Shown: one piece after another, positions 1 through 64,000 of the stretch
How the letters are laid out: each line of letters opens with the position of its first letter
Numbering within the stretch: the stretch's first letter is position 1
Notes under the pieces: model-generated
Seen by the model: only the letters and a program-made list of their open reading frames with translations
Databases searched by the model: none
What the model was told of the DNA's origin: nothing
IMG/VR virus record: IMGVR_UViG_3300028603_000024
Coordinates: 1-64,000 of that record
Length of the DNA stretch: 64,000 bases
Origin: a virus
Taxonomy: Duplodnaviria; Caudoviricetes
Reading direction: 5' to 3' (one strand)
Translations under genes and position numbers: made by a program

Positions 1-1413
1 ACCGCCGCCACCACCGCCCGTCCCCGCGGGTGGGAAACCGCCGCCACCACCGCCACCGCCGGGGCCGTCGGAGAAGCCGGGAGGAAGATTACCGGCGCCA
101 AAGTTAGGAGCACCGCTGCTATCGCCAAAACCACCTGCGCCTGCCCCTGCGCCTGCGGGTGGGAAACCGCCGCCACCGCCGGGGCCGGGGGGCGTAAAAC
201 CAGGGGCCTGCACCGGCGAGGTACCCGCAAGCTTCTTGAACTCCGCGGCCCGGTCCCTGACACTCTTCGGCAGCAGGTCGATCTCATCCTGCCCACAGAA
301 GGCGCAGGATATCTCGTCCATGGCGTCCAGGAAGTGTTCCCATGCCTGCTCCCGCGTCGGGATGTACAACAAACTGTCCCAATCCCGGAAGTAGGTCTCG
401 GAAACGTCCGCCGACAGCGTGATGCAGTCCTGCGGCGCCCGGCTCAAGTCAACGACGTAGTTGGCCTTGCCGCCCGCGGCCCGGCCGCCCTTACCGCCGG
501 CCCCGGCAAAAGCACCCTGACCGCCACTGCCGCCGGCTTGGTGCTGCTGACTCATGAAGGTCTGGTCGTACATATACCACATCGGACTCTGCTCGCTGAC
601 CAGGCTGCCGACCCGGAAACCGTTGATGAAGTCCTCAGGCAGCTGGTCGCCGGGTCTCACGGGCGAATTCATCTGCCCCTCCAGGTTGCCGACCAACTGT
701 GTCTTGAGCTTGACAACGGCATACTCCGGCGACTGACCCGTACGCCGCACGTCGACGCCGCCGAAGCCGTACACAAAGGCCTGCATGAAACCAAGTCGCT
801 TCGGCCGACAAACTCCTTGCCGATTCTCGGCTTGGGCACCGAAACCCCGCTGCAGATAGAAGTTCCAACGCGAGTCCCCGGCCTTCACGGCGGCATCGAT
901 CTTCCGGTAACCGGTCTCGAAGACTCCGAGAGGTATCTCGGGATGATCGCTGCAGGCGTCGATGATGTCGATTTTGCGAAGGCCGTAGAACTCGGCAACG
1001 TTAAGCACCAGAAGCCAGCTGCCAATGTCCCGAGGCTCCTTGCCGTGCCGCCAATCCTCGATCCGCAGATTCGGACCGCCCTGACGGATCGCCTGGCGGT
1101 AGGCGGCATAAAGATCCCGCCAACCGTCGACTACGACTTGCCGCACGTTACTATCGTCGCAGACCCGCCGTGCCAGATCCCGCAGCGGCTGTTCCGCAGC
1201 CCCGGGCCGCTCCTTACAGGACTCCGCGATCTTCTGGACCTCCCCGAAGGTCCGGGCCACGAGTTCGCGAATGACCCGGGGAAAAGGACGCGGGATGGGC
1301 CGAGCAATAAACACCGCCTTCTGCTCCGGCTCCGCAAGCCACGCGTTTGCGCCCGGTTTGAGGATCAGCCGACGCTGCCCCCCTGCTTGAGATTCCTGAT
1401 ACGTCTGAACCAT
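1..1413 (-). CDS. Replication-module protein, probable ssDNA-binding protein with Gly/Pro/Phe low-complexity C-terminal tail (runs off the window)
   Basis: Missing from the ORF track. My translation from ATG 1413 (SD AAGGAG upstream) gives MVQTYQESQAGGQRRLILKPG... with no stop to position 1, ending in ...PGGGGGFPPAGAGAGAGGFG... It lies directly downstream of the polymerase. The SSB call comes from position and tail only. Confidence 0.6.
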   Translation of the reverse strand, partial: MVQTYQESQAGGQRRLILKPGANAWLAEPEQKAVFIARPIPRPFPRVIRELVARTFGEVQKIAESCKERPGAAEQPLRDLARRVCDDSNVRQVVVDGWRDLYAAYRQAIRQGGPNLRIEDWRHGKEPRDIGSWLLVLNVAEFYGLRKIDIIDACSDHPEIPLGVFETGYRKIDAAVKAGDSRWNFYLQRGFGAQAENRQGVCRPKRLGFMQAFVYGFGGVDVRRTGQSPEYAVVKLKTQLVGNLEGQMNSPVRPGDQLPEDFINGFRVGSLVSEQSPMWYMYDQTFMSQQHQAGGSGGQGAFAGAGGKGGRAAGGKANYVVDLSRAPQDCITLSADVSETYFRDWDSLLYIPTREQAWEHFLDAMDEISCAFCGQDEIDLLPKSVRDRAAEFKKLAGTSPVQAPGFTPPGPGGGGGFPPAGAGAGAGGFGDSSGAPNFGAGNLPPGFSDGPGGGGGGGGFPPAGTGGGGGG

Positions 1414-1429
1414 TACACCTCTCCTTTTG

Positions 1430-4423
1430 TTAAGCCACGTTCCTTGAAACCGTAGAACCTCTCGAGGCCCACATTACGGGAGCCTCATAACCCTCCGGTA
1501 CACCTGCTTCTTTCAACTCCTCCCTACTCGCTTTCTCGCTGTATCTCAAATGCATCGTCGACTCAACTCCGAAATGGAAATTAAGCCCGGGAACGATGTT
1601 CAACGAGCCCATACAGGGCTGAATCACTTCTTCGATGATGTATGGAGCGTCCTGCCCCCGACAAGCTATGAGAGTGGAATCGTGCACGGCCAACTTAATG
1701 CGGAACGGGCACCGGGACCACCGATGAGCCTCGAACAACTTGGCCACCGCAACGGACAGCGCCTCGGCCACGAGATTCTGAACAGGCCAGTTACAAGCCT
1801 CCCGCTGCTGCGCCCGGATAGTTGCAACTTTCTTCGACTCCGCATTAAAGCGCCGCATGCGACCGTAGGGGCTCCAGAGAACCCCGGGTTCAAACACCGC
1901 CTCCTTACACCGCTCCAAAAACTCCGCGGCCCGGAAGAAACCGGTGAGGTACTCATCGATGTAAGACTGAGCCTCCTGCACCGTAGCCGGCACTCCATCC
2001 TGAGACAACTGCCTCGCGACAGCTTTGGCCCCTCTTTGGTATGGAATTCCGAAGATAATTGTCTTACTTGAAGTGCGTAGATGCGAGAGACTCTCCGTCA
2101 GTAGCTGGTCCCTCAGCACCTCGGTGCCCTCTCGAACCGCGAGGGCCAAGCCGGGCCACGTAACGATCTTCTGCCCCGCGAGCCAAACCTCGTGACCGCG
2201 ATTATTGGGCAGCTCAACTACCTTATCCACCCGCCCCGCTACGGGCGAGTATTGCCCCGCTATCCATTTTTTGGTGCCCACGCCGCAGGCGGGATCATAC
2301 CGCAGCTTGAACATCTTGACCGCCATCTCGCTGTGAATATCCCGCTTAGGGTTCAACAAGATCTCCAGCATCGCCTCATCGCCGGACAGAAAGGCCAGGG
2401 AAAAGACCTCGGCGGTGATGTAATCGCTTTCGATCAGCACGGGCAGATCCTCATCGCCCACGAATATAGACTTCACCTTAGGCCACTGCGGATCATCAAA
2501 AATCCGCTTGAAATCCTTTTCCCTCTGACTGGGCAAGTTCTGGTTATTGGGGTCGAAAGACTTCCAGCGTCCCGTCTCGGCTAACTGGCTGATGTGGGTG
2601 TGAACCGTATTATCATGCCACGCCCAGGATCGCAGGCCTTTGAAGTAATAAGGCTGTCCCTTCACCACGACCGGCTCCGGCATCATAGTCGAAATGATCT
2701 TGGACAGATACCCGTAATCCCTGATTTTAGAGACAATGGGATGCTCCGCAGCCAGCATGCCGAGGGTCTCGTTGTCCGTAGAGGGCGTGTATTTGTCCTC
2801 GTCGTGATCCTCTACGACATCGGCCCACAGCTTAGGCTGCTTGCCGGTGGTCTTCTCCGGCACCAACCCCAAACAGGGCACCCAGGAGGGCCGCAGCTGC
2901 CGAGGACGCCCGAACTCGTCCCTCTTCTTGTGATACCGCTCCCCGAAAAGCAGATCGATCTTCTGCTCATACGAACGCGGGTTGAAATCCTCCCACTTCA
3001 GATCCGTTCGAATCTCGGTAAGCAGCTCCTCGGCCCGCTCCTTGAACCGCATCTCCAAGAAGCTGAACCTCTGCATGTCCACCCGCAGACCGCTCTGCTC
3101 CATCTCAAATATCCCTCGGCCCGCCGGCATCGTCACCTTAAATACCAGACCCCTGAGCTTCTTGTAATGTTCCCCGGGCTGACTGATCTCCGCCATCAGC
3201 TGAGCGCAGCATTTCCACGTCTTATCCGCGTCATGAGCGCCGTAGTAAACAAGGATCTCCTTCGGTACATGGGCGTAGGCGTAACGGTCCACCAACTTTT
3301 TGTGCCCATCCGTCCAAGCCCGCAGCTGCTCATCGTAACGATGTGTCTTTAACAAGTGAGAGGCCATTATCTCCAACTGACTGGACCGCTCCGGGTACAG
3401 CGCGTGGTAGAGCAGGATGGTGTCAACGCCCCTCATGAAGGCATCCATGACCCGCACGCCGAGATATTCCAGGTACAGCGCGTCGGAACGGAAAAAGTGA
3501 CCCGTGATCCGAGCCTCGGGACGGTCAAACAGCCTGTTCAGGGGGGCAACGATGGCCTGCTCCTCCAACACCACAGGCATGGGCCAGCCGGCGTCCCGCA
3601 GATAAAGAACCGCCACCTTGCCGGGCTGGGCTGATATCTGAATAGTCCGCAGACCGCCCCGGTCGGGGTGTGGGCCGCCCCACTCGCAGTCCACGGAGAA
3701 AAACGTCTGCGACATGTTACGATCAACCCAATCAGCCACTGCCTCCGGGGTCTCCAGTAACTCGATGTCGATCTCGTCGGTACGGACCGGATTGCCGCCC
3801 CGCACGAGCCGGCAGAAGTCCGCAATTTCGCCATAGAACTCCGCCGTGGTGCTTGGATCCACAGCCAACGCGTGCGGGCTGCTGGCGACAAATACCTTCG
3901 CCTTCCCGAGGACCTGCACACGGCCCCGGAGATTAGAGAACTTCTGCTCCGGCAACACCGCCTTCACCGCATAACTACCCATCAACAGAATATAATCCGG
4001 ATCAACTCTACGAATCTCTTCCGCCAGTAGCGGAGCACACTCCTTGGTCCACGCCGCCAGCGGGGTGGAACGGTTCTGCGGGTAGGAGTATTTAACCACC
4101 GCGGTAACATACCAAGAGCCGGGATCCTCGCCGCCGGCGACGACGGCGTTACGGAATTCCCGGCCGGACTCATCGGACAAGTAAGCCTGAAACCGACTAT
4201 CGGCATAATTCGGATGACTGAGAATAATCATCACCTTCGCAGGCCGCGGACCCCGTTCAACCTCGCGACAAGGCTCCCCCACGGCGTGCCCCGGAATAGA
4301 GACGACGTACTCGAAGTCCTGCCCCTTGTTCAAGGGGCAGGAAACGTAGGCGGGATGTTTTAGGAGCTGCTCCACCGTCTGCTCGTAACTGATATTGCTG
4401 CGTCGAGCCAGCTCTTCAATCAT
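1430..4423 (-). CDS. polA: Family A DNA polymerase with N-terminal uracil-DNA-glycosylase-like domain and 3'-5' exonuclease (SPO1-type architecture)
   Basis: ExoI FSVDCEW; TGRWKSFDPNNQNLP; motif A DYITAEV; DIHSEMA; motif B RTSSKTIIFGIPY; motif C VHDS. N-terminal UDG-4-like segments YVTAVVKY and CAPLLAEEIRRVDPDYILLMG. Start placed at ATG 4423, just after the primase stop (track start 4507). Confidence 0.93.
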   Translation of the reverse strand: MIEELARRSNISYEQTVEQLLKHPAYVSCPLNKGQDFEYVVSIPGHAVGEPCREVERGPRPAKVMIILSHPNYADSRFQAYLSDESGREFRNAVVAGGEDPGSWYVTAVVKYSYPQNRSTPLAAWTKECAPLLAEEIRRVDPDYILLMGSYAVKAVLPEQKFSNLRGRVQVLGKAKVFVASSPHALAVDPSTTAEFYGEIADFCRLVRGGNPVRTDEIDIELLETPEAVADWVDRNMSQTFFSVDCEWGGPHPDRGGLRTIQISAQPGKVAVLYLRDAGWPMPVVLEEQAIVAPLNRLFDRPEARITGHFFRSDALYLEYLGVRVMDAFMRGVDTILLYHALYPERSSQLEIMASHLLKTHRYDEQLRAWTDGHKKLVDRYAYAHVPKEILVYYGAHDADKTWKCCAQLMAEISQPGEHYKKLRGLVFKVTMPAGRGIFEMEQSGLRVDMQRFSFLEMRFKERAEELLTEIRTDLKWEDFNPRSYEQKIDLLFGERYHKKRDEFGRPRQLRPSWVPCLGLVPEKTTGKQPKLWADVVEDHDEDKYTPSTDNETLGMLAAEHPIVSKIRDYGYLSKIISTMMPEPVVVKGQPYYFKGLRSWAWHDNTVHTHISQLAETGRWKSFDPNNQNLPSQREKDFKRIFDDPQWPKVKSIFVGDEDLPVLIESDYITAEVFSLAFLSGDEAMLEILLNPKRDIHSEMAVKMFKLRYDPACGVGTKKWIAGQYSPVAGRVDKVVELPNNRGHEVWLAGQKIVTWPGLALAVREGTEVLRDQLLTESLSHLRTSSKTIIFGIPYQRGAKAVARQLSQDGVPATVQEAQSYIDEYLTGFFRAAEFLERCKEAVFEPGVLWSPYGRMRRFNAESKKVATIRAQQREACNWPVQNLVAEALSVAVAKLFEAHRWSRCPFRIKLAVHDSTLIACRGQDAPYIIEEVIQPCMGSLNIVPGLNFHFGVESTMHLRYSEKASREELKEAGVPEGYEAPVMWASRGSTVSRNVA

Positions 4424-4431
4424 TCGCGATG

Positions 4432-5523
4432 TTATTGGTCCCTGTTTAACAGCCACTGATACACACCTCTCCGCTGCGGCTGGTGCGGGCTGTGCGACTG
4501 TACCCAACCAGCCAAGTAGTTAAAAAATTCCTCCCGCGGCCATTTCCCGGGGTCCCCGTGCGGTAACGTAAGCGGGTAGATCGGGCAGCGACAACGAGCG
4601 TAAAGCTCATCCGCGGTCTCCTCCGTAACCTGCTTTTCCTGCTCCCCGGAATCGCCGACGATGATAATTGCCTTCTTGGCGCCCCAAGTCTCGGCAAGTA
4701 TCTCGTACTGCCGTAAGCTCCGGGATTGACCGAGGGTTGCCACACAGGGCGGTCCCTGCCGGGCCGCGTCGGTGGGACCCTCAACAAGTACGCAGTAGTT
4801 ACAGTTCGCGGCTTGGTCGTAGCCATAAACGTACCGACTCCGCCACGTACCCGGCATACTGAGCCAGCGAAGGTTCGTGAAATCCTTGTCCCGCAACTGC
4901 GGCAAAGGCTCAAACGAGAGACGAGCCTGCCAACCGACCTCCTGTCCCTGGTAATGGACGGGAATAATGATCCGATTGGTCAGCCCCCCCTGCCAGAGCT
5001 GCGGATTGCCTGCGATGCAGTATCGCCAACCGTAGACGGCTCCCAATTCTGTCGGGTCAAGTCCCCGCTCCCGCAAATACCTCTGCCCGTGAAACAAGCG
5101 GGGGTCGTCCCCGTCAAGCCGAAGGCACTCCCCGGGATCCAGATACGGAGAGTGCTCCTCGCTGCCTGCGTCGGCAACGGAGACCTCCGGTTCCTGATCT
5201 CGGCTGGTCCACGAGAGCAACGAATAAACCTGCTCCTGCCCGAGGTTACAACGAAAGCATTTGGCTGGGTATAGCCGCTTCTCGCTCTCTATGTGTCGTA
5301 ACCCGTAAGCGTAGCTGATGTACAGCTTCTTCTTAACGTCCCCACACAGGGGGCAATTAACTCTATAGGTTTCGCCCCAACTAAGAATGTCAACCCGCGG
5401 CTGACCGTAGTTATCGAAACCCATGCGGGTAACCAGCCGCTGTCCGGGCCGCTCCAACTTGACGTCGCCGAATCTCGCGACCAGCGAACGGTACAGGGCG
5501 GGATTAAGGAGATTATGTTGCAT
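4432..5523 (-). CDS. DNA primase (Zn finger + TOPRIM)
   Basis: CPLC...CFRC Zn ribbon, YLRERGL, RIIIPV..WQAR, LVEGPTD TOPRIM motif, GDPG. ATG 5523 has a GGAGG SD. Confidence 0.88.
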   Translation of the reverse strand: MQHNLLNPALYRSLVARFGDVKLERPGQRLVTRMGFDNYGQPRVDILSWGETYRVNCPLCGDVKKKLYISYAYGLRHIESEKRLYPAKCFRCNLGQEQVYSLLSWTSRDQEPEVSVADAGSEEHSPYLDPGECLRLDGDDPRLFHGQRYLRERGLDPTELGAVYGWRYCIAGNPQLWQGGLTNRIIIPVHYQGQEVGWQARLSFEPLPQLRDKDFTNLRWLSMPGTWRSRYVYGYDQAANCNYCVLVEGPTDAARQGPPCVATLGQSRSLRQYEILAETWGAKKAIIIVGDSGEQEKQVTEETADELYARCRCPIYPLTLPHGDPGKWPREEFFNYLAGWVQSHSPHQPQRRGVYQWLLNRDQ

Positions 5524-6937
5524 GCAACCTCCCCGCCGACGGTCCGGCCTGCGCATACATCCCGCTACGAGCATCGAGCTGATAACCCGCCGCGGTTCGA
5601 AACTGGTTCAAGTCGCCGTGCAACCTGACGATGATCTTATTGTTCTCGTTCTGCGCCACGCTCGTCGCCTTGGAGCGAGTCATCGTTCCGATCATCTGAT
5701 CGTCAAGGGCCGCGATGCCAATCGCGTAGCGGCAGTAATTGCCCATGCTCTTACAATACGCAGCCATGGTGTGATGCGGCTCGATACCCTTCTTCCGCTG
5801 GTTTTCTGTGTCCAGCTGTTGCAGCATGATGCCTTGAACTTTTTCATCCCGACAAAACCGAGCAAACTCGGAGGCGAAACGATCCATCTCTCCGGTCAAC
5901 TGGGTACCGGGGATGCCGCGAGCCGCCATGTTACGAACCACGCAGGTCTGAACCCAATCGATAACCACAAGTGTGGGCCGATTGCCTTCCCGTGAGAGGG
6001 CCTGAACGCAGGCTGCGATCTCGTTGATCCCGCCGGTTCCGGCGGCCCCGGTGCTCATGTCGTAAGGCAACAGATACCGACCGCACCGCTCCCGAACCTC
6101 CTCCAGCCGCTCCAGGGCCTCCAGGGGATACTCCTCCGGCTCCCGTCCCTCAAATTCCTTACGACTGATACCGGTAGCCATGGCCAGGAAACGGATCATG
6201 ATGTCGCCCAGGATCTCCTGCTCGTAACTGAAATACGCCGAGGGCTGGCACTGCAGGCATCTGGCCCACGAACACTGCGAACCAAGCACGGTCTTGCCGC
6301 CACCGGACGGCGCCAGAAACAGCATCGCGTCACCCAACGCCATGCCCCCGCCGGTCATTCGATCCAACCAGTCGATGCCGAAAGGCTCGCGCCGAAAATT
6401 CGCGGACGGTAATTTCGTTCCCGGCATCATGAAACGAACCGGCTCCACCGAGGCGGGCCGGGCCTGGATCAGACGACTGTGCAGATCGGAAACGTCCTGA
6501 AACAGGTCCCCCCTTGACTCCCGGCGGGCCAGCTGCATCACGACGCGGTACTCCAAAAACTCCTGAAAGAGCTGCAGCACGTAGTTGGAGTGCGACTGCA
6601 TACGCACAGAGTCATAACGCCGCCGTAACATCGTATACAGGACACCGAGCTCCTGAAAAACAGGAGAGTGCGGCAACTGTGATGCCTGCTGAGCAACCGG
6701 CAAACGACCCAGCTGCGCCCACCACATGTCGACGTCCAAGGGGCCAAAGGCCCCGGAAGCTGCCAGTACACCTTGAATAGCTTCCCAAGCGAGACGATAG
6801 GGCATCTCCGACGCCGGGTTCCATCCCGAAAGCACTTCTTCGGCTGCGTGTCCCGCCACTCGACGCTGTACGGTCTCGTCGAGGGCGTAGTAGATCACCA
6901 GCAGCCGCTTCTGATCGATTGATAAATCTCCGTTCAT
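5513..6937 (-). CDS. Replicative SF4 (DnaB-like) helicase
   Basis: GIDWLDRMTGGG, Walker A APSGGGKT, FSYEQ, Walker B LVVIDW; adjacent to the primase. Confidence 0.88.
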   Translation of the reverse strand: MNGDLSIDQKRLLVIYYALDETVQRRVAGHAAEEVLSGWNPASEMPYRLAWEAIQGVLAASGAFGPLDVDMWWAQLGRLPVAQQASQLPHSPVFQELGVLYTMLRRRYDSVRMQSHSNYVLQLFQEFLEYRVVMQLARRESRGDLFQDVSDLHSRLIQARPASVEPVRFMMPGTKLPSANFRREPFGIDWLDRMTGGGMALGDAMLFLAPSGGGKTVLGSQCSWARCLQCQPSAYFSYEQEILGDIMIRFLAMATGISRKEFEGREPEEYPLEALERLEEVRERCGRYLLPYDMSTGAAGTGGINEIAACVQALSREGNRPTLVVIDWVQTCVVRNMAARGIPGTQLTGEMDRFASEFARFCRDEKVQGIMLQQLDTENQRKKGIEPHHTMAAYCKSMGNYCRYAIGIAALDDQMIGTMTRSKATSVAQNENNKIIVRLHGDLNQFRTAAGYQLDARSGMYAQAGPSAGRLHAT

Positions 6938-6953
6938 AAACCGCCGCTACCCT

Positions 6954-7553
6954 TCAATGCGAGAGAAACTGCTTCCATAAACGCTCTCGCTTAGGCGATA
7001 TTCGTAGCTCCCACAGGGTTTGTGGGAGATGCGCCGCTGCGACGTCGCCCTGCGAGAGCCGCAGAGCCATGAAATACAAAACATCGGCCCGGGGACCGAC
7101 GTCAGAAGAGGCGTAAGCCTCCAAGGCCTCAGAAACGGATCGCTGAGACGAGAACCTGAGAAACATAGCTACGTCTCGCTCCAACTGACCCCTATCCTCC
7201 TCATCGGAGACGCTGACCAAGGACTCCGCAGCGGCGGTGAAGGCTTTAACAGTCCGCAGCAGGTAGGCCGGGGTAACCAGCCGTCCCCGCCGGTGGCAGT
7301 AGTCCCAAGCCGCCGTCAACACCAGCTCCGGAGCGATACGCCGCCGCCAGCAAGCCGCGGCCAACAGCTGCATGGCTCGCTCAAACTCAGCGCCCTGTAA
7401 CGGCGGGGAGAGATCATGAGTGTAGGCTTGGTAATAGGCCTCATAGGCCCTCTGGCACATCCGGATACCTACGTCAAGGGCAGCTGCTGTGCCAGGATGT
7501 TCCGACACAGCATCGCTACTTCGCTGGGCGACTTCTTCCGTAACACCTTCCAT
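6954..7553 (-). CDS. Hypothetical protein (start uncertain, possibly ATG 7460)
   Basis: Helical ORF filling the gap between the two helicases in the same operon. Confidence 0.6.
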   Translation of the reverse strand: MEGVTEEVAQRSSDAVSEHPGTAAALDVGIRMCQRAYEAYYQAYTHDLSPPLQGAEFERAMQLLAAACWRRRIAPELVLTAAWDYCHRRGRLVTPAYLLRTVKAFTAAAESLVSVSDEEDRGQLERDVAMFLRFSSQRSVSEALEAYASSDVGPRADVLYFMALRLSQGDVAAAHLPQTLWELRISPKRERLWKQFLSH

Positions 7554-9037
7554 CCGTGGCTCCTGTACACTCGAATCCGTTCCTGCTTACGTCTCGTCAT
7601 CGCGGGATCGAAGTCGTCTTCACCATCGATAACGATATTAACATGCTTGCCTTCGCTAATACGACTGCCGCGACCCGCCTCCTGCTCGGCGTTAATCTCA
7701 CTGCCCTGAGCGCTGAGTCGCATCACAAATTGCAGCTTCGGGAAATCCACCGCCTTACCCCAAGTACCGGTGGCGATGACGCCCCGAAGCTCGCCGGCGA
7801 CAAACTGCTCGTACAGTTGCGTTCGCCTCGCGGCGGTCAGCCGTTCCACGCCTTGATACTCCATAGCCCGAAGCATGTCAGCGGCCCTCGCCGCTGCCCG
7901 CCTCTCCGCAGCCGTCGGCTCCCTGCTCTGAGGCAAAGCCGTGCTGGGCAGGGAGGCGTAAACCGTGGACCAGTCGGGAAGAAATTGCTGCACATTGATG
8001 GCGTGTTGCAGGGTCTGCGTAACCATCAACACCTGACCCATCTCCACTATTTGCCTCGCAACCATGGCAAAATCTTCGTTACGCTCCTGGTTGTTCCAGA
8101 TCACCTCGCGGGTCCTGCTGGTGGGCTGCTGGTACTGCGATCGTCTGCCACGAGTCTGCATCATAATCACTACCGTGGGCACCACGCTACCGGCGGCGAC
8201 AGACTCCTCATAATCGACCCGACAGATAACGGGGCCGAAGAGGGCTTCGATGAGAATTTCGCCCCGATCGCTCCGCCCCTCCATAGAGGCCGAGAAACCG
8301 ATCCGCTTGGCCCGCACGGCACGACCGAGAGGTACCCGAATAGACTCCCCCGGGGCTAAGTGAACCTCGTCGAACAGCAGCAGTCGTGTATTGGCCAAGG
8401 AACCGTCGCTGTCATACTTCATCAGGCTGTTGGCGCTGACTACGTTGACCCGCTTGCGGATGTTATGGCTGCCGTCGACCCACCCGGTCTCGATGTTGTA
8501 ACCCGCCAGCCGCTTACGAATATTCCGCAAAGCCTCCAAGCCGGGGGCCACCACGGTAACGGGCAGACGAGGATATGAAAGCACCAATTTAGCGATGGTC
8601 TCGCTCTTGCCCCAGCCGGTGGTGCAATCCACCACGCCGCCGCCGGCGGAACTCCAAATACGTTGCATCGCCTCCCGCTGCTTATGCCGGAAACCCCCAA
8701 GTCCCTCCGTGACCGGAGGCGGCAGGGGCTCGAACTCGTCAACATATTCTACGGTACCGTAACGCGAGAGGATACCAACGACCCGCTCCCGCAGCCCGCC
8801 AAAAGTAACAGCAGCCCCGGTCCGTTCGGTAATGAGGGGAACGTTCTCACGCAGAAAGAAAGGCTCCTTACCCACAACCTCACCGGCGGGGTTACGGATC
8901 TTGAAACCGGCCCGGGGATTCCGGACCTGCTTTCGCCAGAGAAGATGAGGCAGGAGTTGATTAATGAATGTTGCGGGGGTGATAAACAGAAGATTATTGC
9001 GGTGCACAACCTTAATAGACGTATCGTTAAACGTCAT
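7469..9037 (-). CDS. SF2 DNA helicase (UvsW/XPB-like)
   Basis: Walker A CTTGWGKS, DEVH, SAS, motif VI QEAGRGSR. Confidence 0.9.
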   Translation of the reverse strand: MTFNDTSIKVVHRNNLLFITPATFINQLLPHLLWRKQVRNPRAGFKIRNPAGEVVGKEPFFLRENVPLITERTGAAVTFGGLRERVVGILSRYGTVEYVDEFEPLPPPVTEGLGGFRHKQREAMQRIWSSAGGGVVDCTTGWGKSETIAKLVLSYPRLPVTVVAPGLEALRNIRKRLAGYNIETGWVDGSHNIRKRVNVVSANSLMKYDSDGSLANTRLLLFDEVHLAPGESIRVPLGRAVRAKRIGFSASMEGRSDRGEILIEALFGPVICRVDYEESVAAGSVVPTVVIMMQTRGRRSQYQQPTSRTREVIWNNQERNEDFAMVARQIVEMGQVLMVTQTLQHAINVQQFLPDWSTVYASLPSTALPQSREPTAAERRAAARAADMLRAMEYQGVERLTAARRTQLYEQFVAGELRGVIATGTWGKAVDFPKLQFVMRLSAQGSEINAEQEAGRGSRISEGKHVNIVIDGEDDFDPAMTRRKQERIRVYRSHGWKVLRKKSPSEVAMLCRNILAQQLPLT

Positions 9038-9090
9038 CTTGTCGCTCCGTCAGGTTCTCAAGCAATCCGTTACACCGGTAGGTGATTCAG

Positions 9091-9119
9091 ACTTTACTGA
9101 AGAACCTCGGGGAAGTCAA
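9091..9119 (-). promoter_or_regulatory. Sigma70-type promoter for the helicase-primase-polymerase operon
   Basis: Minus strand TTGACT-N17-TAAAGT, immediately after a terminator U-tract. Confidence 0.7.
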
Positions 9120-9120
9120 T

Positions 9121-9156
9121 AAAAAACGCTCCGCCGATTTTTCTCTCGGCGGAGCG
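9121..9156 (-). terminator. Intrinsic terminator after sbcC
   Basis: 11-bp stem CGCTCCGCCGA/TCGGCGGAGCG followed by T6 on the minus strand. Confidence 0.85.
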
Positions 9157-9161
9157 AACGA

Positions 9162-11333
9162 CTATTTCCCGACGTCGCCGGGAACCTTGATCTCGTGATC
9201 AACCGCGGCCCTCAAAGACGGTTCGTGGGAGCTGACTATGATCTGCGTACCCTCGCCGGTAACCAGCTCGGGGAACCGTTGCAATAACGACGCGAAGTAC
9301 TCCAAGTGAGCTCGGTTGAGGCCGTACGTAGGCTCGTCCATAACCAGTAAGCCCAAGTCCCGAGCAAAGATACGTTGCACCGCCGCAAGAAAGGAGATGC
9401 ACCATTTGCAAGCCTCGCCGCCCGATAGATCCAGGGTAGGAATCTCGGTTCCATCAACCTTCCGAGCATAAAAATCTCCGTCCCGCAAAAATACGGTAAA
9501 GCCGGCGGAAAACTCTTCCAGAAAAACCTCACACTGCGCCACAATTGTTTTCAGGTAACCCTGAAGAACCCGGTTTGGCAAGCGATCCCGGTGCAGCACC
9601 TGCCGGATCTTCTCAAGCACCCGGCGATACTCCCGCAACTTGCCATTCTTGGCGTTGCAGGCTCGGTGTGCCTCGCACGAAGCCGTCTTCTCCTGTAAGC
9701 TGCGATCCAAGGTGCTGAGTACGGCCATCAAGGGCTCTCGTCGAGCGACCTGTTGCTCGTACAACTTGATACGAGTCTCCGCCGCGGTTACCTCTGACAT
9801 CGCCGGCATGGCAGCCACCGCTTGTCTTACGGCCTCGGTTTGTTCCGTGATCGACGTCAATTGCTGAGTCACAGCCGAAAGGTTCTCTTGCCTGTTCTGC
9901 AACGCCACCTCGCACTGCGTCACCGCCTTGACCGCCTCCTGCCAGGCATTTTCCGAGGCCTGCCACTGAACGACTCGCTCCACGCCGGGGGCCTCGGGGG
10001 GCAAGCCGGACATGAAATCCCGCAAAGCCGTAACCTGGCTCGACCAAGCCTCCTGAGCGGCCTTAAAAGCACTCAGCCGCTTCTCGTAACCCGCCGCTTG
10101 ATTTTCCAGGCTCTGAATGCGGGACTCCAGCTCCTGCAAAGCGCTCTCCGCGGCGGCGGCGTCGTTGTCAAGCTCAGCCTGCCGCTGCGGATCCCGAGGC
10201 CCGGTATGCGACAGGCAGGCGGCGCAAGGCTGCCCGCAGACCGGACACTTTCCCAGCTTGGCGCCGCGATAATCATTCGCCGCAGATCGCTTAGTGCCGG
10301 CCTCGGTCTGCGCCGCCGGTCGCTGTTCGCGGCAAGCGGCCAGTTCGGCGTCCACGTCGGGTCGCTGCTCCTCAAAGGAGGGCTCCGCAGCCAAGGCCTG
10401 ATCCAAACGAGTCCTCTGCTCCAGATACCTCGCATGCTGCCGTTGCAACTCGTTCTGCGTGGCCAGGTTTTGTCTCGCCTCGCGGCCCGCGGGCTCCCGC
10501 TCCGTGAGAACCCGTTGCCACTGGGCCAAAACGTTACCGGCCTCGCCGACGGCGGTCTCAGCAGCGGCCTGCTGTTGCTTCAAGGAGCTCAACTGATCCT
10601 CCAACAGCCTCAACTGTCCCGCCGCTGTCTGGGCCTCGTCTCGTCGACGAAGCAGGAGCCGGTCGGCGGCTTCGTCAAGACCGGCCAGGATCCCGGTGGC
10701 TTCGTTGATCTGACCCCGCACGCCGTCAACCTGGGCTGTCAACTCAGTTACCTCGGCCTCTTCCCGGACAATCATCTCCGAGAGGTCGGGAGCGTCGATG
10801 CGTTCCGCCACACCTCGAAGGGTCTCTCGCACCGGCTCCAGCTGCTCGATCCCGATAAGCCGCATCAAGGCTGCGGTACGATCGGCGTCATCGGCGTAGA
10901 GCAGGTCCCGCAGTCCGCCTTGTTGCACAAACCCATATCGCCGCAACAGGTCGACGTCGACACCAAACAGAGTCTTCTTGGCCTGCGCTATTAAGCCGAC
11001 ATCAGTGATCGGCTCCTGGCCATCCACCGCTAAAGACCACGCCGAGGTGTCCAGGCGACCACTTATGGTTACCTCGCGGTCATCCCGCAGGCGAAAAACC
11101 CCTACGGCGCCGCTGGGCTTGGGCTGCTCCGTGCCGGCGACGCGACGAAACCGGTCCTTGGTCTTGTGAGCGTCGGGAACACGACCCGTGATAAGCCAGT
11201 AGATGGCTCCGAGAACGGTACTCTTACCGCTGCCGATATCGCCGGAGATAAGAACCATACCCTCCGGCGGAAACGACACCGAGGCTCGCTCGATGGGACC
11301 AATGTTGTCGATGGTTAAGCTTACTATCCGCAT
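9162..11333 (-). CDS. sbcC: Rad50/SbcC-like SMC ATPase (gp46-like)
   Basis: Walker A GDIGSGKST, Q-loop VQQG, coiled coil with CPVC hook, LSGGE signature, LLVMDEPT, SSHE. Confidence 0.92.
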   Translation of the reverse strand: MRIVSLTIDNIGPIERASVSFPPEGMVLISGDIGSGKSTVLGAIYWLITGRVPDAHKTKDRFRRVAGTEQPKPSGAVGVFRLRDDREVTISGRLDTSAWSLAVDGQEPITDVGLIAQAKKTLFGVDVDLLRRYGFVQQGGLRDLLYADDADRTAALMRLIGIEQLEPVRETLRGVAERIDAPDLSEMIVREEAEVTELTAQVDGVRGQINEATGILAGLDEAADRLLLRRRDEAQTAAGQLRLLEDQLSSLKQQQAAAETAVGEAGNVLAQWQRVLTEREPAGREARQNLATQNELQRQHARYLEQRTRLDQALAAEPSFEEQRPDVDAELAACREQRPAAQTEAGTKRSAANDYRGAKLGKCPVCGQPCAACLSHTGPRDPQRQAELDNDAAAAESALQELESRIQSLENQAAGYEKRLSAFKAAQEAWSSQVTALRDFMSGLPPEAPGVERVVQWQASENAWQEAVKAVTQCEVALQNRQENLSAVTQQLTSITEQTEAVRQAVAAMPAMSEVTAAETRIKLYEQQVARREPLMAVLSTLDRSLQEKTASCEAHRACNAKNGKLREYRRVLEKIRQVLHRDRLPNRVLQGYLKTIVAQCEVFLEEFSAGFTVFLRDGDFYARKVDGTEIPTLDLSGGEACKWCISFLAAVQRIFARDLGLLVMDEPTYGLNRAHLEYFASLLQRFPELVTGEGTQIIVSSHEPSLRAAVDHEIKVPGDVGK

Positions 11334-11335
11334 AT

Positions 11336-12457
11336 TTAGCCCTTTCTCGGCACAACCTCATTAATTTCCTGCTCGCTCAAACCGCACAGGCGACCCAGTT
11401 TACGGGAAGCCTCCAAGGTGTCCACGTGCGCCAGCAGCATCTCGACGCCGTGATAAACGACTGGATCGGCGTTTCTATCGATCTCGGCGTCGAGGAACAT
11501 CTGCATCGTGATGTCCCCCAGCTTGCCGGCATCAACCCCGTCGAAGGCCTCAACGATCTTGCGACTCTCCTCCGTGACGGGCGATATAAAAACATGCGCC
11601 GTCCCGGCCAAGGCCCGTCGCAGATCCTCGCCGGCGCCGGGTACACGATCGACGTAGCAGGTCACGATCACAATTGGCACCCGCAGAGCTTCTGGCAGAC
11701 CGGGCGTAACGGGATGATCATTGACCCGCCGCACCACCTTCAAGACGTCGTCATCGTCATAGACTCGACACCGCAGCACGGAGCGGGACAGGAACGGCTT
11801 CCACGAAGTGCTCAGATCCTCCCCCACCAGCATGCCGCCGCATTTCTCGTCATCATCGACTCGCGTCAGGTACGGAGACCCGGGATAGAAGAGACGGCGA
11901 CCGTCACTGCCCTTGTGCTCGACGTGCTTGTGAATGTCGCCAACCATGACCAGCTTTACGTGCTCGGGCACGTCACCCATTGAGGCGTGGAAGGTGGCCC
12001 AGCCGAAGGCTTCCCGGAACCGCTGATGGCAAGCCAGAACGTCGCAGTGCTCTGGAACGTTGGCCAGCATCTCCTGGAAGATGCCGCGAGGTCGATAGTC
12101 GATGCCGTAGAGATGATGATCGCCCAGCTGACAACCCGTCGTCGGCAGGTGCCGGACCAGCCGGGCCAGTTCCGGGCTGGTGTCGAGCCAGCTGACGGGG
12201 TCGTGATTTCCTAAGAGATAGTAAACATTGCGACCCTCCGCCAGCAGTTCAGCCAAAGCGGCCTGTACGAGTCGCACGACGCCGTTATCGGGCTTAACGC
12301 TGTGGAAAGTGTCTCCCAGCAGCAACAGGTCGGCCCGAGCGGAAAGACAATGGGCCACGATCTGTTCCAGGGCAAAAGCCGCGTCGCCCGAAACCTCGGG
12401 ACGACCGGACCAGGTGTGATCACGCAGATGCAGATCGGCAGCAACGAATAAGGGCAT
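11336..12457 (-). CDS. sbcD: Mre11/SbcD-like metallophosphoesterase nuclease (gp47-like)
   Basis: ADLH, GDTF, GNHD, GDIH, YPGS motifs; upstream of the SMC ATPase. Confidence 0.92.
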   Translation of the reverse strand: MPLFVAADLHLRDHTWSGRPEVSGDAAFALEQIVAHCLSARADLLLLGDTFHSVKPDNGVVRLVQAALAELLAEGRNVYYLLGNHDPVSWLDTSPELARLVRHLPTTGCQLGDHHLYGIDYRPRGIFQEMLANVPEHCDVLACHQRFREAFGWATFHASMGDVPEHVKLVMVGDIHKHVEHKGSDGRRLFYPGSPYLTRVDDDEKCGGMLVGEDLSTSWKPFLSRSVLRCRVYDDDDVLKVVRRVNDHPVTPGLPEALRVPIVIVTCYVDRVPGAGEDLRRALAGTAHVFISPVTEESRKIVEAFDGVDAGKLGDITMQMFLDAEIDRNADPVVYHGVEMLLAHVDTLEASRKLGRLCGLSEQEINEVVPRKG

Positions 12458-13187
12458 CTATTCTCTCCTCTGTTGTTGGGCCGCGACAGTCGGAGCTGAC
12501 GCGCAGCCGGTGAACATACCTTACCAGGCCGTCGGCATCGAGGTCCCTTAAGGCTCTGTCGTAGCCGGGCCGGTGGCCCAGAAATTGCAAAAGGTTTCGG
12601 GCAGCTTCCTGCCTCTCGGCGCCGGGCATAAACCGCCGCAGGTCGTAAAGATTCAAAGTCTCGCCTTCGGGGTCGTAATCGTCCCAGAAGTCTACGGCCC
12701 CGCTTTGTCGCAGCCACCACTGCTTACAGAGAGCAATAAAGCGAGGCCGTCGCTCCAACAATAAACCGCCAGCCTCGGCAACCACGCAGGGGGAGCCGTA
12801 CTCCCGTAAGTCAGTCAAGTTGTGCAGCACAAAGTTCTTACGACGCGGCCGTCCCTCCGGCAACCAGAAGAAGAGGGCCAGATACTCGGACGAGCCGAGT
12901 CGCCGCAGGAAGGCCTGACCGAGCGCAGAGCTCCGACCTCGTCGGCAGAAGTCCCGCAGTCCGATATGCCGACTGTCCGCAACGGTGAGCGAAGCCAAGG
13001 GACTCGGCAGCAAACTCTCGACGGTCTCATAGAGTCGTTCCAGACCTATCCCGTAGGATGCATCGGGATGACACGTAGGCATCTTCTGCAGTAACGCCGA
13101 AGCACAACTGATGGAATAATAGTCGCCCGAGGTAGTCATAAGCTCTCCGGAGGAGGTAGTTGTACACCGTCCGCCCCAAGGGGGCAA
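12420..13187 (-). CDS. Hypothetical protein (likely start ATG 13139, MTTSGDYY)
   Basis: First ORF of the leftward arm; GGAGAG lies upstream of ATG 13139. Confidence 0.6.
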   Translation of the reverse strand: MPPWGGRCTTTSSGELMTTSGDYYSISCASALLQKMPTCHPDASYGIGLERLYETVESLLPSPLASLTVADSRHIGLRDFCRRGRSSALGQAFLRRLGSSEYLALFFWLPEGRPRRKNFVLHNLTDLREYGSPCVVAEAGGLLLERRPRFIALCKQWWLRQSGAVDFWDDYDPEGETLNLYDLRRFMPGAERQEAARNLLQFLGHRPGYDRALRDLDADGLVRYVHRLRVSSDCRGPTTEERIDALIRCCRSASA

Positions 13188-13489
13188 GGCTGTTTTTTGA
13201 AAAGAAGTAATCGGGGCCTAGGGGGGCGGAAGGTGGTGGGGCGGCGGGCATCGCCCGCCCCCCGCCGCCTGGAGGCCCCCGGCCCCCTACTTTTTGCTTC
13301 GCAAAAAGCCGCCAACGCCACGAGCATCCCCCCGTCGAGTGGACGGCGTGGGATTTATCCCACGGCCAGGGCGTCAGCCGTGCGCGTCTGGGTCAAGGAG
13401 AACCGAGGTCGCCTGGGCGACTGAAGTTCGGGACGAGCGGGCGGTTGAATCGGCAAGAACGAGGCGCTCGACTCGGGCCTTGCGGATCG

Positions 13490-13700
13490 CAATATATATG
13501 TTGTGTCAGCAACTTTTTACTAACCTGTAAAGTTTGCTGACATTTTGTAAAGCCATTTTTACGTACATAACCCTAAAGTGTAAAGTTTGCTGCACAGCAC
13601 TTTTTTCCTACAACTTTGTTGGAAACTTGCTATAAGCAGTTTATAACACAAGACTTTACAGTGCGTCGCCACATGTGCTAGATACGGATAATAGAAAGTC
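13490..13700. repeat. AT-rich non-coding region with TGTAAAG(TTTGCTG) direct and inverted repeats; candidate replication origin
   Basis: TGTAAAG at 13526, 13546 and 13579, inverted ACTTTACA at 13653; imperfect inverted repeat 13504-13520/13527-13542; sharp GC drop. Confidence 0.55.
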
Positions 13701-13705
13701 CCTAA

Positions 13706-14119
13706 CTACTCCCGTACTCGCTTAAAAATGTTAGGGTGCTCCCTAAGCCGGCTTTCAAGGCTCTCCCAAGTCAAAAATTGATAAACTCCGGAGGCCTGTC
13801 TCAGTACCAGACCGGCGACACAGAGTTGTTGAATCCGGTAGTGCACCGTCTGCCTGGTGGTGCCCAGGGTTTCCGCCAACTCTGTGGTGATGACCCGCCT
13901 GTTAAGGGCCTCTCCGGAGCCCCACAGGAGTTCGAGGTAGGTAACTGCAAGAGCTGCACTCATTCCCAGTCGCATCAGCCTCGTCGCCGTCCGCATCGCT
14001 GCGTAGGGCTTAAGAAACCGCTTATCCCGTAGCATGCCACCGATGCGCCACGCATTCGTCGGGAAGGCGTCGAAGCGGTTTTCAGCAATCCTCTTGTTTT
14101 CCACTTGACAGCTCCCCAC
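13706..14119 (-). CDS. Winged helix-turn-helix DNA-binding protein (start uncertain)
   Basis: TTELAETLGTTRQTVHYRIQQLCVAGLV wHTH pattern. Confidence 0.75.
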   Translation of the reverse strand: MGSCQVENKRIAENRFDAFPTNAWRIGGMLRDKRFLKPYAAMRTATRLMRLGMSAALAVTYLELLWGSGEALNRRVITTELAETLGTTRQTVHYRIQQLCVAGLVLRQASGVYQFLTWESLESRLREHPNIFKRVRE

Positions 14120-14176
14120 AAGATGTGGTAGATTTCTGTTATCCTTTCAATAGCCGAGTCCTCGGCCTGCAATCCG

Positions 14177-14212
14177 CGAAACACCCCAAGGCCCATCCCT
14201 TGGGGTGTTTCG
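14177..14212. other. Perfect 15-bp inverted repeat (hairpin)
   Basis: CGAAACACCCCAAGG-N6-CCTTGGGGTGTTTCG. Confidence 0.8.
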
Positions 14213-14381
14213 GCTTATCTCCTTCGATATCCGTGAACATTAACGGAACGAGGCGCCTGCGGCCCCGCTCCTGGTGGTCGTCGCCGGTGCGGGGAAACCA
14301 GATCCCCTCCCAACTTGACGCCGAAAAAAGTCAAGACAGCTATTATTAACCACATCGCACACCTCGTGACAGCAGTAAATT

Positions 14382-14417
14382 AAAAAAGCGGGGCGGGATT
14401 AAACTAACCCCGCCCCG
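14382..14417 (-). terminator. Intrinsic terminator
   Basis: GGGGCGGG/CCCGCCCC stem followed by T6 on the minus strand, just after the 14438 stop. Confidence 0.75.
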
Positions 14418-14437
14418 TGACGCCGATGAAACCTCGA

Positions 14438-14581
14438 TTACTTTCGCCAAGCCTGAATCACTACGAAGGCGATGTAGCCCAAGGCCAGGACGCAGAGAGC
14501 ATCAACAACTGACATCCGCTCCCAGGACCCGACGAGACCGCCAATTAAGCCGATGATTACCATGATATGCCAACCTTGCAT
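14438..14581 (-). CDS. 47-aa protein with two predicted transmembrane helices
   Basis: Not in the track. MQGWHIMVIIGLIGGLVGSWERMSVVDALCVLALGYIAFVVIQAWRK, with SD AAGGAG and a terminator downstream. Confidence 0.7.
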   Translation of the reverse strand: MQGWHIMVIIGLIGGLVGSWERMSVVDALCVLALGYIAFVVIQAWRK

Positions 14582-14594
14582 ATCAGCCACTCCT

Positions 14595-14771
14595 TTACTC
14601 CTCCCGGGGTGTGGGATCCTCGGGACGACTGCCTGGTTCCGATTCTATACGAGTCTGAAAATGAAGCCGGCTGCGGCCGGTGGCGATTCCAGATCGCCTC
14701 CGAGGTCGCTCGCGGGCGTCGCCGTCATTCTCTATTTCCTCAAACCTCTGGCTGTCGTGCGTAATACTCAT
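14595..14771 (-). CDS. 58-aa charged hypothetical protein
   Basis: Not in the track. MSITHDSQRFEEIENDGDARERPRRRSG...PTPREE, with AAGGAAAGG upstream; abuts the SD of the membrane-protein gene. Confidence 0.5.
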   Translation of the reverse strand: MSITHDSQRFEEIENDGDARERPRRRSGIATGRSRLHFQTRIESEPGSRPEDPTPREE

Positions 14772-14801
14772 TTGACCTTTCCTTACAAGTTGTGGTACGA
14801 T
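14772..14801 (+). promoter_or_regulatory. Sigma70-type promoter for terminase
   Basis: TTGACC-N18-TACGAT with an extended TG. Confidence 0.55.
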
Positions 14802-14827
14802 TCGCTGGCATCTTATAGGGAGACACC

Positions 14828-16684
14828 ATGAGATTCGCGGAGTTTCAGAGGACCCGTCATCGAGCCCAGCCTACTCCTATCGTACCACGCGTTGCAACAG
14901 AAGGTGCTGACAAGGCAGATCTAGCTGTTGCCGACCAACCCGCGGACCCGTCTCTCTCGGATCTCAAACTTCGCGAACAAATGAAACAGCTGGGGCGACA
15001 GGCGAAAGAACAGAATAGCTTCGCCTCCGCCTTGCCTTTCATTTTCAGACTCACCCCCAGTCAACCATTCAGCCTCGAGCACTATCCGATGATGCGGATC
15101 TTCTACGACACCAGGCTGCCGGCTAAATCGCTGCTGCGTTCCGGGCGTCAGGTGTCAAAGTCCACAAACCTCGCGGCTAAAGGTCTGACCAAGGACATCT
15201 GTATACCGGACTACAAGCAATTATATGTTCTGCCCCTTTATGAGCAGACCCGGAGATTAAGCGCTAATTATTTCAAGCGGTTCATTGAGAATTCCCCCTT
15301 TCGTGACGCCATCATTGACAGCAGTTGCGAGCGGAATGTGTTGCAAAAAACCATTTCCAACGGTTCGATGTCGATTTTCACCTACGCCCTGCATGACTGC
15401 GATCGCGCACGAGGCATTCCGGCCGATGAACTAAATATTGACGAAGTGCAGGATATGAACTTTGAGTTCCTGCCCATTTTGCGGGAGTGTCTGTCAGCCA
15501 GCCGGTGGCAAACCGAGAATTACGCCGGCACGCCGAAAACGTTGGACAACACGATCTGCAAACTGTGGGGCGACTCCAGCCAGGGCGAGTGGGCCGTGCC
15601 CTGCGAGGCCTGCGGCCACTGGAGCATACCCTCGATGGGCGAGGACCTGATGGCGATGATCGGCAAGAAGGGCCTGGTCTGCGCCAAGTGCGGGAAGCCC
15701 ATTAATACCTACTTGGGGCAGTGGGTTCATAAATTCCCGGACCGCATCTGGCAATTCATCGGCCTGCATATCCCGCAGATTATCGTGCCGATGCATTGCT
15801 GTGATCCCGTCAAATGGGATAAGCTGCTCGAAAAGATCGAGAAGGGAAAACGAAGCACGGTACTAAACGAAGTGCTCGGCGAGGATTGCGACGTCGGCGC
15901 CAAGATGGTCACTATCGAAATCATAAAGAGGGCCAGTAAGCTGCCGTATCGCAATACGCTGGAGGAGGCGGTAGCCTTCTCTCGGAAGCGGGGGCGATAC
16001 CTGATGACCAGCCTCGGGATCGACTGGGGCGGTCGGGGCGAGAAGGGAGATTCCTTGACGGCTTTTGCCGTCACCGGCCTCCGAGGTAACGGCATCACCG
16101 ACGTCTTATATGCGATGCGTCTCTCGATGTCGGCCACCGACGACGAGGAGTTTCAGTGGGCTCGCCGCCTGATGCAGTCCTTCCGCTGTCAGGGTTTCGG
16201 GCACGACTTCCGCGGCGTGGGTCTCTCAAAAGATGCGAGGCTGAAAAGTGAGGGGTATCGAGCGGTGACACCCTGGACCTTCGAGACCGGAAACGCTTCC
16301 TATTTCGCCAAAACTACTCGCGGCCCCGACGGCCGCGTTTTTGTACGCCTCAACAGATCCGCAGCCATTCAACTCCTGACGTTTGAGTTGCGATTCATGC
16401 GGTATCAGCTGCCTCGGTGGGAAGAGGATTCGATGCGGAACCCCTTCCTGGATCTCAACAGTTGGTTCGAGGATACCATGGTACGAGAGGATGGCCGTAA
16501 CATCTATCGAATCATGAGATCAGTGGCCCAGCCGGATGACGTGGGTATGGCTATAATCTACAGCAGCTTTACAAACTTCCGAACCATCAACCGGTGGCCG
16601 AATTACATGAAGACCTTGACCAGCAAGGGCATTATTACGGATCCCAATTTCAATAACCCCGGCGCGGGGGAGGCCTTGGATTAA
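14828..16684 (+). CDS. terL: Terminase large subunit (GpA-like)
   Basis: Walker A SGRQVSKST, ARGIPAD, Walker B LNIDEVQD, GTP motif III, CxxC...CxxC, nuclease motif GIDWG. Confidence 0.9.
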   Translation: MRFAEFQRTRHRAQPTPIVPRVATEGADKADLAVADQPADPSLSDLKLREQMKQLGRQAKEQNSFASALPFIFRLTPSQPFSLEHYPMMRIFYDTRLPAKSLLRSGRQVSKSTNLAAKGLTKDICIPDYKQLYVLPLYEQTRRLSANYFKRFIENSPFRDAIIDSSCERNVLQKTISNGSMSIFTYALHDCDRARGIPADELNIDEVQDMNFEFLPILRECLSASRWQTENYAGTPKTLDNTICKLWGDSSQGEWAVPCEACGHWSIPSMGEDLMAMIGKKGLVCAKCGKPINTYLGQWVHKFPDRIWQFIGLHIPQIIVPMHCCDPVKWDKLLEKIEKGKRSTVLNEVLGEDCDVGAKMVTIEIIKRASKLPYRNTLEEAVAFSRKRGRYLMTSLGIDWGGRGEKGDSLTAFAVTGLRGNGITDVLYAMRLSMSATDDEEFQWARRLMQSFRCQGFGHDFRGVGLSKDARLKSEGYRAVTPWTFETGNASYFAKTTRGPDGRVFVRLNRSAAIQLLTFELRFMRYQLPRWEEDSMRNPFLDLNSWFEDTMVREDGRNIYRIMRSVAQPDDVGMAIIYSSFTNFRTINRWPNYMKTLTSKGIITDPNFNNPGAGEALD

Positions 16685-16722
16685 CCGCTCACCTGCGACG
16701 GTGTAAAGTAATTAACAGCTCC

Positions 16723-16752
16723 TTGACAGCAAGCAACTATTTGATGTATATT
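16723..16752 (+). promoter_or_regulatory. Sigma70-type promoter
   Basis: TTGACA-N18-TATATT in an intergenic AT-rich stretch. Confidence 0.6.
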
Positions 16753-16778
16753 AAAGCTGTGTGGTTAAGGAGCTTCGG

Positions 16779-17054
16779 GTGGCACATTGGAGACTCTGGT
16801 CCGGGCGTCCCGGCACCTATATCCTCCCCGGTATCCCGCCCAACGTTGTTCGCAACTTTGCGATTCCGTTGTCGGGGTCGGCCCTGCGCGTGGCTCAAAA
16901 GCACGGCAGGCTGGCCGATATCTACCCCCAAGCAGACCTCGGCGACCTCTCCCCGCGGCCGGCCGTGCTGGTCGATGACGAGGAGGGCATAGCTGAGTTG
17001 GAAAAAGCGGCGGAAAAAAATCTTGCCACATCGCTCTCTCTGGAGTTATCATAA
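16779..17054 (+). CDS. Hypothetical protein
   Basis: GTG 16779 with AAGGAG SD, in frame with track ORF 16761. Confidence 0.6.
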   Translation: MAHWRLWSGRPGTYILPGIPPNVVRNFAIPLSGSALRVAQKHGRLADIYPQADLGDLSPRPAVLVDDEEGIAELEKAAEKNLATSLSLELS

Positions 17055-17085
17055 AAACATACCATTTCCACGGAAGGAGTTTTTA

Positions 17086-17478
17086 ATGTCACAACCCTTG
17101 GTGCCCTCGATTTTTGCTTCCCCCGTATCCGACATCCTCGCCTCTGCTGAGGGCGGCGATGTAGCGCCGACGCAGTTACAGAAATCGCTTACCCTGGAGA
17201 TTCGAGGCATCCACGAAAATCCCGGTTACTCCCGTCGTAATGGGGACGGTACCGTAACGGCGATGATCGTAGCAGATAACATCGCAGCCCTGCAGCAAGG
17301 GTTTCCCGAGAAGGTGCTTTCGGAGCACGTGGCGGAGCTGGGCATTGCCAATGCCGTATTCTCCGATCTCTCTCACCGTTTCTTCCCAGTCAATCCCGAG
17401 ACCTGCGAGGAGTTGCCGACGGCGGTGCCCCAGTGCCGCTGGGCTACCTGGATCACGATCTCCCCGAGGTGGACCTGA
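17086..17478 (+). CDS. Hypothetical protein
   Basis: ATG 17086 with AAGGAG SD. Confidence 0.7.
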   Translation: MSQPLVPSIFASPVSDILASAEGGDVAPTQLQKSLTLEIRGIHENPGYSRRNGDGTVTAMIVADNIAALQQGFPEKVLSEHVAELGIANAVFSDLSHRFFPVNPETCEELPTAVPQCRWATWITISPRWT

Positions 17479-18011
17479 TGGCCCTTTTCTTTCTCTCCGC
17501 GTGGGAAATACGGGCAGCCAACCCGATACGCGCCCTGTCCCCGGCGGAACAGCGGGAAATACTACGGGTAGCGGAGGATCAGGCAACTCGCCTATCCTTG
17601 TTGCACCTGGTTGGCGTGATTAAAACACATTGCGGCTGTCCCGACCCGACCCGGCAGGAGCTTCTCGATTATCTGCGAGATCTACTTCGCCGGGCCGGCG
17701 AGACGGAGCTGTGGGTTGATATGATCGACGCTCAGTTCATCCAGGCTACTGAGGATACCGTCGGCTTCGACCTTTCCACTATGCAGACGCAGTCTCGCGG
17801 GGAGCCTCCGACGACAGAAGTTCGTCGAGATAATTTCTCTGCGAGCCACCGGAAAGTCCTTGAAATGTTACGGAGAGGGGAAGCTGCTGCAGCTGCTCGT
17901 TCAGCCGAGTCAGCCTTATTCGGATCTGCTCCGTCAAATCCCCAGTCAGCTGCGAGTTCCGAGTCATCGCCGCCTGTAACGTCTGAGGATCCATCGGCTC
18001 CAACGGCTTAA
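17478..18011 (+). CDS. Hypothetical protein
   Basis: TGATG coupling to the previous gene; its 3' end overlaps the convergent gene. Confidence 0.55.
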   Translation: MALFFLSAWEIRAANPIRALSPAEQREILRVAEDQATRLSLLHLVGVIKTHCGCPDPTRQELLDYLRDLLRRAGETELWVDMIDAQFIQATEDTVGFDLSTMQTQSRGEPPTTEVRRDNFSASHRKVLEMLRRGEAAAAARSAESALFGSAPSNPQSAASSESSPPVTSEDPSAPTA

Positions 18012-18498
18012 CTCGAGCAAAGGACAGCATCTGCGGGGGCTGTGTGAAACCCTCCGAGGTGAGAATGGCACCGGCCATGGCTGCAATCTCCGCGGAGAAG
18101 GACGGTTGCGGGAGGTTGCCGTCCTGCATATCGTTTATAAGGGCCTCAACTACGGCCCAAGCCAACTCAGCACCGTCCACGGGATCACTGCCGGTTTCGA
18201 AATTTGCAGCAGAGCCGGAGAGCACGTTACAGATCTGCCAGAAGACGTTTGGATCGGTATAGAAGGCGTCGGTGGTCATAATCGTCAAAATGGCTGCGAG
18301 CTTGTCCCTAGCAATCCCCGACAAGGTCACTCCGAAGTCGGTTTCCAGCTCTTGAAACAACGTTTCCAGTTCCCAGTCAAAACACTCGGCGCCGTAGGCG
18401 TCTACGCATAATACGAGCAGGGCGGTAGCGAAAACGTCGTCCCGGGATAAAAATGAGGCGACACGATCTTTAGCCAGTCCGGTAAAAGCCACATACAT
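17779..18498 (-). CDS. Hypothetical protein, possibly virion-associated
   Basis: AAGGAG SD; acidic globular-looking sequence; follows the K-x-A-rich gene. Confidence 0.75.
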   Translation of the reverse strand: MYVAFTGLAKDRVASFLSRDDVFATALLVLCVDAYGAECFDWELETLFQELETDFGVTLSGIARDKLAAILTIMTTDAFYTDPNVFWQICNVLSGSAANFETGSDPVDGAELAWAVVEALINDMQDGNLPQPSFSAEIAAMAGAILTSEGFTQPPQMLSFARVKPLEPMDPQTLQAAMTRNSQLTGDLTEQIRIRLTRLNEQLQQLPLSVTFQGLSGGSQRNYLDELLSSEAPRETASA

Positions 18499-18502
18499 CT
18501 CC

Positions 18503-19678
18503 TTATCGAGGGGGAGTGGGCGTTTGCAAATCTTTCCCGACAGTGGCGGCCGGCAGGGGTACCGAGAAGCTCGTCTCCAGTCCCTCGCGAGTCACGGGCA
18601 CGCCGATCTCTGCCGCCTTACGTTCCCACAACCGAAGTTCTTCGTCGGTTACGTCGGGTTGTCGCCGATCCGGTTTTGCCCCCGTCGCCCGCAGGCCGAA
18701 GCCCTGCATGACTCGTTCAAAAACGTCGGAGGCCACTTTACGAGACGCAAAGGCGGCTTCTAACTTCTCGGGATCAATCAACCCGTCGGCGTCTGCTACA
18801 TCCTCCGCTGTGGGTACCACGTCAGCGGGGATTGTCGCAAGGGCCGCTTTCGGGTAGAGGCCGCCGAGGTCCACAAAGCTGTTCGCCACCGCGGCGGCCT
18901 TGGTGTTACCGAAGGGGCAGAGATCCTCCTCGGGGGTACCGGAGGTGTTCCAGACGTCAAGGGCCTCAACGACGGGCTCCAGGAGGCCCAAGGCTTCCTC
19001 GTGGCTCGTTACCCGGGCCACGTGCGAGGCGGCCTTGAAGAGCTCTACGGCCTCGCGAGGGTGGTTACGAGCGATGAGGTCGGCGGTGTCGGCCAACATG
19101 CGGGCCATCTTGTCGGTGTCGGGCACGGCGAGGCCCGCTATGCGTTCCAAGGTATCCCGTGTCTCGGGGTCCACCGCGGCACCGGTGCTCAGGAGGGCCG
19201 TAGCGGCCGTTTTACGCATCCGGTAAGGCAGCCTGGCCCGATCCGCGAGAAACTGCTCAACCGCCCTCTCGGGGTTGTCGAGGCTGTAAAGACTCATGGC
19301 GGGTACAGCAAAGCCCGCCGAGGCCCGCTTCTCCGAACCCTCGCCCGCCGCGCCTGCTACGGCGGCCCGTACCTGCTCCCAGTCGTAGCGAGCTTCGTGG
19401 AGACTGGCAGCCTTGTCTAAGGCCTCCTGGAGGCGGCTGAAGCGTTGCGGCGCTATCACGTCGCGTTGAATCTCAATGCTGGCCGCTGACTTGAGAAACT
19501 CCTCCCGTGTCGAGAGCGGCCAGAGCTTGGCATGATCGTCGGCGAACAGGAAAGCGTCGCCGCCCAAGTTAAGCTCCCCGGCCTTCTTGTTGACCAGGCC
19601 GGCCTGGCTTAGTACGCTGTTAATCAGGAGCAGGTGTGCTCCAGACGGTTCCCTTTGGTCCACAGGTGATGCGGTCAT
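18503..19678 (-). CDS. K-x-A-rich protein, putative internal head protein
   Basis: ATG 19678 with GGAGG SD; 11 of 16 lysines have Ala at +2. Confidence 0.7.
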   Translation of the reverse strand: MTASPVDQREPSGAHLLLINSVLSQAGLVNKKAGELNLGGDAFLFADDHAKLWPLSTREEFLKSAASIEIQRDVIAPQRFSRLQEALDKAASLHEARYDWEQVRAAVAGAAGEGSEKRASAGFAVPAMSLYSLDNPERAVEQFLADRARLPYRMRKTAATALLSTGAAVDPETRDTLERIAGLAVPDTDKMARMLADTADLIARNHPREAVELFKAASHVARVTSHEEALGLLEPVVEALDVWNTSGTPEEDLCPFGNTKAAAVANSFVDLGGLYPKAALATIPADVVPTAEDVADADGLIDPEKLEAAFASRKVASDVFERVMQGFGLRATGAKPDRRQPDVTDEELRLWERKAAEIGVPVTREGLETSFSVPLPAATVGKDLQTPTPPR

Positions 19679-22280
19679 GAGCGCCTCCGTGTCGAGTAAT
19701 CTTAATAAATTCGTTCCCGCCCCGCTTGTCATTGACATCCTGGGCTTGGCTCGTCGAGGGCATACGTCGGCACCTGTCATGTGCCCTCTTTGTCAAACAC
19801 GAAACCTGCTGGTCTCTGCCGACCCGCTCGGGGGGAGCCGTTTCCACTGTCTACATTGTCGCATGAGTCGAGATAGTGTGCAACTTTACGCCGCAGCTCG
19901 GGAGATCCCGGTACGGGAGGCGTTGGACGAATTAAGTCAACGCACCGCGCTGCCGCGTCGCATGTTATCCAAGTGGGCCAGGGATTACCAGACACTGCTG
20001 CTGGATCCGCTGGATCGGGTTATGGCCGTATTGCAGGAAGGCCGGCGCCGAATCCTGCGGCGTAAGAGCGGCCACGTCAGCGGTGCCGCTCGAGCGTTGC
20101 AAGCGTGGCCCGGTTCGGACATCGAAACTCTGTCTCGAACCCTCGGGCAGGTTTTCAGCGATGTGTCGCGACCCGACCTTGTTGCCGCAATGCGGCCTTG
20201 GCGGCTCAAAACGGGGCGTAGAAAATTCCGAGATATGATCGTTATTCCCGGTTGTGACGTCGTCGGCAGGCCTCGCAGCCTGCAGATTTATGACGCCGGC
20301 GGTAACGAGTATGAAGTTGTTTTCCCTCTCTTTAACGAGGTTGACAATAAAATAGATGTCGGCTTATGCCTGCTTGACCAGGTCAGCCCCGAAGGACCCA
20401 TATTCTGTGTCCCCGGCGGTAAGCTCGCCTCACACCTCTATTGTCGACACTACGCCGATAGCCTTGAGCCCTTCTCCGTGGTTGGCTGGAACTCCGGAAC
20501 CTTGGCCTCTTCCTGGTATAGTCTTCGACACCGGGAAAAATATTTCTGGTCCTCGACCTGCACAATCGACACCTTTCACCAAGCTCGGTTGGCGGGCTAC
20601 GCAGCCGTGGCCCTGGATCCCCAGATAACCGCCGACGACCCCTTGATACGGTTGCGGCGGATGGGGGTTGCGGCGTGGCGACGAACGGTGCTCAAGACGG
20701 CCCAAGCTTGGGAGATAGCCTTAGGGCAATGGCTCTTGGCTCGTAGTGACCACGAAGCTCAATCAGCCGTAATTGACTTGGCCCTGGATAATGACGAGGC
20801 TCGTTTAGTCGTCGAGGCCGTCACAGGCGCCGATAAGACCCGATTGAACCACATATTGGAGATGGCGGAACGAGAGAATAGCGTAGTACTGGAGGGCGCC
20901 GCCGTGGTGCAAGCCAACGACGCTTGGGTTGAAGCAACCCCCGGAGGGCCGCAGCAGATAAGCGATGTTGTGATTCACCTCGACAGAATACAGCACCCCG
21001 TCGCCGGCGGACCGGACTATCTTGTCGGTTACGTAGGCGTGGAAGGAGACATAGAGCCCTTCCGGGAAACTTTGGAAGCTGTTCGTAACAACACGCTCGG
21101 CTGGCTCACCCGCTTTCTGATAAGCAGGAATCGAAAGCTGCCCCAAGTGGCCTCTCGTTGGTCCAGTCGCCTGTTCGCAGTCGCCCAAGCGTTTCATAAC
21201 CCAGAAATAGTACCCTGCCTCGACCGCGTCGGTTATGTGCCGGATTACGGTATCGTCTTTCCTCGTTTTATAGTCCGGGACGGAGAAATGCTGACCGAGG
21301 GACCGCTGCCGGATCTGGCAGGGGCCGTACCGGGTCAGAACCTGGAGGCCCCGAAACTGACAACGGCGATCCCGGCCCTGGGCATGGCTACAGATACCTC
21401 AGCTGCGGTGTGGGCCGTCCTCCTGACGTTGCTTGGTAACGCCGATGCCCAGATGCGAGGCGCCGAGAGCAAGGGTGTGATCGTCTTAACCAGCGGTGAG
21501 GAGGACGTCGCCTGTCAGGCCGTTGATCTGCTATCTTCTGCCCTCGGTCTGCCTTGGGTAACGCCGTCTGACGCTAAACAGTTAACGTCGCTGGATTCGG
21601 GGCATCTGCTACCCCCCGTGATAGATCTGCGAACCCCCTGTTGCGAAGATCTATTGGCCTATCTCGCGACGCCGGAGCCAAAAAGTCTGCTTTTTCTGGC
21701 GACTGACCTGACTCCGTGGCAGGAACTGGGGCTGGGGGGTTGGACCGTGATAGATAATTGTTTCAGCGGTAATCTGAAGCCGTTCCCGCACGAACATATT
21801 CCGGCACTGCTCGTTGGCGGCTTAATCCGACTGCAACGAAACTTGAGCGACCGAGATACGACGGTGGAAACGCCGGAGTTGTTCGAGGAGGTATTCAAAG
21901 GTTATCCTTGGACCTCCGAAACCTTCCTTAAGGCTGAAGCGGTTTTACGGGATCGCCTGCCGGCAATATTCGCTGGAGATATCCGACGGGCCGGTAATAC
22001 CGCAACAGACACGGATCGTAGCTTGGCCCCGCTCTTTTACGTCGATCGTATGAGCCCCGGCCGTGTCAAGGAGGAGGGTCAAACGGTGTCTATACCGGCA
22101 GGAGCGATGCTCAAAACCTTCGCGGAGTTAACGAAGCATAAGCCGGCACTATCCACAATCCGCTACCTGCTCAGAGAAGCCGGATTACTTCAAGGAATGC
22201 CGGGCACGTCAATAGACATGAGCGCCGCGGACTGGTCCGCAGCCCGCGGTCGTTACTTATCCCTGCTCCCGGATAGCTAA
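19677..22280 (+). CDS. Large protein with N-terminal primase-like Zn finger and degenerate DnaG-like region
   Basis: CPLC...FHCLHC...REALDEL Zn domain; MIVIPGCDVVGR; start ATG 19677 with AGGTG SD. Confidence 0.65.
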   Translation: MSASVSSNLNKFVPAPLVIDILGLARRGHTSAPVMCPLCQTRNLLVSADPLGGSRFHCLHCRMSRDSVQLYAAAREIPVREALDELSQRTALPRRMLSKWARDYQTLLLDPLDRVMAVLQEGRRRILRRKSGHVSGAARALQAWPGSDIETLSRTLGQVFSDVSRPDLVAAMRPWRLKTGRRKFRDMIVIPGCDVVGRPRSLQIYDAGGNEYEVVFPLFNEVDNKIDVGLCLLDQVSPEGPIFCVPGGKLASHLYCRHYADSLEPFSVVGWNSGTLASSWYSLRHREKYFWSSTCTIDTFHQARLAGYAAVALDPQITADDPLIRLRRMGVAAWRRTVLKTAQAWEIALGQWLLARSDHEAQSAVIDLALDNDEARLVVEAVTGADKTRLNHILEMAERENSVVLEGAAVVQANDAWVEATPGGPQQISDVVIHLDRIQHPVAGGPDYLVGYVGVEGDIEPFRETLEAVRNNTLGWLTRFLISRNRKLPQVASRWSSRLFAVAQAFHNPEIVPCLDRVGYVPDYGIVFPRFIVRDGEMLTEGPLPDLAGAVPGQNLEAPKLTTAIPALGMATDTSAAVWAVLLTLLGNADAQMRGAESKGVIVLTSGEEDVACQAVDLLSSALGLPWVTPSDAKQLTSLDSGHLLPPVIDLRTPCCEDLLAYLATPEPKSLLFLATDLTPWQELGLGGWTVIDNCFSGNLKPFPHEHIPALLVGGLIRLQRNLSDRDTTVETPELFEEVFKGYPWTSETFLKAEAVLRDRLPAIFAGDIRRAGNTATDTDRSLAPLFYVDRMSPGRVKEEGQTVSIPAGAMLKTFAELTKHKPALSTIRYLLREAGLLQGMPGTSIDMSAADWSAARGRYLSLLPDS

Positions 22281-22324
22281 AAACAAGTCCGAAGATATCT
22301 AAGATCCCCGGGCTTGTTTTTTTT
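22278..22324. terminator. Probable bidirectional terminator between convergent arms
   Basis: AAACAAGTCCG/CGGGCTTGTTT stem with an A-tract before and T8 after. Confidence 0.7.
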
Positions 22325-22329
22325 AGACG

Positions 22330-22515
22330 TCAGACGGTTACCGGCTCCTGAGCCGCAGTCGTAACCGACGACGTCGTGGAGTCCGGCGGCGTTGCTGCCG
22401 GACGGCCATACAGAAGGTTGAGAAGATCTCGGGCCGTGGCCCAGTCACCTCTCAGTTGTGCCGCAGCAATTCTCCTCGCTATCGGTGTGTCTTGTTCGTG
22501 TTTACGCAGTACCAT
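22330..22515 (-). CDS. Small hypothetical protein
   Basis: 61-aa ORF with AAAGGGG SD, ending at the terminator. Confidence 0.55.
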   Translation of the reverse strand: MVLRKHEQDTPIARRIAAAQLRGDWATARDLLNLLYGRPAATPPDSTTSSVTTAAQEPVTV

Positions 22516-22628
22516 GAAAAACCCCTTTCTCTGCGACCTATGGAATAACAGCGAACTCGCAGAGCCGGTTCGCTGCCTCGCTGAAGCTAAAACATCAGCA
22601 CTAATTTATAACAATAAAGGGGTGTAAA

Positions 22629-22940
22629 TTAAGCTGTCGCAGCTCTGGAAATCAGAACCACGGAGCGAGATGCACGGGAGTCGGGGAAGCCTTTGATAAC
22701 ATCCACGTTCAGCGCATCCAATATTAGGAGCTGACTCCGGGAGGATAGTGTGGGTAGGAGGGCCACCAGCCTTTCCTGCTGATTAACAGTTACGCGGTTA
22801 CGTCGGTCTCCGCAACCGCTACAGGGGGCTTTTCCTGTCTTCTGTTTCCGCAACGGCGACAACTCAGGCAGGCCGGCTATGGGAGCCAGAGTAAGTATAT
22901 TACGTGCCACGCTGTTGGTTAAGAATAGCTCCCGCATCAC
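22629..22940 (-). CDS. Hypothetical protein with CSGC motif
   Basis: Overlap-coupled to the upstream gene. Confidence 0.65.
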   Translation of the reverse strand: MMRELFLTNSVARNILTLAPIAGLPELSPLRKQKTGKAPCSGCGDRRNRVTVNQQERLVALLPTLSSRSQLLILDALNVDVIKGFPDSRASRSVVLISRAATA

Positions 22941-23428
22941 ATCATTCCCCCGCCCTCGCTGCTCTGCTGTTGGGAGGTGAAGTTCCAGACCACGGTGGCA
23001 TCATCCCGGGTCTGTGCCAGCGACTCCAAATTCTCTAATAACAGCCGAACGCGGCGAACTATTGCAGCCCTCGCCGCGGCGAGTCTGACTGCGGTGGGAA
23101 AGTAAAGGTCCACGGAGGCCCGACGACAGAAATTTCCGAGGTCTGCCTGAACCTCGTCGATCGGCAGGGTAGACAGATGCAGGGCCGTGGCCACGGTCAC
23201 AAACCGCAGTTGACGCTCCGGCCGCCCCGCTACGGGCGGAACGGACTCGTAAACGAAAATGTGCGGATCGATGTTGGCGTAATCCGTGACTTCCGCCGTT
23301 AACCTATAAGCCATCTCGGGGATGTTGTCGATATTCTCGGAGACACCGAAACGAACGCTAAGGGTGCCGGGGGACACTGTCTCTTCAAGGGGTTCGTCCG
23401 TTGCCGCGGTTTCATATTCTGTAACCAT
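22937..23428 (-). CDS. Hypothetical protein
   Basis: In the operon; AAGGA SD. Confidence 0.7.
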   Translation of the reverse strand: MVTEYETAATDEPLEETVSPGTLSVRFGVSENIDNIPEMAYRLTAEVTDYANIDPHIFVYESVPPVAGRPERQLRFVTVATALHLSTLPIDEVQADLGNFCRRASVDLYFPTAVRLAAARAAIVRRVRLLLENLESLAQTRDDATVVWNFTSQQQSSEGGGMM

Positions 23429-23437
23429 ACCTGTTCC

Positions 23438-24073
23438 TTAAAGTCGACCGAAGCCGGCGTACGCTGTCCAGGTTGCGCCTCCCACCGTTATAGGCGCGGA
23501 GACCACAAAAGACGTAGAACGTCCGAGAGCAGCAGAGAGAGAGAAACTGCGGCGTCTACCGACTTCTGTGAAGCCCGATGCGGCCAGATACGTAGCCACC
23601 GTTGCCCCGGTGCCGGCGTTGAGTATTTCAACGTTCCCGGCAGTCCAGGCGTCAAGAGGCAAGGGCACCCCGTTCCTGTCGAGCCATAAGCTGACCACCA
23701 AGGTGCCGTCGGCGTAGGACAGGGCTGCCGCCAACGTTAATACCGGCTCATGTAGGAGACCGATCCGCAGTTGCCCCGAAACCTCCCCTTGGTCGTCCGT
23801 TCTACTCAGGGAGACGGTGACAGTTTCCTCCCCTGACACCACGTGATCCTCCCGGACGAACCAGCAGGTTTGTGCCTCCCCAGCACAGTGTTGCGTGACG
23901 TTGCCGCCTCTCTCGTCATCAATCTCCAGCCGATATTCTCCGACAGGGAGCGTCGCAACGACTTCCACGAGCAGCTTGGAGGGCTCTGCTATTGCGGGAA
24001 CCTCGACGGTGCCGAGCAGGGCGCCGCCGGCGAAGGGCAGGTCGTAGAAAGATTCCTCAAGTATGATTCTCAT
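23438..24073 (-). CDS. Beta-rich hypothetical protein (possibly virion)
   Basis: ATGA coupling with the glycosyltransferase gene. Confidence 0.65.
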   Translation of the reverse strand: MRIILEESFYDLPFAGGALLGTVEVPAIAEPSKLLVEVVATLPVGEYRLEIDDERGGNVTQHCAGEAQTCWFVREDHVVSGEETVTVSLSRTDDQGEVSGQLRIGLLHEPVLTLAAALSYADGTLVVSLWLDRNGVPLPLDAWTAGNVEILNAGTGATVATYLAASGFTEVGRRRSFSLSAALGRSTSFVVSAPITVGGATWTAYAGFGRL

Positions 24074-25959
24074 CGTAGTCGCTGCTTTCTGTCGCTGTAT
24101 TTGGCTCTCAGCTTGCCCCGTGACTTCATTGTACCATATCTCTTAAGGGCCGGCGGGGGCATAGACACACCTCGTCGCGGCGTGTTATGCTGGTCCAGCA
24201 GAGGGCCGAAGTCGCATAGTTCCCAGCGCCTCTGCAGCATCGCAACCCCTAAGGCTACATCGCCGCCGTTATGTTTAATACCTTCATCGGGCCAATCCAG
24301 TTCCTTCAGGTCAGCGACCCGGGCAGCCCAGGCACCGCCGGTGATAAATCGAGCCTGCCCCGCGAAGGCCCCCTTGGCAATACTTAAGGGTACCCCTCTC
24401 CACCAGGGACGGCTCTTCATCCATCTCAACTGCGGCTCGGTGACGTTGATTCGATACAGACGGCCAAAACAGCGGGCCTGCGGATTCTTCTCGATGACGT
24501 CCCATACCCGTTCGAGCCAGTCTTCCCGGGTCAATAGGACATCGTCATCCAACCATAACACCCAATCACTATCGAGCGGCTTCCGGGGGTCGTAGAACAT
24601 CTCCCGCATCCGAGGGTATTTCAGCCTGTTCTCGTTGGGGCCGTACACTGTAAGATCGTACCGCGAACTGATTGCCTGCAGAAGATGTAAGGTGGCGGGG
24701 GAGACGTCATTGGTTGCGACACGAAGAGACGCCGCCGAGGCTGGCACACTCCGCAGCAGCCCGTCGAGGAATCGCGTGTGCAGATCCTCAAACCTTGCCA
24801 GCTCCCCGGCTCCATCGCGGTAGGTCTCATTCCCGGGGCCGCCGCCGTAAAGCGCGGCGCAGATCGTCAAGGAGCCCCGAGAACGCAGCGGCGGCTTGGT
24901 GATCGTCGGAGCAGCCGCGGAGGGCGTTCCAAACACGGAGGGGCAGCTCAGGATGGGCCAACTATGAGGACGGGGCGGCGAAGGCGATAAATACTCCTCA
25001 ACGGCGGCGATTACGGCTTCACTGGGTATTTCATGCATGCAGCGGGCTACGGAGATAACGTTACCCTCCGCACCGGCTCGCAGGGGCTGCAGGCAGGGAG
25101 ATTTGCCCCGCTGCGTGGTGGTGGCTCGGTAGCAGCCTGTGGTGCGGCAGCAGTCATAGTCCCCGATGGTATGTAAGTAGGTGGAGAGGGGGTAATGTTC
25201 CCACCACCACATCTCCCGCCCGCCGGCGATGACGACGGAGGGCTTGTCGAAAGCCGCCGCGATATGCATGGCGGCCGTGATGGGACAGACCACGCCGTCC
25301 GCGTGGGCTATGACTTGAATAAACTCTCGAGCCGTTGTTTTACCCACCAAGTTGACGGTACCCGATAAGTTCGCGTGGTAATCTGATCGGCCCCCGCACT
25401 GCACGAAGTTAACGCGTCCCTGCAATCCGTCGACCACGGCTTGGTAGCTTAATCGATCCCACCACTTCGTAGGCATGTCAGCCTTGCCGCCCGCCATCAT
25501 AACCCAGTAGGGCCGCTTCAGGCCCCGCGGCGGAGCAGCAGCCTCGGCTCGGGAGAGATAAAGATCAGGCTTTGGTTTAGTGAGACGTACCTTGACGTCA
25601 TGACGCGCCCCGACAACGGCGTTAAAATATTCTATATAACCCTCCATGAAGTGCATCCTGCGACTCTTGGCGGCCTTAAATTGTTCTCCGTAATGCATCG
25701 TTACAGCTTGAGATCCCGGCGGCCGAGGAACCCGGGAGATATACGGGTTGTAAGCCCAGACAGCATTAGAAAAGCTGGTGCTGGGCATGGTCCGGAATTG
25801 CCCCGGGTAAAGCAGGTGCAGGTCTCGCACCAGGGCCGTCATGACGACAACGTCACCGAGGGCTTGTCGTTGCAGCAGAATAAGATCGGTTGTGGGGCCG
25901 TCCTTGGCCATTATTTTCTTCCCCGGGTTGTGCGACTCTATACCGATACGTAGCTGCAT
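24070..25959 (-). CDS. Two-domain glycosyltransferase: GT9 (heptosyltransferase-like) plus C-terminal GT2/GT-A domain
   Basis: ALGDVVVMTALVRDL, KPDLYLS, TKWW, NLVGKT, AAMHIAAAFDKPSVVI (GT9); WVLWLDDDV DxD motif (GT-A). Confidence 0.85.
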   Translation of the reverse strand: MQLRIGIESHNPGKKIMAKDGPTTDLILLQRQALGDVVVMTALVRDLHLLYPGQFRTMPSTSFSNAVWAYNPYISRVPRPPGSQAVTMHYGEQFKAAKSRRMHFMEGYIEYFNAVVGARHDVKVRLTKPKPDLYLSRAEAAAPPRGLKRPYWVMMAGGKADMPTKWWDRLSYQAVVDGLQGRVNFVQCGGRSDYHANLSGTVNLVGKTTAREFIQVIAHADGVVCPITAAMHIAAAFDKPSVVIAGGREMWWWEHYPLSTYLHTIGDYDCCRTTGCYRATTTQRGKSPCLQPLRAGAEGNVISVARCMHEIPSEAVIAAVEEYLSPSPPRPHSWPILSCPSVFGTPSAAAPTITKPPLRSRGSLTICAALYGGGPGNETYRDGAGELARFEDLHTRFLDGLLRSVPASAASLRVATNDVSPATLHLLQAISSRYDLTVYGPNENRLKYPRMREMFYDPRKPLDSDWVLWLDDDVLLTREDWLERVWDVIEKNPQARCFGRLYRINVTEPQLRWMKSRPWWRGVPLSIAKGAFAGQARFITGGAWAARVADLKELDWPDEGIKHNGGDVALGVAMLQRRWELCDFGPLLDQHNTPRRGVSMPPPALKRYGTMKSRGKLRAKYSDRKQRLR

Positions 25960-26957
25960 GGGATTTTAACGAATACATACGCTGTCGGATCTTCTCCCCA
26001 CCGCCAGCCCTGATGCCAATCACTGCCCAACGGCATGCCGTCCCAGCCTGTCGGCGGGCCACTCCATGCGGTTGGATCAGCTGTCTCATTTTGGAATTCA
26101 AGTGTTATCGACGCTGTTCCGCCAGCAAACTGGAAAAGTTCCGGATCAATTTCAATGTCATGGACTGCGCCCCCAATCCCCGCATTAAATGACCCAACAG
26201 TCGTACTTCCAATCTTTAACAACGGTGTGAATGTTGGAGAATTAACATCGGCGTGCTCAACGATTCGAATTATCACCCGTTCGTACAGTCTACTGACCGG
26301 CCACCCAGGCCAAGTCGCTGTGATGGTCTTTATACAACTGGCCTCAACTTCGTATAACATATGAGGGGGGTCTGATATCTGATACGCAAAGCCACTGCGA
26401 CCAAACATCATCGGTGGTGCCAATGTCTCAAGGCCCGGAGTTGATAACCCACCAAATGCGGCGGCTCTTAAAGACTCAAAGGTGCTATCCCATGCCGAAA
26501 CATTGTTAACCAGCGTATCCGAACTCGCCCCCGGCGTATGAAACTCACTCCGCAATATCCGCATCAAATCAACCATGCGTGCCGCATCGTTGGGCACATG
26601 AATATGCACCAACGGCGTATTTGTAGCCAGCGGCCACGCCGGGGAAATTCCCAGTTTGGAGAACGGGTCGATCTCATTAACCCCAGCTGGGTATCTATAG
26701 AGCTTCAAAGTTGATTCATCGTACCATCGGCACCCAAACATCAAATCTGTAATGGCAGATCGCACGGTGTATACATGATTAACTCTCCCACTTGTTATCT
26801 CATCAAAACATCCCAACCATGCTGGATCGGCGCTTTCAAATACTGAGTATGTGTCAGACAGCTCGCCATGCCTTTCGAGGATGGCCTCGCGGATTTCATT
26901 CCACTCCGCGAAGCCTGGCTTGGTGTCGCCGTCAACTGGGATTACGGAGTAAGCCAT
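25938..26957 (-). CDS. Putative tail-fibre/receptor-binding-associated protein (lower GC)
   Basis: Distal end of the tail-fibre cluster; EWNEIREAI N-terminus; compositionally distinct. Confidence 0.55.
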   Translation of the reverse strand: MAYSVIPVDGDTKPGFAEWNEIREAILERHGELSDTYSVFESADPAWLGCFDEITSGRVNHVYTVRSAITDLMFGCRWYDESTLKLYRYPAGVNEIDPFSKLGISPAWPLATNTPLVHIHVPNDAARMVDLMRILRSEFHTPGASSDTLVNNVSAWDSTFESLRAAAFGGLSTPGLETLAPPMMFGRSGFAYQISDPPHMLYEVEASCIKTITATWPGWPVSRLYERVIIRIVEHADVNSPTFTPLLKIGSTTVGSFNAGIGGAVHDIEIDPELFQFAGGTASITLEFQNETADPTAWSGPPTGWDGMPLGSDWHQGWRWGEDPTAYVFVKIPCSYVSV

Positions 26958-27664
26958 CAGGGGGCATCCGAATAGTAGATACCAACATTGGGGACATGTT
27001 CCACGTAGTATACCCCATCTCGTCGTCGTAGTCCAAGCACGTCATCTGCTTCTACCGAAACTCTAATCTGACCGCCTTGATTCCAGAGTTGGGCTTGAAC
27101 CTCGACGGGAGTACCCTCCACCGTCCCATCCCGATCTACACAGATCACTAAGGCGACAGTATTCCAGCCGTTGTTCAGTGACTCCTCCCCGGTTATCGAT
27201 TTAGCCCAAGTCCACTCCGCGTCAGCTTCCTCGGACACCGGGGCCTCGAAAACGATGAATACAAGATCGGCCCTGTGCAGCCCCAGGAGGCAGGGGTCGC
27301 CGACAGCCGCGGGGAGAGCTGCGACATCATCACGTCGGTTCGAGGGTGCGGTGAAGTCGCTGATAACGAAGATGCCGCTTTCGTCTCTCGCTTTATACTT
27401 ATGAGTGCAGGGCGGTCCATCAACTCCGGCGGGATCTACGGCAGTGATAACGCCGGTGTAGACCCCGCCGACCACCCCGAGTTCCTGCGCCACCTTGGGC
27501 GGAGGAGGCACGGCGAGCGCTTCCAGACTCATGGCTCGAAAGATGCGACCCTCGGGAGCGAGGGGTACGTCACAGCTCTCCAACCCGTAATCGAGGGGAT
27601 CTATAGAGCTGGGGTTATCAAAGTCTTCCCCGAAACAAAGTTTATTTCGAAAGGCGTTAATCAT
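26957..27664 (-). CDS. Putative tail-associated protein
   Basis: Position in the tail cluster. Confidence 0.55.
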   Translation of the reverse strand: MINAFRNKLCFGEDFDNPSSIDPLDYGLESCDVPLAPEGRIFRAMSLEALAVPPPPKVAQELGVVGGVYTGVITAVDPAGVDGPPCTHKYKARDESGIFVISDFTAPSNRRDDVAALPAAVGDPCLLGLHRADLVFIVFEAPVSEEADAEWTWAKSITGEESLNNGWNTVALVICVDRDGTVEGTPVEVQAQLWNQGGQIRVSVEADDVLGLRRRDGVYYVEHVPNVGIYYSDAP

Positions 27665-27667
27665 TCT

Positions 27668-28492
27668 CTAGCCTTGGCAATATAAAGTTTCCAGATCGGC
27701 AACCGTCAAACGGAGCCTGTTGGGGCCGTCGGCAACCAGCTGGAAGCCAGCAAGCCCGAGGATTGTAAATAATCCACTCGGGGAGGCGGTTGTACCGTTG
27801 ATGTCGGAGATCAGGTCCCCGCACATCGGTTCTCCCAAATCGTCCCAGGCGGGGGGTTCCCCCTCCCCGAGACCTACCCCGCAGGTCAGGACTACGGCAT
27901 TATCGGCGGTTCGCAGCTGCGCCTCGCAATTATAGCCGTCTGAGAAATAGAGAGATCCGGTGGACTCCTCCGCCACTGTTTCATATTCCTGGGCCGCCGC
28001 AATCTCCCCAGGCGGCGCCCACTGAGACCGCTGCAGTTGACGCAGGGAAACGCTGCTAACAACTAAGCCGTACAGGGAAGCAACCCGGCTGGGTTCGATA
28101 ACTGCATCGCCCCCGGTAACGGCGGTAATGTTACAACCGGTCTCCTCCCCCATCGCAGCGAGGAGACTGGAGACGGAGCCGATAACAACGAAACCGAATC
28201 CCTCCCCCTCGACGGCTTCCAGTTCAATGATGTCACCCCGTTCAACATCTCCGGGGATAACCGCCGCGAACTCTGTTCCGGACCCTGCGAAGGTGAGTTT
28301 TGCCCCCGTCGCCGCCAGGTCACAGCGAGTTAGACAAATCGTGTAGGAGCTGGCCTCGACGGCCCCTAAGGTGACGCCAAAATCAAGCAAAAGATCGTTA
28401 GGCAACTCGGTGCCTGTCTCTACCAACTCGGCTTTTTCTATCAGCGGAAAACTCCGTGAGGCGTTTTCCGCGTACCACTCCAAGTCCGCCAT
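27668..28492 (-). CDS. Tail/baseplate paralog 5 (W..N..R.FP family)
   Basis: EWYAENASRSFPL, DGYNC, GLGEG, DING. Confidence 0.7.
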   Translation of the reverse strand: MADLEWYAENASRSFPLIEKAELVETGTELPNDLLLDFGVTLGAVEASSYTICLTRCDLAATGAKLTFAGSGTEFAAVIPGDVERGDIIELEAVEGEGFGFVVIGSVSSLLAAMGEETGCNITAVTGGDAVIEPSRVASLYGLVVSSVSLRQLQRSQWAPPGEIAAAQEYETVAEESTGSLYFSDGYNCEAQLRTADNAVVLTCGVGLGEGEPPAWDDLGEPMCGDLISDINGTTASPSGLFTILGLAGFQLVADGPNRLRLTVADLETLYCQG

Positions 28493-29257
28493 TTATTTTG
28501 TTCCAATCAACTTGATCATCAATCCATACGTTCCCGAGGTTATCCGCACCACGGAATCTTCGTGTAACTCATCCCCGGAGTAGATGAGCATGTGACCGTT
28601 GCTCCCGGGCTGCTGATTAATCGTCTGCAAAAAAGGTCCATCGTCGACGACGGCTTCGTTGTCTTCCGCGTTACGCCTGAGATACAAAGGGTCGCCCATG
28701 GCGTCGAGCCGCACTTGAGTATACGCGGCTCCGCCGAACTCGGCGTCAATACTTTGAAAGTAAACGCCGTCCTCGGCAACAAAGGTTACACTACCCGACA
28801 GGATCTCCCCGCTCTCCAGAAGGAAACCCCGCACACCGACCTCAGGCATGGGCAGCACGACGTCGGGGCAGATCGCGGCTTCCTCTGGCGTAAAACGATG
28901 TTCCCCGAGGGACCAGTAACAAAGAGCAGCTGCTGCGATCGTGTTCAGAACCGCGAGGCCGGCGGGTCTCCCAAAGGCGTCGGTGAGCTGTAGTTGTGAG
29001 GGGTAGCTGCCACGGCGAAACGCAGCCGAGCACACCGGTCCCGACGGGGACGCGAAGGTCAGGGTAACCGAGACATCCCGCAAAGACACCTCGGAGAGGT
29101 AAAGACCGTCATCGCCGCCTACGGGGTGCAGGATTAAGTCGCTGAACAGGGTGTCGGGAATAACATCGACACCATTGGTCATTGTAGCGACGTCTGCGAA
29201 GGGATACTGGCTCCCCCGCACCTGGTCCCGCCATGATTGAAAAATTACATCAGTCAC
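28493..29257 (-). CDS. Tail/baseplate paralog 4
   Basis: SWRDQVRGSQYPF, LQTINQ. Confidence 0.7.
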   Translation of the reverse strand: MTDVIFQSWRDQVRGSQYPFADVATMTNGVDVIPDTLFSDLILHPVGGDDGLYLSEVSLRDVSVTLTFASPSGPVCSAAFRRGSYPSQLQLTDAFGRPAGLAVLNTIAAAALCYWSLGEHRFTPEEAAICPDVVLPMPEVGVRGFLLESGEILSGSVTFVAEDGVYFQSIDAEFGGAAYTQVRLDAMGDPLYLRRNAEDNEAVVDDGPFLQTINQQPGSNGHMLIYSGDELHEDSVVRITSGTYGLMIKLIGTK

Positions 29258-29288
29258 ATAATCCCCGCTTTCAAGCCTCGCGACAGCA

Positions 29289-30185
29289 TTAAGGCGTTGG
29301 CACGCTCCGCCACTTCAAATGCTCTTCACACCAGTCGCCGGCGGCATTAGGTATCGTCCCGTCCGGGGTGGGGCTGAGCATGCGTTTCTTTTCCTCGCAG
29401 GCCTCCAGTAAACTTTTATTAAAATCTATCGCTATCCGCCCCGGGCGGCTGGTGATTAATGCGGGTTCGTCGGCCACGATGTCAATATTTCCGGAGGCAT
29501 CCGGTACCACCTCGTTGATGGCTGTAATGCCCGGAAATCCGCAGTCTCCGTTCTCCGGCCTGCGGCTGCAGGGACCGGCGTAGTCTCGCAGCGCGTACGG
29601 ATTCTTTTTTAGGTCCAGCCGGAAGACGATAACGCGGCGAGATCCCCGGTTCGCGGCCTCGATGATTAAATCACCGCGGCCCAGCAGAGTTACCAAACCG
29701 GTAAGCCTGCCGGAGGTATAAGGCTGAGTCACGGCTGGGATTGGCAGACTCCGGAGAATCGAGCCCTGCGACGGTATCAGGGGCGCGGCTGCGGGGTCCG
29801 AGAATCTCCACTGCCCTCGTCGCTCATTTACACCCCGGCCGAAAGACAGCCAACCGCCGACGCCGGGTATAAAGGCTTTTACGGGATACGGCTTGAAGGG
29901 CACGACGGGTCGGCTGACGGTAACGGCGCACAAAGGGCTGGCGGAAGTTGCCGTCATCGCGGCGTCGGTCACCACAAAAACCGCGGAGACCGCGGCGGGC
30001 TGTAAAGAGAGACCTGCGAGGCAGATTCTACTGCCGCCCGCCGCAGCGACCGCGAGGCGAGCACTGACCAGGACGTCGTCCGGCAGCCGCTCGCCGGCAT
30101 CGGATAGCTTGGTCGCTGCTTCCTCCAGGGGGAAGCTGCGGCGGGCGTTCCGCTCCATCCAACCTATGCGAATAATGCCGGACAC
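29289..30185 (-). CDS. Tail/baseplate paralog 3
   Basis: GWMERNARRSFPL, ITAINEVVPDASGNI. Confidence 0.7.
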   Translation of the reverse strand: MSGIIRIGWMERNARRSFPLEEAATKLSDAGERLPDDVLVSARLAVAAAGGSRICLAGLSLQPAAVSAVFVVTDAAMTATSASPLCAVTVSRPVVPFKPYPVKAFIPGVGGWLSFGRGVNERRGQWRFSDPAAAPLIPSQGSILRSLPIPAVTQPYTSGRLTGLVTLLGRGDLIIEAANRGSRRVIVFRLDLKKNPYALRDYAGPCSRRPENGDCGFPGITAINEVVPDASGNIDIVADEPALITSRPGRIAIDFNKSLLEACEEKKRMLSPTPDGTIPNAAGDWCEEHLKWRSVPTP

Positions 30186-30211
30186 TAAACTCTCCGAAAT
30201 TGGTTCAACCG

Positions 30212-31657
30212 CTAACTGATATCTTCTCGTGTAACTGGTTTTACGATGCCACAGCTCTCGGTTATATCCTCAGCGTAGGCGGTGCTGACTGTGGCGAAGA
30301 CTGTAATAGCGTCTGCCCGCAGAGAGGAGGGCTTAAGGAGCGTTTCGTATTGGAAGCCCCGCCAGCTTCGAGCGGCAACGGTGCCGATATTCTTGGTGAA
30401 CGGGCCAAAGGCACAGCTGGACTCCGACAGCGTAAACTCTTCGTCCGGCCCTATTATTGCGCCGCTACCGGCAACGTATATTCCTGAAGTGCCGTTGTCG
30501 GTATAGGTGGTGAAGACCAGGAGAACGTCCTCTAACTCCTGCTTGCTGCGATTAACAACAACGGCTTGCACACTCTGCGAGTAGGAGCCGCGGCAAAATA
30601 TCCGTAACAACACGGAAACATCGGTGGAGACGTTGCCGCGCACGATATAAAAGTCCCGGACTGCGTCCCAGAGGTAACCTCTGGAATTATACAACTTAGG
30701 GACAATTGTGGTTTGCTGAGAATCCATCAACAACTTGGCGGCTCGATAACTGGCGGCCATGTCCTCGCAGTCGCAGCAGGCTGTACAGGCATTATATAAT
30801 GACAACCCCCCGACGATGGGTCGGACGATGAAACAGTCATCTCCGGTCAAGAAAAACCGGCCCTGCTCGTCGCCTGCAACGCCGTTAATTGTATATATCG
30901 CATCGTCCTTCGACTGGCATCGCGTGAAGCGGCCTAGGCCCTCCCCGGCCTCGAAATCGACTATTACGGATCTCTCCGGTTGCCCCGTGACATCCCTCGT
31001 TTCTTCCTGTGTTCGCAGTCTACAGTTATAGCCCTCGGAGAGGATGACGGGGCCGGCTGTAATGTTTTCTTGCCCCTCTTCTGTCTCTACCGACACCCCG
31101 GCGAGCCCCGCGATCTGGGGGATGACCGCCGACGGAGTCAGGGCAGCTTCGCAGGTTACGGGCCAAGCCGGGTAGGCCGAAAGGGCTGTAACGTTGCAGA
31201 CAAGTTTGGCCACTACTGTTGATGAAGACCATTGCAGGATTAGCCACTCTCCACTCTCGGTCACTTCATAACTATACTCGACTCCGTCTTCTCCCGACGT
31301 CAGCAGCGTTTCGCCGGCGAGAAGAAATTGCACCGCAGGAGATTCCAAATCATCTAGAGACAGGTATGTCAGCGTAACCGGCTCCCCGTCCCCTAAAACG
31401 CGGTCGGGTAGTACAATAACGGCGTCCGCGATTAAGGCTTCTAATTCACGGTTATCGGACAGGATATCGAGGAAAGGATAGGGGCGTCGTAGGTTGTCCC
31501 ACAGCCACCCGTCCGGCCAGGTCAGCGAAGTTCCCCCCGCTGCGGGGGGGCCGTCAAAAGCACCAACCAAAGTGGCGTCGTCGAGCTTGAGGGGGGCGTC
31601 GGCGGAGGGACCGACCAGCGGGGACGGCCCTATAATTTTACCCGTCTCTTCAGCCAT
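30212..31657 (-). CDS. Tail/baseplate paralog 2
   Basis: WLWDNLRRPYPF, EGYNC, GEGLG, IYTINGV, CTACCDC. Confidence 0.7.
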   Translation of the reverse strand: MAEETGKIIGPSPLVGPSADAPLKLDDATLVGAFDGPPAAGGTSLTWPDGWLWDNLRRPYPFLDILSDNRELEALIADAVIVLPDRVLGDGEPVTLTYLSLDDLESPAVQFLLAGETLLTSGEDGVEYSYEVTESGEWLILQWSSSTVVAKLVCNVTALSAYPAWPVTCEAALTPSAVIPQIAGLAGVSVETEEGQENITAGPVILSEGYNCRLRTQEETRDVTGQPERSVIVDFEAGEGLGRFTRCQSKDDAIYTINGVAGDEQGRFFLTGDDCFIVRPIVGGLSLYNACTACCDCEDMAASYRAAKLLMDSQQTTIVPKLYNSRGYLWDAVRDFYIVRGNVSTDVSVLLRIFCRGSYSQSVQAVVVNRSKQELEDVLLVFTTYTDNGTSGIYVAGSGAIIGPDEEFTLSESSCAFGPFTKNIGTVAARSWRGFQYETLLKPSSLRADAITVFATVSTAYAEDITESCGIVKPVTREDIS

Positions 31658-31674
31658 CTTTACCTCTTGCCCCG

Positions 31675-32577
31675 TTAACCCAAAGCGGTCGCAGCCATTA
31701 CGGTTTGTAACTTCTCAGACGTCTCCTCGAGTCTCTCGGCAAAAGAGTTGAGGGTGGCGTACTCGTTTCTTAAGTATTGCAACGCGTTATTGATTACATC
31801 TAGTTCCTCACAACCGCAGCAAGGCGAGGCACAGGTATCCGAGATGCGCAATCCGTTTTGAACGGCCTCGATGTTCAGGCAACTCTGCGATCCCGTTAAC
31901 AGGAGGTTGCCGTTTTCGCCCGCGGGTACGCCGTTAATTGTGCAAATCGGCTCGGCCACGGCTCCGTCTCCCGCACACGTAGCAATCATCTCCTCCTCGG
32001 GGATGGCGTCAATAAACACCTCGTTGCCCTGCACCCGGAGCCGCGTGTTCCTTCCTGATTCAAGCACCAGGGTGGACCGTATCAGGTCGCTGAGAACGCC
32101 ACCGGATCGAATGCGGACACCGGGAATGCCGGCTACGGTCGGGATTACACAGCGGGGCTGAAATCTCGCCGCCGCCGCCGTGAAAAGCCAATCTCCCGGG
32201 GGCTGCATATCTATCTCGGTTAAGTCCCCGACTGCCACATGCCCCAAGGCCAGCCCGGAACTATCTACAGCAACGACGGCGTAAGTACGGCCTCGCGTGT
32301 GAGACGCCGCCGGTACCGTGAACATGGCGACATCTGCTCCGTTGTTGGCCACCATGACCACATAACCCCCGGTGTAACTGGAAACGGAGGAAATATAACA
32401 ATCCCCCGGCGACAGCAGCTGACTGCTGGGCAGGGAGATGTAAAGGTCCAGAAGAAAGCTGTTCGGGATCTTCATGGATCCGGTAGTGTCAAGACCTGTG
32501 GCATCATCCATAAGCGGATATCGCCGACCGGAGTTTGACCACAACCAATCCTGATTCCAAGTACGAGGCGCCGCCAT
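31675..32577 (-). CDS. Tail/baseplate paralog 1
   Basis: WLWSNSGRRYPL, ICTINGV, CASPCCGC followed by a coiled coil. Confidence 0.7.
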   Translation of the reverse strand: MAAPRTWNQDWLWSNSGRRYPLMDDATGLDTTGSMKIPNSFLLDLYISLPSSQLLSPGDCYISSVSSYTGGYVVMVANNGADVAMFTVPAASHTRGRTYAVVAVDSSGLALGHVAVGDLTEIDMQPPGDWLFTAAAARFQPRCVIPTVAGIPGVRIRSGGVLSDLIRSTLVLESGRNTRLRVQGNEVFIDAIPEEEMIATCAGDGAVAEPICTINGVPAGENGNLLLTGSQSCLNIEAVQNGLRISDTCASPCCGCEELDVINNALQYLRNEYATLNSFAERLEETSEKLQTVMAATALG

Positions 32578-32592
32578 CTATTCTCTATCCTC

Positions 32593-33921
32593 TCAGCTGG
32601 TTAACAGCATCTCCCAGCGAATATTCATAATGCCAACATCGCCGGCGTAGGCGTCGACGGCGCGGGAGAGGGTGAAAAATACCAAGTCTCCGGGGTCTAC
32701 GACTATCGGTGCGGTGGAAACCATGAGGGCCTGGTAGGCTTGGAACGTAACACCCGGATCCAGTAATTCAGGGCCGGTGTCCTCTGTTGGCAGATTTGCC
32801 AGTTCGGTAGAGTAGGGTATGATACGGTAGCTGAAAGCGATGTCCGGGGCGACACCGTTGACGTGGCCGATCAGCAGGAACCGCAGGGTCAGCGTAGCAG
32901 GATCTGGAGCGCTCAAGCGAGGCAGAGAGATACGACCCCGCAAGCTGGAAGCACGGGACTGCGGCATAACGTAGTAAAGCAAATCGTTGTAGGACGCTTC
33001 TCCTACGTCAGTCAGGGCTACCAGGTCGGCAACACCTTCGCGAACAGCGTTAGCGGTTGAAGCCCCTACTGTCAGCGCCCCGGTCTGATAAACAAGCTCA
33101 TCGATTGTTACCGGGGAACCGCTGCCGACAATTGAAATCAGCCCGGTGCCACGAGCAGCTGCGACGTTGGGGCCAATTTCCTTGGTTGTACGACTTACGT
33201 CTTTAACGGTTGTACCCAGGCCGGCTGCAAAACCGACTGTTTCCGGACTTAAGACGTTCTCGATGTAATCATCGAGGCTAAGCGCCAAGCCACCCTTGGT
33301 GGCAGCTGCGCCGGTGTCACAGCTTACGGCCCGCAACGGGGCCGTCGGCGTTAAGCTGTTAACGAAGGCATCGGCTGTATAGTACGCGGTGCCGCCGAAA
33401 CCGTTTTTTGCCAGCGGCTGCACCCAAAACTGCGAAGCCGACCGCAAATAGACGGCCGGTATATCCAAGGCCGGCTTTACGGAGGTCAAATGCCCCGGCG
33501 TAACAGCGGAGAGATACCAGGGGCCGGCGGCGACGACGTCATCGAGAGCGCCGCTGATGTCGATCCCATCCACGTAACCGAAAAAGACTACGCGACCGGT
33601 ATTCCCGGACTTGCTGATTACCGTTCCCCGCAACCAGGCTGTACTTGCCGGCGTAGTAATCCCGCCAGGAGAACTGTAGACCGCGAGGGCTGGTGCATAG
33701 GCATTATCCTCGTCTGACCAATACACTTGACAGCCGATGAAGGCGGCGTCTGTGAGAGGCGCGTCGTCGTGGCATAACGCTCTGCCGGCCAGGTAGTTCT
33801 CTAACAGGTCCCGCAGATACGAAGTTCTCGATTCGAGATCTTCGACAGGCAAATTCGTATGGGCGGCCGCTATCGGTTGACCGTCCCGTATTCTTCTAAC
33901 CGCACTTCGCCACTTGGCCAT
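32593..33921 (-). CDS. Putative tail fibre / baseplate-attached protein
   Basis: N-terminal NLPVEDLESRTSYLR (tail-fibre-like), WYLSAVTPGHLT. Confidence 0.6.
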   Translation of the reverse strand: MAKWRSAVRRIRDGQPIAAAHTNLPVEDLESRTSYLRDLLENYLAGRALCHDDAPLTDAAFIGCQVYWSDEDNAYAPALAVYSSPGGITTPASTAWLRGTVISKSGNTGRVVFFGYVDGIDISGALDDVVAAGPWYLSAVTPGHLTSVKPALDIPAVYLRSASQFWVQPLAKNGFGGTAYYTADAFVNSLTPTAPLRAVSCDTGAAATKGGLALSLDDYIENVLSPETVGFAAGLGTTVKDVSRTTKEIGPNVAAARGTGLISIVGSGSPVTIDELVYQTGALTVGASTANAVREGVADLVALTDVGEASYNDLLYYVMPQSRASSLRGRISLPRLSAPDPATLTLRFLLIGHVNGVAPDIAFSYRIIPYSTELANLPTEDTGPELLDPGVTFQAYQALMVSTAPIVVDPGDLVFFTLSRAVDAYAGDVGIMNIRWEMLLTS

Positions 33922-33929
33922 GAGTTACC

Positions 33930-34520
33930 TCACTTAATGGTAATCTGCCACCGAACCGCAATTTCCGCGGGAGCGTCGGGGCGGACCAGCTGGCCGGCCT
34001 CCGTTAAATAACCTCTACTAAGCACAATATCCTGCGTGTAATCGTCGGGATCCGGCATGGCGATAACACCACCGCCCACAACCAGGCTGAGGCCGCGAGT
34101 GAAAGGTAGCTCGTCGATCAGGCCTGGGGAGCCGTCATCGCCGGCAGTGGCGGCAATGAAACTGACACAGTTGCTGCTGTATACCCCGCCGGATGCCGTG
34201 CTCGTGGGTAGAGCCAGCAGGGGCACGCGGAGTATATCGTGTTCCTCCGGCAAGGAGCCGTGAAACAAAGAGCCGTCGCGACTGATATCGTCCTCGCTCG
34301 GCGGGGTGTAAGTTGCCGCGTTGGTGAACTGCAGATACATACCGACAGGGGCTCGCGTAAGATCTTGGCATAGCAACCGGCCGAGGGCATCTCCGAGGCC
34401 ATACTGTAGCTTGTTTGCAACCCACCTCACCGGAGGGAGCGGTGAGCCGGGCACCCACACCGACGCCGCCAACTGCCCGGAAATGCTGGTTAAAGCGAGA
34501 TGATCGCGGTGGTCATCCAT
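33930..34520 (-). CDS. Putative baseplate/tail-collar protein
   Basis: Position; C-terminal EIAVRWQITI. Confidence 0.55.
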   Translation of the reverse strand: MDDHRDHLALTSISGQLAASVWVPGSPLPPVRWVANKLQYGLGDALGRLLCQDLTRAPVGMYLQFTNAATYTPPSEDDISRDGSLFHGSLPEEHDILRVPLLALPTSTASGGVYSSNCVSFIAATAGDDGSPGLIDELPFTRGLSLVVGGGVIAMPDPDDYTQDIVLSRGYLTEAGQLVRPDAPAEIAVRWQITIK

Positions 34521-34542
34521 GACACACGGATCCTTCCTTAAG

Positions 34543-36105
34543 CTATGTGCTCCCGCACGGGTTGTTTAAATACCACGCCACTACATCGTCGTCGAGGCCG
34601 GGGTCGCTGCCGACGAGGGAGCCATAAACGAGATCGTTTGTGCCGGCCTCCGTGAATATCCAATCATCAACGGAATCAACGGCCCCGGCCTGAGTTTCTG
34701 TGCCGTCGTCGCTAAGGTCAATATACTCGGTTTTGTTCAATGTCTCAACAAGCATGAGGCAAGCCATACGAGCGGGTATTATATTTGCAATAATATCACC
34801 CAAGGGAAGGGGGGCTGAATTAGCAAAAGCAGTGAGGTTTACGCGTACCACCAGCAGGGAACCCCCCATCTCAGATACCAAGAGATCAAGAGGGTTTAAG
34901 GTCTGCGGGATATCCGTAATTGCGGGGTCCCCCGACGGCGACTCTCGCAGGTCAAGGGTGTTTGCCAAGGTGGTTCCGCCAACGCCTCGATCGTGCACGT
35001 CGGCCCAAAACTTTCTAATCACTGCGGGGTGCCCGAGTAATTGACAACTGATCTTCATTCGGCCTTTTGCCGTAGAAACCGAGATCGGTAGATCTGCGTT
35101 AGGGAAGGTTATAGGTGAAGCAACGTCAACCAGTCGGGAATCCACGCAGAGGCCGGACAACTGACGGAGTTCCCGCGGAGTTCGGAGTAGTTGTACGGCG
35201 TCACATATCGCTTGCCCCTTTTCCAGAACGTCCCCAACCTCGACGAGGATCGTGGCGGCGGAATTGAAGCAATAGGCCTGCTGATCGGTAACCACGACAG
35301 TTCCGGTAGCCAGTCGAGCGATATCGAGCACCCGTTCCCCGTCGCTACGAGAACCCTCAACACCGGCCCAGGCGTATAGTAGTTCTCGGAAGGCGCCCAG
35401 GCTGGGACCGTCGCAAAGAGAGTCGATGGCGGCATTCACCAACCTTTTAAACCCATCGCTGGAAGCTGCGGATAAGCCGACCAGAGCGCCGTAGCGATTA
35501 GCGATGTCTCGAACGTCATACTCGCAGTGGTAGCCCCACAGGGCGAGTCCTCTATCAACGACAGCTCCGGAGTCGTCGATAATATCCACTACGGGCATTC
35601 GGGGGTCGTTAAAGGGGTTGTTGCGAAATACTAAGGACCCGTCCGCTACCCAGAAGTCGACGCCGGCAGCGAGGATCGCGGAGGCGCCCACCGGGGAGGT
35701 GCTTAACGCCCCGATCGACACGAGGTTATCGACATCCAGTTTCGCAGGTTCCTTGGGGGACCTGTTTCCATACAGATAAACGGCGACGTCCTCGGCGGCG
35801 ATGCCGTACACGAGGCCGTCACCATATTTAAGGGCGCCGGCAAAACTCCGCTGCAGCCCCTGCTCGGTGAAAGCGACGCGTCGCCACGTCATAGCTCGAT
35901 ACACGGGCACAGAAAACCGGGATAAGGTCTGTATTGAATACACCAAGTCCATCATGCGCTGTGCCAGCAGCTCAGACAGACCGCGACCATAGGCTTGAAA
36001 AAGATCTTTATTTCGATGCAAGGATATCCAGAAGGAGCCGAATAACGACAGCACCTCACGGCCTCGCTGGACGGCGTCCTGATTGTCTACCGGATAGTTG
36101 GCCAC
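34543..36105 (-). CDS. Putative baseplate wedge protein
   Basis: Follows the baseplate-J-like gene; RYGALVGL...GPS pattern. Confidence 0.6.
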   Translation of the reverse strand: MANYPVDNQDAVQRGREVLSLFGSFWISLHRNKDLFQAYGRGLSELLAQRMMDLVYSIQTLSRFSVPVYRAMTWRRVAFTEQGLQRSFAGALKYGDGLVYGIAAEDVAVYLYGNRSPKEPAKLDVDNLVSIGALSTSPVGASAILAAGVDFWVADGSLVFRNNPFNDPRMPVVDIIDDSGAVVDRGLALWGYHCEYDVRDIANRYGALVGLSAASSDGFKRLVNAAIDSLCDGPSLGAFRELLYAWAGVEGSRSDGERVLDIARLATGTVVVTDQQAYCFNSAATILVEVGDVLEKGQAICDAVQLLRTPRELRQLSGLCVDSRLVDVASPITFPNADLPISVSTAKGRMKISCQLLGHPAVIRKFWADVHDRGVGGTTLANTLDLRESPSGDPAITDIPQTLNPLDLLVSEMGGSLLVVRVNLTAFANSAPLPLGDIIANIIPARMACLMLVETLNKTEYIDLSDDGTETQAGAVDSVDDWIFTEAGTNDLVYGSLVGSDPGLDDDVVAWYLNNPCGST

Positions 36106-36121
36106 GCCCGGCGCACCTTAA

Positions 36122-37723
36122 TTAGATAACCTCGATTGAAACATCAACATCCGAGGGAGAACAGAAGAAAGACACCGTCTTAGCAGAGACGCCGGCAGTC
36201 GGCTCATTCGGGGTCTCCAGGCTATTGGCGCTTCTTAAATGCTGCTCGGACCGGTCCGGGCGAATGAGCCGCCCATACAAACTGATCGGCATTTTTACGT
36301 AAGCTCCTGTCGGTAAGGCTGCGGCGGCGGCGTCGATTATGGTGCTCGCGCTAAGTTCGGAAACAAATGACTGCTGATTAACAGCCGCGGCAACGCCGGC
36401 TGCGACGCGGTCGGGATCAACGGTCGCAGTGGCTCGCCGTCTTATTGTGAGGCCGACGGTAACAAGTATGGGAACCGGAGACTTTACCAGCCAGTCAGCC
36501 AGGGGATCGGAGTGCGCCTCGTCGTTACAAAACGCTTGCGCCGTATCGATGCTTGGCAGTCGCCGCAGATAGAGGTTGTAGGTGCCGGCGTCGGACTCGT
36601 CTGTAAACTCCACCACGACGGATTGATACCGGGAAAAAGCCGCCTCGGCAGATGTCATAATATCGGGAGGGGATAGGAGGTTGGAAAGATCCTGTGACCA
36701 GACAACTGAGGTGATGCCCAGGTTGTCGGCCCACAGGTCAGTACCGTCATCGGCAGCAGGACTTTTAACGGCCACCACCTCGTAGGCTCCGGCTACAGCA
36801 TCCCGTCCCAATGACAACTGGTAGGTATGCGTGGCGGCGTCCAGCAAAACAGCTGTTTGGGTGACTCGAAGAATATCCAACGTCACCTGCGACCGTAAGT
36901 AGATGTCGGCACGACCTCCGCCGCTGAAACCCAAGAGGGACCGACGACCTCTTGTCAGCTCAGAATCCATCATGCCCGTTACGGAAACTGCTTGAGTACT
37001 CGGGATTAAAGTCTGAAGGAGCCGGGCCGCCGAGGCCCGAGAGCTGAGAACAGCGGCGGTCATCCCCTGCGTTGCCCGGCTTAATACGCTAGTGTTGGTT
37101 TCCGCAGCCGTTCCGTTACTGAAACCGGAGGCCGCAACAGCGTCGGAAAAGAAGATAGGACGAGGACTGACGACGAAAGAGGAGCCGATCGCGATATTCC
37201 CGGCAACCCCCGCGGTTACCGCGGTTACTGGAACTTGGAAGGAGTACCGGCCATCGGGGCGGCTACGAAGCACCCGATCCGTGTCGGAGGTCTTATCGGC
37301 CTCGCTACGAACCACTACATAGTCCGCAGCGGTAGCAAAAGTAATGCCGGCGGCCGTGAGACGAGTGCCGGCAGAGATTAACAGGGCGTGCTCCTGGCTC
37401 AGGATAATCTCAACGAGCCCTGTGGCGGCTACGCCTGGCTGTCTCGCGGCTCTGAAATTTGACAGTAGGGCATCAACGACGGCGTCGTCGGCGCTTTCGG
37501 GGGCTTGGCTGATTGCTTGGATGTTCCAATAGTCTCGCAAACGAGTCAGAGATACGTTTTCAACAAGATGCATAGCGGCCGCTTTTTTCAGCACCAGCTC
37601 GTAAATGGCTCCGCCGGGGAATAAGCTGACTTCATCGTCGACCTCCCTGAGTTTCTCCGCCAGAAACTCGGCATATTCAGTCACGGCGAGCGGGTCAAGA
37701 TCTGCGAAAGATATCTCTGTCAT
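36122..37723 (-). CDS. Baseplate J-like wedge protein
   Basis: GGAIYELVLK, ATGLVEI, AVTAGVAGNI, FSNGTAAET motifs. Confidence 0.8.
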   Translation of the reverse strand: MTEISFADLDPLAVTEYAEFLAEKLREVDDEVSLFPGGAIYELVLKKAAAMHLVENVSLTRLRDYWNIQAISQAPESADDAVVDALLSNFRAARQPGVAATGLVEIILSQEHALLISAGTRLTAAGITFATAADYVVVRSEADKTSDTDRVLRSRPDGRYSFQVPVTAVTAGVAGNIAIGSSFVVSPRPIFFSDAVAASGFSNGTAAETNTSVLSRATQGMTAAVLSSRASAARLLQTLIPSTQAVSVTGMMDSELTRGRRSLLGFSGGGRADIYLRSQVTLDILRVTQTAVLLDAATHTYQLSLGRDAVAGAYEVVAVKSPAADDGTDLWADNLGITSVVWSQDLSNLLSPPDIMTSAEAAFSRYQSVVVEFTDESDAGTYNLYLRRLPSIDTAQAFCNDEAHSDPLADWLVKSPVPILVTVGLTIRRRATATVDPDRVAAGVAAAVNQQSFVSELSASTIIDAAAAALPTGAYVKMPISLYGRLIRPDRSEQHLRSANSLETPNEPTAGVSAKTVSFFCSPSDVDVSIEVI

Positions 37724-37731
37724 CTCTTACC

Positions 37732-38148
37732 TTACAAGTTGAAGGGGAGAGTAAAAACAGTCTCTCCTGCCGCGGTCCACAATAGAACCCGGATTGTCAG
37801 GGAGTCCGCTGCAAGCTGCATATCCTCAATATCCGCTCCCACGATTTGTTCGTCTTCAGGACTGCGGGCGTCAAAACTTCGTAGATAACTAATCACCTGA
37901 TGCGCTGCGGCAGAAAAAGCCATCGTTATCTGAGCCTCGTTTCGCAACTGCCCCTGTGTTAATCGGCTCATAAAATCCGACCCGTAGTGTGGTGCAGAAA
38001 CATCGGAGCCCCTAATCGTCAGTAGGCAGGCGATAAATTTCTGCGCCGCCGCTGCAGGGCCTCGGCAAACTTGCGCGTCCCGGTTGACCCGCAGCGTTAA
38101 CCTGCCATTATCCTGCTCACCCAGCAAGTATAAATCTACGGGTTGCAT
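37732..38148 (-). CDS. gp25/GPW-like baseplate wedge protein
   Basis: QKFIACLLTIRGS...YGS motif, small size, upstream of the J-like gene. Confidence 0.75.
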   Translation of the reverse strand: MQPVDLYLLGEQDNGRLTLRVNRDAQVCRGPAAAAQKFIACLLTIRGSDVSAPHYGSDFMSRLTQGQLRNEAQITMAFSAAAHQVISYLRSFDARSPEDEQIVGADIEDMQLAADSLTIRVLLWTAAGETVFTLPFNL

Positions 38149-38550
38149 TTACGCCGTCCTCGTGGTGATGATCGCGTTGATATAATTTATCGCCGTATTG
38201 CAGGTCGCCAATCGATTCGCCGCGTTAGCCGCCGCTATTAACCGACCCACGCGAGGCCGTCGCCGCTGCAGCACATCTCGGGTGACGGCCGCCAAGAAGT
38301 CGTGTTGGATTGCCGCGACTAACCCCGCCGTCTCCTCCGTCTCTGCCGCCTTTTCTACCACCTGCTTGAATCGTTCATTTATCTCAGCCCTCTCCAAACC
38401 CCGCAGCGAAGCCTCCCTACTTACGGGAGCCTCGTCTGAAAATCGGATCCAGCTCGGCTGGGCCTCGTTGCACAGAGCGGCCACGTCATTCTCGGCTTTC
38501 GCCCGAAGTTGTGAGGCGGCGTGAGCGAAGTTTTCGAACAATTCAGGCAC
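38149..38550 (-). CDS. Hypothetical helical protein
   Basis: In the operon. Confidence 0.65.
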   Translation of the reverse strand: MPELFENFAHAASQLRAKAENDVAALCNEAQPSWIRFSDEAPVSREASLRGLERAEINERFKQVVEKAAETEETAGLVAAIQHDFLAAVTRDVLQRRRPRVGRLIAAANAANRLATCNTAINYINAIITTRTA

Positions 38551-39232
38551 TTAGGGCGACTCCTGCTTCTGCCAATAGTTGTCGAACCGTATTAAGTCGT
38601 TGGCTGACAGCCGCGGGAGAAATTTTCAGCTTCTTTGCTATCTCCTTGGCGGGCAGCACGGGAGCGCCGTTATAACCGGTCAAGTGTTCCATGATTACCT
38701 TGCCGCGGCTGTCCAGATCCGCATAAACCATATCCTGCAGAAGCCCCTCGTTGGTTAACTCTTCTTCGACGTCGTTATCGCCTTGGTTAATAATCTCCGG
38801 CACGGAGCCGGCCCGCAGCTGCCGCACTTTTTTCAAGGAGATGCCTAAGCGATCCGCGATATCAGAATCGGCGGGTTCAAAACCGGTATCGGCTTCAAGC
38901 TGTGCCACAATGTCTTTAACCCGCATCGCCTCACGAGCTCGTACCTCGGGGACCTTGGTGGTAAATTTAGTGCCCCGGACATCCCTGACGAGTCGTTGTA
39001 GTTGTGTCTGAGCCCAAGACCTGAACTGCGTTCCCGAGTCAGCCCTGTAGCTCTTAGCTGCCTCTGCCACAATACGACGTCCCAACCCCCTCGTCAAGGG
39101 ACTAACCTGACCGCCGGCACTTCGGATCGCCCGATCTATATCCGGGGCCGTTGCCGAGAGTATGGAATGCATGCCGGCAGGACTAGGCTTCTTGTGCCAA
39201 CGAGAAAAGGCTGTATTCGAATCCTGTTCCAT
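38543..39232 (-). CDS. Sigma70-family RNA polymerase sigma factor-like protein (FliA/SigF-type regions 2-4)
   Basis: YRADSGTQFRSWA (region 2.3), FEPADSDIADRLGISLKKV (region 3), AKEIAKKLKISPAAVSQR (region 4.2). Confidence 0.82.
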   Translation of the reverse strand: MEQDSNTAFSRWHKKPSPAGMHSILSATAPDIDRAIRSAGGQVSPLTRGLGRRIVAEAAKSYRADSGTQFRSWAQTQLQRLVRDVRGTKFTTKVPEVRAREAMRVKDIVAQLEADTGFEPADSDIADRLGISLKKVRQLRAGSVPEIINQGDNDVEEELTNEGLLQDMVYADLDSRGKVIMEHLTGYNGAPVLPAKEIAKKLKISPAAVSQRLNTVRQLLAEAGVALSA

Positions 39233-39238
39233 AGTCTT

Positions 39239-39247
39239 ATTGTACCA
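39239..39247 (-). promoter_or_regulatory. Extended -10 promoter (TGgTACAAT) 6 nt upstream of the sigma ATG
   Basis: Minus strand gTGGTACAATaagactATG; no SD. Confidence 0.55.
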
Positions 39248-39252
39248 CGTTC

Positions 39253-40869
39253 CTAAAAGGACGGCGTCACGCCGGGGATGTTAACAAGTGGGGAACCGGC
39301 CCAGGAGGTTTGAAAAAATGGGTTATCGCTTAAAGAAAAACAGGTCTCGTGAGCGAGCCGCAGGTGGCTTAATTCCAGGACGGTACGACAACCCTCGTCT
39401 GCGGAAATGGTGACATGTACGATGCTTACACTCGCCAAGCAACCCTCCGCGGTATACCCTGGTACGTCGAAGTCGGGGTTACCGCCAACGATACGCACCG
39501 TCGAACCGGGGCAGACGTCGAAACGTAAACGCGTAACAGCCGCCAAGGGCCGGAACTTAAAAACCTCGGCCATATAAATTGCTTTGGCCAGTTGGTTAGC
39601 AAACGCTTCTTTATAGGCGGTTTTGGCTTGAGTCGCCGCTCTCTGATCCCCCATCTGTGAGGCCTGCGGGGGACCCAGGGCATTACGGCTTAAGGATCGT
39701 AACATATCCCCGCCGAGATGCGGTGTGAGCCAAGGGTGTGCTTTCTGAGTCAGAAACTGCCCGGGGTTGTCCCCCACCAGCGAGGCAGGGATGGCGGGGT
39801 CGGCGGCTATGTCGTAGAACCCGACCACTCCCGGCACTCGCCCAGCGGAGATGCCGAAGACGGCCGGAATATCATTCATTAATATCACGCCCCGCAGACC
39901 CCTTGGCAACTTGGCGTTAGGAGAGAGACTCCAAAGCTCATTTGCCGGGATCTCCAGCCAATGCCGATCAAGAGCGGGGACCCAGGGAACGAAAGCGGCG
40001 GTTTCCACGGTAGGTACGATGGCACACATCGTAGCGCCAGCGATACGAAGCATCTTACTCCAGAGTGTCGGAGATCCTTCCTGATTCCAGAGGATGTGCC
40101 CCAAGCCGGCGTCGAAATCCCGAATGACGGCGGCGTTGACGCCGGCCTGACTCAGCAGAGGTAAAGGCGAGATGGCGATGTGCTTCGCATCATCCATCCT
40201 TTCCAGTACCGCCGCAGCAGCAGCGTTGGGCGCCTCGTAACCCACTAGATTCTTGATGTAGCCGGACTCGTGGACTCGGCCGATTTGTGCCGAGAACTGA
40301 GACTGTTTTGACGTAGAACGGGCTACCTCGAGTAGCACCGGTTTAATGGCTCCGACCCAAAAATCCTGGTAGGCCGAAAATTTCCATTGCACATCACTAT
40401 TAACGGTGGCCGTGGCCTGCCCCCGGAAACCGTAGGGCCTGTAGGTATTCTCGGCGCTTGCAGGGTCCATCAGAGAATTTAACCAGTGCGTGCTATCCAA
40501 CTTATCGAGCCAGTGCACGAGACCGATGGAGACGCCCAAACCGTTACCGATCTGCGGCGCCGCGGAGCTGATAAAGCCGTCAAAAATCATGATCGGCGTA
40601 CCCGGCCACGTCTGATCGGGGCCGGCCTGGCCGGTGAGCTGCACATACATCTTTACAGACATACCGCGATACAATTTTTGCCCCAGCTCGTGAGCCTTTG
40701 ATCGAGTAGAAGGGTTTGCGGCGTCGACGCCGGTGTTCAGAGTTACCGTAGCCGTCGGAATGCTGTTGACGGCGAACCGTAATTTGATATCTCGGACCGG
40801 AACTTCGCCGGCGCCATCAACCACCAGCCAGAGTTGAACATCGGTGGCGTAATGAGGAACACTAGGCAT
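39253..40869 (-). CDS. Putative baseplate hub protein
   Basis: FAVNSIPTATV, IFDGFI, LRFDVCPGSTVRI; between the tube initiator and the wedge genes. Confidence 0.6.
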   Translation of the reverse strand: MPSVPHYATDVQLWLVVDGAGEVPVRDIKLRFAVNSIPTATVTLNTGVDAANPSTRSKAHELGQKLYRGMSVKMYVQLTGQAGPDQTWPGTPIMIFDGFISSAAPQIGNGLGVSIGLVHWLDKLDSTHWLNSLMDPASAENTYRPYGFRGQATATVNSDVQWKFSAYQDFWVGAIKPVLLEVARSTSKQSQFSAQIGRVHESGYIKNLVGYEAPNAAAAAVLERMDDAKHIAISPLPLLSQAGVNAAVIRDFDAGLGHILWNQEGSPTLWSKMLRIAGATMCAIVPTVETAAFVPWVPALDRHWLEIPANELWSLSPNAKLPRGLRGVILMNDIPAVFGISAGRVPGVVGFYDIAADPAIPASLVGDNPGQFLTQKAHPWLTPHLGGDMLRSLSRNALGPPQASQMGDQRAATQAKTAYKEAFANQLAKAIYMAEVFKFRPLAAVTRLRFDVCPGSTVRIVGGNPDFDVPGYTAEGCLASVSIVHVTISADEGCRTVLELSHLRLAHETCFSLSDNPFFQTSWAGSPLVNIPGVTPSF

Positions 40870-41689
40870 TGCGGAGCTCCTCTGCCCGCCAAACCCACGC
40901 CAGCAGAAAGGCCGCGAATTTCAGGGCGTCGGATCTGTTGTTTGACCATAAGGAGTGAAAGGTAGACAGCGGCTCCGAGGACCGCAAGGCAAACAGCTCT
41001 CCATACCACTGACCGGAGGAACTCTCTAAGTTCTGTAGGATCTCCGCGATGCTCTGACTCACAGGAACCACCGTTGTTACTCGCCAAGCGCCGTCTGCGG
41101 CGAGAGGCACGCGGATATGCAGGCCGCTGCGGGCTACGGCAATTGGTGCTGACCAATCACCCGCCGCACCGGCAGGAACGGACGTCGATGTGCCGCGGAT
41201 CAGGTCCTGAACGGTTACTACGCCGCCGACGAGAAGAACTTCGAAGTCATTGTAGGCTTTACCGTCGGAGTGTTCGGCGGGCACGCCGGTAAGTTGCGGG
41301 GAGCTCGCACCGTCGAGCGGGGTCAACAGGGCAAGGGGTAGAGAATCGTCGAGCAACACCGGAGCTTGGTAGGACAGCCTAGAATCGTAATACCCTACGA
41401 AGGAAGACAGTTCTGAGAGGTGCAGAATATTCAGGTACCGAGCCGCTGACCAGTTCAACGACCAACTGTCCGGACCGCTGCCAAAAAGTATCCGCCAAGT
41501 GCTCCGCATCGCCGGCGACAGAGAGACTGGTCGGAATGCGGGATCCACATACTGAGCCCAGTCACAATCTGTGTTTAACGACGCGGCACTGCTATTGAGC
41601 AACAGTGTTCGTAGATGATTTACCATAGTCGCCTCAATTAATCGCTTACAGCGGGAGCCGGGCTGAAGTGAACAAGCCGGATCCAACAC
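40862..41689 (-). CDS. Hypothetical tail protein (likely start at MVNHLRTLLLN)
   Basis: In the operon. Confidence 0.6.
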   Translation of the reverse strand: MLDPACSLQPGSRCKRLIEATMVNHLRTLLLNSSAASLNTDCDWAQYVDPAFRPVSLSPAMRSTWRILFGSGPDSWSLNWSAARYLNILHLSELSSFVGYYDSRLSYQAPVLLDDSLPLALLTPLDGASSPQLTGVPAEHSDGKAYNDFEVLLVGGVVTVQDLIRGTSTSVPAGAAGDWSAPIAVARSGLHIRVPLAADGAWRVTTVVPVSQSIAEILQNLESSSGQWYGELFALRSSEPLSTFHSLWSNNRSDALKFAAFLLAWVWRAEELRNA

Positions 41690-42362
41690 TAGCAGCCGGG
41701 GGTTTCCAGTCGACCGCAGCCGCTGAGGTCATCTCGCCCCCGTAAGACGGAGACCCAGCCGCTGAGGTCATCTCGCCCCCGTAAGACGGAGACCCAGCCG
41801 CTGAGGTCATCTCGCCCCCGTAAGACGGAGACCCAGCCGCTGAGCTTCCAGAGCTGGGTGATTCCGAGGATTCGGGTTGGTTTTGCTTGGCTCGGTCGAT
41901 CAGGCCGTCAAAATTCGGAAGCATCGCCAAAGACATAGACCATTGGAATACGCGTGTTGTGGGGTCGCTGGTCCCAAGATCCACGCCGTGCAGAAAACCG
42001 GAGAAGCTGGTTTTTCCGATCGTGATCACCAACGGTGCGATAGTAGCGGAGACTCTGTTGGTGGCGTAAAACTGCAGGATGCTGTTGGCACCGTCCATAG
42101 CGGAGCCACGGCCGCCGTCGCCGCAGAATTGACCCACAAACGCGGATCCCGATATTTTCATCTGACCCACTCGATCTCCGTAGGCGTAAATAAAGACCGC
42201 TCGAGCCAAGGAGGGTTGAATCTGTATATTCGCGGCTTGACTGCAGGAGACCTGCGTCAGCAAAACACCGTTGGCCCGCAGGCCGGGAACACTGATCACG
42301 GCAGGCAGAGCTCCTCCGGAGACTACCGCGAGTCTGCCGACATTGTCATAAAAGACTTTCAT
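41646..42362 (-). CDS. Putative tail-tube initiator / baseplate protein with repeat tail
   Basis: FIYAYGDRVGQMKISG; directly after the tape measure gene. Confidence 0.6.
   Translation of the reverse strand: MKVFYDNVGRLAVVSGGALPAVISVPGLRANGVLLTQVSCSQAANIQIQPSLARAVFIYAYGDRVGQMKISGSAFVGQFCGDGGRGSAMDGANSILQFYATNRVSATIAPLVITIGKTSFSGFLHGVDLGTSDPTTRVFQWSMSLAMLPNFDGLIDRAKQNQPESSESPSSGSSAAGSPSYGGEMTSAAGSPSYGGEMTSAAGSPSYGGEMTSAAAVDWKPPAASVGSGLFTSARLPL
41717..41844. repeat. 39-bp perfect tandem repeat, about 3.3 copies (SAAGSPSYGGEMT)
   Basis: Unit cagccgctgaggtcatctcgcccccgtaagacggagacc. Confidence 0.95.
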
Positions 42363-45034
42363 CGCAGTGTCTCCGCTTCATCTTTCCCAGGCCCAGGCTG
42401 CCGGGTCGGCGAACTGGCGGAATCTTTTTCTTTGCCCTCTACGTGGACTACGTCGGCTCGAATACTTACCGTGTTTGCCGTCATACCCCCTTCAAGCGAT
42501 TGAGCAGCGACCTGGGTGCCTCGCGTGTCCACCACCAACTTACCATCTGCGGTTTGATGAAGAATGTTACTTAACGTGCCGCCCCAACGCTCGTTGATCG
42601 CCGTCAAGCGTTTCCGGGTCTCTGTAACGTCGATCTCGTGATCGCTGCCGGCCACCTCGTCGAGCCCCTTGAGGTCCGCCAGGAGTTGCTTATAAACTTC
42701 CTGGGACGACATCCCGGATCGCTCAGCAAATACCGTGGCTCGACTCTTAAGCCACTGTCCTCCGGCGTCGCTGTCGAGGAATCGGCGAAGCCCTCCGACC
42801 TGCTCTTTCAACAGCTGTCGTCGCTCCGGGAAGTTTTCTTCTATATATTTCAGATGTCCTAGAGTTTTTTCAACCCTCGCTTGTTCGCCGCGGGTAGCGA
42901 AGATGTTATATTCTTCCGGTTTATATTCGCCCCCTTCACCGAGAACGGTAAACGAGGTACTCTTATATTTCTCAGCCGCAGCCTTGGCCTCGGGAGAGTC
43001 GGCGCCGTACTCGTTAATCGCGGCGTGCAGGGCCGTGAAATCCTCGTGCAGTTGACCCAAGCCCCCGGAAGGTGCCCAATCTTTGCCCAAGGCCTTACCG
43101 AGCGTTTGCATAGCTAACGCGTCGGGAGCCCCGAAGACGCCTTTTAGAAACTGGTCCATGGAAACCGGGGCGGTGCTACCGAGGAGCGAGGATATCCGCT
43201 CCCCCAAGGGGCCGTTGGCCCCTACGCCGGTGGCTTTTATAACCTGCTCGATGCCGGCCAGCCGAGCGGCCTGAGCCGCTCGAGCCTCCTGGGCCTTGGC
43301 GGAAGCATTCGAAGTAATGTTGGCAGCATCATATTGCGATATTCCTGATGTGCCTCGCAAGAAGGTGCTGCTCTGTTCCCAGACTTCACGAGCCAGACCG
43401 ACGTCGTCCCCCAACACTGCCGCCATAGCTTTTATACGACCCTCTTGATCCTGTGAGGAGGAGCCATTAATTGCCGCCACTAATTCCGTGGCGCGATTCC
43501 GAACATCCCCTTGGGAAGAACCGGCCATGGAGTTAATCAAACTAGAGGAGCGACTGATAGCGTCGGCCATGGATTGCCGGAGTCGCCCTCGCGTAATGGC
43601 GGAGGTGTCGACGTGCTCAAAATACTGCGAGTTTGAGAGTTGATCGGAAAAGAAAGCGGAAGCCGCCTCGGAGGTCGAGAACTCCTGCCCGAATCTCTCG
43701 GCAAGGGCGGTGGGGTTGCTCAGGTTTTGCATATCCTCGTCTGTCAACTGTCCGTTACGTATCTTTGCCGCCAATTCCTGAACGCCGGCATTCTTCGATC
43801 TCCGGGCCAACCGGAGAACACCGCCGGCGCCGGACATCCCTGGCGACTGATACATCGCGTGGCGGGACATGGTGAGATAATTGGTCATCTCGTTGTAATC
43901 CCACTGCCCCCATACATCTTCGTGCGACCTGGCAGCCATCACGCCGCCGGCCTGATTGGCAATATCTGTTGCGATATCCACGCCCACCACGCCGGGCATC
44001 CCGAGCTGCCTCGCAAACATAGCGTTCATCCGGGCAGATTCCAGCATCAGCTCCGGTCGTAAGCCGTTAATCGCGGTAGTGCTTTTTAGCCGATCCACTA
44101 AGCCCTGTAGTTGCGAAGCATCCATATGCTGCAAACCACCCTGCGTCAGCTCTTGGAGGTTTTGGAACAGCTGCGTTATGGGCTTGTCTCGGCCGAATAG
44201 GTCCTTCAGACTGCTGACCATAGCGTTGGCTTTTTTGGAAAATTCAACCATTCCGCTGTCACTCATGCCGAAGTCGAGCACGAAGTTACGACTCATGCTG
44301 GCGATTGTTTCGCCTATCTCGCCTCGGTTCAATCCTTGCGTAAAAACACGGTCCGAAACACCCGACAGACCGCCGCCGTCCGTGTAGGGCATATAGGCTC
44401 CTCCCAGAACGCCGGTAACGCGTCCGACTTCCTCCGGAGTCATTTGCAGGTGCCGTGTGCCGCTGTAGATCGCATTAGCCATCTGTTGGCTGGTACCACC
44501 GAATCCCATATTTGCGAAGCGGTTGATTACATTCTGTGCTCCCAGTGCGGATACCGCGGGGTTGTTTAGGACGCCCAAGGCGGCCTGAGCCATCGCGGTG
44601 GGAGCGCCTACGGTATCTCCCATCAGAGGGCCAGTCATTCGAGCCAGCATGGCTCGTAACTGCTCCACGTCCATCTGCTGTGTCATGCCCTGCAAGGAAG
44701 CCAAATCTTGCTGCTGCCTGTAGTACATTGCCGTGGCTGCCGGACCGTAGCTGTTGCCCATCGGGGTTATCGGATGCCCCAGCATGGAGCTGATCTGCAT
44801 GATGATCGCGGAGATCGGCGAGTTGGCCAGGTGTCCGAGAGCCGCTTGACCCGCGCTGGCGCCTCCGTCAAAGGGGTCCCGAACCCAGGGATTTGCGCCG
44901 CCCGGCAGCATATGAGGCGACAGATGCGAGGGGGTCAGATTCCCCGCCCACGGGCCGGAGGCGTCGGAATAATACGGATTTCCAAAGGCATCATTCACTC
45001 CCACGGATAAAGCCCTCCGGCAGCCCGAATTCAA
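42359..45034 (-). CDS. Tape measure protein (putative)
   Basis: 891 aa, Ala/Gly/Met/Gln-rich and helical; downstream of the chaperone pair. Confidence 0.7.
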   Translation of the reverse strand: MNSGCRRALSVGVNDAFGNPYYSDASGPWAGNLTPSHLSPHMLPGGANPWVRDPFDGGASAGQAALGHLANSPISAIIMQISSMLGHPITPMGNSYGPAATAMYYRQQQDLASLQGMTQQMDVEQLRAMLARMTGPLMGDTVGAPTAMAQAALGVLNNPAVSALGAQNVINRFANMGFGGTSQQMANAIYSGTRHLQMTPEEVGRVTGVLGGAYMPYTDGGGLSGVSDRVFTQGLNRGEIGETIASMSRNFVLDFGMSDSGMVEFSKKANAMVSSLKDLFGRDKPITQLFQNLQELTQGGLQHMDASQLQGLVDRLKSTTAINGLRPELMLESARMNAMFARQLGMPGVVGVDIATDIANQAGGVMAARSHEDVWGQWDYNEMTNYLTMSRHAMYQSPGMSGAGGVLRLARRSKNAGVQELAAKIRNGQLTDEDMQNLSNPTALAERFGQEFSTSEAASAFFSDQLSNSQYFEHVDTSAITRGRLRQSMADAISRSSSLINSMAGSSQGDVRNRATELVAAINGSSSQDQEGRIKAMAAVLGDDVGLAREVWEQSSTFLRGTSGISQYDAANITSNASAKAQEARAAQAARLAGIEQVIKATGVGANGPLGERISSLLGSTAPVSMDQFLKGVFGAPDALAMQTLGKALGKDWAPSGGLGQLHEDFTALHAAINEYGADSPEAKAAAEKYKSTSFTVLGEGGEYKPEEYNIFATRGEQARVEKTLGHLKYIEENFPERRQLLKEQVGGLRRFLDSDAGGQWLKSRATVFAERSGMSSQEVYKQLLADLKGLDEVAGSDHEIDVTETRKRLTAINERWGGTLSNILHQTADGKLVVDTRGTQVAAQSLEGGMTANTVSIRADVVHVEGKEKDSASSPTRQPGPGKDEAETLR

Positions 45035-45428
45035 CGCCGTTCTTTAACGCCTCCGCCAGACGCGCTGTCTCCGCCAGTATCTCCGGATCGTCCATACGGC
45101 CCCAATTACTTTCCCACGTCTGCAAATCTCGTTGGTAAGCATCTTGCTCAGCCTGTTTTAGCTCTTGTTCAACGTCAAGCCAGGGTTGATACAAACCCAT
45201 CAACCGCAACCCTGTCTTCTGGAGAACTTCGGCGCGCTGCTCCCGGTATTCGTTGCTGGCAAACGGCGCCGATGCGTCCTGAACGTTTCTCATGTAAAGG
45301 AGCTTGTCTATTTCAATCAAGCTTTCACGACGCAAATGTCGGAGTAACAGGGCTTCCCGAATACGCCCTCTCGTGTCGTTAAGCTTTAGAGGTTTCAACA
45401 ACCCCCGAGAAGCAGCGACCACCATCAT
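44991..45428 (-). CDS. Tail assembly chaperone, second ORF
   Basis: ATGA overlap with the upstream chaperone; also reachable by a -1 frameshift. Confidence 0.55.
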   Translation of the reverse strand: MMVVAASRGLLKPLKLNDTRGRIREALLLRHLRRESLIEIDKLLYMRNVQDASAPFASNEYREQRAEVLQKTGLRLMGLYQPWLDVEQELKQAEQDAYQRDLQTWESNWGRMDDPEILAETARLAEALKNGVEFGLPEGFIRGSE

Positions 45429-46138
45429 AGCGCAGACGGGGTCGCCCCGGAAAAATCCGGTTTTACACTCCTTGCCATAAGCAACTGTTGCAGGGTGTCC
45501 CACTCGATGAAGCGTCGATAGATCAGATCATACATCGCTACCGACATACCTTCTTCGCCCTCGTCAAAAATGCTCTCATCACGACGAACACAAAGGCACG
45601 TATCCTCGGCCCTGAAATCTTCCCGAGTCGGAGGCGGGAAGGTGCGATTTGTTTGTACTCGGTCCTCGGCGTCTGTCGCCAGGATTGACACGAGGGCGAA
45701 GGACAGCTGCAACCTGTTCTGCCTCGCGTAGGCCACGCGTACGTCGTTCAGGGCGCCTGTAGACAGTTCTTTGGCCAGTTGCTGATTTACGTCATCCGTC
45801 TCCCGCAGCCGGAGGCTCCGAAAGGTGATACGGAGTCGCCCGCCCATTTCGAAGTAGGTTTTCTGCCACCGGCCGCCGGCCAAGGTATACCTCGTAAACT
45901 CCTGCCGATCCTCATCGGTCGGTACAACTCTTACCGGCTGCGCCGGATCCCGGCCGCAGAATTGACAATGTTTAACGGAAGCTGAGGGAGCCTCTTCCAC
46001 GGTCTCCTCGACCTCCGCCGTGGGGGTCTCAGGGGGGGACTCCGTCGCAACCGTAGGAGTAGAGCCCTCCACGAGTTGCTGCACAGCCTCCTCTTCGATT
46101 GGTGTGTTTCTCCTGAGGGGTAACCCGTTGATCGCCAT
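45425..46138 (-). CDS. Tail assembly chaperone
   Basis: Acidic N-terminus, ITFRSL, ends ...PDF; upstream of the tape measure gene. Confidence 0.6.
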   Translation of the reverse strand: MAINGLPLRRNTPIEEEAVQQLVEGSTPTVATESPPETPTAEVEETVEEAPSASVKHCQFCGRDPAQPVRVVPTDEDRQEFTRYTLAGGRWQKTYFEMGGRLRITFRSLRLRETDDVNQQLAKELSTGALNDVRVAYARQNRLQLSFALVSILATDAEDRVQTNRTFPPPTREDFRAEDTCLCVRRDESIFDEGEEGMSVAMYDLIYRRFIEWDTLQQLLMARSVKPDFSGATPSAL

Positions 46139-46247
46139 AAATCCCTACTTTCCGGCACGTATCGTGTGCCACAATTCTCGGTGCCCAACCAGACCCGCTC
46201 TGTCTCCTGAGCGTTCATCCCCCTCCAGGCGAGGGCATACCTGTCCC

Positions 46248-48929
46248 TTAAGTTCCGTGGGTATCGATACGATAATTATTTCGTAACGATACCGGCGTCG
46301 GCGGTACCGCTTCAAAGGTCTCCGCCGATTTCCGTCCTCCGTGCTGACTGTCCAAGTTTTTCAGCGCCGCTAAGTCCATTTTACCATAACTCTCCGAAGC
46401 GTCCCAAGCCTCCCGGCCCGGCCACGGCAACGTCTTGGTCCGCCCCTGAAACAGTACGTCGGGCTGTTCCCATACTTCGCCGCCCTGTTGCCCAAAAGAT
46501 GCCTGCCACAAAGTCTCGTTAAGCCGGAATTTGACAAGCGTACCATACCGACTGGAGGCGTTAAAACTGAAGGAGACGTGGCGCATAAACTCTGCGTTAC
46601 CGGGTCTGCCGACGGCGTAGGAGCGAGACCGTAACACCTTCAAGGCCTCGGAGATACCGTTACGAATCTCGTTAGCGGATTCCTTCAACTCCGCGACTGA
46701 GGGGGACTGAGATCGCTCCTCATATTTCCGGATCTCTGTAGCGGAGGCCGTGACGGCCCCGGAGGCTGTCAGGGAGCCATCAAGAAATAAACGGGGCTTG
46801 CCGCCGCTCTTGGAAACAATTGAAGTCAGGCCTCCGCTGAGCCGCAATTGTAGATCGCCGCAGGTGACGTAGCACGAGGCGGCGCTGAGCGACAACGTGG
46901 CAGCGGCGGAAATATCGTCCCCCCGCTCGGGGGAAACACCGACCAAGTGTCGAACGCTATTCACGGCGTGAGAGACAACATTTTTCCCGATCAAATTTAC
47001 ATCTGCATCTCCGGCGGAAGAGTCCAAGACCAGCTCCCCCATAAGACTCCGCAGGTATGCCGTGGCGGACCAAGTCATTAAAGGAGCGCCCTTGGCCTTC
47101 AGCAAGATTCCGGAGGAGATACTCTCGGAGCCGGCGGAAGCGAAATCGATTTTATCTCCTCGCGGGTCCTCAACCCTGTTTTCTATCAAGGTTCCACCGG
47201 TGCCGCCGTTGCCGGAGAGGAGGTGCATATTACGCTCAGCTTTGGCAAGAACGTCTCCATGCGAGGCCGCAATCTCTACGTTGCGGCCCGCGTTTAGGAC
47301 CAAGTCTCGAGGAGCCATGACTACTACATCTTTGGCCGGCCGCATGACCAGGCTGCCGCGGGGAGATATTTCTACATTGCCCCCGCTCATTGAGATCGTG
47401 GAACCATAGCCGTCTTGAAAGACGATGGAGCCGTCGTCGCAAAATAGCACGAAGGCTCGGCTGGCGTAATACTTTACTTGCGGCCTGCGGTGGTCCACCC
47501 GCAGTGTTTGCGACGTCGGCTCATCGGCTCGGAAGTCCTCTCCGAGCGGTTTCGGGAAATAGTCCTCCCGGGCTCCCGTCGCCGCCGCCGTGGCCCTCTC
47601 GTCGGTTACTCTCCAATCCCTGCTGTGGCCCCGCAGTCCTAACGAGTTGGTGCGAAAGGTGCGATGCGCGTTGTGATCTGCCGCCAGTGATTGTCTCGCG
47701 GTGGGATCCTCGGGCCACTGATAATCAACTTCGTCTTCCCGGTATTCCGGGGCACCCCAATCGCACTCGTCGTCGGCGTCCCCGGCGGGGTCGTGAGGCT
47801 GATGCCGTTCCAGGGGGACAGGGATCATTACCGTTTTTTCCAGCAACAAACCTTTAGCGGTTCGCAGGGTCAGAAATCCGTCAATGCCTACTTGGGTCTC
47901 TGCGAGACCCTTCCAGAGCTGATCATCTACACCGCTAAGACGACCTAGGCCGCCGGGGTTTATGGGGCAAGCCACCCAATTATGCTGCAGGCCGTCGGCA
48001 AGATAACCCCCTAATTCGATGTAACGAAACAATCCGGACTGATCCCAATGCTTTGCGGCATAACATTCCACCTGCGTTTGGGTTTCAACAGCGGAGGGGT
48101 GTGCCGGGATGTCCTCATAGTTGCAGACCGGCTCCTCGGGGTTCATCGCTCCGAGGCCCTCCCACAGGTAGGGAGTACTTAGTCGTACCTCACTGCCCTC
48201 GCCTTGATCGCAGTAGAGTCGTCGATGGGTAGTCCAAGTCTCCTCTGTCACGGCCTCGGCCAACATATGAATCTCGTTGTCGAGGGCTGAAACGGATAAT
48301 TGAGCCGCGCCGCCGCGGAGTTGCACCTGCAGCTTGCCGCCGTGCAACCCGACGCCGAGGTCGTTGAGAAAACCATAATCCCCAGCCACGGTATCCATAG
48401 GTCTGCCGTTCGAGAACTCAGGACCCTCGGGGTTGTCGGTGTCCAATCGCAGGGGGCTGCGGTGTACGGCATCGTAACCTAACCCGATGCCGGCAACGTG
48501 AGTCAGGGCGTCGCCGCCGTAGTCAAACTCGGCGGTGTCGATGCGAGGCGTGGCTCCGAGGATTACGCCCCACGGAGCGTCGGGTCGTTCGAATAACACG
48601 AGTACGTGGGTGCCGGGGGCATGGCACAAATAGGGGCGATAACCGAGAGCTCCCAAGGTCGCCGGCATGTCGCAGGCCCATCGATCCTCGAACCCGATGC
48701 CGTAGACAACGTAGGCCTGAACCCCGCTGATATAAGCCTTGACTCGACAGCGTACAATCGAGGGACCCGGGGACGAGAAGTCTCGTCCCTGCCACCCGCA
48801 GTCAGCGCCGGGGTCAGCCTCGGTTCGCCGCTTGTAGGTGGGGACTCCATCACCGGGGATTACGTCAGCCATAGAAGCACCTACGAGAGGGGCGCCCGGA
48901 GTTTCAACCAGAAGGAGGGGACTGGTCAA
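46248..48929 (-). CDS. Baseplate spike / gp5-VgrG-like protein
   Basis: OB-fold-like PGTHVLVLF...VILGA; beta-helix-like DDGSIVFQDGYGSTISMSGGNVEI. Confidence 0.65.
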   Translation of the reverse strand: MTSPLLLVETPGAPLVGASMADVIPGDGVPTYKRRTEADPGADCGWQGRDFSSPGPSIVRCRVKAYISGVQAYVVYGIGFEDRWACDMPATLGALGYRPYLCHAPGTHVLVLFERPDAPWGVILGATPRIDTAEFDYGGDALTHVAGIGLGYDAVHRSPLRLDTDNPEGPEFSNGRPMDTVAGDYGFLNDLGVGLHGGKLQVQLRGGAAQLSVSALDNEIHMLAEAVTEETWTTHRRLYCDQGEGSEVRLSTPYLWEGLGAMNPEEPVCNYEDIPAHPSAVETQTQVECYAAKHWDQSGLFRYIELGGYLADGLQHNWVACPINPGGLGRLSGVDDQLWKGLAETQVGIDGFLTLRTAKGLLLEKTVMIPVPLERHQPHDPAGDADDECDWGAPEYREDEVDYQWPEDPTARQSLAADHNAHRTFRTNSLGLRGHSRDWRVTDERATAAATGAREDYFPKPLGEDFRADEPTSQTLRVDHRRPQVKYYASRAFVLFCDDGSIVFQDGYGSTISMSGGNVEISPRGSLVMRPAKDVVVMAPRDLVLNAGRNVEIAASHGDVLAKAERNMHLLSGNGGTGGTLIENRVEDPRGDKIDFASAGSESISSGILLKAKGAPLMTWSATAYLRSLMGELVLDSSAGDADVNLIGKNVVSHAVNSVRHLVGVSPERGDDISAAATLSLSAASCYVTCGDLQLRLSGGLTSIVSKSGGKPRLFLDGSLTASGAVTASATEIRKYEERSQSPSVAELKESANEIRNGISEALKVLRSRSYAVGRPGNAEFMRHVSFSFNASSRYGTLVKFRLNETLWQASFGQQGGEVWEQPDVLFQGRTKTLPWPGREAWDASESYGKMDLAALKNLDSQHGGRKSAETFEAVPPTPVSLRNNYRIDTHGT

Positions 48930-48952
48930 AGATCTCCGGGCTTTATTTCATC

Positions 48953-49444
48953 TTAATTTTGCGAGGCCCCCTGCTCATCCCACTCCAGCGAAATGAAGGT
49001 GCCCGCGAGGCCTTGCCGAATAATGGGATCTGAGGAGGCAACATTCAGATTGATACCGGCAAACACCACACCATTGAGAGCGATGTTCAGGGACCCGCTC
49101 CGCGTACCTGATTCCCCGGTCTTGGTGATACAACCCACCGAGGCCTGCAAAGCCAAGATGTTCTCCGAGGCCCGACAAACGCTGGAATATCGCTGATAAA
49201 ACTCCAGAGACAGACTGCGGGGGCCGATAGTTTTGGCGATCTGCAGGCTACCGCTGGCCGGCCCGGCTACGAGGTAGGTGGACCCGCCGTCACCGTCGAG
49301 ATCCCACAAACGAACCACCTGCTGATTGTAGTTGAAACCGACGGTGTCAAACGACAGGCCGGAGCGGAAACCAGCAAATACCACCTTGGTCGAAGTGGCG
49401 TTGAAACCGCCGGCGAAGGTTGTTTTTCTCTCAAATACATCCAT
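48953..49444 (-). CDS. Tail tube protein
   Basis: 163 aa after the sheath; YNQQVVRLWDL...YLVAG pattern. Confidence 0.75.
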   Translation of the reverse strand: MDVFERKTTFAGGFNATSTKVVFAGFRSGLSFDTVGFNYNQQVVRLWDLDGDGGSTYLVAGPASGSLQIAKTIGPRSLSLEFYQRYSSVCRASENILALQASVGCITKTGESGTRSGSLNIALNGVVFAGINLNVASSDPIIRQGLAGTFISLEWDEQGASQN

Positions 49445-49504
49445 GTCAATTGGCTCCTATGCCTGTGGTGCCGTTATTAGTAACCAGTGGCGGCGTCGCT
49501 TAAC

Positions 49505-52237
49505 TTAGCTGACCCGGTAATACAAATCCAGATTGTCCAAGCCGTAAGGTGTCTGGGCCTCGACTACGACAATAACACTGTCCTTCATCGTTGCATCCTG
49601 CCGCGGTCCGTCTGTGATTGTCAGACCGAGGAGCTGCGGGCCGAGGTTCGAAGACGCCGTTCCGGCTTGATAATACTTTGCGGCGGATCGGATCTCGGTG
49701 GCGATGAAGGCCAATGTGTTGTCCGTGATATTTACGGTACCCACAATCTCCTTCAACCGGTTATTGAGGCCGAAGCAGATGGAGTCGTTATTTGAAGTCC
49801 GATGGTCTTGCCAGTGATTGGCGTCGCTGACGTCGGTTGTCAGGGCCATGCGGGTATAAAGGGCGCCGCCGCTGCGATTCTGAGTAATGACCCAGGTACC
49901 GAGAGAGGCCATGATGTCGAGGTCCGACTCCCGCATGTCCTGCGTAGTCCGCAAAACGCCGGCAAACCCGTTCAGCTCCGCGTTGGTCAAGGGCTGGTGC
50001 GGAGCAGCTCCGGACCTCAAGCCGGCGAGAGCGGCGCAAAGCGACCAACCCGGAGCCGTGGTGCCGTCGGCCAATTCTGCGACGGGCGGCCAAACGTGGC
50101 GCACGCGGCGATGCCCGAAGCCGGCGCTGAAGCCACCGTAACCAGTTGCTTCCTCTGCCCCGCTTCGAGTACGCCAGATCTCGATGCGAGCTTCAACGCT
50201 GGTACCGACCGAGGGACCCGAGACGAGACGCAACTGGTCCTCGGACAGAACTTCGTCAACGATAGCGGAGTCAAGAGACTCGACGCCGTCGCCGTCGACG
50301 CCGTAATTATACCGCACGATGTCCCCGGCCCGTACGCCGTCGGTTATAAAGTTGCCGTGTTCGCTGGTCACCAAGGTGTACGCGGCGGTGTCGGGATCCA
50401 AGCTGAACTGGGCCGTCAGCATCTCGTCGTCATCGCCGAGATCCGTGACCTTGGCCGTCTTCAAGGAGGCACTGTTCAGCCAAGCGATGCGGAAACGACC
50501 GCGAGATGCTGCGGACTGAGCGAGAACGTGCGCCTTAACCAAGGTTTGAATCTCGGCGGCCTGTGTACAGGGGACTACACCGTAAGCCTCGTAATGGTCC
50601 TGTATCAAGGATAACGCTGCGGCGTAACCGTCGGTGTCATCGCTCTCAACGGCTACGAAGTTAACCGGCTGCCCGTTGCTGTTAAGCAAAGCCAAGTATA
50701 CGGCGAGACTGAGAGGATTCTCCGGAATTGCCGGCCCGAGGAGGTTGGTTACGTTCTCCGCGGCGTCCAAGCTGGACATTGCGGCGGCATAGGTCGGCAG
50801 TATGGCTCGGTAATCCACGTACAGCGAACCGCCGAGCACCGGAAGGTTGATCAGGTTTCCGTTGTCGTCAGCAACCGAGGAATCCGTCAGTGTTAACCCG
50901 CTCCGCACCGTCAGGGACAAAGAAGCGGGTGAGAAATTTTCGCTCGGGTAGGCGTAGTACCGCGAAATTTCTACGTTCTTCTTTATGAAGAGCTGTACGT
51001 CCAGGTCCGCCGGGGTGCCGCCGGGGAAATCGACGCCGCCAATACTGGAGACGATATCTTCGCTGATGATTGAGGGCAACGAACGGCTGAGTACGAGGGT
51101 GTTGCAGGCCCCGTCGGCCGCTGCTGTGGCGGAGAAATAGAACTTATCCCCCGGGCACGGCGAGGTATCAAAACTGATAACACCGCCGTAGCTACCAACA
51201 GCAGTGGCTTCGCCCAGCGGTATCACCTTGGGACCGTCAACATCATCACCCCTCGATGTGGTGACATTGACAATGGGATCCTCAGTCGTGGCATCGATGC
51301 CGACGACGGATATAACGTAGGTACGATCCCGGGTGCCGGTGTAGTCGGAAGCATCCTCAACTGTCAGGGCGCCTGCGGTGAATGCTTGGCGCACCGTAAC
51401 CGCGAGAGTGTCCCCTACGGCGATGGTGTCTCCAGCCGTAATCGTCAGAGTCACCAGCAGACCCCTGGCGCCGACGTAATGAGCTTCGCCGGAGCCCTCG
51501 GAGAAAGCCATCTCGGCGACGTTATCGGTGCCGCTGGCGGTGGTTACGGCAAAGCGGGCCGTAGTCAGATCACCGCCCTGCATCGCTTCCGTGCAAGTGA
51601 GGGTGTAGGTTTCCTGTGGGTGGCCGGCTGCGAGGCCGTCGTATTCGGCGGCGTCGGCTACGATGTCAACACCTGTGAACCCAGAAGCCGTTGAGGAAGC
51701 GCCCTCAACAAGCGTACCTTGGTTATTGGTGTCCGCAGACCCCACGCCGACCGAAGCGGCCACGGTGTCATAGTCAAAGCCGGCCACGGTACTCCAGAAT
51801 ATCTCACCCTCCGCTGAGGTGACTTTGACGACGTCTCCGAGCTGCACGTCACGACCTCGGAAGGCGTCGCTGCGTGTGTACCCGTTGGCGGTGCGGAATA
51901 CTAGATCGGCGGCGACAAGCTTATTGGTAACGTCTCCTACCTGAATTACGGAGGCGTCCGTCAAGGGGTCGTGGAAATACCGCAGAAGAGCGTTGTCCAG
52001 GAATAGCCGCACGTCGGTGAGATCGACATCGGCGCCGGCGGGACGGTTAGGCCAACTGCCGACTACCTCGGAGCCGGTATACGCCCCAAAAGCTCCCAGG
52101 GGTTTCTCCTCGGAGTTGGCGTAACGGCAAATGTAGTAGTGGGGTGCAACGATCACCGCCTGGAGGTTCTCCACCAATTCCGAGGGGGACCGAAGAAACT
52201 CTTGATAAATATTCAAACTCGGAACGGTGCGAACCAT
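49505..52237 (-). CDS. Tail sheath protein
   Basis: N-terminal PSLNIYQEF, ENPLSLAV, YGVVPCT, CAALAGLRSG..PHQPLTN, C-terminal PYGLDNL. Confidence 0.85.
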   Translation of the reverse strand: MVRTVPSLNIYQEFLRSPSELVENLQAVIVAPHYYICRYANSEEKPLGAFGAYTGSEVVGSWPNRPAGADVDLTDVRLFLDNALLRYFHDPLTDASVIQVGDVTNKLVAADLVFRTANGYTRSDAFRGRDVQLGDVVKVTSAEGEIFWSTVAGFDYDTVAASVGVGSADTNNQGTLVEGASSTASGFTGVDIVADAAEYDGLAAGHPQETYTLTCTEAMQGGDLTTARFAVTTASGTDNVAEMAFSEGSGEAHYVGARGLLVTLTITAGDTIAVGDTLAVTVRQAFTAGALTVEDASDYTGTRDRTYVISVVGIDATTEDPIVNVTTSRGDDVDGPKVIPLGEATAVGSYGGVISFDTSPCPGDKFYFSATAAADGACNTLVLSRSLPSIISEDIVSSIGGVDFPGGTPADLDVQLFIKKNVEISRYYAYPSENFSPASLSLTVRSGLTLTDSSVADDNGNLINLPVLGGSLYVDYRAILPTYAAAMSSLDAAENVTNLLGPAIPENPLSLAVYLALLNSNGQPVNFVAVESDDTDGYAAALSLIQDHYEAYGVVPCTQAAEIQTLVKAHVLAQSAASRGRFRIAWLNSASLKTAKVTDLGDDDEMLTAQFSLDPDTAAYTLVTSEHGNFITDGVRAGDIVRYNYGVDGDGVESLDSAIVDEVLSEDQLRLVSGPSVGTSVEARIEIWRTRSGAEEATGYGGFSAGFGHRRVRHVWPPVAELADGTTAPGWSLCAALAGLRSGAAPHQPLTNAELNGFAGVLRTTQDMRESDLDIMASLGTWVITQNRSGGALYTRMALTTDVSDANHWQDHRTSNNDSICFGLNNRLKEIVGTVNITDNTLAFIATEIRSAAKYYQAGTASSNLGPQLLGLTITDGPRQDATMKDSVIVVVEAQTPYGLDNLDLYYRVS

Positions 52238-52335
52238 ATCTAAGTCCTCCGTGACTTGGTCTCGCAGAGTTCCCTGCGAGGAAAATGTTTACACCTGCAT
52301 TTTACCGTAAGACGAAATAACTCGCCACCAACCGC

Positions 52336-52983
52336 CTACGACGCGGTATCAGAGATAATCTCCGCAATTCTTGGTCGCTGCTGGATCAGTTGCTGGGTGA
52401 TAGTCCAGCGATAACCGAGGGCTACGGGACAGCCCCAACAGCCTTTCCGCTCAGCTACGTGTACGACACCGCCGATTGCGGCAACCGCGAGCTGTTCCAA
52501 TCCGTACTCCTGGGTTATTGCGGGGGCGAAGGCGGAAAAAAACAATCCGATCTCATGGGCCAGCTCCTTGGCCTCGTCAGGCACGCTGCTGATGGCCCAG
52601 ACCACGCAACGCCCCGTCACCAGTTGAGATAGCCACTCCGGGTCCTCAACTGTTTCATAGGGCGCGTCCATCCGGCCTCCGACATTTGGCGATTGCCACT
52701 GGACTCCCTGCAAACGAATAACGATCTCAGGCATTCGACCCTCGTCCTGCGGCGCCCAATCGACGTCACGCACGATGCGCACTCGGGACAGGGCGACATC
52801 GGGACTCCAGATCAAGGAGGGCTGTCGATTACGCATCGTAGCGGTAGCGAAATTGTCGGAGCTGAGAAACATTTGCCTCAAGCACTCCAACAGTATCTTG
52901 GAGACAAGGTTCTCGCTCAAGCCTTCATCAGCGATGGTGCTGACGAGATTGGGGTCTCTTATTCGCTCATCGTAAGGAGGCAT
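52336..52983 (-). CDS. Tail completion/terminator protein (putative)
   Basis: Between neck and sheath genes; RMPEIVIR. Confidence 0.6.
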   Translation of the reverse strand: MPPYDERIRDPNLVSTIADEGLSENLVSKILLECLRQMFLSSDNFATATMRNRQPSLIWSPDVALSRVRIVRDVDWAPQDEGRMPEIVIRLQGVQWQSPNVGGRMDAPYETVEDPEWLSQLVTGRCVVWAISSVPDEAKELAHEIGLFFSAFAPAITQEYGLEQLAVAAIGGVVHVAERKGCWGCPVALGYRWTITQQLIQQRPRIAEIISDTAS

Positions 52984-53121
52984 GGATCAAACTCCAAGGT
53001 GGTGCCCAATCCTGAACACGCACGGTCTCCACGATCTGGACGCCCTCGTTTTTCGACGTCTTTTTCGTCGCCGGTTCCGACGTCGGCTTACTTATCGATT
53101 TCGGTCTTCCGTATTCCACCG

Positions 53122-53928
53122 TTATTGCTCCGCCGGTCGGGGGAAGGAATAAATCACATCGGTGGTTTCTATAGGCTGCAGGGCTACGGCTACGACGAGC
53201 GGTAAGCCCCGGATAGCAGTGGCAACTTGGATATCGGGCTGCGCTACGTACCGCCGATCTGTGTTCTTTTCGATAAAAACGGTGCCCGCCAGCCAGCGAG
53301 GAACACCGAGGGCCAAAGCGGGCCGCAAGATGATGTGACGGCGGCTTAGAGGTTCTCGCCAATAAGCCTTGGAACTCTGTTCATTCAACCATTCCACCGA
53401 AATCGGGTAAGGGGAATGATATCCGCCCACTACCCCGGTACTATAGCATACCTCGCATTGGCTGTTGCCGCCCTGGTTTGTGATCTCGTCGCCGCAACGA
53501 GTGCATAATTCGCCCCACTCTTTTCGCCTCAGGAGCCAGCCGTCGCTGCCGGAGCCGAGCCGCATCTTTTGCGTCGCCTGCCTCACAACTTCGCGAGCAA
53601 CGAGCCAGTCATGCCGAGACAGGCCGGTGCCTGCTTGTATCGGTTGGGAGTAATGTACTACGTCATCGGCGTCGACGAGTCCGACTCGATACCAGGATTC
53701 GGCAAGGATATCGTAACGGTACCGACTTAAGTCCTGTGCAACCCACGACTCCGAGGTGCTGCCCACGTCGGACCACTCCCCGGGGGATGTGGCGCGCTGG
53801 ATCTGGAAAAGCCAGGGCCGCGGAAACGGTAGATCCGTTTTTGGTAGGAAGGATATCTCAGCATCCCCTTGGATGCCGAGGAGGACGGAGACGCGTTCAA
53901 AAGGACTGTCTCGAAGCAGGGTATCCAT
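53122..53928 (-). CDS. Neck/head-closure protein (putative) with Zn finger
   Basis: CTRC...CEVCYSTGVVGGY motif; position. Confidence 0.65.
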   Translation of the reverse strand: MDTLLRDSPFERVSVLLGIQGDAEISFLPKTDLPFPRPWLFQIQRATSPGEWSDVGSTSESWVAQDLSRYRYDILAESWYRVGLVDADDVVHYSQPIQAGTGLSRHDWLVAREVVRQATQKMRLGSGSDGWLLRRKEWGELCTRCGDEITNQGGNSQCEVCYSTGVVGGYHSPYPISVEWLNEQSSKAYWREPLSRRHIILRPALALGVPRWLAGTVFIEKNTDRRYVAQPDIQVATAIRGLPLVVAVALQPIETTDVIYSFPRPAEQ

Positions 53929-53935
53929 GGGCGTC

Positions 53936-54793
53936 CTAGAACAAACCGCTGGGGACTGAATTAAAGCCGTTCATAATATTTGCTTGATTTTTGAAAGTTT
54001 TAATCCACCGCACCCATCGCTCCTGGAATAGGGTGGAAAGCTTCAAATAAGCCGCAGCTTTGTTCATGTCATCAACTCGCAACCCGGACCCGGCTATCTC
54101 AACCCTGTTCCGCTCATACCAGATCGCAGCCATCTCCAGCAGGCGGGCGATGACGCCGTCGACCAGGTTGAGAGGGTACGGAAAATTGGTTTCCGTGAAA
54201 GAGGTCATCACCGGCGTGGTGGTATTAAACTCGTTCACGGCAGCGACGACGGCGTCGTGGATTTCAACGACCGTAAATTCACACTCCTCCAGGATTCGGT
54301 TGGCCCGCGGATGGGCGTCCCGCAATCGTCGTCGTAGATAAGGCACAGAGAGGAGGTGTTGACGAGACTGCGCGCTACGGAGAGATGGCTGCACTTCCAG
54401 GTAACCGGCGTTGGCTAACACGAGAAGCCCGTCTCGGTTAAGCAGGCTGAACTGGAGAAGAAATAAACCCGAGGCAGCCGTAGCCGCTGCCGGCAAGGCG
54501 ACTTTAAAGGAACCGGTTAAGGCGTCAACCGCCGTCGCAGGGGCGGAAAATAACTCCTGCGGTGAGGACCAATGCTCCCGACTATCTGCCAGCACAGAGC
54601 CCCCGGAGGCCTCCCATGTATCGTAATCTACGCCGTCCTGTGTTGCCAGCCGGGCAACACAGTCCAAGGGGCTGTCAGGGTTAGCGGGATCTCGCAGGAG
54701 AAAAGGCGACACCGGTCGTCCCCCCTGAGGGACGACCAGCGTCGGAATCTGTGGACCATGACCGGACAGCAGATTTTCGCGGGCGAATGCCAT
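53936..54793 (-). CDS. Head-tail adaptor/neck protein (putative)
   Basis: LRRRLRD...NRIL...EF, FNTTTP, RN...G..VDD; position. Confidence 0.65.
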   Translation of the reverse strand: MAFARENLLSGHGPQIPTLVVPQGGRPVSPFLLRDPANPDSPLDCVARLATQDGVDYDTWEASGGSVLADSREHWSSPQELFSAPATAVDALTGSFKVALPAAATAASGLFLLQFSLLNRDGLLVLANAGYLEVQPSLRSAQSRQHLLSVPYLRRRLRDAHPRANRILEECEFTVVEIHDAVVAAVNEFNTTTPVMTSFTETNFPYPLNLVDGVIARLLEMAAIWYERNRVEIAGSGLRVDDMNKAAAYLKLSTLFQERWVRWIKTFKNQANIMNGFNSVPSGLF

Positions 54794-54805
54794 AAATTCC
54801 CCTTC

Positions 54806-55411
54806 TTACAGCACCTCGCCGCCCTGCTCAAGCAGGCCGAATCCGGAATCGTCTTCGGTCCCCGTTTCGGTTTCCTCCGCCGCCTCGGTATCGGGCTCGA
54901 CTTCGTCGATTTCGGTTTCCTCCGCCGCCTCGGTATCGGGCTCGACTTCGTCGATTTCGGTTTCCTCCGCCGCCTCGGTATCGGGCTCGACTTCGTCGAT
55001 TTCGGGCTCCTCGGGATCATCGGCCTCGGCGGGCTCGGCGGCCTTCTCGGGCTCGGACGTTGTCGGGACCGTCGCGGCGGCTACCCGGTCAATCTCAGCT
55101 CTCCCGTCCGGCGTGAGAAGATCCGTCGCCGCAACCGCCCGGCCCGCAGTCTTCTCGCCCGTCTGTAGCAGGGCTTCAACGGAGACCCATTCACCATCTC
55201 GCAGTACTTGATGGTCGAGATCGATGTTCTTGTTCCGCACCTCAGCGGCCAGGGCGGTTACCAGCAACTTGCGGTTCACGCAACTCTCGAGATGTCCGTC
55301 AACGATGTATACGGATCCCGGCGCCAGATTCTTGCCATACCCGGTATTAATCAGTAGGCGGAAAGTTTTTTTGCCGACTACACGAATTACGGTGCGCATT
55401 TTCAGAAACAT
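54806..55411 (-). CDS. Hypothetical protein with acidic repeat tail
   Basis: Basic N-terminal domain plus EIDEVEPDTEAAEET x3. Confidence 0.7.
   Translation of the reverse strand: MFLKMRTVIRVVGKKTFRLLINTGYGKNLAPGSVYIVDGHLESCVNRKLLVTALAAEVRNKNIDLDHQVLRDGEWVSVEALLQTGEKTAGRAVAATDLLTPDGRAEIDRVAAATVPTTSEPEKAAEPAEADDPEEPEIDEVEPDTEAAEETEIDEVEPDTEAAEETEIDEVEPDTEAAEETETGTEDDSGFGLLEQGGEVL
54865..55005. repeat. 45-bp perfect tandem repeat, 3 copies
   Basis: Unit tttcggtttcctccgccgcctcggtatcgggctcgacttcgtcga. Confidence 0.95.
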
Positions 55412-55417
55412 TCTCTA

Positions 55418-56625
55418 CCGTTCCCTTTCTGTTAACACAAGTTAACAATGTTTGGTTTGAACTCGGCACCGTATGGTCCGAGGATGAACCGTGATAGTAT
55501 ATTCTTGGCCGCGTTTATATCCGCATTATCGGTATGGCCACAACTCCGACAGCAAAACGCGACCCCGTCACGGCTGCTCCGCTCGATGTGACCACACTCA
55601 TGGCAGGTGATACTGGTGTTGAAAGCAGGCACCGATCTGAACACAACACGGTTGTCCTCTGATCGGGCTTGCAGCCTGCTTAACCAATACCTCACGTTCC
55701 ATGAACCGAGCGATCGACGCATACTTTTAGTCAAGCGTCGTTTGACCTTCGTCTTGTTGCAAATGCCCTTCAACTGCTCGACCACCACAAGATCAGCTTT
55801 GGCCGCTACATCCCTGGCGATCTCATCGATACGCTGCCGTAGCATGCGCCTGGCCCTTAACTGGCCCCTGCTCCCGTGCTTGCGCCTCTTGATCCGTTCA
55901 ATACAGCTTTCTACGTCGGTACCAAGTTGCTCGCCGGTCGATAAGCTGGCCAAAGCCTTGATGCCGGTATCGACACCTACCGCTACTTTTGGCTGCTTCT
56001 TCGGCCCCGTCTCAATCTCAAAACAGAGTTGCACGGACTTTTCTGTAATCACGTAGGATTCCAGCCGCCGGCCTCGCTCGACAAGTCTGTGAAAGTGCTT
56101 GTGATAACGAACCGGAAGATCGAGAATGATCCCATTGCCGATACTCGCCAAGTGCAGCCAAGCGTCGAACTCTTTCGTGCGCTTTGTGTGCTGAAGGGAG
56201 GCGATGGTGCTGCTAACACACATTCGTTTACCATTGTGTACCGGCTTTACTGCCTTCTCACCATCTTTGTTACGAGCCGCGAGGACCATATCGATCGCTT
56301 CCCTCGCGGCAACCTTCCGCAACCTGGCCGAGAACCAAGAGGGCACGGCATCAACAATCGGCTTCAGCAGTTCAGACTTCTTGGGCCGCTGCTCCCAGAA
56401 CAAGTCAATGAACTCATTAACCACCCGGGCATACTCCGCGAGGACAACCCGCAACTCCGCCAGCTTCGCAGCGGTGGAGAACTTGAAACTTAATTTGGTT
56501 GAGCGGTTAATCTTCATTCGCAGCTTCCAGTGCACGCTTAGCCTTGTTCTTGGCCGACCTCTTGCCGTAAATCCTCGCACACATCGAAGTAACCACGTCA
56601 ATGAAGTCCTGAACCAACTCCAGAC
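55418..56625 (-). mobile_element. IS607-family remnant (truncated tnpA plus intact tnpB); left boundary approximate
   Basis: tnpA C-terminal fragment overlapping the tnpB start; putative right end ...GGAACGG at 55418; lower GC than the flanks. Confidence 0.75.
55432..56517 (-). CDS. tnpB: TnpB RNA-guided endonuclease
   Basis: RuvC-I VGVDTG, RuvC-II VVVEQL, Zn finger CHECG...CRSCG, RuvC-III NADINAAKNI; start ATG 56517 (MKINRS). Confidence 0.93.
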   Translation of the reverse strand: MKINRSTKLSFKFSTAAKLAELRVVLAEYARVVNEFIDLFWEQRPKKSELLKPIVDAVPSWFSARLRKVAAREAIDMVLAARNKDGEKAVKPVHNGKRMCVSSTIASLQHTKRTKEFDAWLHLASIGNGIILDLPVRYHKHFHRLVERGRRLESYVITEKSVQLCFEIETGPKKQPKVAVGVDTGIKALASLSTGEQLGTDVESCIERIKRRKHGSRGQLRARRMLRQRIDEIARDVAAKADLVVVEQLKGICNKTKVKRRLTKSMRRSLGSWNVRYWLSRLQARSEDNRVVFRSVPAFNTSITCHECGHIERSSRDGVAFCCRSCGHTDNADINAAKNILSRFILGPYGAEFKPNIVNLC

Positions 56626-56680
56626 CTCGTCGTCTTGGGCTATGGCCCGGATCAGACGGCGGGCGGCGAGGACGAAACAT
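56507..56680 (-). pseudogene. tnpA: 57-aa ORF carrying only the C-terminal helix of the IS607 serine-recombinase TnpA
   Basis: Not in the track. MFRPRRPPSDPGHSPRRRGL-ELVQDFIDVVTSMCARIYGKRSAKNKAKRALEAANED; the ELVxD...TS..AR.YGKRS pattern is the IS607 TnpA C-terminus. Confidence 0.8.
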
Positions 56681-56683
56681 CAA

Positions 56684-57091
56684 TCAGCTGATCGCGGCGC
56701 CGAGCAGCGCTGACAGATCCGGGGACTGAGAAATCACAGTCTTGATCTGCGACATGCGATCTCCGGACGCCTGCTTGGTGCTCACACCGAGACGCCGCCG
56801 CACATGCTGCTCAACTTCGCTGCCGGAGGCCTGCTTGATCGTATCGATCCGCTGGGCGACCTGGCTACCGAAGGTGAGGGCCGTGACGAGGTCGTCATCG
56901 CCAGCCAACTTGACGCCAGCGTTCTGCAAAACGCGGGCGCCGGCGGGGAAAAATACCTCTTCGCTCATCCGTCCCGCCAGGTCCAAGAACGGCGTTGCCG
57001 GACGTTTCACCATTTTCTCGCTCATCATCTCTGCTTTCTGGCACATGACCTGTGCCGTAGTTCTCGGTTCCACCAGGTACCTTACAGGCAT
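56684..57091 (-). CDS. Head-module protein with K-x-A motifs (start uncertain)
   Basis: KLAG and KQAS x2; directly after the major capsid gene. Confidence 0.7.
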   Translation of the reverse strand: MPVRYLVEPRTTAQVMCQKAEMMSEKMVKRPATPFLDLAGRMSEEVFFPAGARVLQNAGVKLAGDDDLVTALTFGSQVAQRIDTIKQASGSEVEQHVRRRLGVSTKQASGDRMSQIKTVISQSPDLSALLGAAIS

Positions 57092-57149
57092 GTCCTGTCC
57101 CCGAGCGTCAGTTTCCCTCGAGCCGAGGGTACGTACCTGTCTTAATCGT

Positions 57150-57270
57150 TATCGGATCATAAAACAAACCCGGCTGCCGGCCCCGATCCGTGAGCCTTTT
57201 CTGCCCTCCGTGGCGTTGACAGCCGGGTCCTCGATTCACTCAGCTCCCTCTAGGTAGAGGGTGAGAGCTG
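57150..57270 (-). terminator. Structured 3' region and probable terminator after the major capsid gene
   Basis: CAGCTC/GAGCTG and CCCTCT/AGAGGG stems; ACCCGGCTG/CAGCCGGGT stem followed by TTGTTTT. Confidence 0.5.
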
Positions 57271-57271
57271 C

Positions 57272-58270
57272 TTAAACTTCCGAGCCCTCGCCTCCCCACT
57301 TGGCCAGCAGGAAGTCGCAACGAGCGACGCCGGCGAAGTGGGCGATGACCTGAGCAACCAGCTGGTACGCCCAGAACTCGACCATGAAAGCGTCCTTCTT
57401 CACGTGCATCGTGGCGTCGGTGAGAACCAGCGTTTCACCGATGAAGTTGCCGGGAGCAAAATAGTAAACTGAACCGTCCGGGACCAGCCAATTTTTGATT
57501 GTCACCAGCCAACGAACGCCCATCCACTCTCGCTCGCCCCAGCCCTTCTGCTTCACCTCGGAGACCAAGTCACCGAGGTCGGTATGTGACCACTTGAGGA
57601 ACTGCTTCGAGGTCGCCAGGTTGACCACGGCGGTAGCCGGGTCAAGCCCGAAGTTGGAGCGGTTCATGATCGTGAGCGAGTCCGCAACGGAGTCGGGGTT
57701 GATGGAGTCGTTGATGGTATCCCACTGGATCGTCTGGGTCTGCGGCAGGATCTCGCCGGCGGCACCCGTGGTCGGAGCCAACATGGTGTTGATCAGCTGG
57801 AAGAAACGCAAATCTTCCAGACCGAGCAGATCCTTCAGCGAGTTGTCACTGACCATCTGTCGCAGGTCGCTCTTGTAAGTCAGGAGCTGCGCAGTGTCCT
57901 TCTGGAATCGTCGAGTCATCAGGCGGCTGAAACGAGCCTCGTAACGACGCCCGTGGAAATACCACGACTTCGGCCGCTGCCCCAGCGTGGCTACCATGCC
58001 GCCCGGGGTATCGGCCTCGATCTCGCCGATGTAGCGAGGATCGTCATCTTCGAGGGACGGGACCAGCTCCTCGGAGCCGATTTGGCGGGGTTCGAGAATA
58101 TTACGGCTGATGCTGCCTTCGCGAACTCGCGTACGGATCACGTCAGTCGTCGCCGCGGCGACTTTGTACGCCCCTTCCGGGCCGGACTCGTCACTCATCC
58201 AGTCCCGCATCTGGGCGTTGGCCACCTTGATCTCCGCGGGGCTCAGGGTGCTGGAAGCATGTTCTTTCAT
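57272..58270 (-). CDS. Major capsid protein (HK97 fold, putative)
   Basis: 332 aa; order protease-scaffold-decoration-MCP; GGAGA SD; IRTRVREGSISRNIL...GLEDLRF...GEREWMGV...VPDGSVYYFA. Confidence 0.8.
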   Translation of the reverse strand: MKEHASSTLSPAEIKVANAQMRDWMSDESGPEGAYKVAAATTDVIRTRVREGSISRNILEPRQIGSEELVPSLEDDDPRYIGEIEADTPGGMVATLGQRPKSWYFHGRRYEARFSRLMTRRFQKDTAQLLTYKSDLRQMVSDNSLKDLLGLEDLRFFQLINTMLAPTTGAAGEILPQTQTIQWDTINDSINPDSVADSLTIMNRSNFGLDPATAVVNLATSKQFLKWSHTDLGDLVSEVKQKGWGEREWMGVRWLVTIKNWLVPDGSVYYFAPGNFIGETLVLTDATMHVKKDAFMVEFWAYQLVAQVIAHFAGVARCDFLLAKWGGEGSEV

Positions 58271-58360
58271 CTCTGTTCTCCATCTCGCGGTGTAAACCGC
58301 GGTTATCGATCATATAAGACCCCGGACGACCCCCTGTCGCCCGGGGCACTCAACCGAGCC

Positions 58361-58948
58361 CTACAGGCTCAGGCCGGCGACAAGGGCCGTCGCCGACGGC
58401 AGCCAGTAGGTGTGGAACTCAAGCATGTCTCGGCCGGGCTTGTCAACGTCGGTCTGGACGCCTTGCACGCAAACGCCGAGGATATCATCCTCGTAGTAAA
58501 CACCCGGGGTGAGCTTGCCGATGTCATCGCCGCTGTTAACAACCGTCAGCGGCGTGTTGTTGGCGTAGTCCTCGGTAGTCACGAATTCCGTCGTGGCCAG
58601 GATAGCCGCGGCTGTTGCCGGAATGGCCAGGATGTCATCGCCGTATGCGTTGCCGGCGGGCGGCAACCCATCATAACCACCGGCGGGTTTGGCAAAATAC
58701 GGCAGGCCGCCGGCAACCAGGCCGGGCGTGAAGAAACCGAGCTCGTTGAGAGAGACCACCATACCGGCGACTACGGCTACTTCTGCGCTGGAGTCGACCG
58801 GTTTCTGCACCGTAATCTGGGCATCGGTGCCGAAAGCACCCATCACGGACTGCAGCATGGTTTCATACATCTCTGTCTGGGCACTACGGGACAAGGCTAC
58901 CGTAGGATCCTGTCCTTGGAACAACTGAGGGGTCCGTCCATCGCTCAT
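58361..58948 (-). CDS. Capsid decoration/cement protein (putative)
   Basis: Beta-rich 195-aa gene just upstream of the MCP; AAGGAG SD. Confidence 0.6.
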   Translation of the reverse strand: MSDGRTPQLFQGQDPTVALSRSAQTEMYETMLQSVMGAFGTDAQITVQKPVDSSAEVAVVAGMVVSLNELGFFTPGLVAGGLPYFAKPAGGYDGLPPAGNAYGDDILAIPATAAAILATTEFVTTEDYANNTPLTVVNSGDDIGKLTPGVYYEDDILGVCVQGVQTDVDKPGRDMLEFHTYWLPSATALVAGLSL

Positions 58949-58995
58949 CTTAGTACTCCTTATTCTTCGTTGTTATTCCCGAGCGGGAAATTTAG

Positions 58996-59388
58996 TTAAC
59001 TCAGGCCCACAGACCGACGATACCGTTCGTCGCAAGCGGCCATAGGATCGGTTTGCTCGCTGGCCGACTTCGTCTGGTCAGGCGACCCCACGGACACCGG
59101 TTTACGATCCTCCAGGACTCTGACGAGCTCCTCAGCCACCTTCACGGGATCGCCGACGGCTGCGATGACGCGGTCCTGCGCCTGCTTCGTGTTCGGCATA
59201 CGACCGCAGGCCACCATGCCTTGAAAGATACGCTCCCCGAGCGCCACAGCCGCTTGCGAGGCCTGTTTCGCGGCGTCCAGCTCCTCGGTCAACTTGTCAA
59301 TCTGCAACTGCGAATCCACCAGCTGTTGTCGAGCTTGTTTCACAAGCTCAACACCCTTCAGCATCGTACTTTTTGTCTTATCGTCCAT
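58996..59388 (-). CDS. Coiled-coil scaffold-like protein
   Basis: Coiled coil; KQAR, KQAS, KQAQ, KVAE, KSAS. Confidence 0.6.
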   Translation of the reverse strand: MDDKTKSTMLKGVELVKQARQQLVDSQLQIDKLTEELDAAKQASQAAVALGERIFQGMVACGRMPNTKQAQDRVIAAVGDPVKVAEELVRVLEDRKPVSVGSPDQTKSASEQTDPMAACDERYRRSVGLS

Positions 59389-59418
59389 CGTTCGGCTCCT
59401 TTTATTGTTTATGGACTC

Positions 59419-60537
59419 TTACACAGTCGCGGCAGCGGGATCAGCGGCAGCGACCGGAGCCGATGCGGCAGCGGGAGCAGCGGCCGGGGTCGTAGGGGCC
59501 GCAGGGGCCGAACCTGACTGTTCCTGAACTACGGCGGCAACGGCCTCGATATCCTCTGGGGCCATGCCCATGCTGCCCAGCAACTCCTTCATCTCGTCGA
59601 TGGTCATCTCACCGCTCTGTACCGCTGCCAGTATCTCCTGCAGGATCTTCTCGGGGTCATCGGCCCCGGCAGGGGCAGGACTCGCGGCCGGATCAGTCGC
59701 GGGCACATCCCCGGAGGGAACAGCGCCGGGCAGCACGGCGGAGTCATCATCAGCCGCAGCTTTGAAGGTACCGGCCAGTACGCTGTTGTAGACCTCGTCG
59801 TCTAAGCTGACGAGGTAGCCGTTTGCCGCTTTTACGCCTTCGTCTGCAAAGGCGGCAACAACGGCTGCCTGCTTGGTAAGAACATCTGCCGTAGCAGGCA
59901 GGCGAGCGGCTTGCAGAGCCGCCAGTATTCGGGTCTTGGCCTGCTTCTCCTGCAACAGGAGAGACTGTGATTCCGCCTCCGTGATCAGGGAAGCCTCCTT
60001 GTCCGTAGCTGAGTCCGTTGAGCCTTCCGGATCCGTGGCGTTCTCCTCGACCGGGAGCAGGCTGCTGGCCTCTTTCTCGAAGGCGTCGAGCTGCGCCAGC
60101 AGAGCCGCGGACTTCGAATCGAACTTCGGACCACCGACACCGCCGACGTCTCCTTCGGCTTGGTTGTGTCCCTTGCCCTCTTCACTACCGCCCAGGCGCC
60201 CGGTATCGGTATCGGTGTCGCCGGAGGCAACAACATGCTCGGGTTTGATCTCCGCGGACGGCGGATCGGCGACCGTACCCGGATTAAGCTCGGCCTGGTT
60301 CGGCAGATTCTTCTTTTTCTCTTTGACGTTGGCCGTCCCACCAGTGGCGTCCACGCCCATGTCACCCGTGGTCGCCTTAGCATCTGCGGCGTTCTCCGCC
60401 GCAAATCCGCCGGTCTCCGCCGGCTGGTCCCCGTCGGGAGCCTTGCCTGACGGATGCGCCGTCGGCGCCTCCGCCGAAGCCGCCTTATTGCTGCTCTGCA
60501 CCAAGGAACGCAGTTGAGCCAACACGTTAGTACTCAT
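59419..60537 (-). CDS. Scaffold/internal head protein (acidic, low complexity)
   Basis: Eight K-x-A sites; follows the protease. Confidence 0.65.
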   Translation of the reverse strand: MSTNVLAQLRSLVQSSNKAASAEAPTAHPSGKAPDGDQPAETGGFAAENAADAKATTGDMGVDATGGTANVKEKKKNLPNQAELNPGTVADPPSAEIKPEHVVASGDTDTDTGRLGGSEEGKGHNQAEGDVGGVGGPKFDSKSAALLAQLDAFEKEASSLLPVEENATDPEGSTDSATDKEASLITEAESQSLLLQEKQAKTRILAALQAARLPATADVLTKQAAVVAAFADEGVKAANGYLVSLDDEVYNSVLAGTFKAAADDDSAVLPGAVPSGDVPATDPAASPAPAGADDPEKILQEILAAVQSGEMTIDEMKELLGSMGMAPEDIEAVAAVVQEQSGSAPAAPTTPAAAPAAASAPVAAADPAAATV

Positions 60538-60568
60538 TCACGAATCTCCTAATCATCAGTAACTCGAC

Positions 60569-61963
60569 CTAATTGCACTTTACATGATGTCGCAAAACAG
60601 TCAAGGCCGCCTCCAGTTCGCGGTCTGACTCCTCCTCCTGAGAGGCTAATTCACTCAGCAGGTAGGCCGCATATTTACGAGCCTGCCGTTCCTGAGCCTC
60701 GGTTTGCGGCACCACAGCTCCGGGCACATGCCGGGGCTCGGGGTTGCTGATAAGCCGGTCCCGGACATGTACCGGCGACAACGAAAGTTGTGAAGCTAGC
60801 TTCTCGGTAACTGCGACAGCCTGCAGGGACATTTTGCAATCGTCGTAGGTGCCGTCCCCGGCCACGTCTGATAATAACTCGGCGTCGCCGAGTCGGGCAA
60901 ACAACCCCGCCAAGCTGGGTTGCGTATTCGCTTGTTTGGTAACCGCGCAAAAGGCGTCGAAATCCAGAATAATCCGCCGACGTCGGCAGGCGGCCAGGAG
61001 ATTGTCGGAAGCTTGCTTCCCCGTCATCTCCGCGAGGGCGGCGTCGGTCTGCTGCGAGCGTACCGGAATGCCCGGCAGCAGCCTCCGGAATCGCTGCAGC
61101 GTCAACGGTATCTGCTTCTCCATCTCCGCCAGTTTCCGAGCCACTGCGAGCTTTAAAGCCCGGCAGGGCGGGAGACTGGCGCGAACATAAAGAGGGGCCT
61201 CAAGACCGCACAGCTCGGCCAACCCTACCCCGGAGCGGTCGTAGGGCACCAGCAGGCCGCTCTGTCCGGCGGCTTTGAACCGCATAGTCCTGGCGATCAC
61301 CTCCGCGGGTTTACCCACTTGGGAAATATCAAAAAAGATGGGGTGCGGGTTGTCTACGTAAACACGGCGACCGTCGTCGAGAAGAGCCCCAAGCATACTT
61401 TTGGCGTGCTTGCAATACCCCCCGCTCGGTACCTCCGGAGGCTGGTCGCAGGGGCCGCGGGGGGTGGTGGCTTTATTACCGCAGATCGAACAAACATCGT
61501 AGTCGATCTTGCAAGCCATCGACCAGTCTAAATATTTACCGCTTTCCAAAGCCTCCTTGACGGCAGGATTTTTGGCGTCGTCGACGTCTACGAGAAGCTC
61601 GATACGACCCATCTTCTCGTTATAAGCCGTAGCTACCGGCTTGCCGTAACCTTTGCGAGGATCGTGATTGACGTGCTCCCTGAAAGCATTACCGTTCAAA
61701 AAGGTGGGATGAAATCGTTGACAGGCAAGCTTCGTAAAGCCGTCGCCATTTACGTTGGCGGAATACCTCTCGCTCTCCGCTACCGGAGCCAGATGTACCA
61801 GGGTATGCCCAGGTTGTAGGGGGTATTCCTCGAACTCCTGGGCGAAGCACTCCGCGGAGGCTGCTTTCAACCACGCCGCATCGACGCCCCGTCGATGTCT
61901 TCGAACGATCTGGATGGGATCGAAATCGGTATTAAAGTCGTAGGGCGAAAAAACTTTAAACAT
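60569..61963 (-). CDS. Prohead maturation protease (putative)
   Basis: NVNGDGF, FREHVNHD (His), WSMAC (Ser) followed by CSICGN, FFDISQV..PA; position in the head module. Confidence 0.75.
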   Translation of the reverse strand: MFKVFSPYDFNTDFDPIQIVRRHRRGVDAAWLKAASAECFAQEFEEYPLQPGHTLVHLAPVAESERYSANVNGDGFTKLACQRFHPTFLNGNAFREHVNHDPRKGYGKPVATAYNEKMGRIELLVDVDDAKNPAVKEALESGKYLDWSMACKIDYDVCSICGNKATTPRGPCDQPPEVPSGGYCKHAKSMLGALLDDGRRVYVDNPHPIFFDISQVGKPAEVIARTMRFKAAGQSGLLVPYDRSGVGLAELCGLEAPLYVRASLPPCRALKLAVARKLAEMEKQIPLTLQRFRRLLPGIPVRSQQTDAALAEMTGKQASDNLLAACRRRRIILDFDAFCAVTKQANTQPSLAGLFARLGDAELLSDVAGDGTYDDCKMSLQAVAVTEKLASQLSLSPVHVRDRLISNPEPRHVPGAVVPQTEAQERQARKYAAYLLSELASQEEESDRELEAALTVLRHHVKCN

Positions 61964-61966
61964 GCC

Positions 61967-63226
61967 TCACTCCTTAGCCTTCCCGGACTGCGCCTCGATC
62001 TTTTTTGCCTCAGTCCGCTCCCGCCTCTTTTGAATTGCGTTGAGATAGGCGTTGTTCAGACTCTCGTCCCTCTGTACTTCGGCATGCTGCCCCATCAGAC
62101 TGAGGCCGAAGGCGGCAGCGGCCGGAATGAGCACCCCGGCGCGATAACCTTTCCCGCCGGGGTTGTTAAGATACTTGCTCGGCGTTGGTAAGCCGACATT
62201 TTTCCGACCCGAGGCCACAAAATCCATCACCTGTGACTTGACGGTTTTCGGGGCCATTTTTTGAACTGCCACGACGTTTTTTCGCAGCGGGATGTCAGGA
62301 ATTGCTTTGGGGTTCAGTTTTCTCAAGGCGCTGACGGTGTCGCTTGCGCCGCCTCGCAGCAGGGTCCGTTTCCCGGTTTGAAAAGCTCGGTAAGCTTTCG
62401 GATTGAATTGCTTCAATGCCTCTAAGGCCCCGGCTACGTTTGCCGATGTCGTCAACTGACGAACTGCCGGGGCCGCGCCAGTCGAAGGCGACTGCAATGC
62501 ACCGGCCACCCCCGTATCTACAGCCGCAGCCAGCGCAGCGCTATAAGCCTTTCGGTCCCGGGGGAACCGTATCAATCTGTTATATCCCAGATTACCGGCG
62601 AGCCCGGCCCCGGCGCCAGTGGCAGCCATAACACCCGCCTCCCCCAGCATGCCACCCCACCCCTGCCTGCCTTCGGGATTTAAAGTATGAGCCTCGCCGG
62701 TGGGTTTGAAACCGGCGTCAAGCGGTGTCATCTCCCCGGTTTGCAGGTTTATAATGTCCCCAAGAGGATTTCCCGCGGCGTCCAGGGGCTGGAAGACTTC
62801 GTTACCCGCGGCGTCCACGCCGGGAATTACCGCAGCGATCGACTGGTACGGGTCCGGGTTATTGACGTCATTACTCATGCCTTTGGCGGTACCGTTATAG
62901 ACCTTCGGCAAGTAATCGGCCCCAAAGCCGAGAAAGCCCCCGGCCATTAAACCCATCAAAGCATTGTGCCAGTAATCTTTCTTTTTCTTCTTCGACATCG
63001 CAGCAGTCAGCAGCCCGGCCAAGCCGCCAACGCCGGCCCCGACGGCTCCGAAACGGGCGCCCCGAGGCATTGCATTAAAACCAGCCACCGCGGAGTCGGC
63101 GAGACTCGGCGCAGCTGTCTCCTCCGCCGCGGTTTTAATCCCTCGTAATCGACGAACCACAGCGGTCTGCATCGCGAGTTTTTCAACCCTCTCGTTCATT
63201 GATGTCTGCTTTCTAAAAACACACAC
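61967..63226 (-). CDS. Gly/Ala-rich protein with hydrophobic segments, putative internal/ejection protein
   Basis: GAVGAGVGGLAGLL, LMGLMAGGFLGFGA; KLAM, KTAA. Confidence 0.6.
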   Translation of the reverse strand: MCVFRKQTSMNERVEKLAMQTAVVRRLRGIKTAAEETAAPSLADSAVAGFNAMPRGARFGAVGAGVGGLAGLLTAAMSKKKKKDYWHNALMGLMAGGFLGFGADYLPKVYNGTAKGMSNDVNNPDPYQSIAAVIPGVDAAGNEVFQPLDAAGNPLGDIINLQTGEMTPLDAGFKPTGEAHTLNPEGRQGWGGMLGEAGVMAATGAGAGLAGNLGYNRLIRFPRDRKAYSAALAAAVDTGVAGALQSPSTGAAPAVRQLTTSANVAGALEALKQFNPKAYRAFQTGKRTLLRGGASDTVSALRKLNPKAIPDIPLRKNVVAVQKMAPKTVKSQVMDFVASGRKNVGLPTPSKYLNNPGGKGYRAGVLIPAAAAFGLSLMGQHAEVQRDESLNNAYLNAIQKRRERTEAKKIEAQSGKAKE

Positions 63227-63239
63227 AAGGAGAAGTGCC

Positions 63240-64000
63240 CTAAAGGTTCAACACGTCATCTTTCGCCGACAAACCCCTCTCGATGCTTTGGGCTCTCTCG
63301 ATGTCGAAAGGTTCTTGTTCCCGCTCCAAGGAACTACGCAGCAACGCCGTAAGAGTGGCTTCATTTAACATCCCGCGAGGAGAACTATCGCCGAGAATAT
63401 TGTAAGCCCGCATCACCCGACCGAGGTCTGCACGGGCGACTACGGGGTCCCGCAGGGCGCCAACAAGGGCCTCTCTGGCTCGCAACCCGTTGATCATGGC
63501 GACGTCTTCGGGGCTGATTCCGGCTAATCGAATATCTCGATCCGCAGAAGCATCCGCCGGAACCGCGGCTCTCTCCCGTAACCCCAGAAAGGGATCCAAA
63601 GAGATAGCTGCGACTTTGGTGCCTGTGGCTAGGGTGTGTAGAAGACTCTCGTAAACGCCTCGTACCTTGGCGGCGACGGCGTGAATGTCGTCAGCCATCG
63701 CCACCTTGACGGCTTCCTGCCGAATCGTGATCACGAGGTTCCCGAACTCCCGATACGGAGAACGATCCCAGGGATTGGTGGTAAAGATCCGTGGCTCGGC
63801 TTGCAGTCGGGCCAGCTTGGTGTTAATGTGTTGAGCCGCAATATCCATTGCAGTTACCGCATCTCGCCCGTACCACGCCACGGCCCGCTCTTCCAGCTCA
63901 AGGGGATTAACGGAGCCCCTCAGGATGGCCCGGGATGCGATTTTTGCGGCAAGCCCGACCTGTCGATGAGACTCCGCCAGGGCGACGCGGTGATCGCTGT
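63240..64000 (-). CDS. Head-module protein (5' end outside the window)
   Basis: Frame stays open from 63881 to the window edge; KIAS, KLAR, KVAM, KVAA. Confidence 0.65.
   Translation of the reverse strand, partial: SDHRVALAESHRQVGLAAKIASRAILRGSVNPLELEERAVAWYGRDAVTAMDIAAQHINTKLARLQAEPRIFTTNPWDRSPYREFGNLVITIRQEAVKVAMADDIHAVAAKVRGVYESLLHTLATGTKVAAISLDPFLGLRERAAVPADASADRDIRLAGISPEDVAMINGLRAREALVGALRDPVVARADLGRVMRAYNILGDSSPRGMLNEATLTALLRSSLEREQEPFDIERAQSIERGLSAKDDVLNL

What the first reader, a model, noticed from the sequence alone, without database searches (positions are those of the whole stretch)
55398..56683. Transposase-less IS607 TnpB coupled into the capsid operon, with a guide predicted to match the next gene's start
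Seen: TnpB keeps all three RuvC acidic residues and the Zn finger. TnpA is reduced to its last 37 or so residues inside a 57-aa ORF that starts 3 nt after the stop of head gene 56684 and overlaps the tnpB ATG, which would form a translational bridge. The tnpB 3' end carries hairpins (55462-55482, 55430-55447) and ends GGAACGG at 55418. Known: the TnpB omegaRNA comes from the element right end and the guide is the flanking sequence. Inference: the guide is about TAGAGAATGTTTCTGAAAAT, which covers the ATG of the 54806-55411 gene. The element cannot transpose alone and may act as an RNA-guided homing or inter-phage competition nuclease expressed late against relatives lacking the insert.
Basis: partly seen in the sequence, partly recalled or inferred. 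Interest (0 to 1): 0.7.

Follow-up and report, generated by a model that had tools for sequence, protein, structure and literature searches.

The report
Transposase-less IS607 TnpB in phage head operon
A large uncultured phage carries, between two head-module genes, the remnant of an IS607 insertion sequence that has lost its transposase but keeps an intact RNA-guided nuclease (TnpB) and its guide-RNA scaffold; it is a well-preserved example of a known kind of element, and its proposed role as a phage-against-phage homing nuclease remains untested.

Summary
tnpB (55432-56517, minus strand, 361 aa) has an intact RuvC triad and zinc finger. It differs at none of 96 columns that are at least 95% conserved in 123 homologues. 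Upstream, only the last 37 codons of a serine-recombinase tnpA survive. No left end is detectable. The right end stops at GGAACGGT (55424-55417), a motif present in 55 of 60 related loci. The last ~165 nt of tnpB carry a covarying RNA structure absent from Rfam; the window forms 25 of its 27 pairs.

Two corrections. By analogy with ISXfa1 (PMC10711439), the conserved T belongs to the scaffold, so the guide starts at 55416. The left junction is GAGG|T, as in 13 full-length relatives. The rebuilt empty site places a Shine-Dalgarno-like GAGG 6 nt before the next gene's ATG.

Distant relatives of the phage have the same gene order without tnpB, so this is a lineage-specific insertion, not fixed synteny.

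Homing or exclusion against insert-free phages is the most likely function. No close empty allele could be fetched and nothing shows cleavage.

This scan has already reported at least seven similar transposase-less phage TnpBs on other DNA. Verdict: new member of a known kind.

The parts
55432..56517 (-). tnpB, 361 aa, RuvC D183/E247/D333 and CxxC...CxxC zinc finger intact
56507..56683 (-). 58-codon ORF (57 aa from the ATG at 56680). Only its last 37 residues (56620-56510) are homologous to the C-terminus of IS607 serine-recombinase TnpA. Its stop overlaps the tnpB ATG by 11 nt.
56621..56683 (-). 63 nt between the stop of the 135-aa gene and the start of TnpA homology. No similarity to left ends of relatives, so probably native phage spacer. 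It ends in GAGG (56628-56625), then T (56624).
56624..56628 (-). Left junction GAGG|T. It has the same (R)GG|T signature as the left junction of 13 full-length relatives. Candidate TAM.
   Evidence: TAM literature PMC13565253, PMC10711439
55417..55579 (-). Predicted omegaRNA scaffold inside the 3' end of tnpB plus 15 nt after its stop; 25 of the 27 family consensus pairs form.
55462..55482 (-). Hairpin CUCGG-ACCAUACGGUG-CCGAG, helix 7 of the consensus; all 6 pairs covary in the family.
55430..55447 (-). Terminal hairpin UGUUAAC-UUGU-GUUAACA, spanning the tnpB stop codon.
55417..55424 (-). Right-end terminal motif GGAACGGT (GG crossover dinucleotide plus the conserved right-flanking T).
   Evidence: PMC10711439
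55397..55416 (-). Predicted guide-encoding flank AGAGAATGTTTCTGAAAATG. It covers the ATG at 55411 and the alternative ATG at 55399, and it is unique in the 102-kb record.
54806..55411 (-). Downstream 201-aa head-module gene, whose ribosome-binding site was split off by the insertion.
56684..57091 (-). Upstream 135-aa head-module gene with an intact C-terminus.
57272..58270 (-). Major capsid protein (context).

Best explanation
This is a 1.2-kb immobilised remnant of an IS607-family insertion sequence, spanning about 56624 to 55417. It keeps the last 37 codons of tnpA, a complete tnpB, and the right end that encodes the omegaRNA scaffold.

The element landed at a G-rich GAGG|T site. That site was the Shine-Dalgarno sequence of the 201-aa head-module gene of an uncultured ~200-kb phage. 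The left end and tnpA codons 1-155 are gone, so the element cannot transpose by itself.

It lies in the same orientation as the head genes, with no terminator in between, so it should be transcribed with the late head operon (inferred).

TnpB would process that transcript into an omegaRNA whose guide is the first 16-20 nt of flank, AGAGAATGTTTCTGAA.. (inferred from ISDra2, ISXfa1 and CboIStron work).

The only DNA that joins a GAGG-type TAM to that target is the uninterrupted gp135-gp201 junction of an insert-free relative. In a mixed infection the RNP would cut that allele. Repair from the occupied genome would then copy the cassette in, or the cut rival would be lost. The element would thus behave like a free-standing homing endonuclease gene of T-even phages, but RNA-guided.

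Shown here: the anatomy, the ends, the intact protein, the RNA covariation, and the absence of the insert in relatives. Inferred: expression, processing, the TAM, cleavage and homing.
For: - TnpB identity and catalytic residues.
- 0 of 96 deviations at highly conserved columns among 123 homologues. Six ~92%-identical variants carry 26-29 substitutions each relative to the window copy (largely shared among them), almost none at those columns (five have none, one has one).
- TnpA reduced to residues 156-192.
- No left end by profile or pairwise search.
- Right end AACGGT conserved in 55 of 60 loci, with homology between paired copies ending there.
- A 27-pair RNA structure that is 93.7% paired versus 38-47% in slid controls, with a covariation score of 0.53 versus at most 0.15. 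The window forms 25 of 27 pairs.
- Left junction GAGG|T matches the (R)GG|T junction of 13 full-length relatives. It also fits published IS607 TAMs: GGG, TGGG, GAGGG, AGGAG (PMC10711439, 10.1101/2023.11.20.567912, PMC13565253).
- Relatives of the phage have gp135 next to gp201 with no tnpB.
- No strong terminator inside the gp135-tnpB-gp201 block.
- The guide is unique in the record.
- The right-end GGAACGG is not TAM-like, so the occupied allele should be spared (inference).
Against: - No near-identical phage with an empty site could be retrieved. The relatives found are only 48-67% identical in the capsid protein, so the empty site is reconstructed, not observed.
- The TAM of this TnpB clade is inferred from junctions, not measured.
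- Intactness may simply reflect a recent event.
- GC3 similar to the phage does not date the insertion.
- The ~92% TnpB variants may sit in other contexts, so their purifying selection may pre-date the phage insertion.
- Maturing the omegaRNA would sever the start of gp201 from its mRNA, which is a cost to the phage.
- No RNA or activity data exist.
Confidence: 0.55

Rival explanations
1. Inert passenger. A recent IS607 insertion lost its left end and transposase by deletion. What remains has not yet had time to decay, and it neither homes nor benefits the phage.
For: Solo tnpB genes are common: about half of the 57 IMG/VR loci of this clade lack an adjacent tnpA. The insert is absent from every relative that spans the site. 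No second copy or second target exists in the 102-kb record. It displaces the ribosome-binding site of gp201, which looks costly rather than adaptive.
Against: There are zero deviations at 96 conserved columns and 25 of 27 RNA pairs are intact. The tnpA part has been removed cleanly while the tnpB start region, its overlap with the tnpA tail and the whole right end are untouched. The identical protein is seen on two contigs.
Confidence: 0.3
2. Non-autonomous but still mobile element. The 63 nt after the gp135 stop would be a short left end, so a TnpA supplied in trans by a related IS607 in the host could excise and move the cassette.
For: Only about 40 bp of left end and 60 bp of right end are needed for CboIStron excision (10.1101/2023.11.20.567912). 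A TnpB 92% identical is annotated in a Neomarinimicrobiota MAG, so related elements may exist in the host. There are weak local resemblances, such as ATCAGCTGA versus ATCAGTTGA in L047.
Against: An nhmmer profile of 13 left ends finds nothing in the region even at E<=100. Pairwise alignments are no better than shuffles. No GG|T junction lies near the gp135 stop, whereas one lies exactly at the TnpA-homology break.
Confidence: 0.05
3. Domesticated for a phage function other than homing. One possibility is an RNA-guided regulator of gp201 translation or of late-mRNA processing. Another is a nuclease aimed at host or competitor DNA.
For: TnpB relatives have been exapted in phages as RNA-guided transcription factors (TldR; 10.1101/2023.11.30.569447). 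The scaffold and guide overlap the translation start of gp201, so RNP binding or processing must affect that gene.
Against: The RuvC triad is intact, unlike TldR. The guide is simply the insertion flank. The cassette is not conserved in relatives of the phage. There is no other target in the record.
Confidence: 0.08

Closest known systems
IS607-family elements with TnpB and omegaRNA (CboIStron, bioRxiv 10.1101/2023.11.20.567912; ISXfa1, PMC10711439)
   Same: A serine-recombinase tnpA tail overlaps the tnpB start. There are no inverted repeats. The right end stops in GG followed by a fixed flanking nucleotide. The left junction is G-rich (GAGG|T). The omegaRNA scaffold overlaps the 3' end of tnpB and the right end. 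The RuvC triad and zinc finger are intact.
   Different: The left end and 155 of ~193 tnpA codons are missing. The host replicon is a lytic-type large phage's head operon. The RNA scaffold gives no Rfam hit, RAGATH-18 included. The protein is only remotely similar to solved TnpBs (E 1e-6 to 1e-9, C-terminal part only).
Solo (TnpA-less) TnpB genes in phage genomes, such as Anabaena phage A-1(L) and Thermus phages TMA/YS40
   Same: A phage-borne TnpB annotated as 'transposase', present in one phage and absent in close kin (10.64898/2026.02.14.705889). The tblastn hits are of this kind.
   Different: Those copies are 23-30% identical to this one. None has been shown to home. Here the ends, the RNA structure and the rebuilt target can be stated to the base.
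Free-standing homing endonuclease genes of T-even phages (Seg, Mob; intronless homing, reviewed in PMC13565253)
   Same: A selfish nuclease gene sits between two conserved genes, is absent from relatives, and is expected to cut the insert-free allele in mixed infection and spread by repair or marker exclusion.
   Different: Target recognition would be by a guide RNA plus TAM rather than by protein. Discrimination of self from non-self comes from the split target. Unrelated protein fold. Activity not shown.
TldR, nuclease-dead TnpB exapted by phages as RNA-guided repressors
   Same: A TnpB-derived, phage-encoded protein with an adjacent guide RNA and no transposase.
   Different: TldR has lost RuvC catalytic residues and its guide targets a host promoter. 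Here the triad is intact and the guide is the insertion flank.

Membership tests
TnpB / OMEGA RNA-guided nuclease | RuvC-like domain with a D-E-D triad | tested here: met
   D183, E247 and D333 are invariant columns in A1; codons checked.
TnpB / OMEGA RNA-guided nuclease | C-terminal CxxC...CxxC zinc finger (TNB domain) | tested here: met
   Pfam PF07282 at 5.7e-15. C305/C308/C323/C326 are invariant.
TnpB / OMEGA RNA-guided nuclease | Structured guide-RNA scaffold overlapping the 3' end of the gene and ending at the element's right end | tested here: met
   27 pairs, 93.7% paired, and 20 pairs with compensatory changes; both controls are far lower. The window forms 25 of 27 pairs. In silico only.
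TnpB / OMEGA RNA-guided nuclease | Guide- and TAM-dependent DNA cleavage | not testable with these tools
   Needs RIP-seq and TAM-library or interference assays.
IS607 family insertion sequence | Serine-recombinase TnpA upstream of tnpB and overlapping it | tested here: inconclusive
   Only residues 156-192 of ~193 remain. This is enough to show ancestry, but the gene is not functional.
IS607 family insertion sequence | Right end terminating in the GG crossover dinucleotide with a fixed right-flanking nucleotide; no TIR, no TSD | tested here: met
   ...GGAACGG|T at 55424-55417. AACGGT is present in 55 of 60 loci, and copy pairs diverge right after it. The published rule is in PMC10711439.
IS607 family insertion sequence | Left end with TnpA-binding repeats following a G-rich target (xGG|T) | tested here: not met
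   The GAGG|T junction is present, but no left-end sequence follows it; tnpA codon ~156 follows directly. The left-end profile finds nothing. This is a truncated derivative, not a complete IS.
TldR (nuclease-dead exapted TnpB) | Loss of RuvC catalytic residues or C-terminal truncation | tested here: not met
   The triad and full length are retained.
Homing endonuclease gene (functional class) | Presence/absence polymorphism at one site between otherwise homologous genomes, with the nuclease target reconstituted in the empty allele | tested here: inconclusive
   The insert is absent in L084, L088, L089 and L092, but these are too distant (capsid 48-67% identical) to compare the target sequence.

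The most novel reading that the evidence does not exclude
The cassette is a working RNA-guided counterpart of a phage free-standing homing endonuclease. It is expressed from the late head operon. It cuts the intact SD-ATG junction (GAGG-T-AGAGAATG...) of insert-free sister phages during co-infection and spreads or excludes them. It belongs to a clade of ~360-aa IS607 TnpBs, with an undescribed omegaRNA scaffold, that is common in very large phages.
Probability: 0.4. Interest if true: 0.6.

Novelty: new member of a known kind. Interest (0 to 1): 0.38.

Why it matters
TnpB is known to drive restorative homing of IS605 and IS607 elements inside bacterial genomes. Whether transposase-less copies in phages act as RNA-guided homing or exclusion nucleases between phages has not been tested in any paper I found.

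This locus gives a fully specified test case: protein, scaffold limits, guide, candidate TAM and rebuilt target. It also shows how an IS607 with a G-rich TAM naturally lands on a ribosome-binding site.

Its value is limited because the phage and host are uncultured and no close empty allele is in hand. The scan has other phage TnpB loci where the empty allele was found.

The compact 361-aa nuclease clade, with a covarying scaffold that is not in Rfam, may interest people mining genome editors.

Tried and rejected
The contigs holding the closest TnpBs (72-77% identical), the 92% variants and the strain variants of gp135 and gp201 could therefore not be read.
- Single-protein scans of IMG/VR with the capsid protein and with TnpB found nothing.
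- Capsid-profile scans of IMG/VR and GTDB genomes found nothing.
- Exact 29-nt searches for the gp201 start in IMG/VR and GTDB genomes found nothing.
- Rfam gave no hit, RAGATH-18 included, in the window or in 10 related loci.
- I tested whether right ends of this clade lie unusually often just upstream of a co-oriented ORF. The result was 36% versus 30% in random controls, so there is no signal.
- Model B: insertion at the GG inside the last codons of gp135, with the element supplying a new gene end. I rejected it as less likely. The present C-terminus (..LLGAAIS) resembles relatives better than the rebuilt one (..LLGRECF), and the GG|T junction at the TnpA break explains more.
- A 14-nt exact repeat of the left-junction sequence at 59790-59803 has no flanking similarity and was set aside as chance.
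- dN/dS was not computed. The nearest DNA relatives are at 65% amino-acid identity, so synonymous sites are saturated. A protein-level proxy was used instead.
- No structure prediction was run. The family assignment did not need it.
Full report
**Context.** The window is part of a 102-kb IMG/VR virus record judged about half complete. The ORF at 57272-58270 (-) is the major capsid protein. It is 29% identical over 94% of its length to the annotated capsid protein of Salmonella phage Arash, and it also matches three Vibrio phages. All genes from at least 63 kb down to 49 kb run on the minus strand and are tightly packed. Only one tnpB lies in the record.

**The gene.** The frame 55432-56601 contains tnpB, starting at the ATG at 56517 (MKINRST..., as in all homologues). 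It encodes 361 aa. It matches Pfam Cas12f1-like_TNB at 5.7e-15, OrfB_IS605 weakly, and PHROG 506 at 3.5e-24.
- A database search gave over 1000 homologues. The closest are 72-77% identical, on short metagenomic contigs.
- In a 30-sequence alignment, D183, E247 and D333 and the four zinc-finger cysteines are invariant. Their codons were checked in the window.
- Among 123 homologues, 96 columns are at least 95% conserved. The window's protein deviates at none of them; the median homologue deviates at one.
- Six proteins about 92% identical, all 361 aa, differ from the window copy by 26-29 substitutions each, largely shared among them. Five of the six hit none of those 96 columns and one hits one. 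Under neutrality about 7 hits per sequence would be expected, so the lineage has been under purifying selection.
- I could not see the genomic context of these six variants, so that selection may pre-date the phage insertion.

**The transposase remnant.** A full 193-aa serine-recombinase TnpA from a related element (L004) matches the window only with residues 156-192, at 76% identity, on 56620-56510. PHROG 6620 matches the same tail. The family C-terminus ...ELVQDFIDxVTSMCARIYGKRSAKN.AKRAL... is clear in the window's ORF. That ORF (56683-56507) begins with a TTG directly after the TGA of the 135-aa gene, and with an ATG 3 nt later. It ends 11 nt inside tnpB. The tnpA-tnpB overlap is the native IS607 layout; L004 overlaps by ATGA. 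The first 20 codons of the ORF are not TnpA-like. An open frame of that length is unremarkable, so the 'translational bridge' is possible but has no support beyond geometry.

**The right end.** Aligning the 3' ends of 60 family loci from IMG/VR and GTDB genomes shows AACGGT, usually GGAACGGT, in 55 of them. It lies 4-52 nt after the tnpB stop, and everything after it is unrelated.
- Three independent sets of paired copies lose homology at exactly this motif: L064/L070, L040/L044, and L002/L003/L059.
- In the window the motif is at 55424-55417, 15 nt after the stop and 5 nt before the ATG of the next gene.
- Work on ISXfa1 showed that in IS607 the first nucleotide after the GG is fixed and belongs to the scaffold (PMC10711439). 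The conserved T here fits that.
- This 16-mer has no other match with up to three mismatches in the 102-kb record.

**The RNA.** An alignment of the last 190 nt of 45 non-redundant elements gave an RNAalifold consensus of 27 pairs in seven helices. Twenty of those pairs show compensatory changes.
- Counted explicitly, 93.7% of cells pair, against 38-47% when partners are slid by 1-3 columns. The covariation score is 0.53 against at most 0.15, and no shuffle out of 500 reaches the observed values.
- Because the region is coding, sequence conservation alone would not be convincing. The double changes are.
- The window forms 25 of 27 pairs. The two failures are in helix 1, where a shifted 3-bp pairing is possible.
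- Rfam 15 has no match in the window or in ten related loci. This scaffold is therefore not RAGATH-18 or any other curated family.

**The left junction.** In 13 full-length relatives the sequence upstream of tnpA can be lined up. The conserved left end begins after a G run, in the form (R)GG|T. It is then 57-85 nt to the tnpA start. This agrees with published IS607 targets and TAMs: TGGG for CboIStron, GGG for ISXfa1, and GAGGG or AGGAG in general (10.1101/2023.11.20.567912, PMC10711439, PMC13565253).
- The window has no such left end. A profile of the 13 left ends finds nothing near the locus even at E<=100, and pairwise alignments are no better than shuffles.
- The break of TnpA homology (56621/56620) is instead preceded by ...ACGACGAGG|TCTG. 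That is the same GG|T signature.
- The simplest reading is that the 63 nt from 56683 to 56621 are native phage spacer ending in the original target GAGG. The element's left part, the left end plus tnpA codons 1-155, was lost in an event that used or preserved that junction. This could have been TnpA-mediated recombination with an internal GG|T pseudo-site. I cannot distinguish that from an ordinary deletion.
- Joining the two flanks gives ...ACGACGAGG-T-AGAGA-ATG. This is a Shine-Dalgarno-like GAGG 6 nt before the gp201 start. The element therefore sits between a gene's ribosome-binding site and its start codon, which is what a G-rich target preference would favour.
- After insertion, the nearest purine-rich stretch upstream of the ATG is AAAGGGAA in the right end, 11 nt away.

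**Is it fixed in the phage lineage?** No. The capsid protein has 21 homologues at 36-68% identity. Eleven metagenomic contigs were retrieved.
- Their conserved gene order is gp195, capsid, gp135, gp201, gp285. In the four that span the site (L084, L088, L089, L092), gp135 and gp201 are separated by only 5-45 nt with no tnpB. A fifth, L087, also lacks tnpB but carries an unrelated 232-aa ORF there and has no detectable gp135 or gp201.
- These relatives are too distant to compare the target sequence itself.
- Strain-level variants of gp201 and gp135 exist as protein records on other contigs.
- The contig lengths recorded for gp201 variants (1.4, 9.6 and 30 kb) do not coincide with those recorded for any TnpB variant. 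This is compatible with empty alleles or with assembly breaks at the insert, and proves neither.

**Expression.** Consensus scans find no convincing terminator or sigma-70 promoter between the 135-aa gene and gp201. Gaps are 0, -11 (overlap) and 20 nt. tnpB has GGAAG 6 nt before its ATG. Co-transcription with the head operon is therefore likely but inferred. GC3 of tnpB (0.64) is inside the range of the phage genes (0.61-0.78). The gene is thus not compositionally foreign, but this does not date the insertion.

**Mechanism and rivals.** Published work shows that IS605 and IS607 TnpB-omegaRNA complexes cut the TAM-plus-target joint left after excision and so restore the element by recombination (PMC10055086, 10.1101/2023.11.20.567912). 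Here no excision is possible, so the only natural substrate is the uninterrupted junction in another genome.
- That makes inter-phage homing or exclusion the best functional guess, at about 0.4-0.5.
- The occupied allele should be immune. At the left junction the TAM is followed by tnpA sequence. At the right junction the target is preceded by AACGG rather than GAGG.
- A cost is built in. Maturing the omegaRNA cuts the transcript inside the first codons of gp201.
- The main rival is an inert relic of a recent insertion, at about 0.3.
- A trans-mobilisable element with a cryptic left end, and domestication for another role, are minor possibilities.

**Comparison and novelty.** TnpB genes in phages are well known and often noted (PMC12607003, 10.64898/2026.02.14.705889, 10.1101/2024.08.14.607894). 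Solo copies are common: in this clade about half of the 57 IMG/VR loci lack an adjacent tnpA, and many of those loci lie on contigs of 130-620 kb. IS607 ends, TAMs and the fixed flanking nucleotide are published. I found no paper that tests phage-to-phage homing by TnpB. This scan has already produced at least seven follow-ups on transposase-less phage TnpBs on other DNA, some with the matching empty allele in hand. This locus is therefore a clean, well-resolved new member of a known kind, and not the most decisive example of its class.

Noticed in passing
window 54865-55012 (-), inside the 201-aa gene: There are 3.3 tandem copies of a 45-nt unit encoding the acidic repeat EETEIDEVEPDTEAA. Otherwise near-identical protein variants in public data carry about 0, 1 or 3 copies. 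The C-terminal tail of this head-module protein is therefore length-polymorphic between strains.
   Followed up: partly
L002-L058 (IMG/VR loci): This ~360-aa IS607-type TnpB clade (48-65% identical to the window copy) occurs on 57 IMG/VR contigs, many of them 130-620 kb. One 241-kb contig holds two solo copies whose homology starts at the tnpB ATG (L040, L044). All share the AACGGT right end and a covarying scaffold that Rfam does not contain.
   Followed up: partly
L002:5928-6000 and L059:3928-4000: In the closest viral relatives, the 73 nt upstream of tnpB encode the end of a ribbon-helix-helix-like protein (..GISIAELIRRVLDRE..) instead of TnpA. This recalls the Arc proteins recently described in IS605 elements.
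   Followed up: no
window 56621-56634 and 59790-59803 (-): The 14-nt sequence AGACGACGAGGTCT at the left junction recurs exactly inside the 372-aa head-module ORF. The flanks are unrelated, so this is probably chance.
   Followed up: partly
L087:1731-2429: In one distant relative of the phage, the slot between the capsid gene and the gp285 homologue holds a different 232-aa ORF (..HKHEFIFVRVPKTASTSTELF..; by eye it resembles a sulfotransferase, which I did not test). This intergenic neighbourhood therefore accepts other insertions too.
   Followed up: no
L064 and L070 (one Thermoplasmata MAG contig): Two 99.7%-identical full IS607 copies share the right end to the base. One of them lacks the first ~15 nt of the left end, including the GG|T junction, that the other shares with sister elements.
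   Followed up: partly
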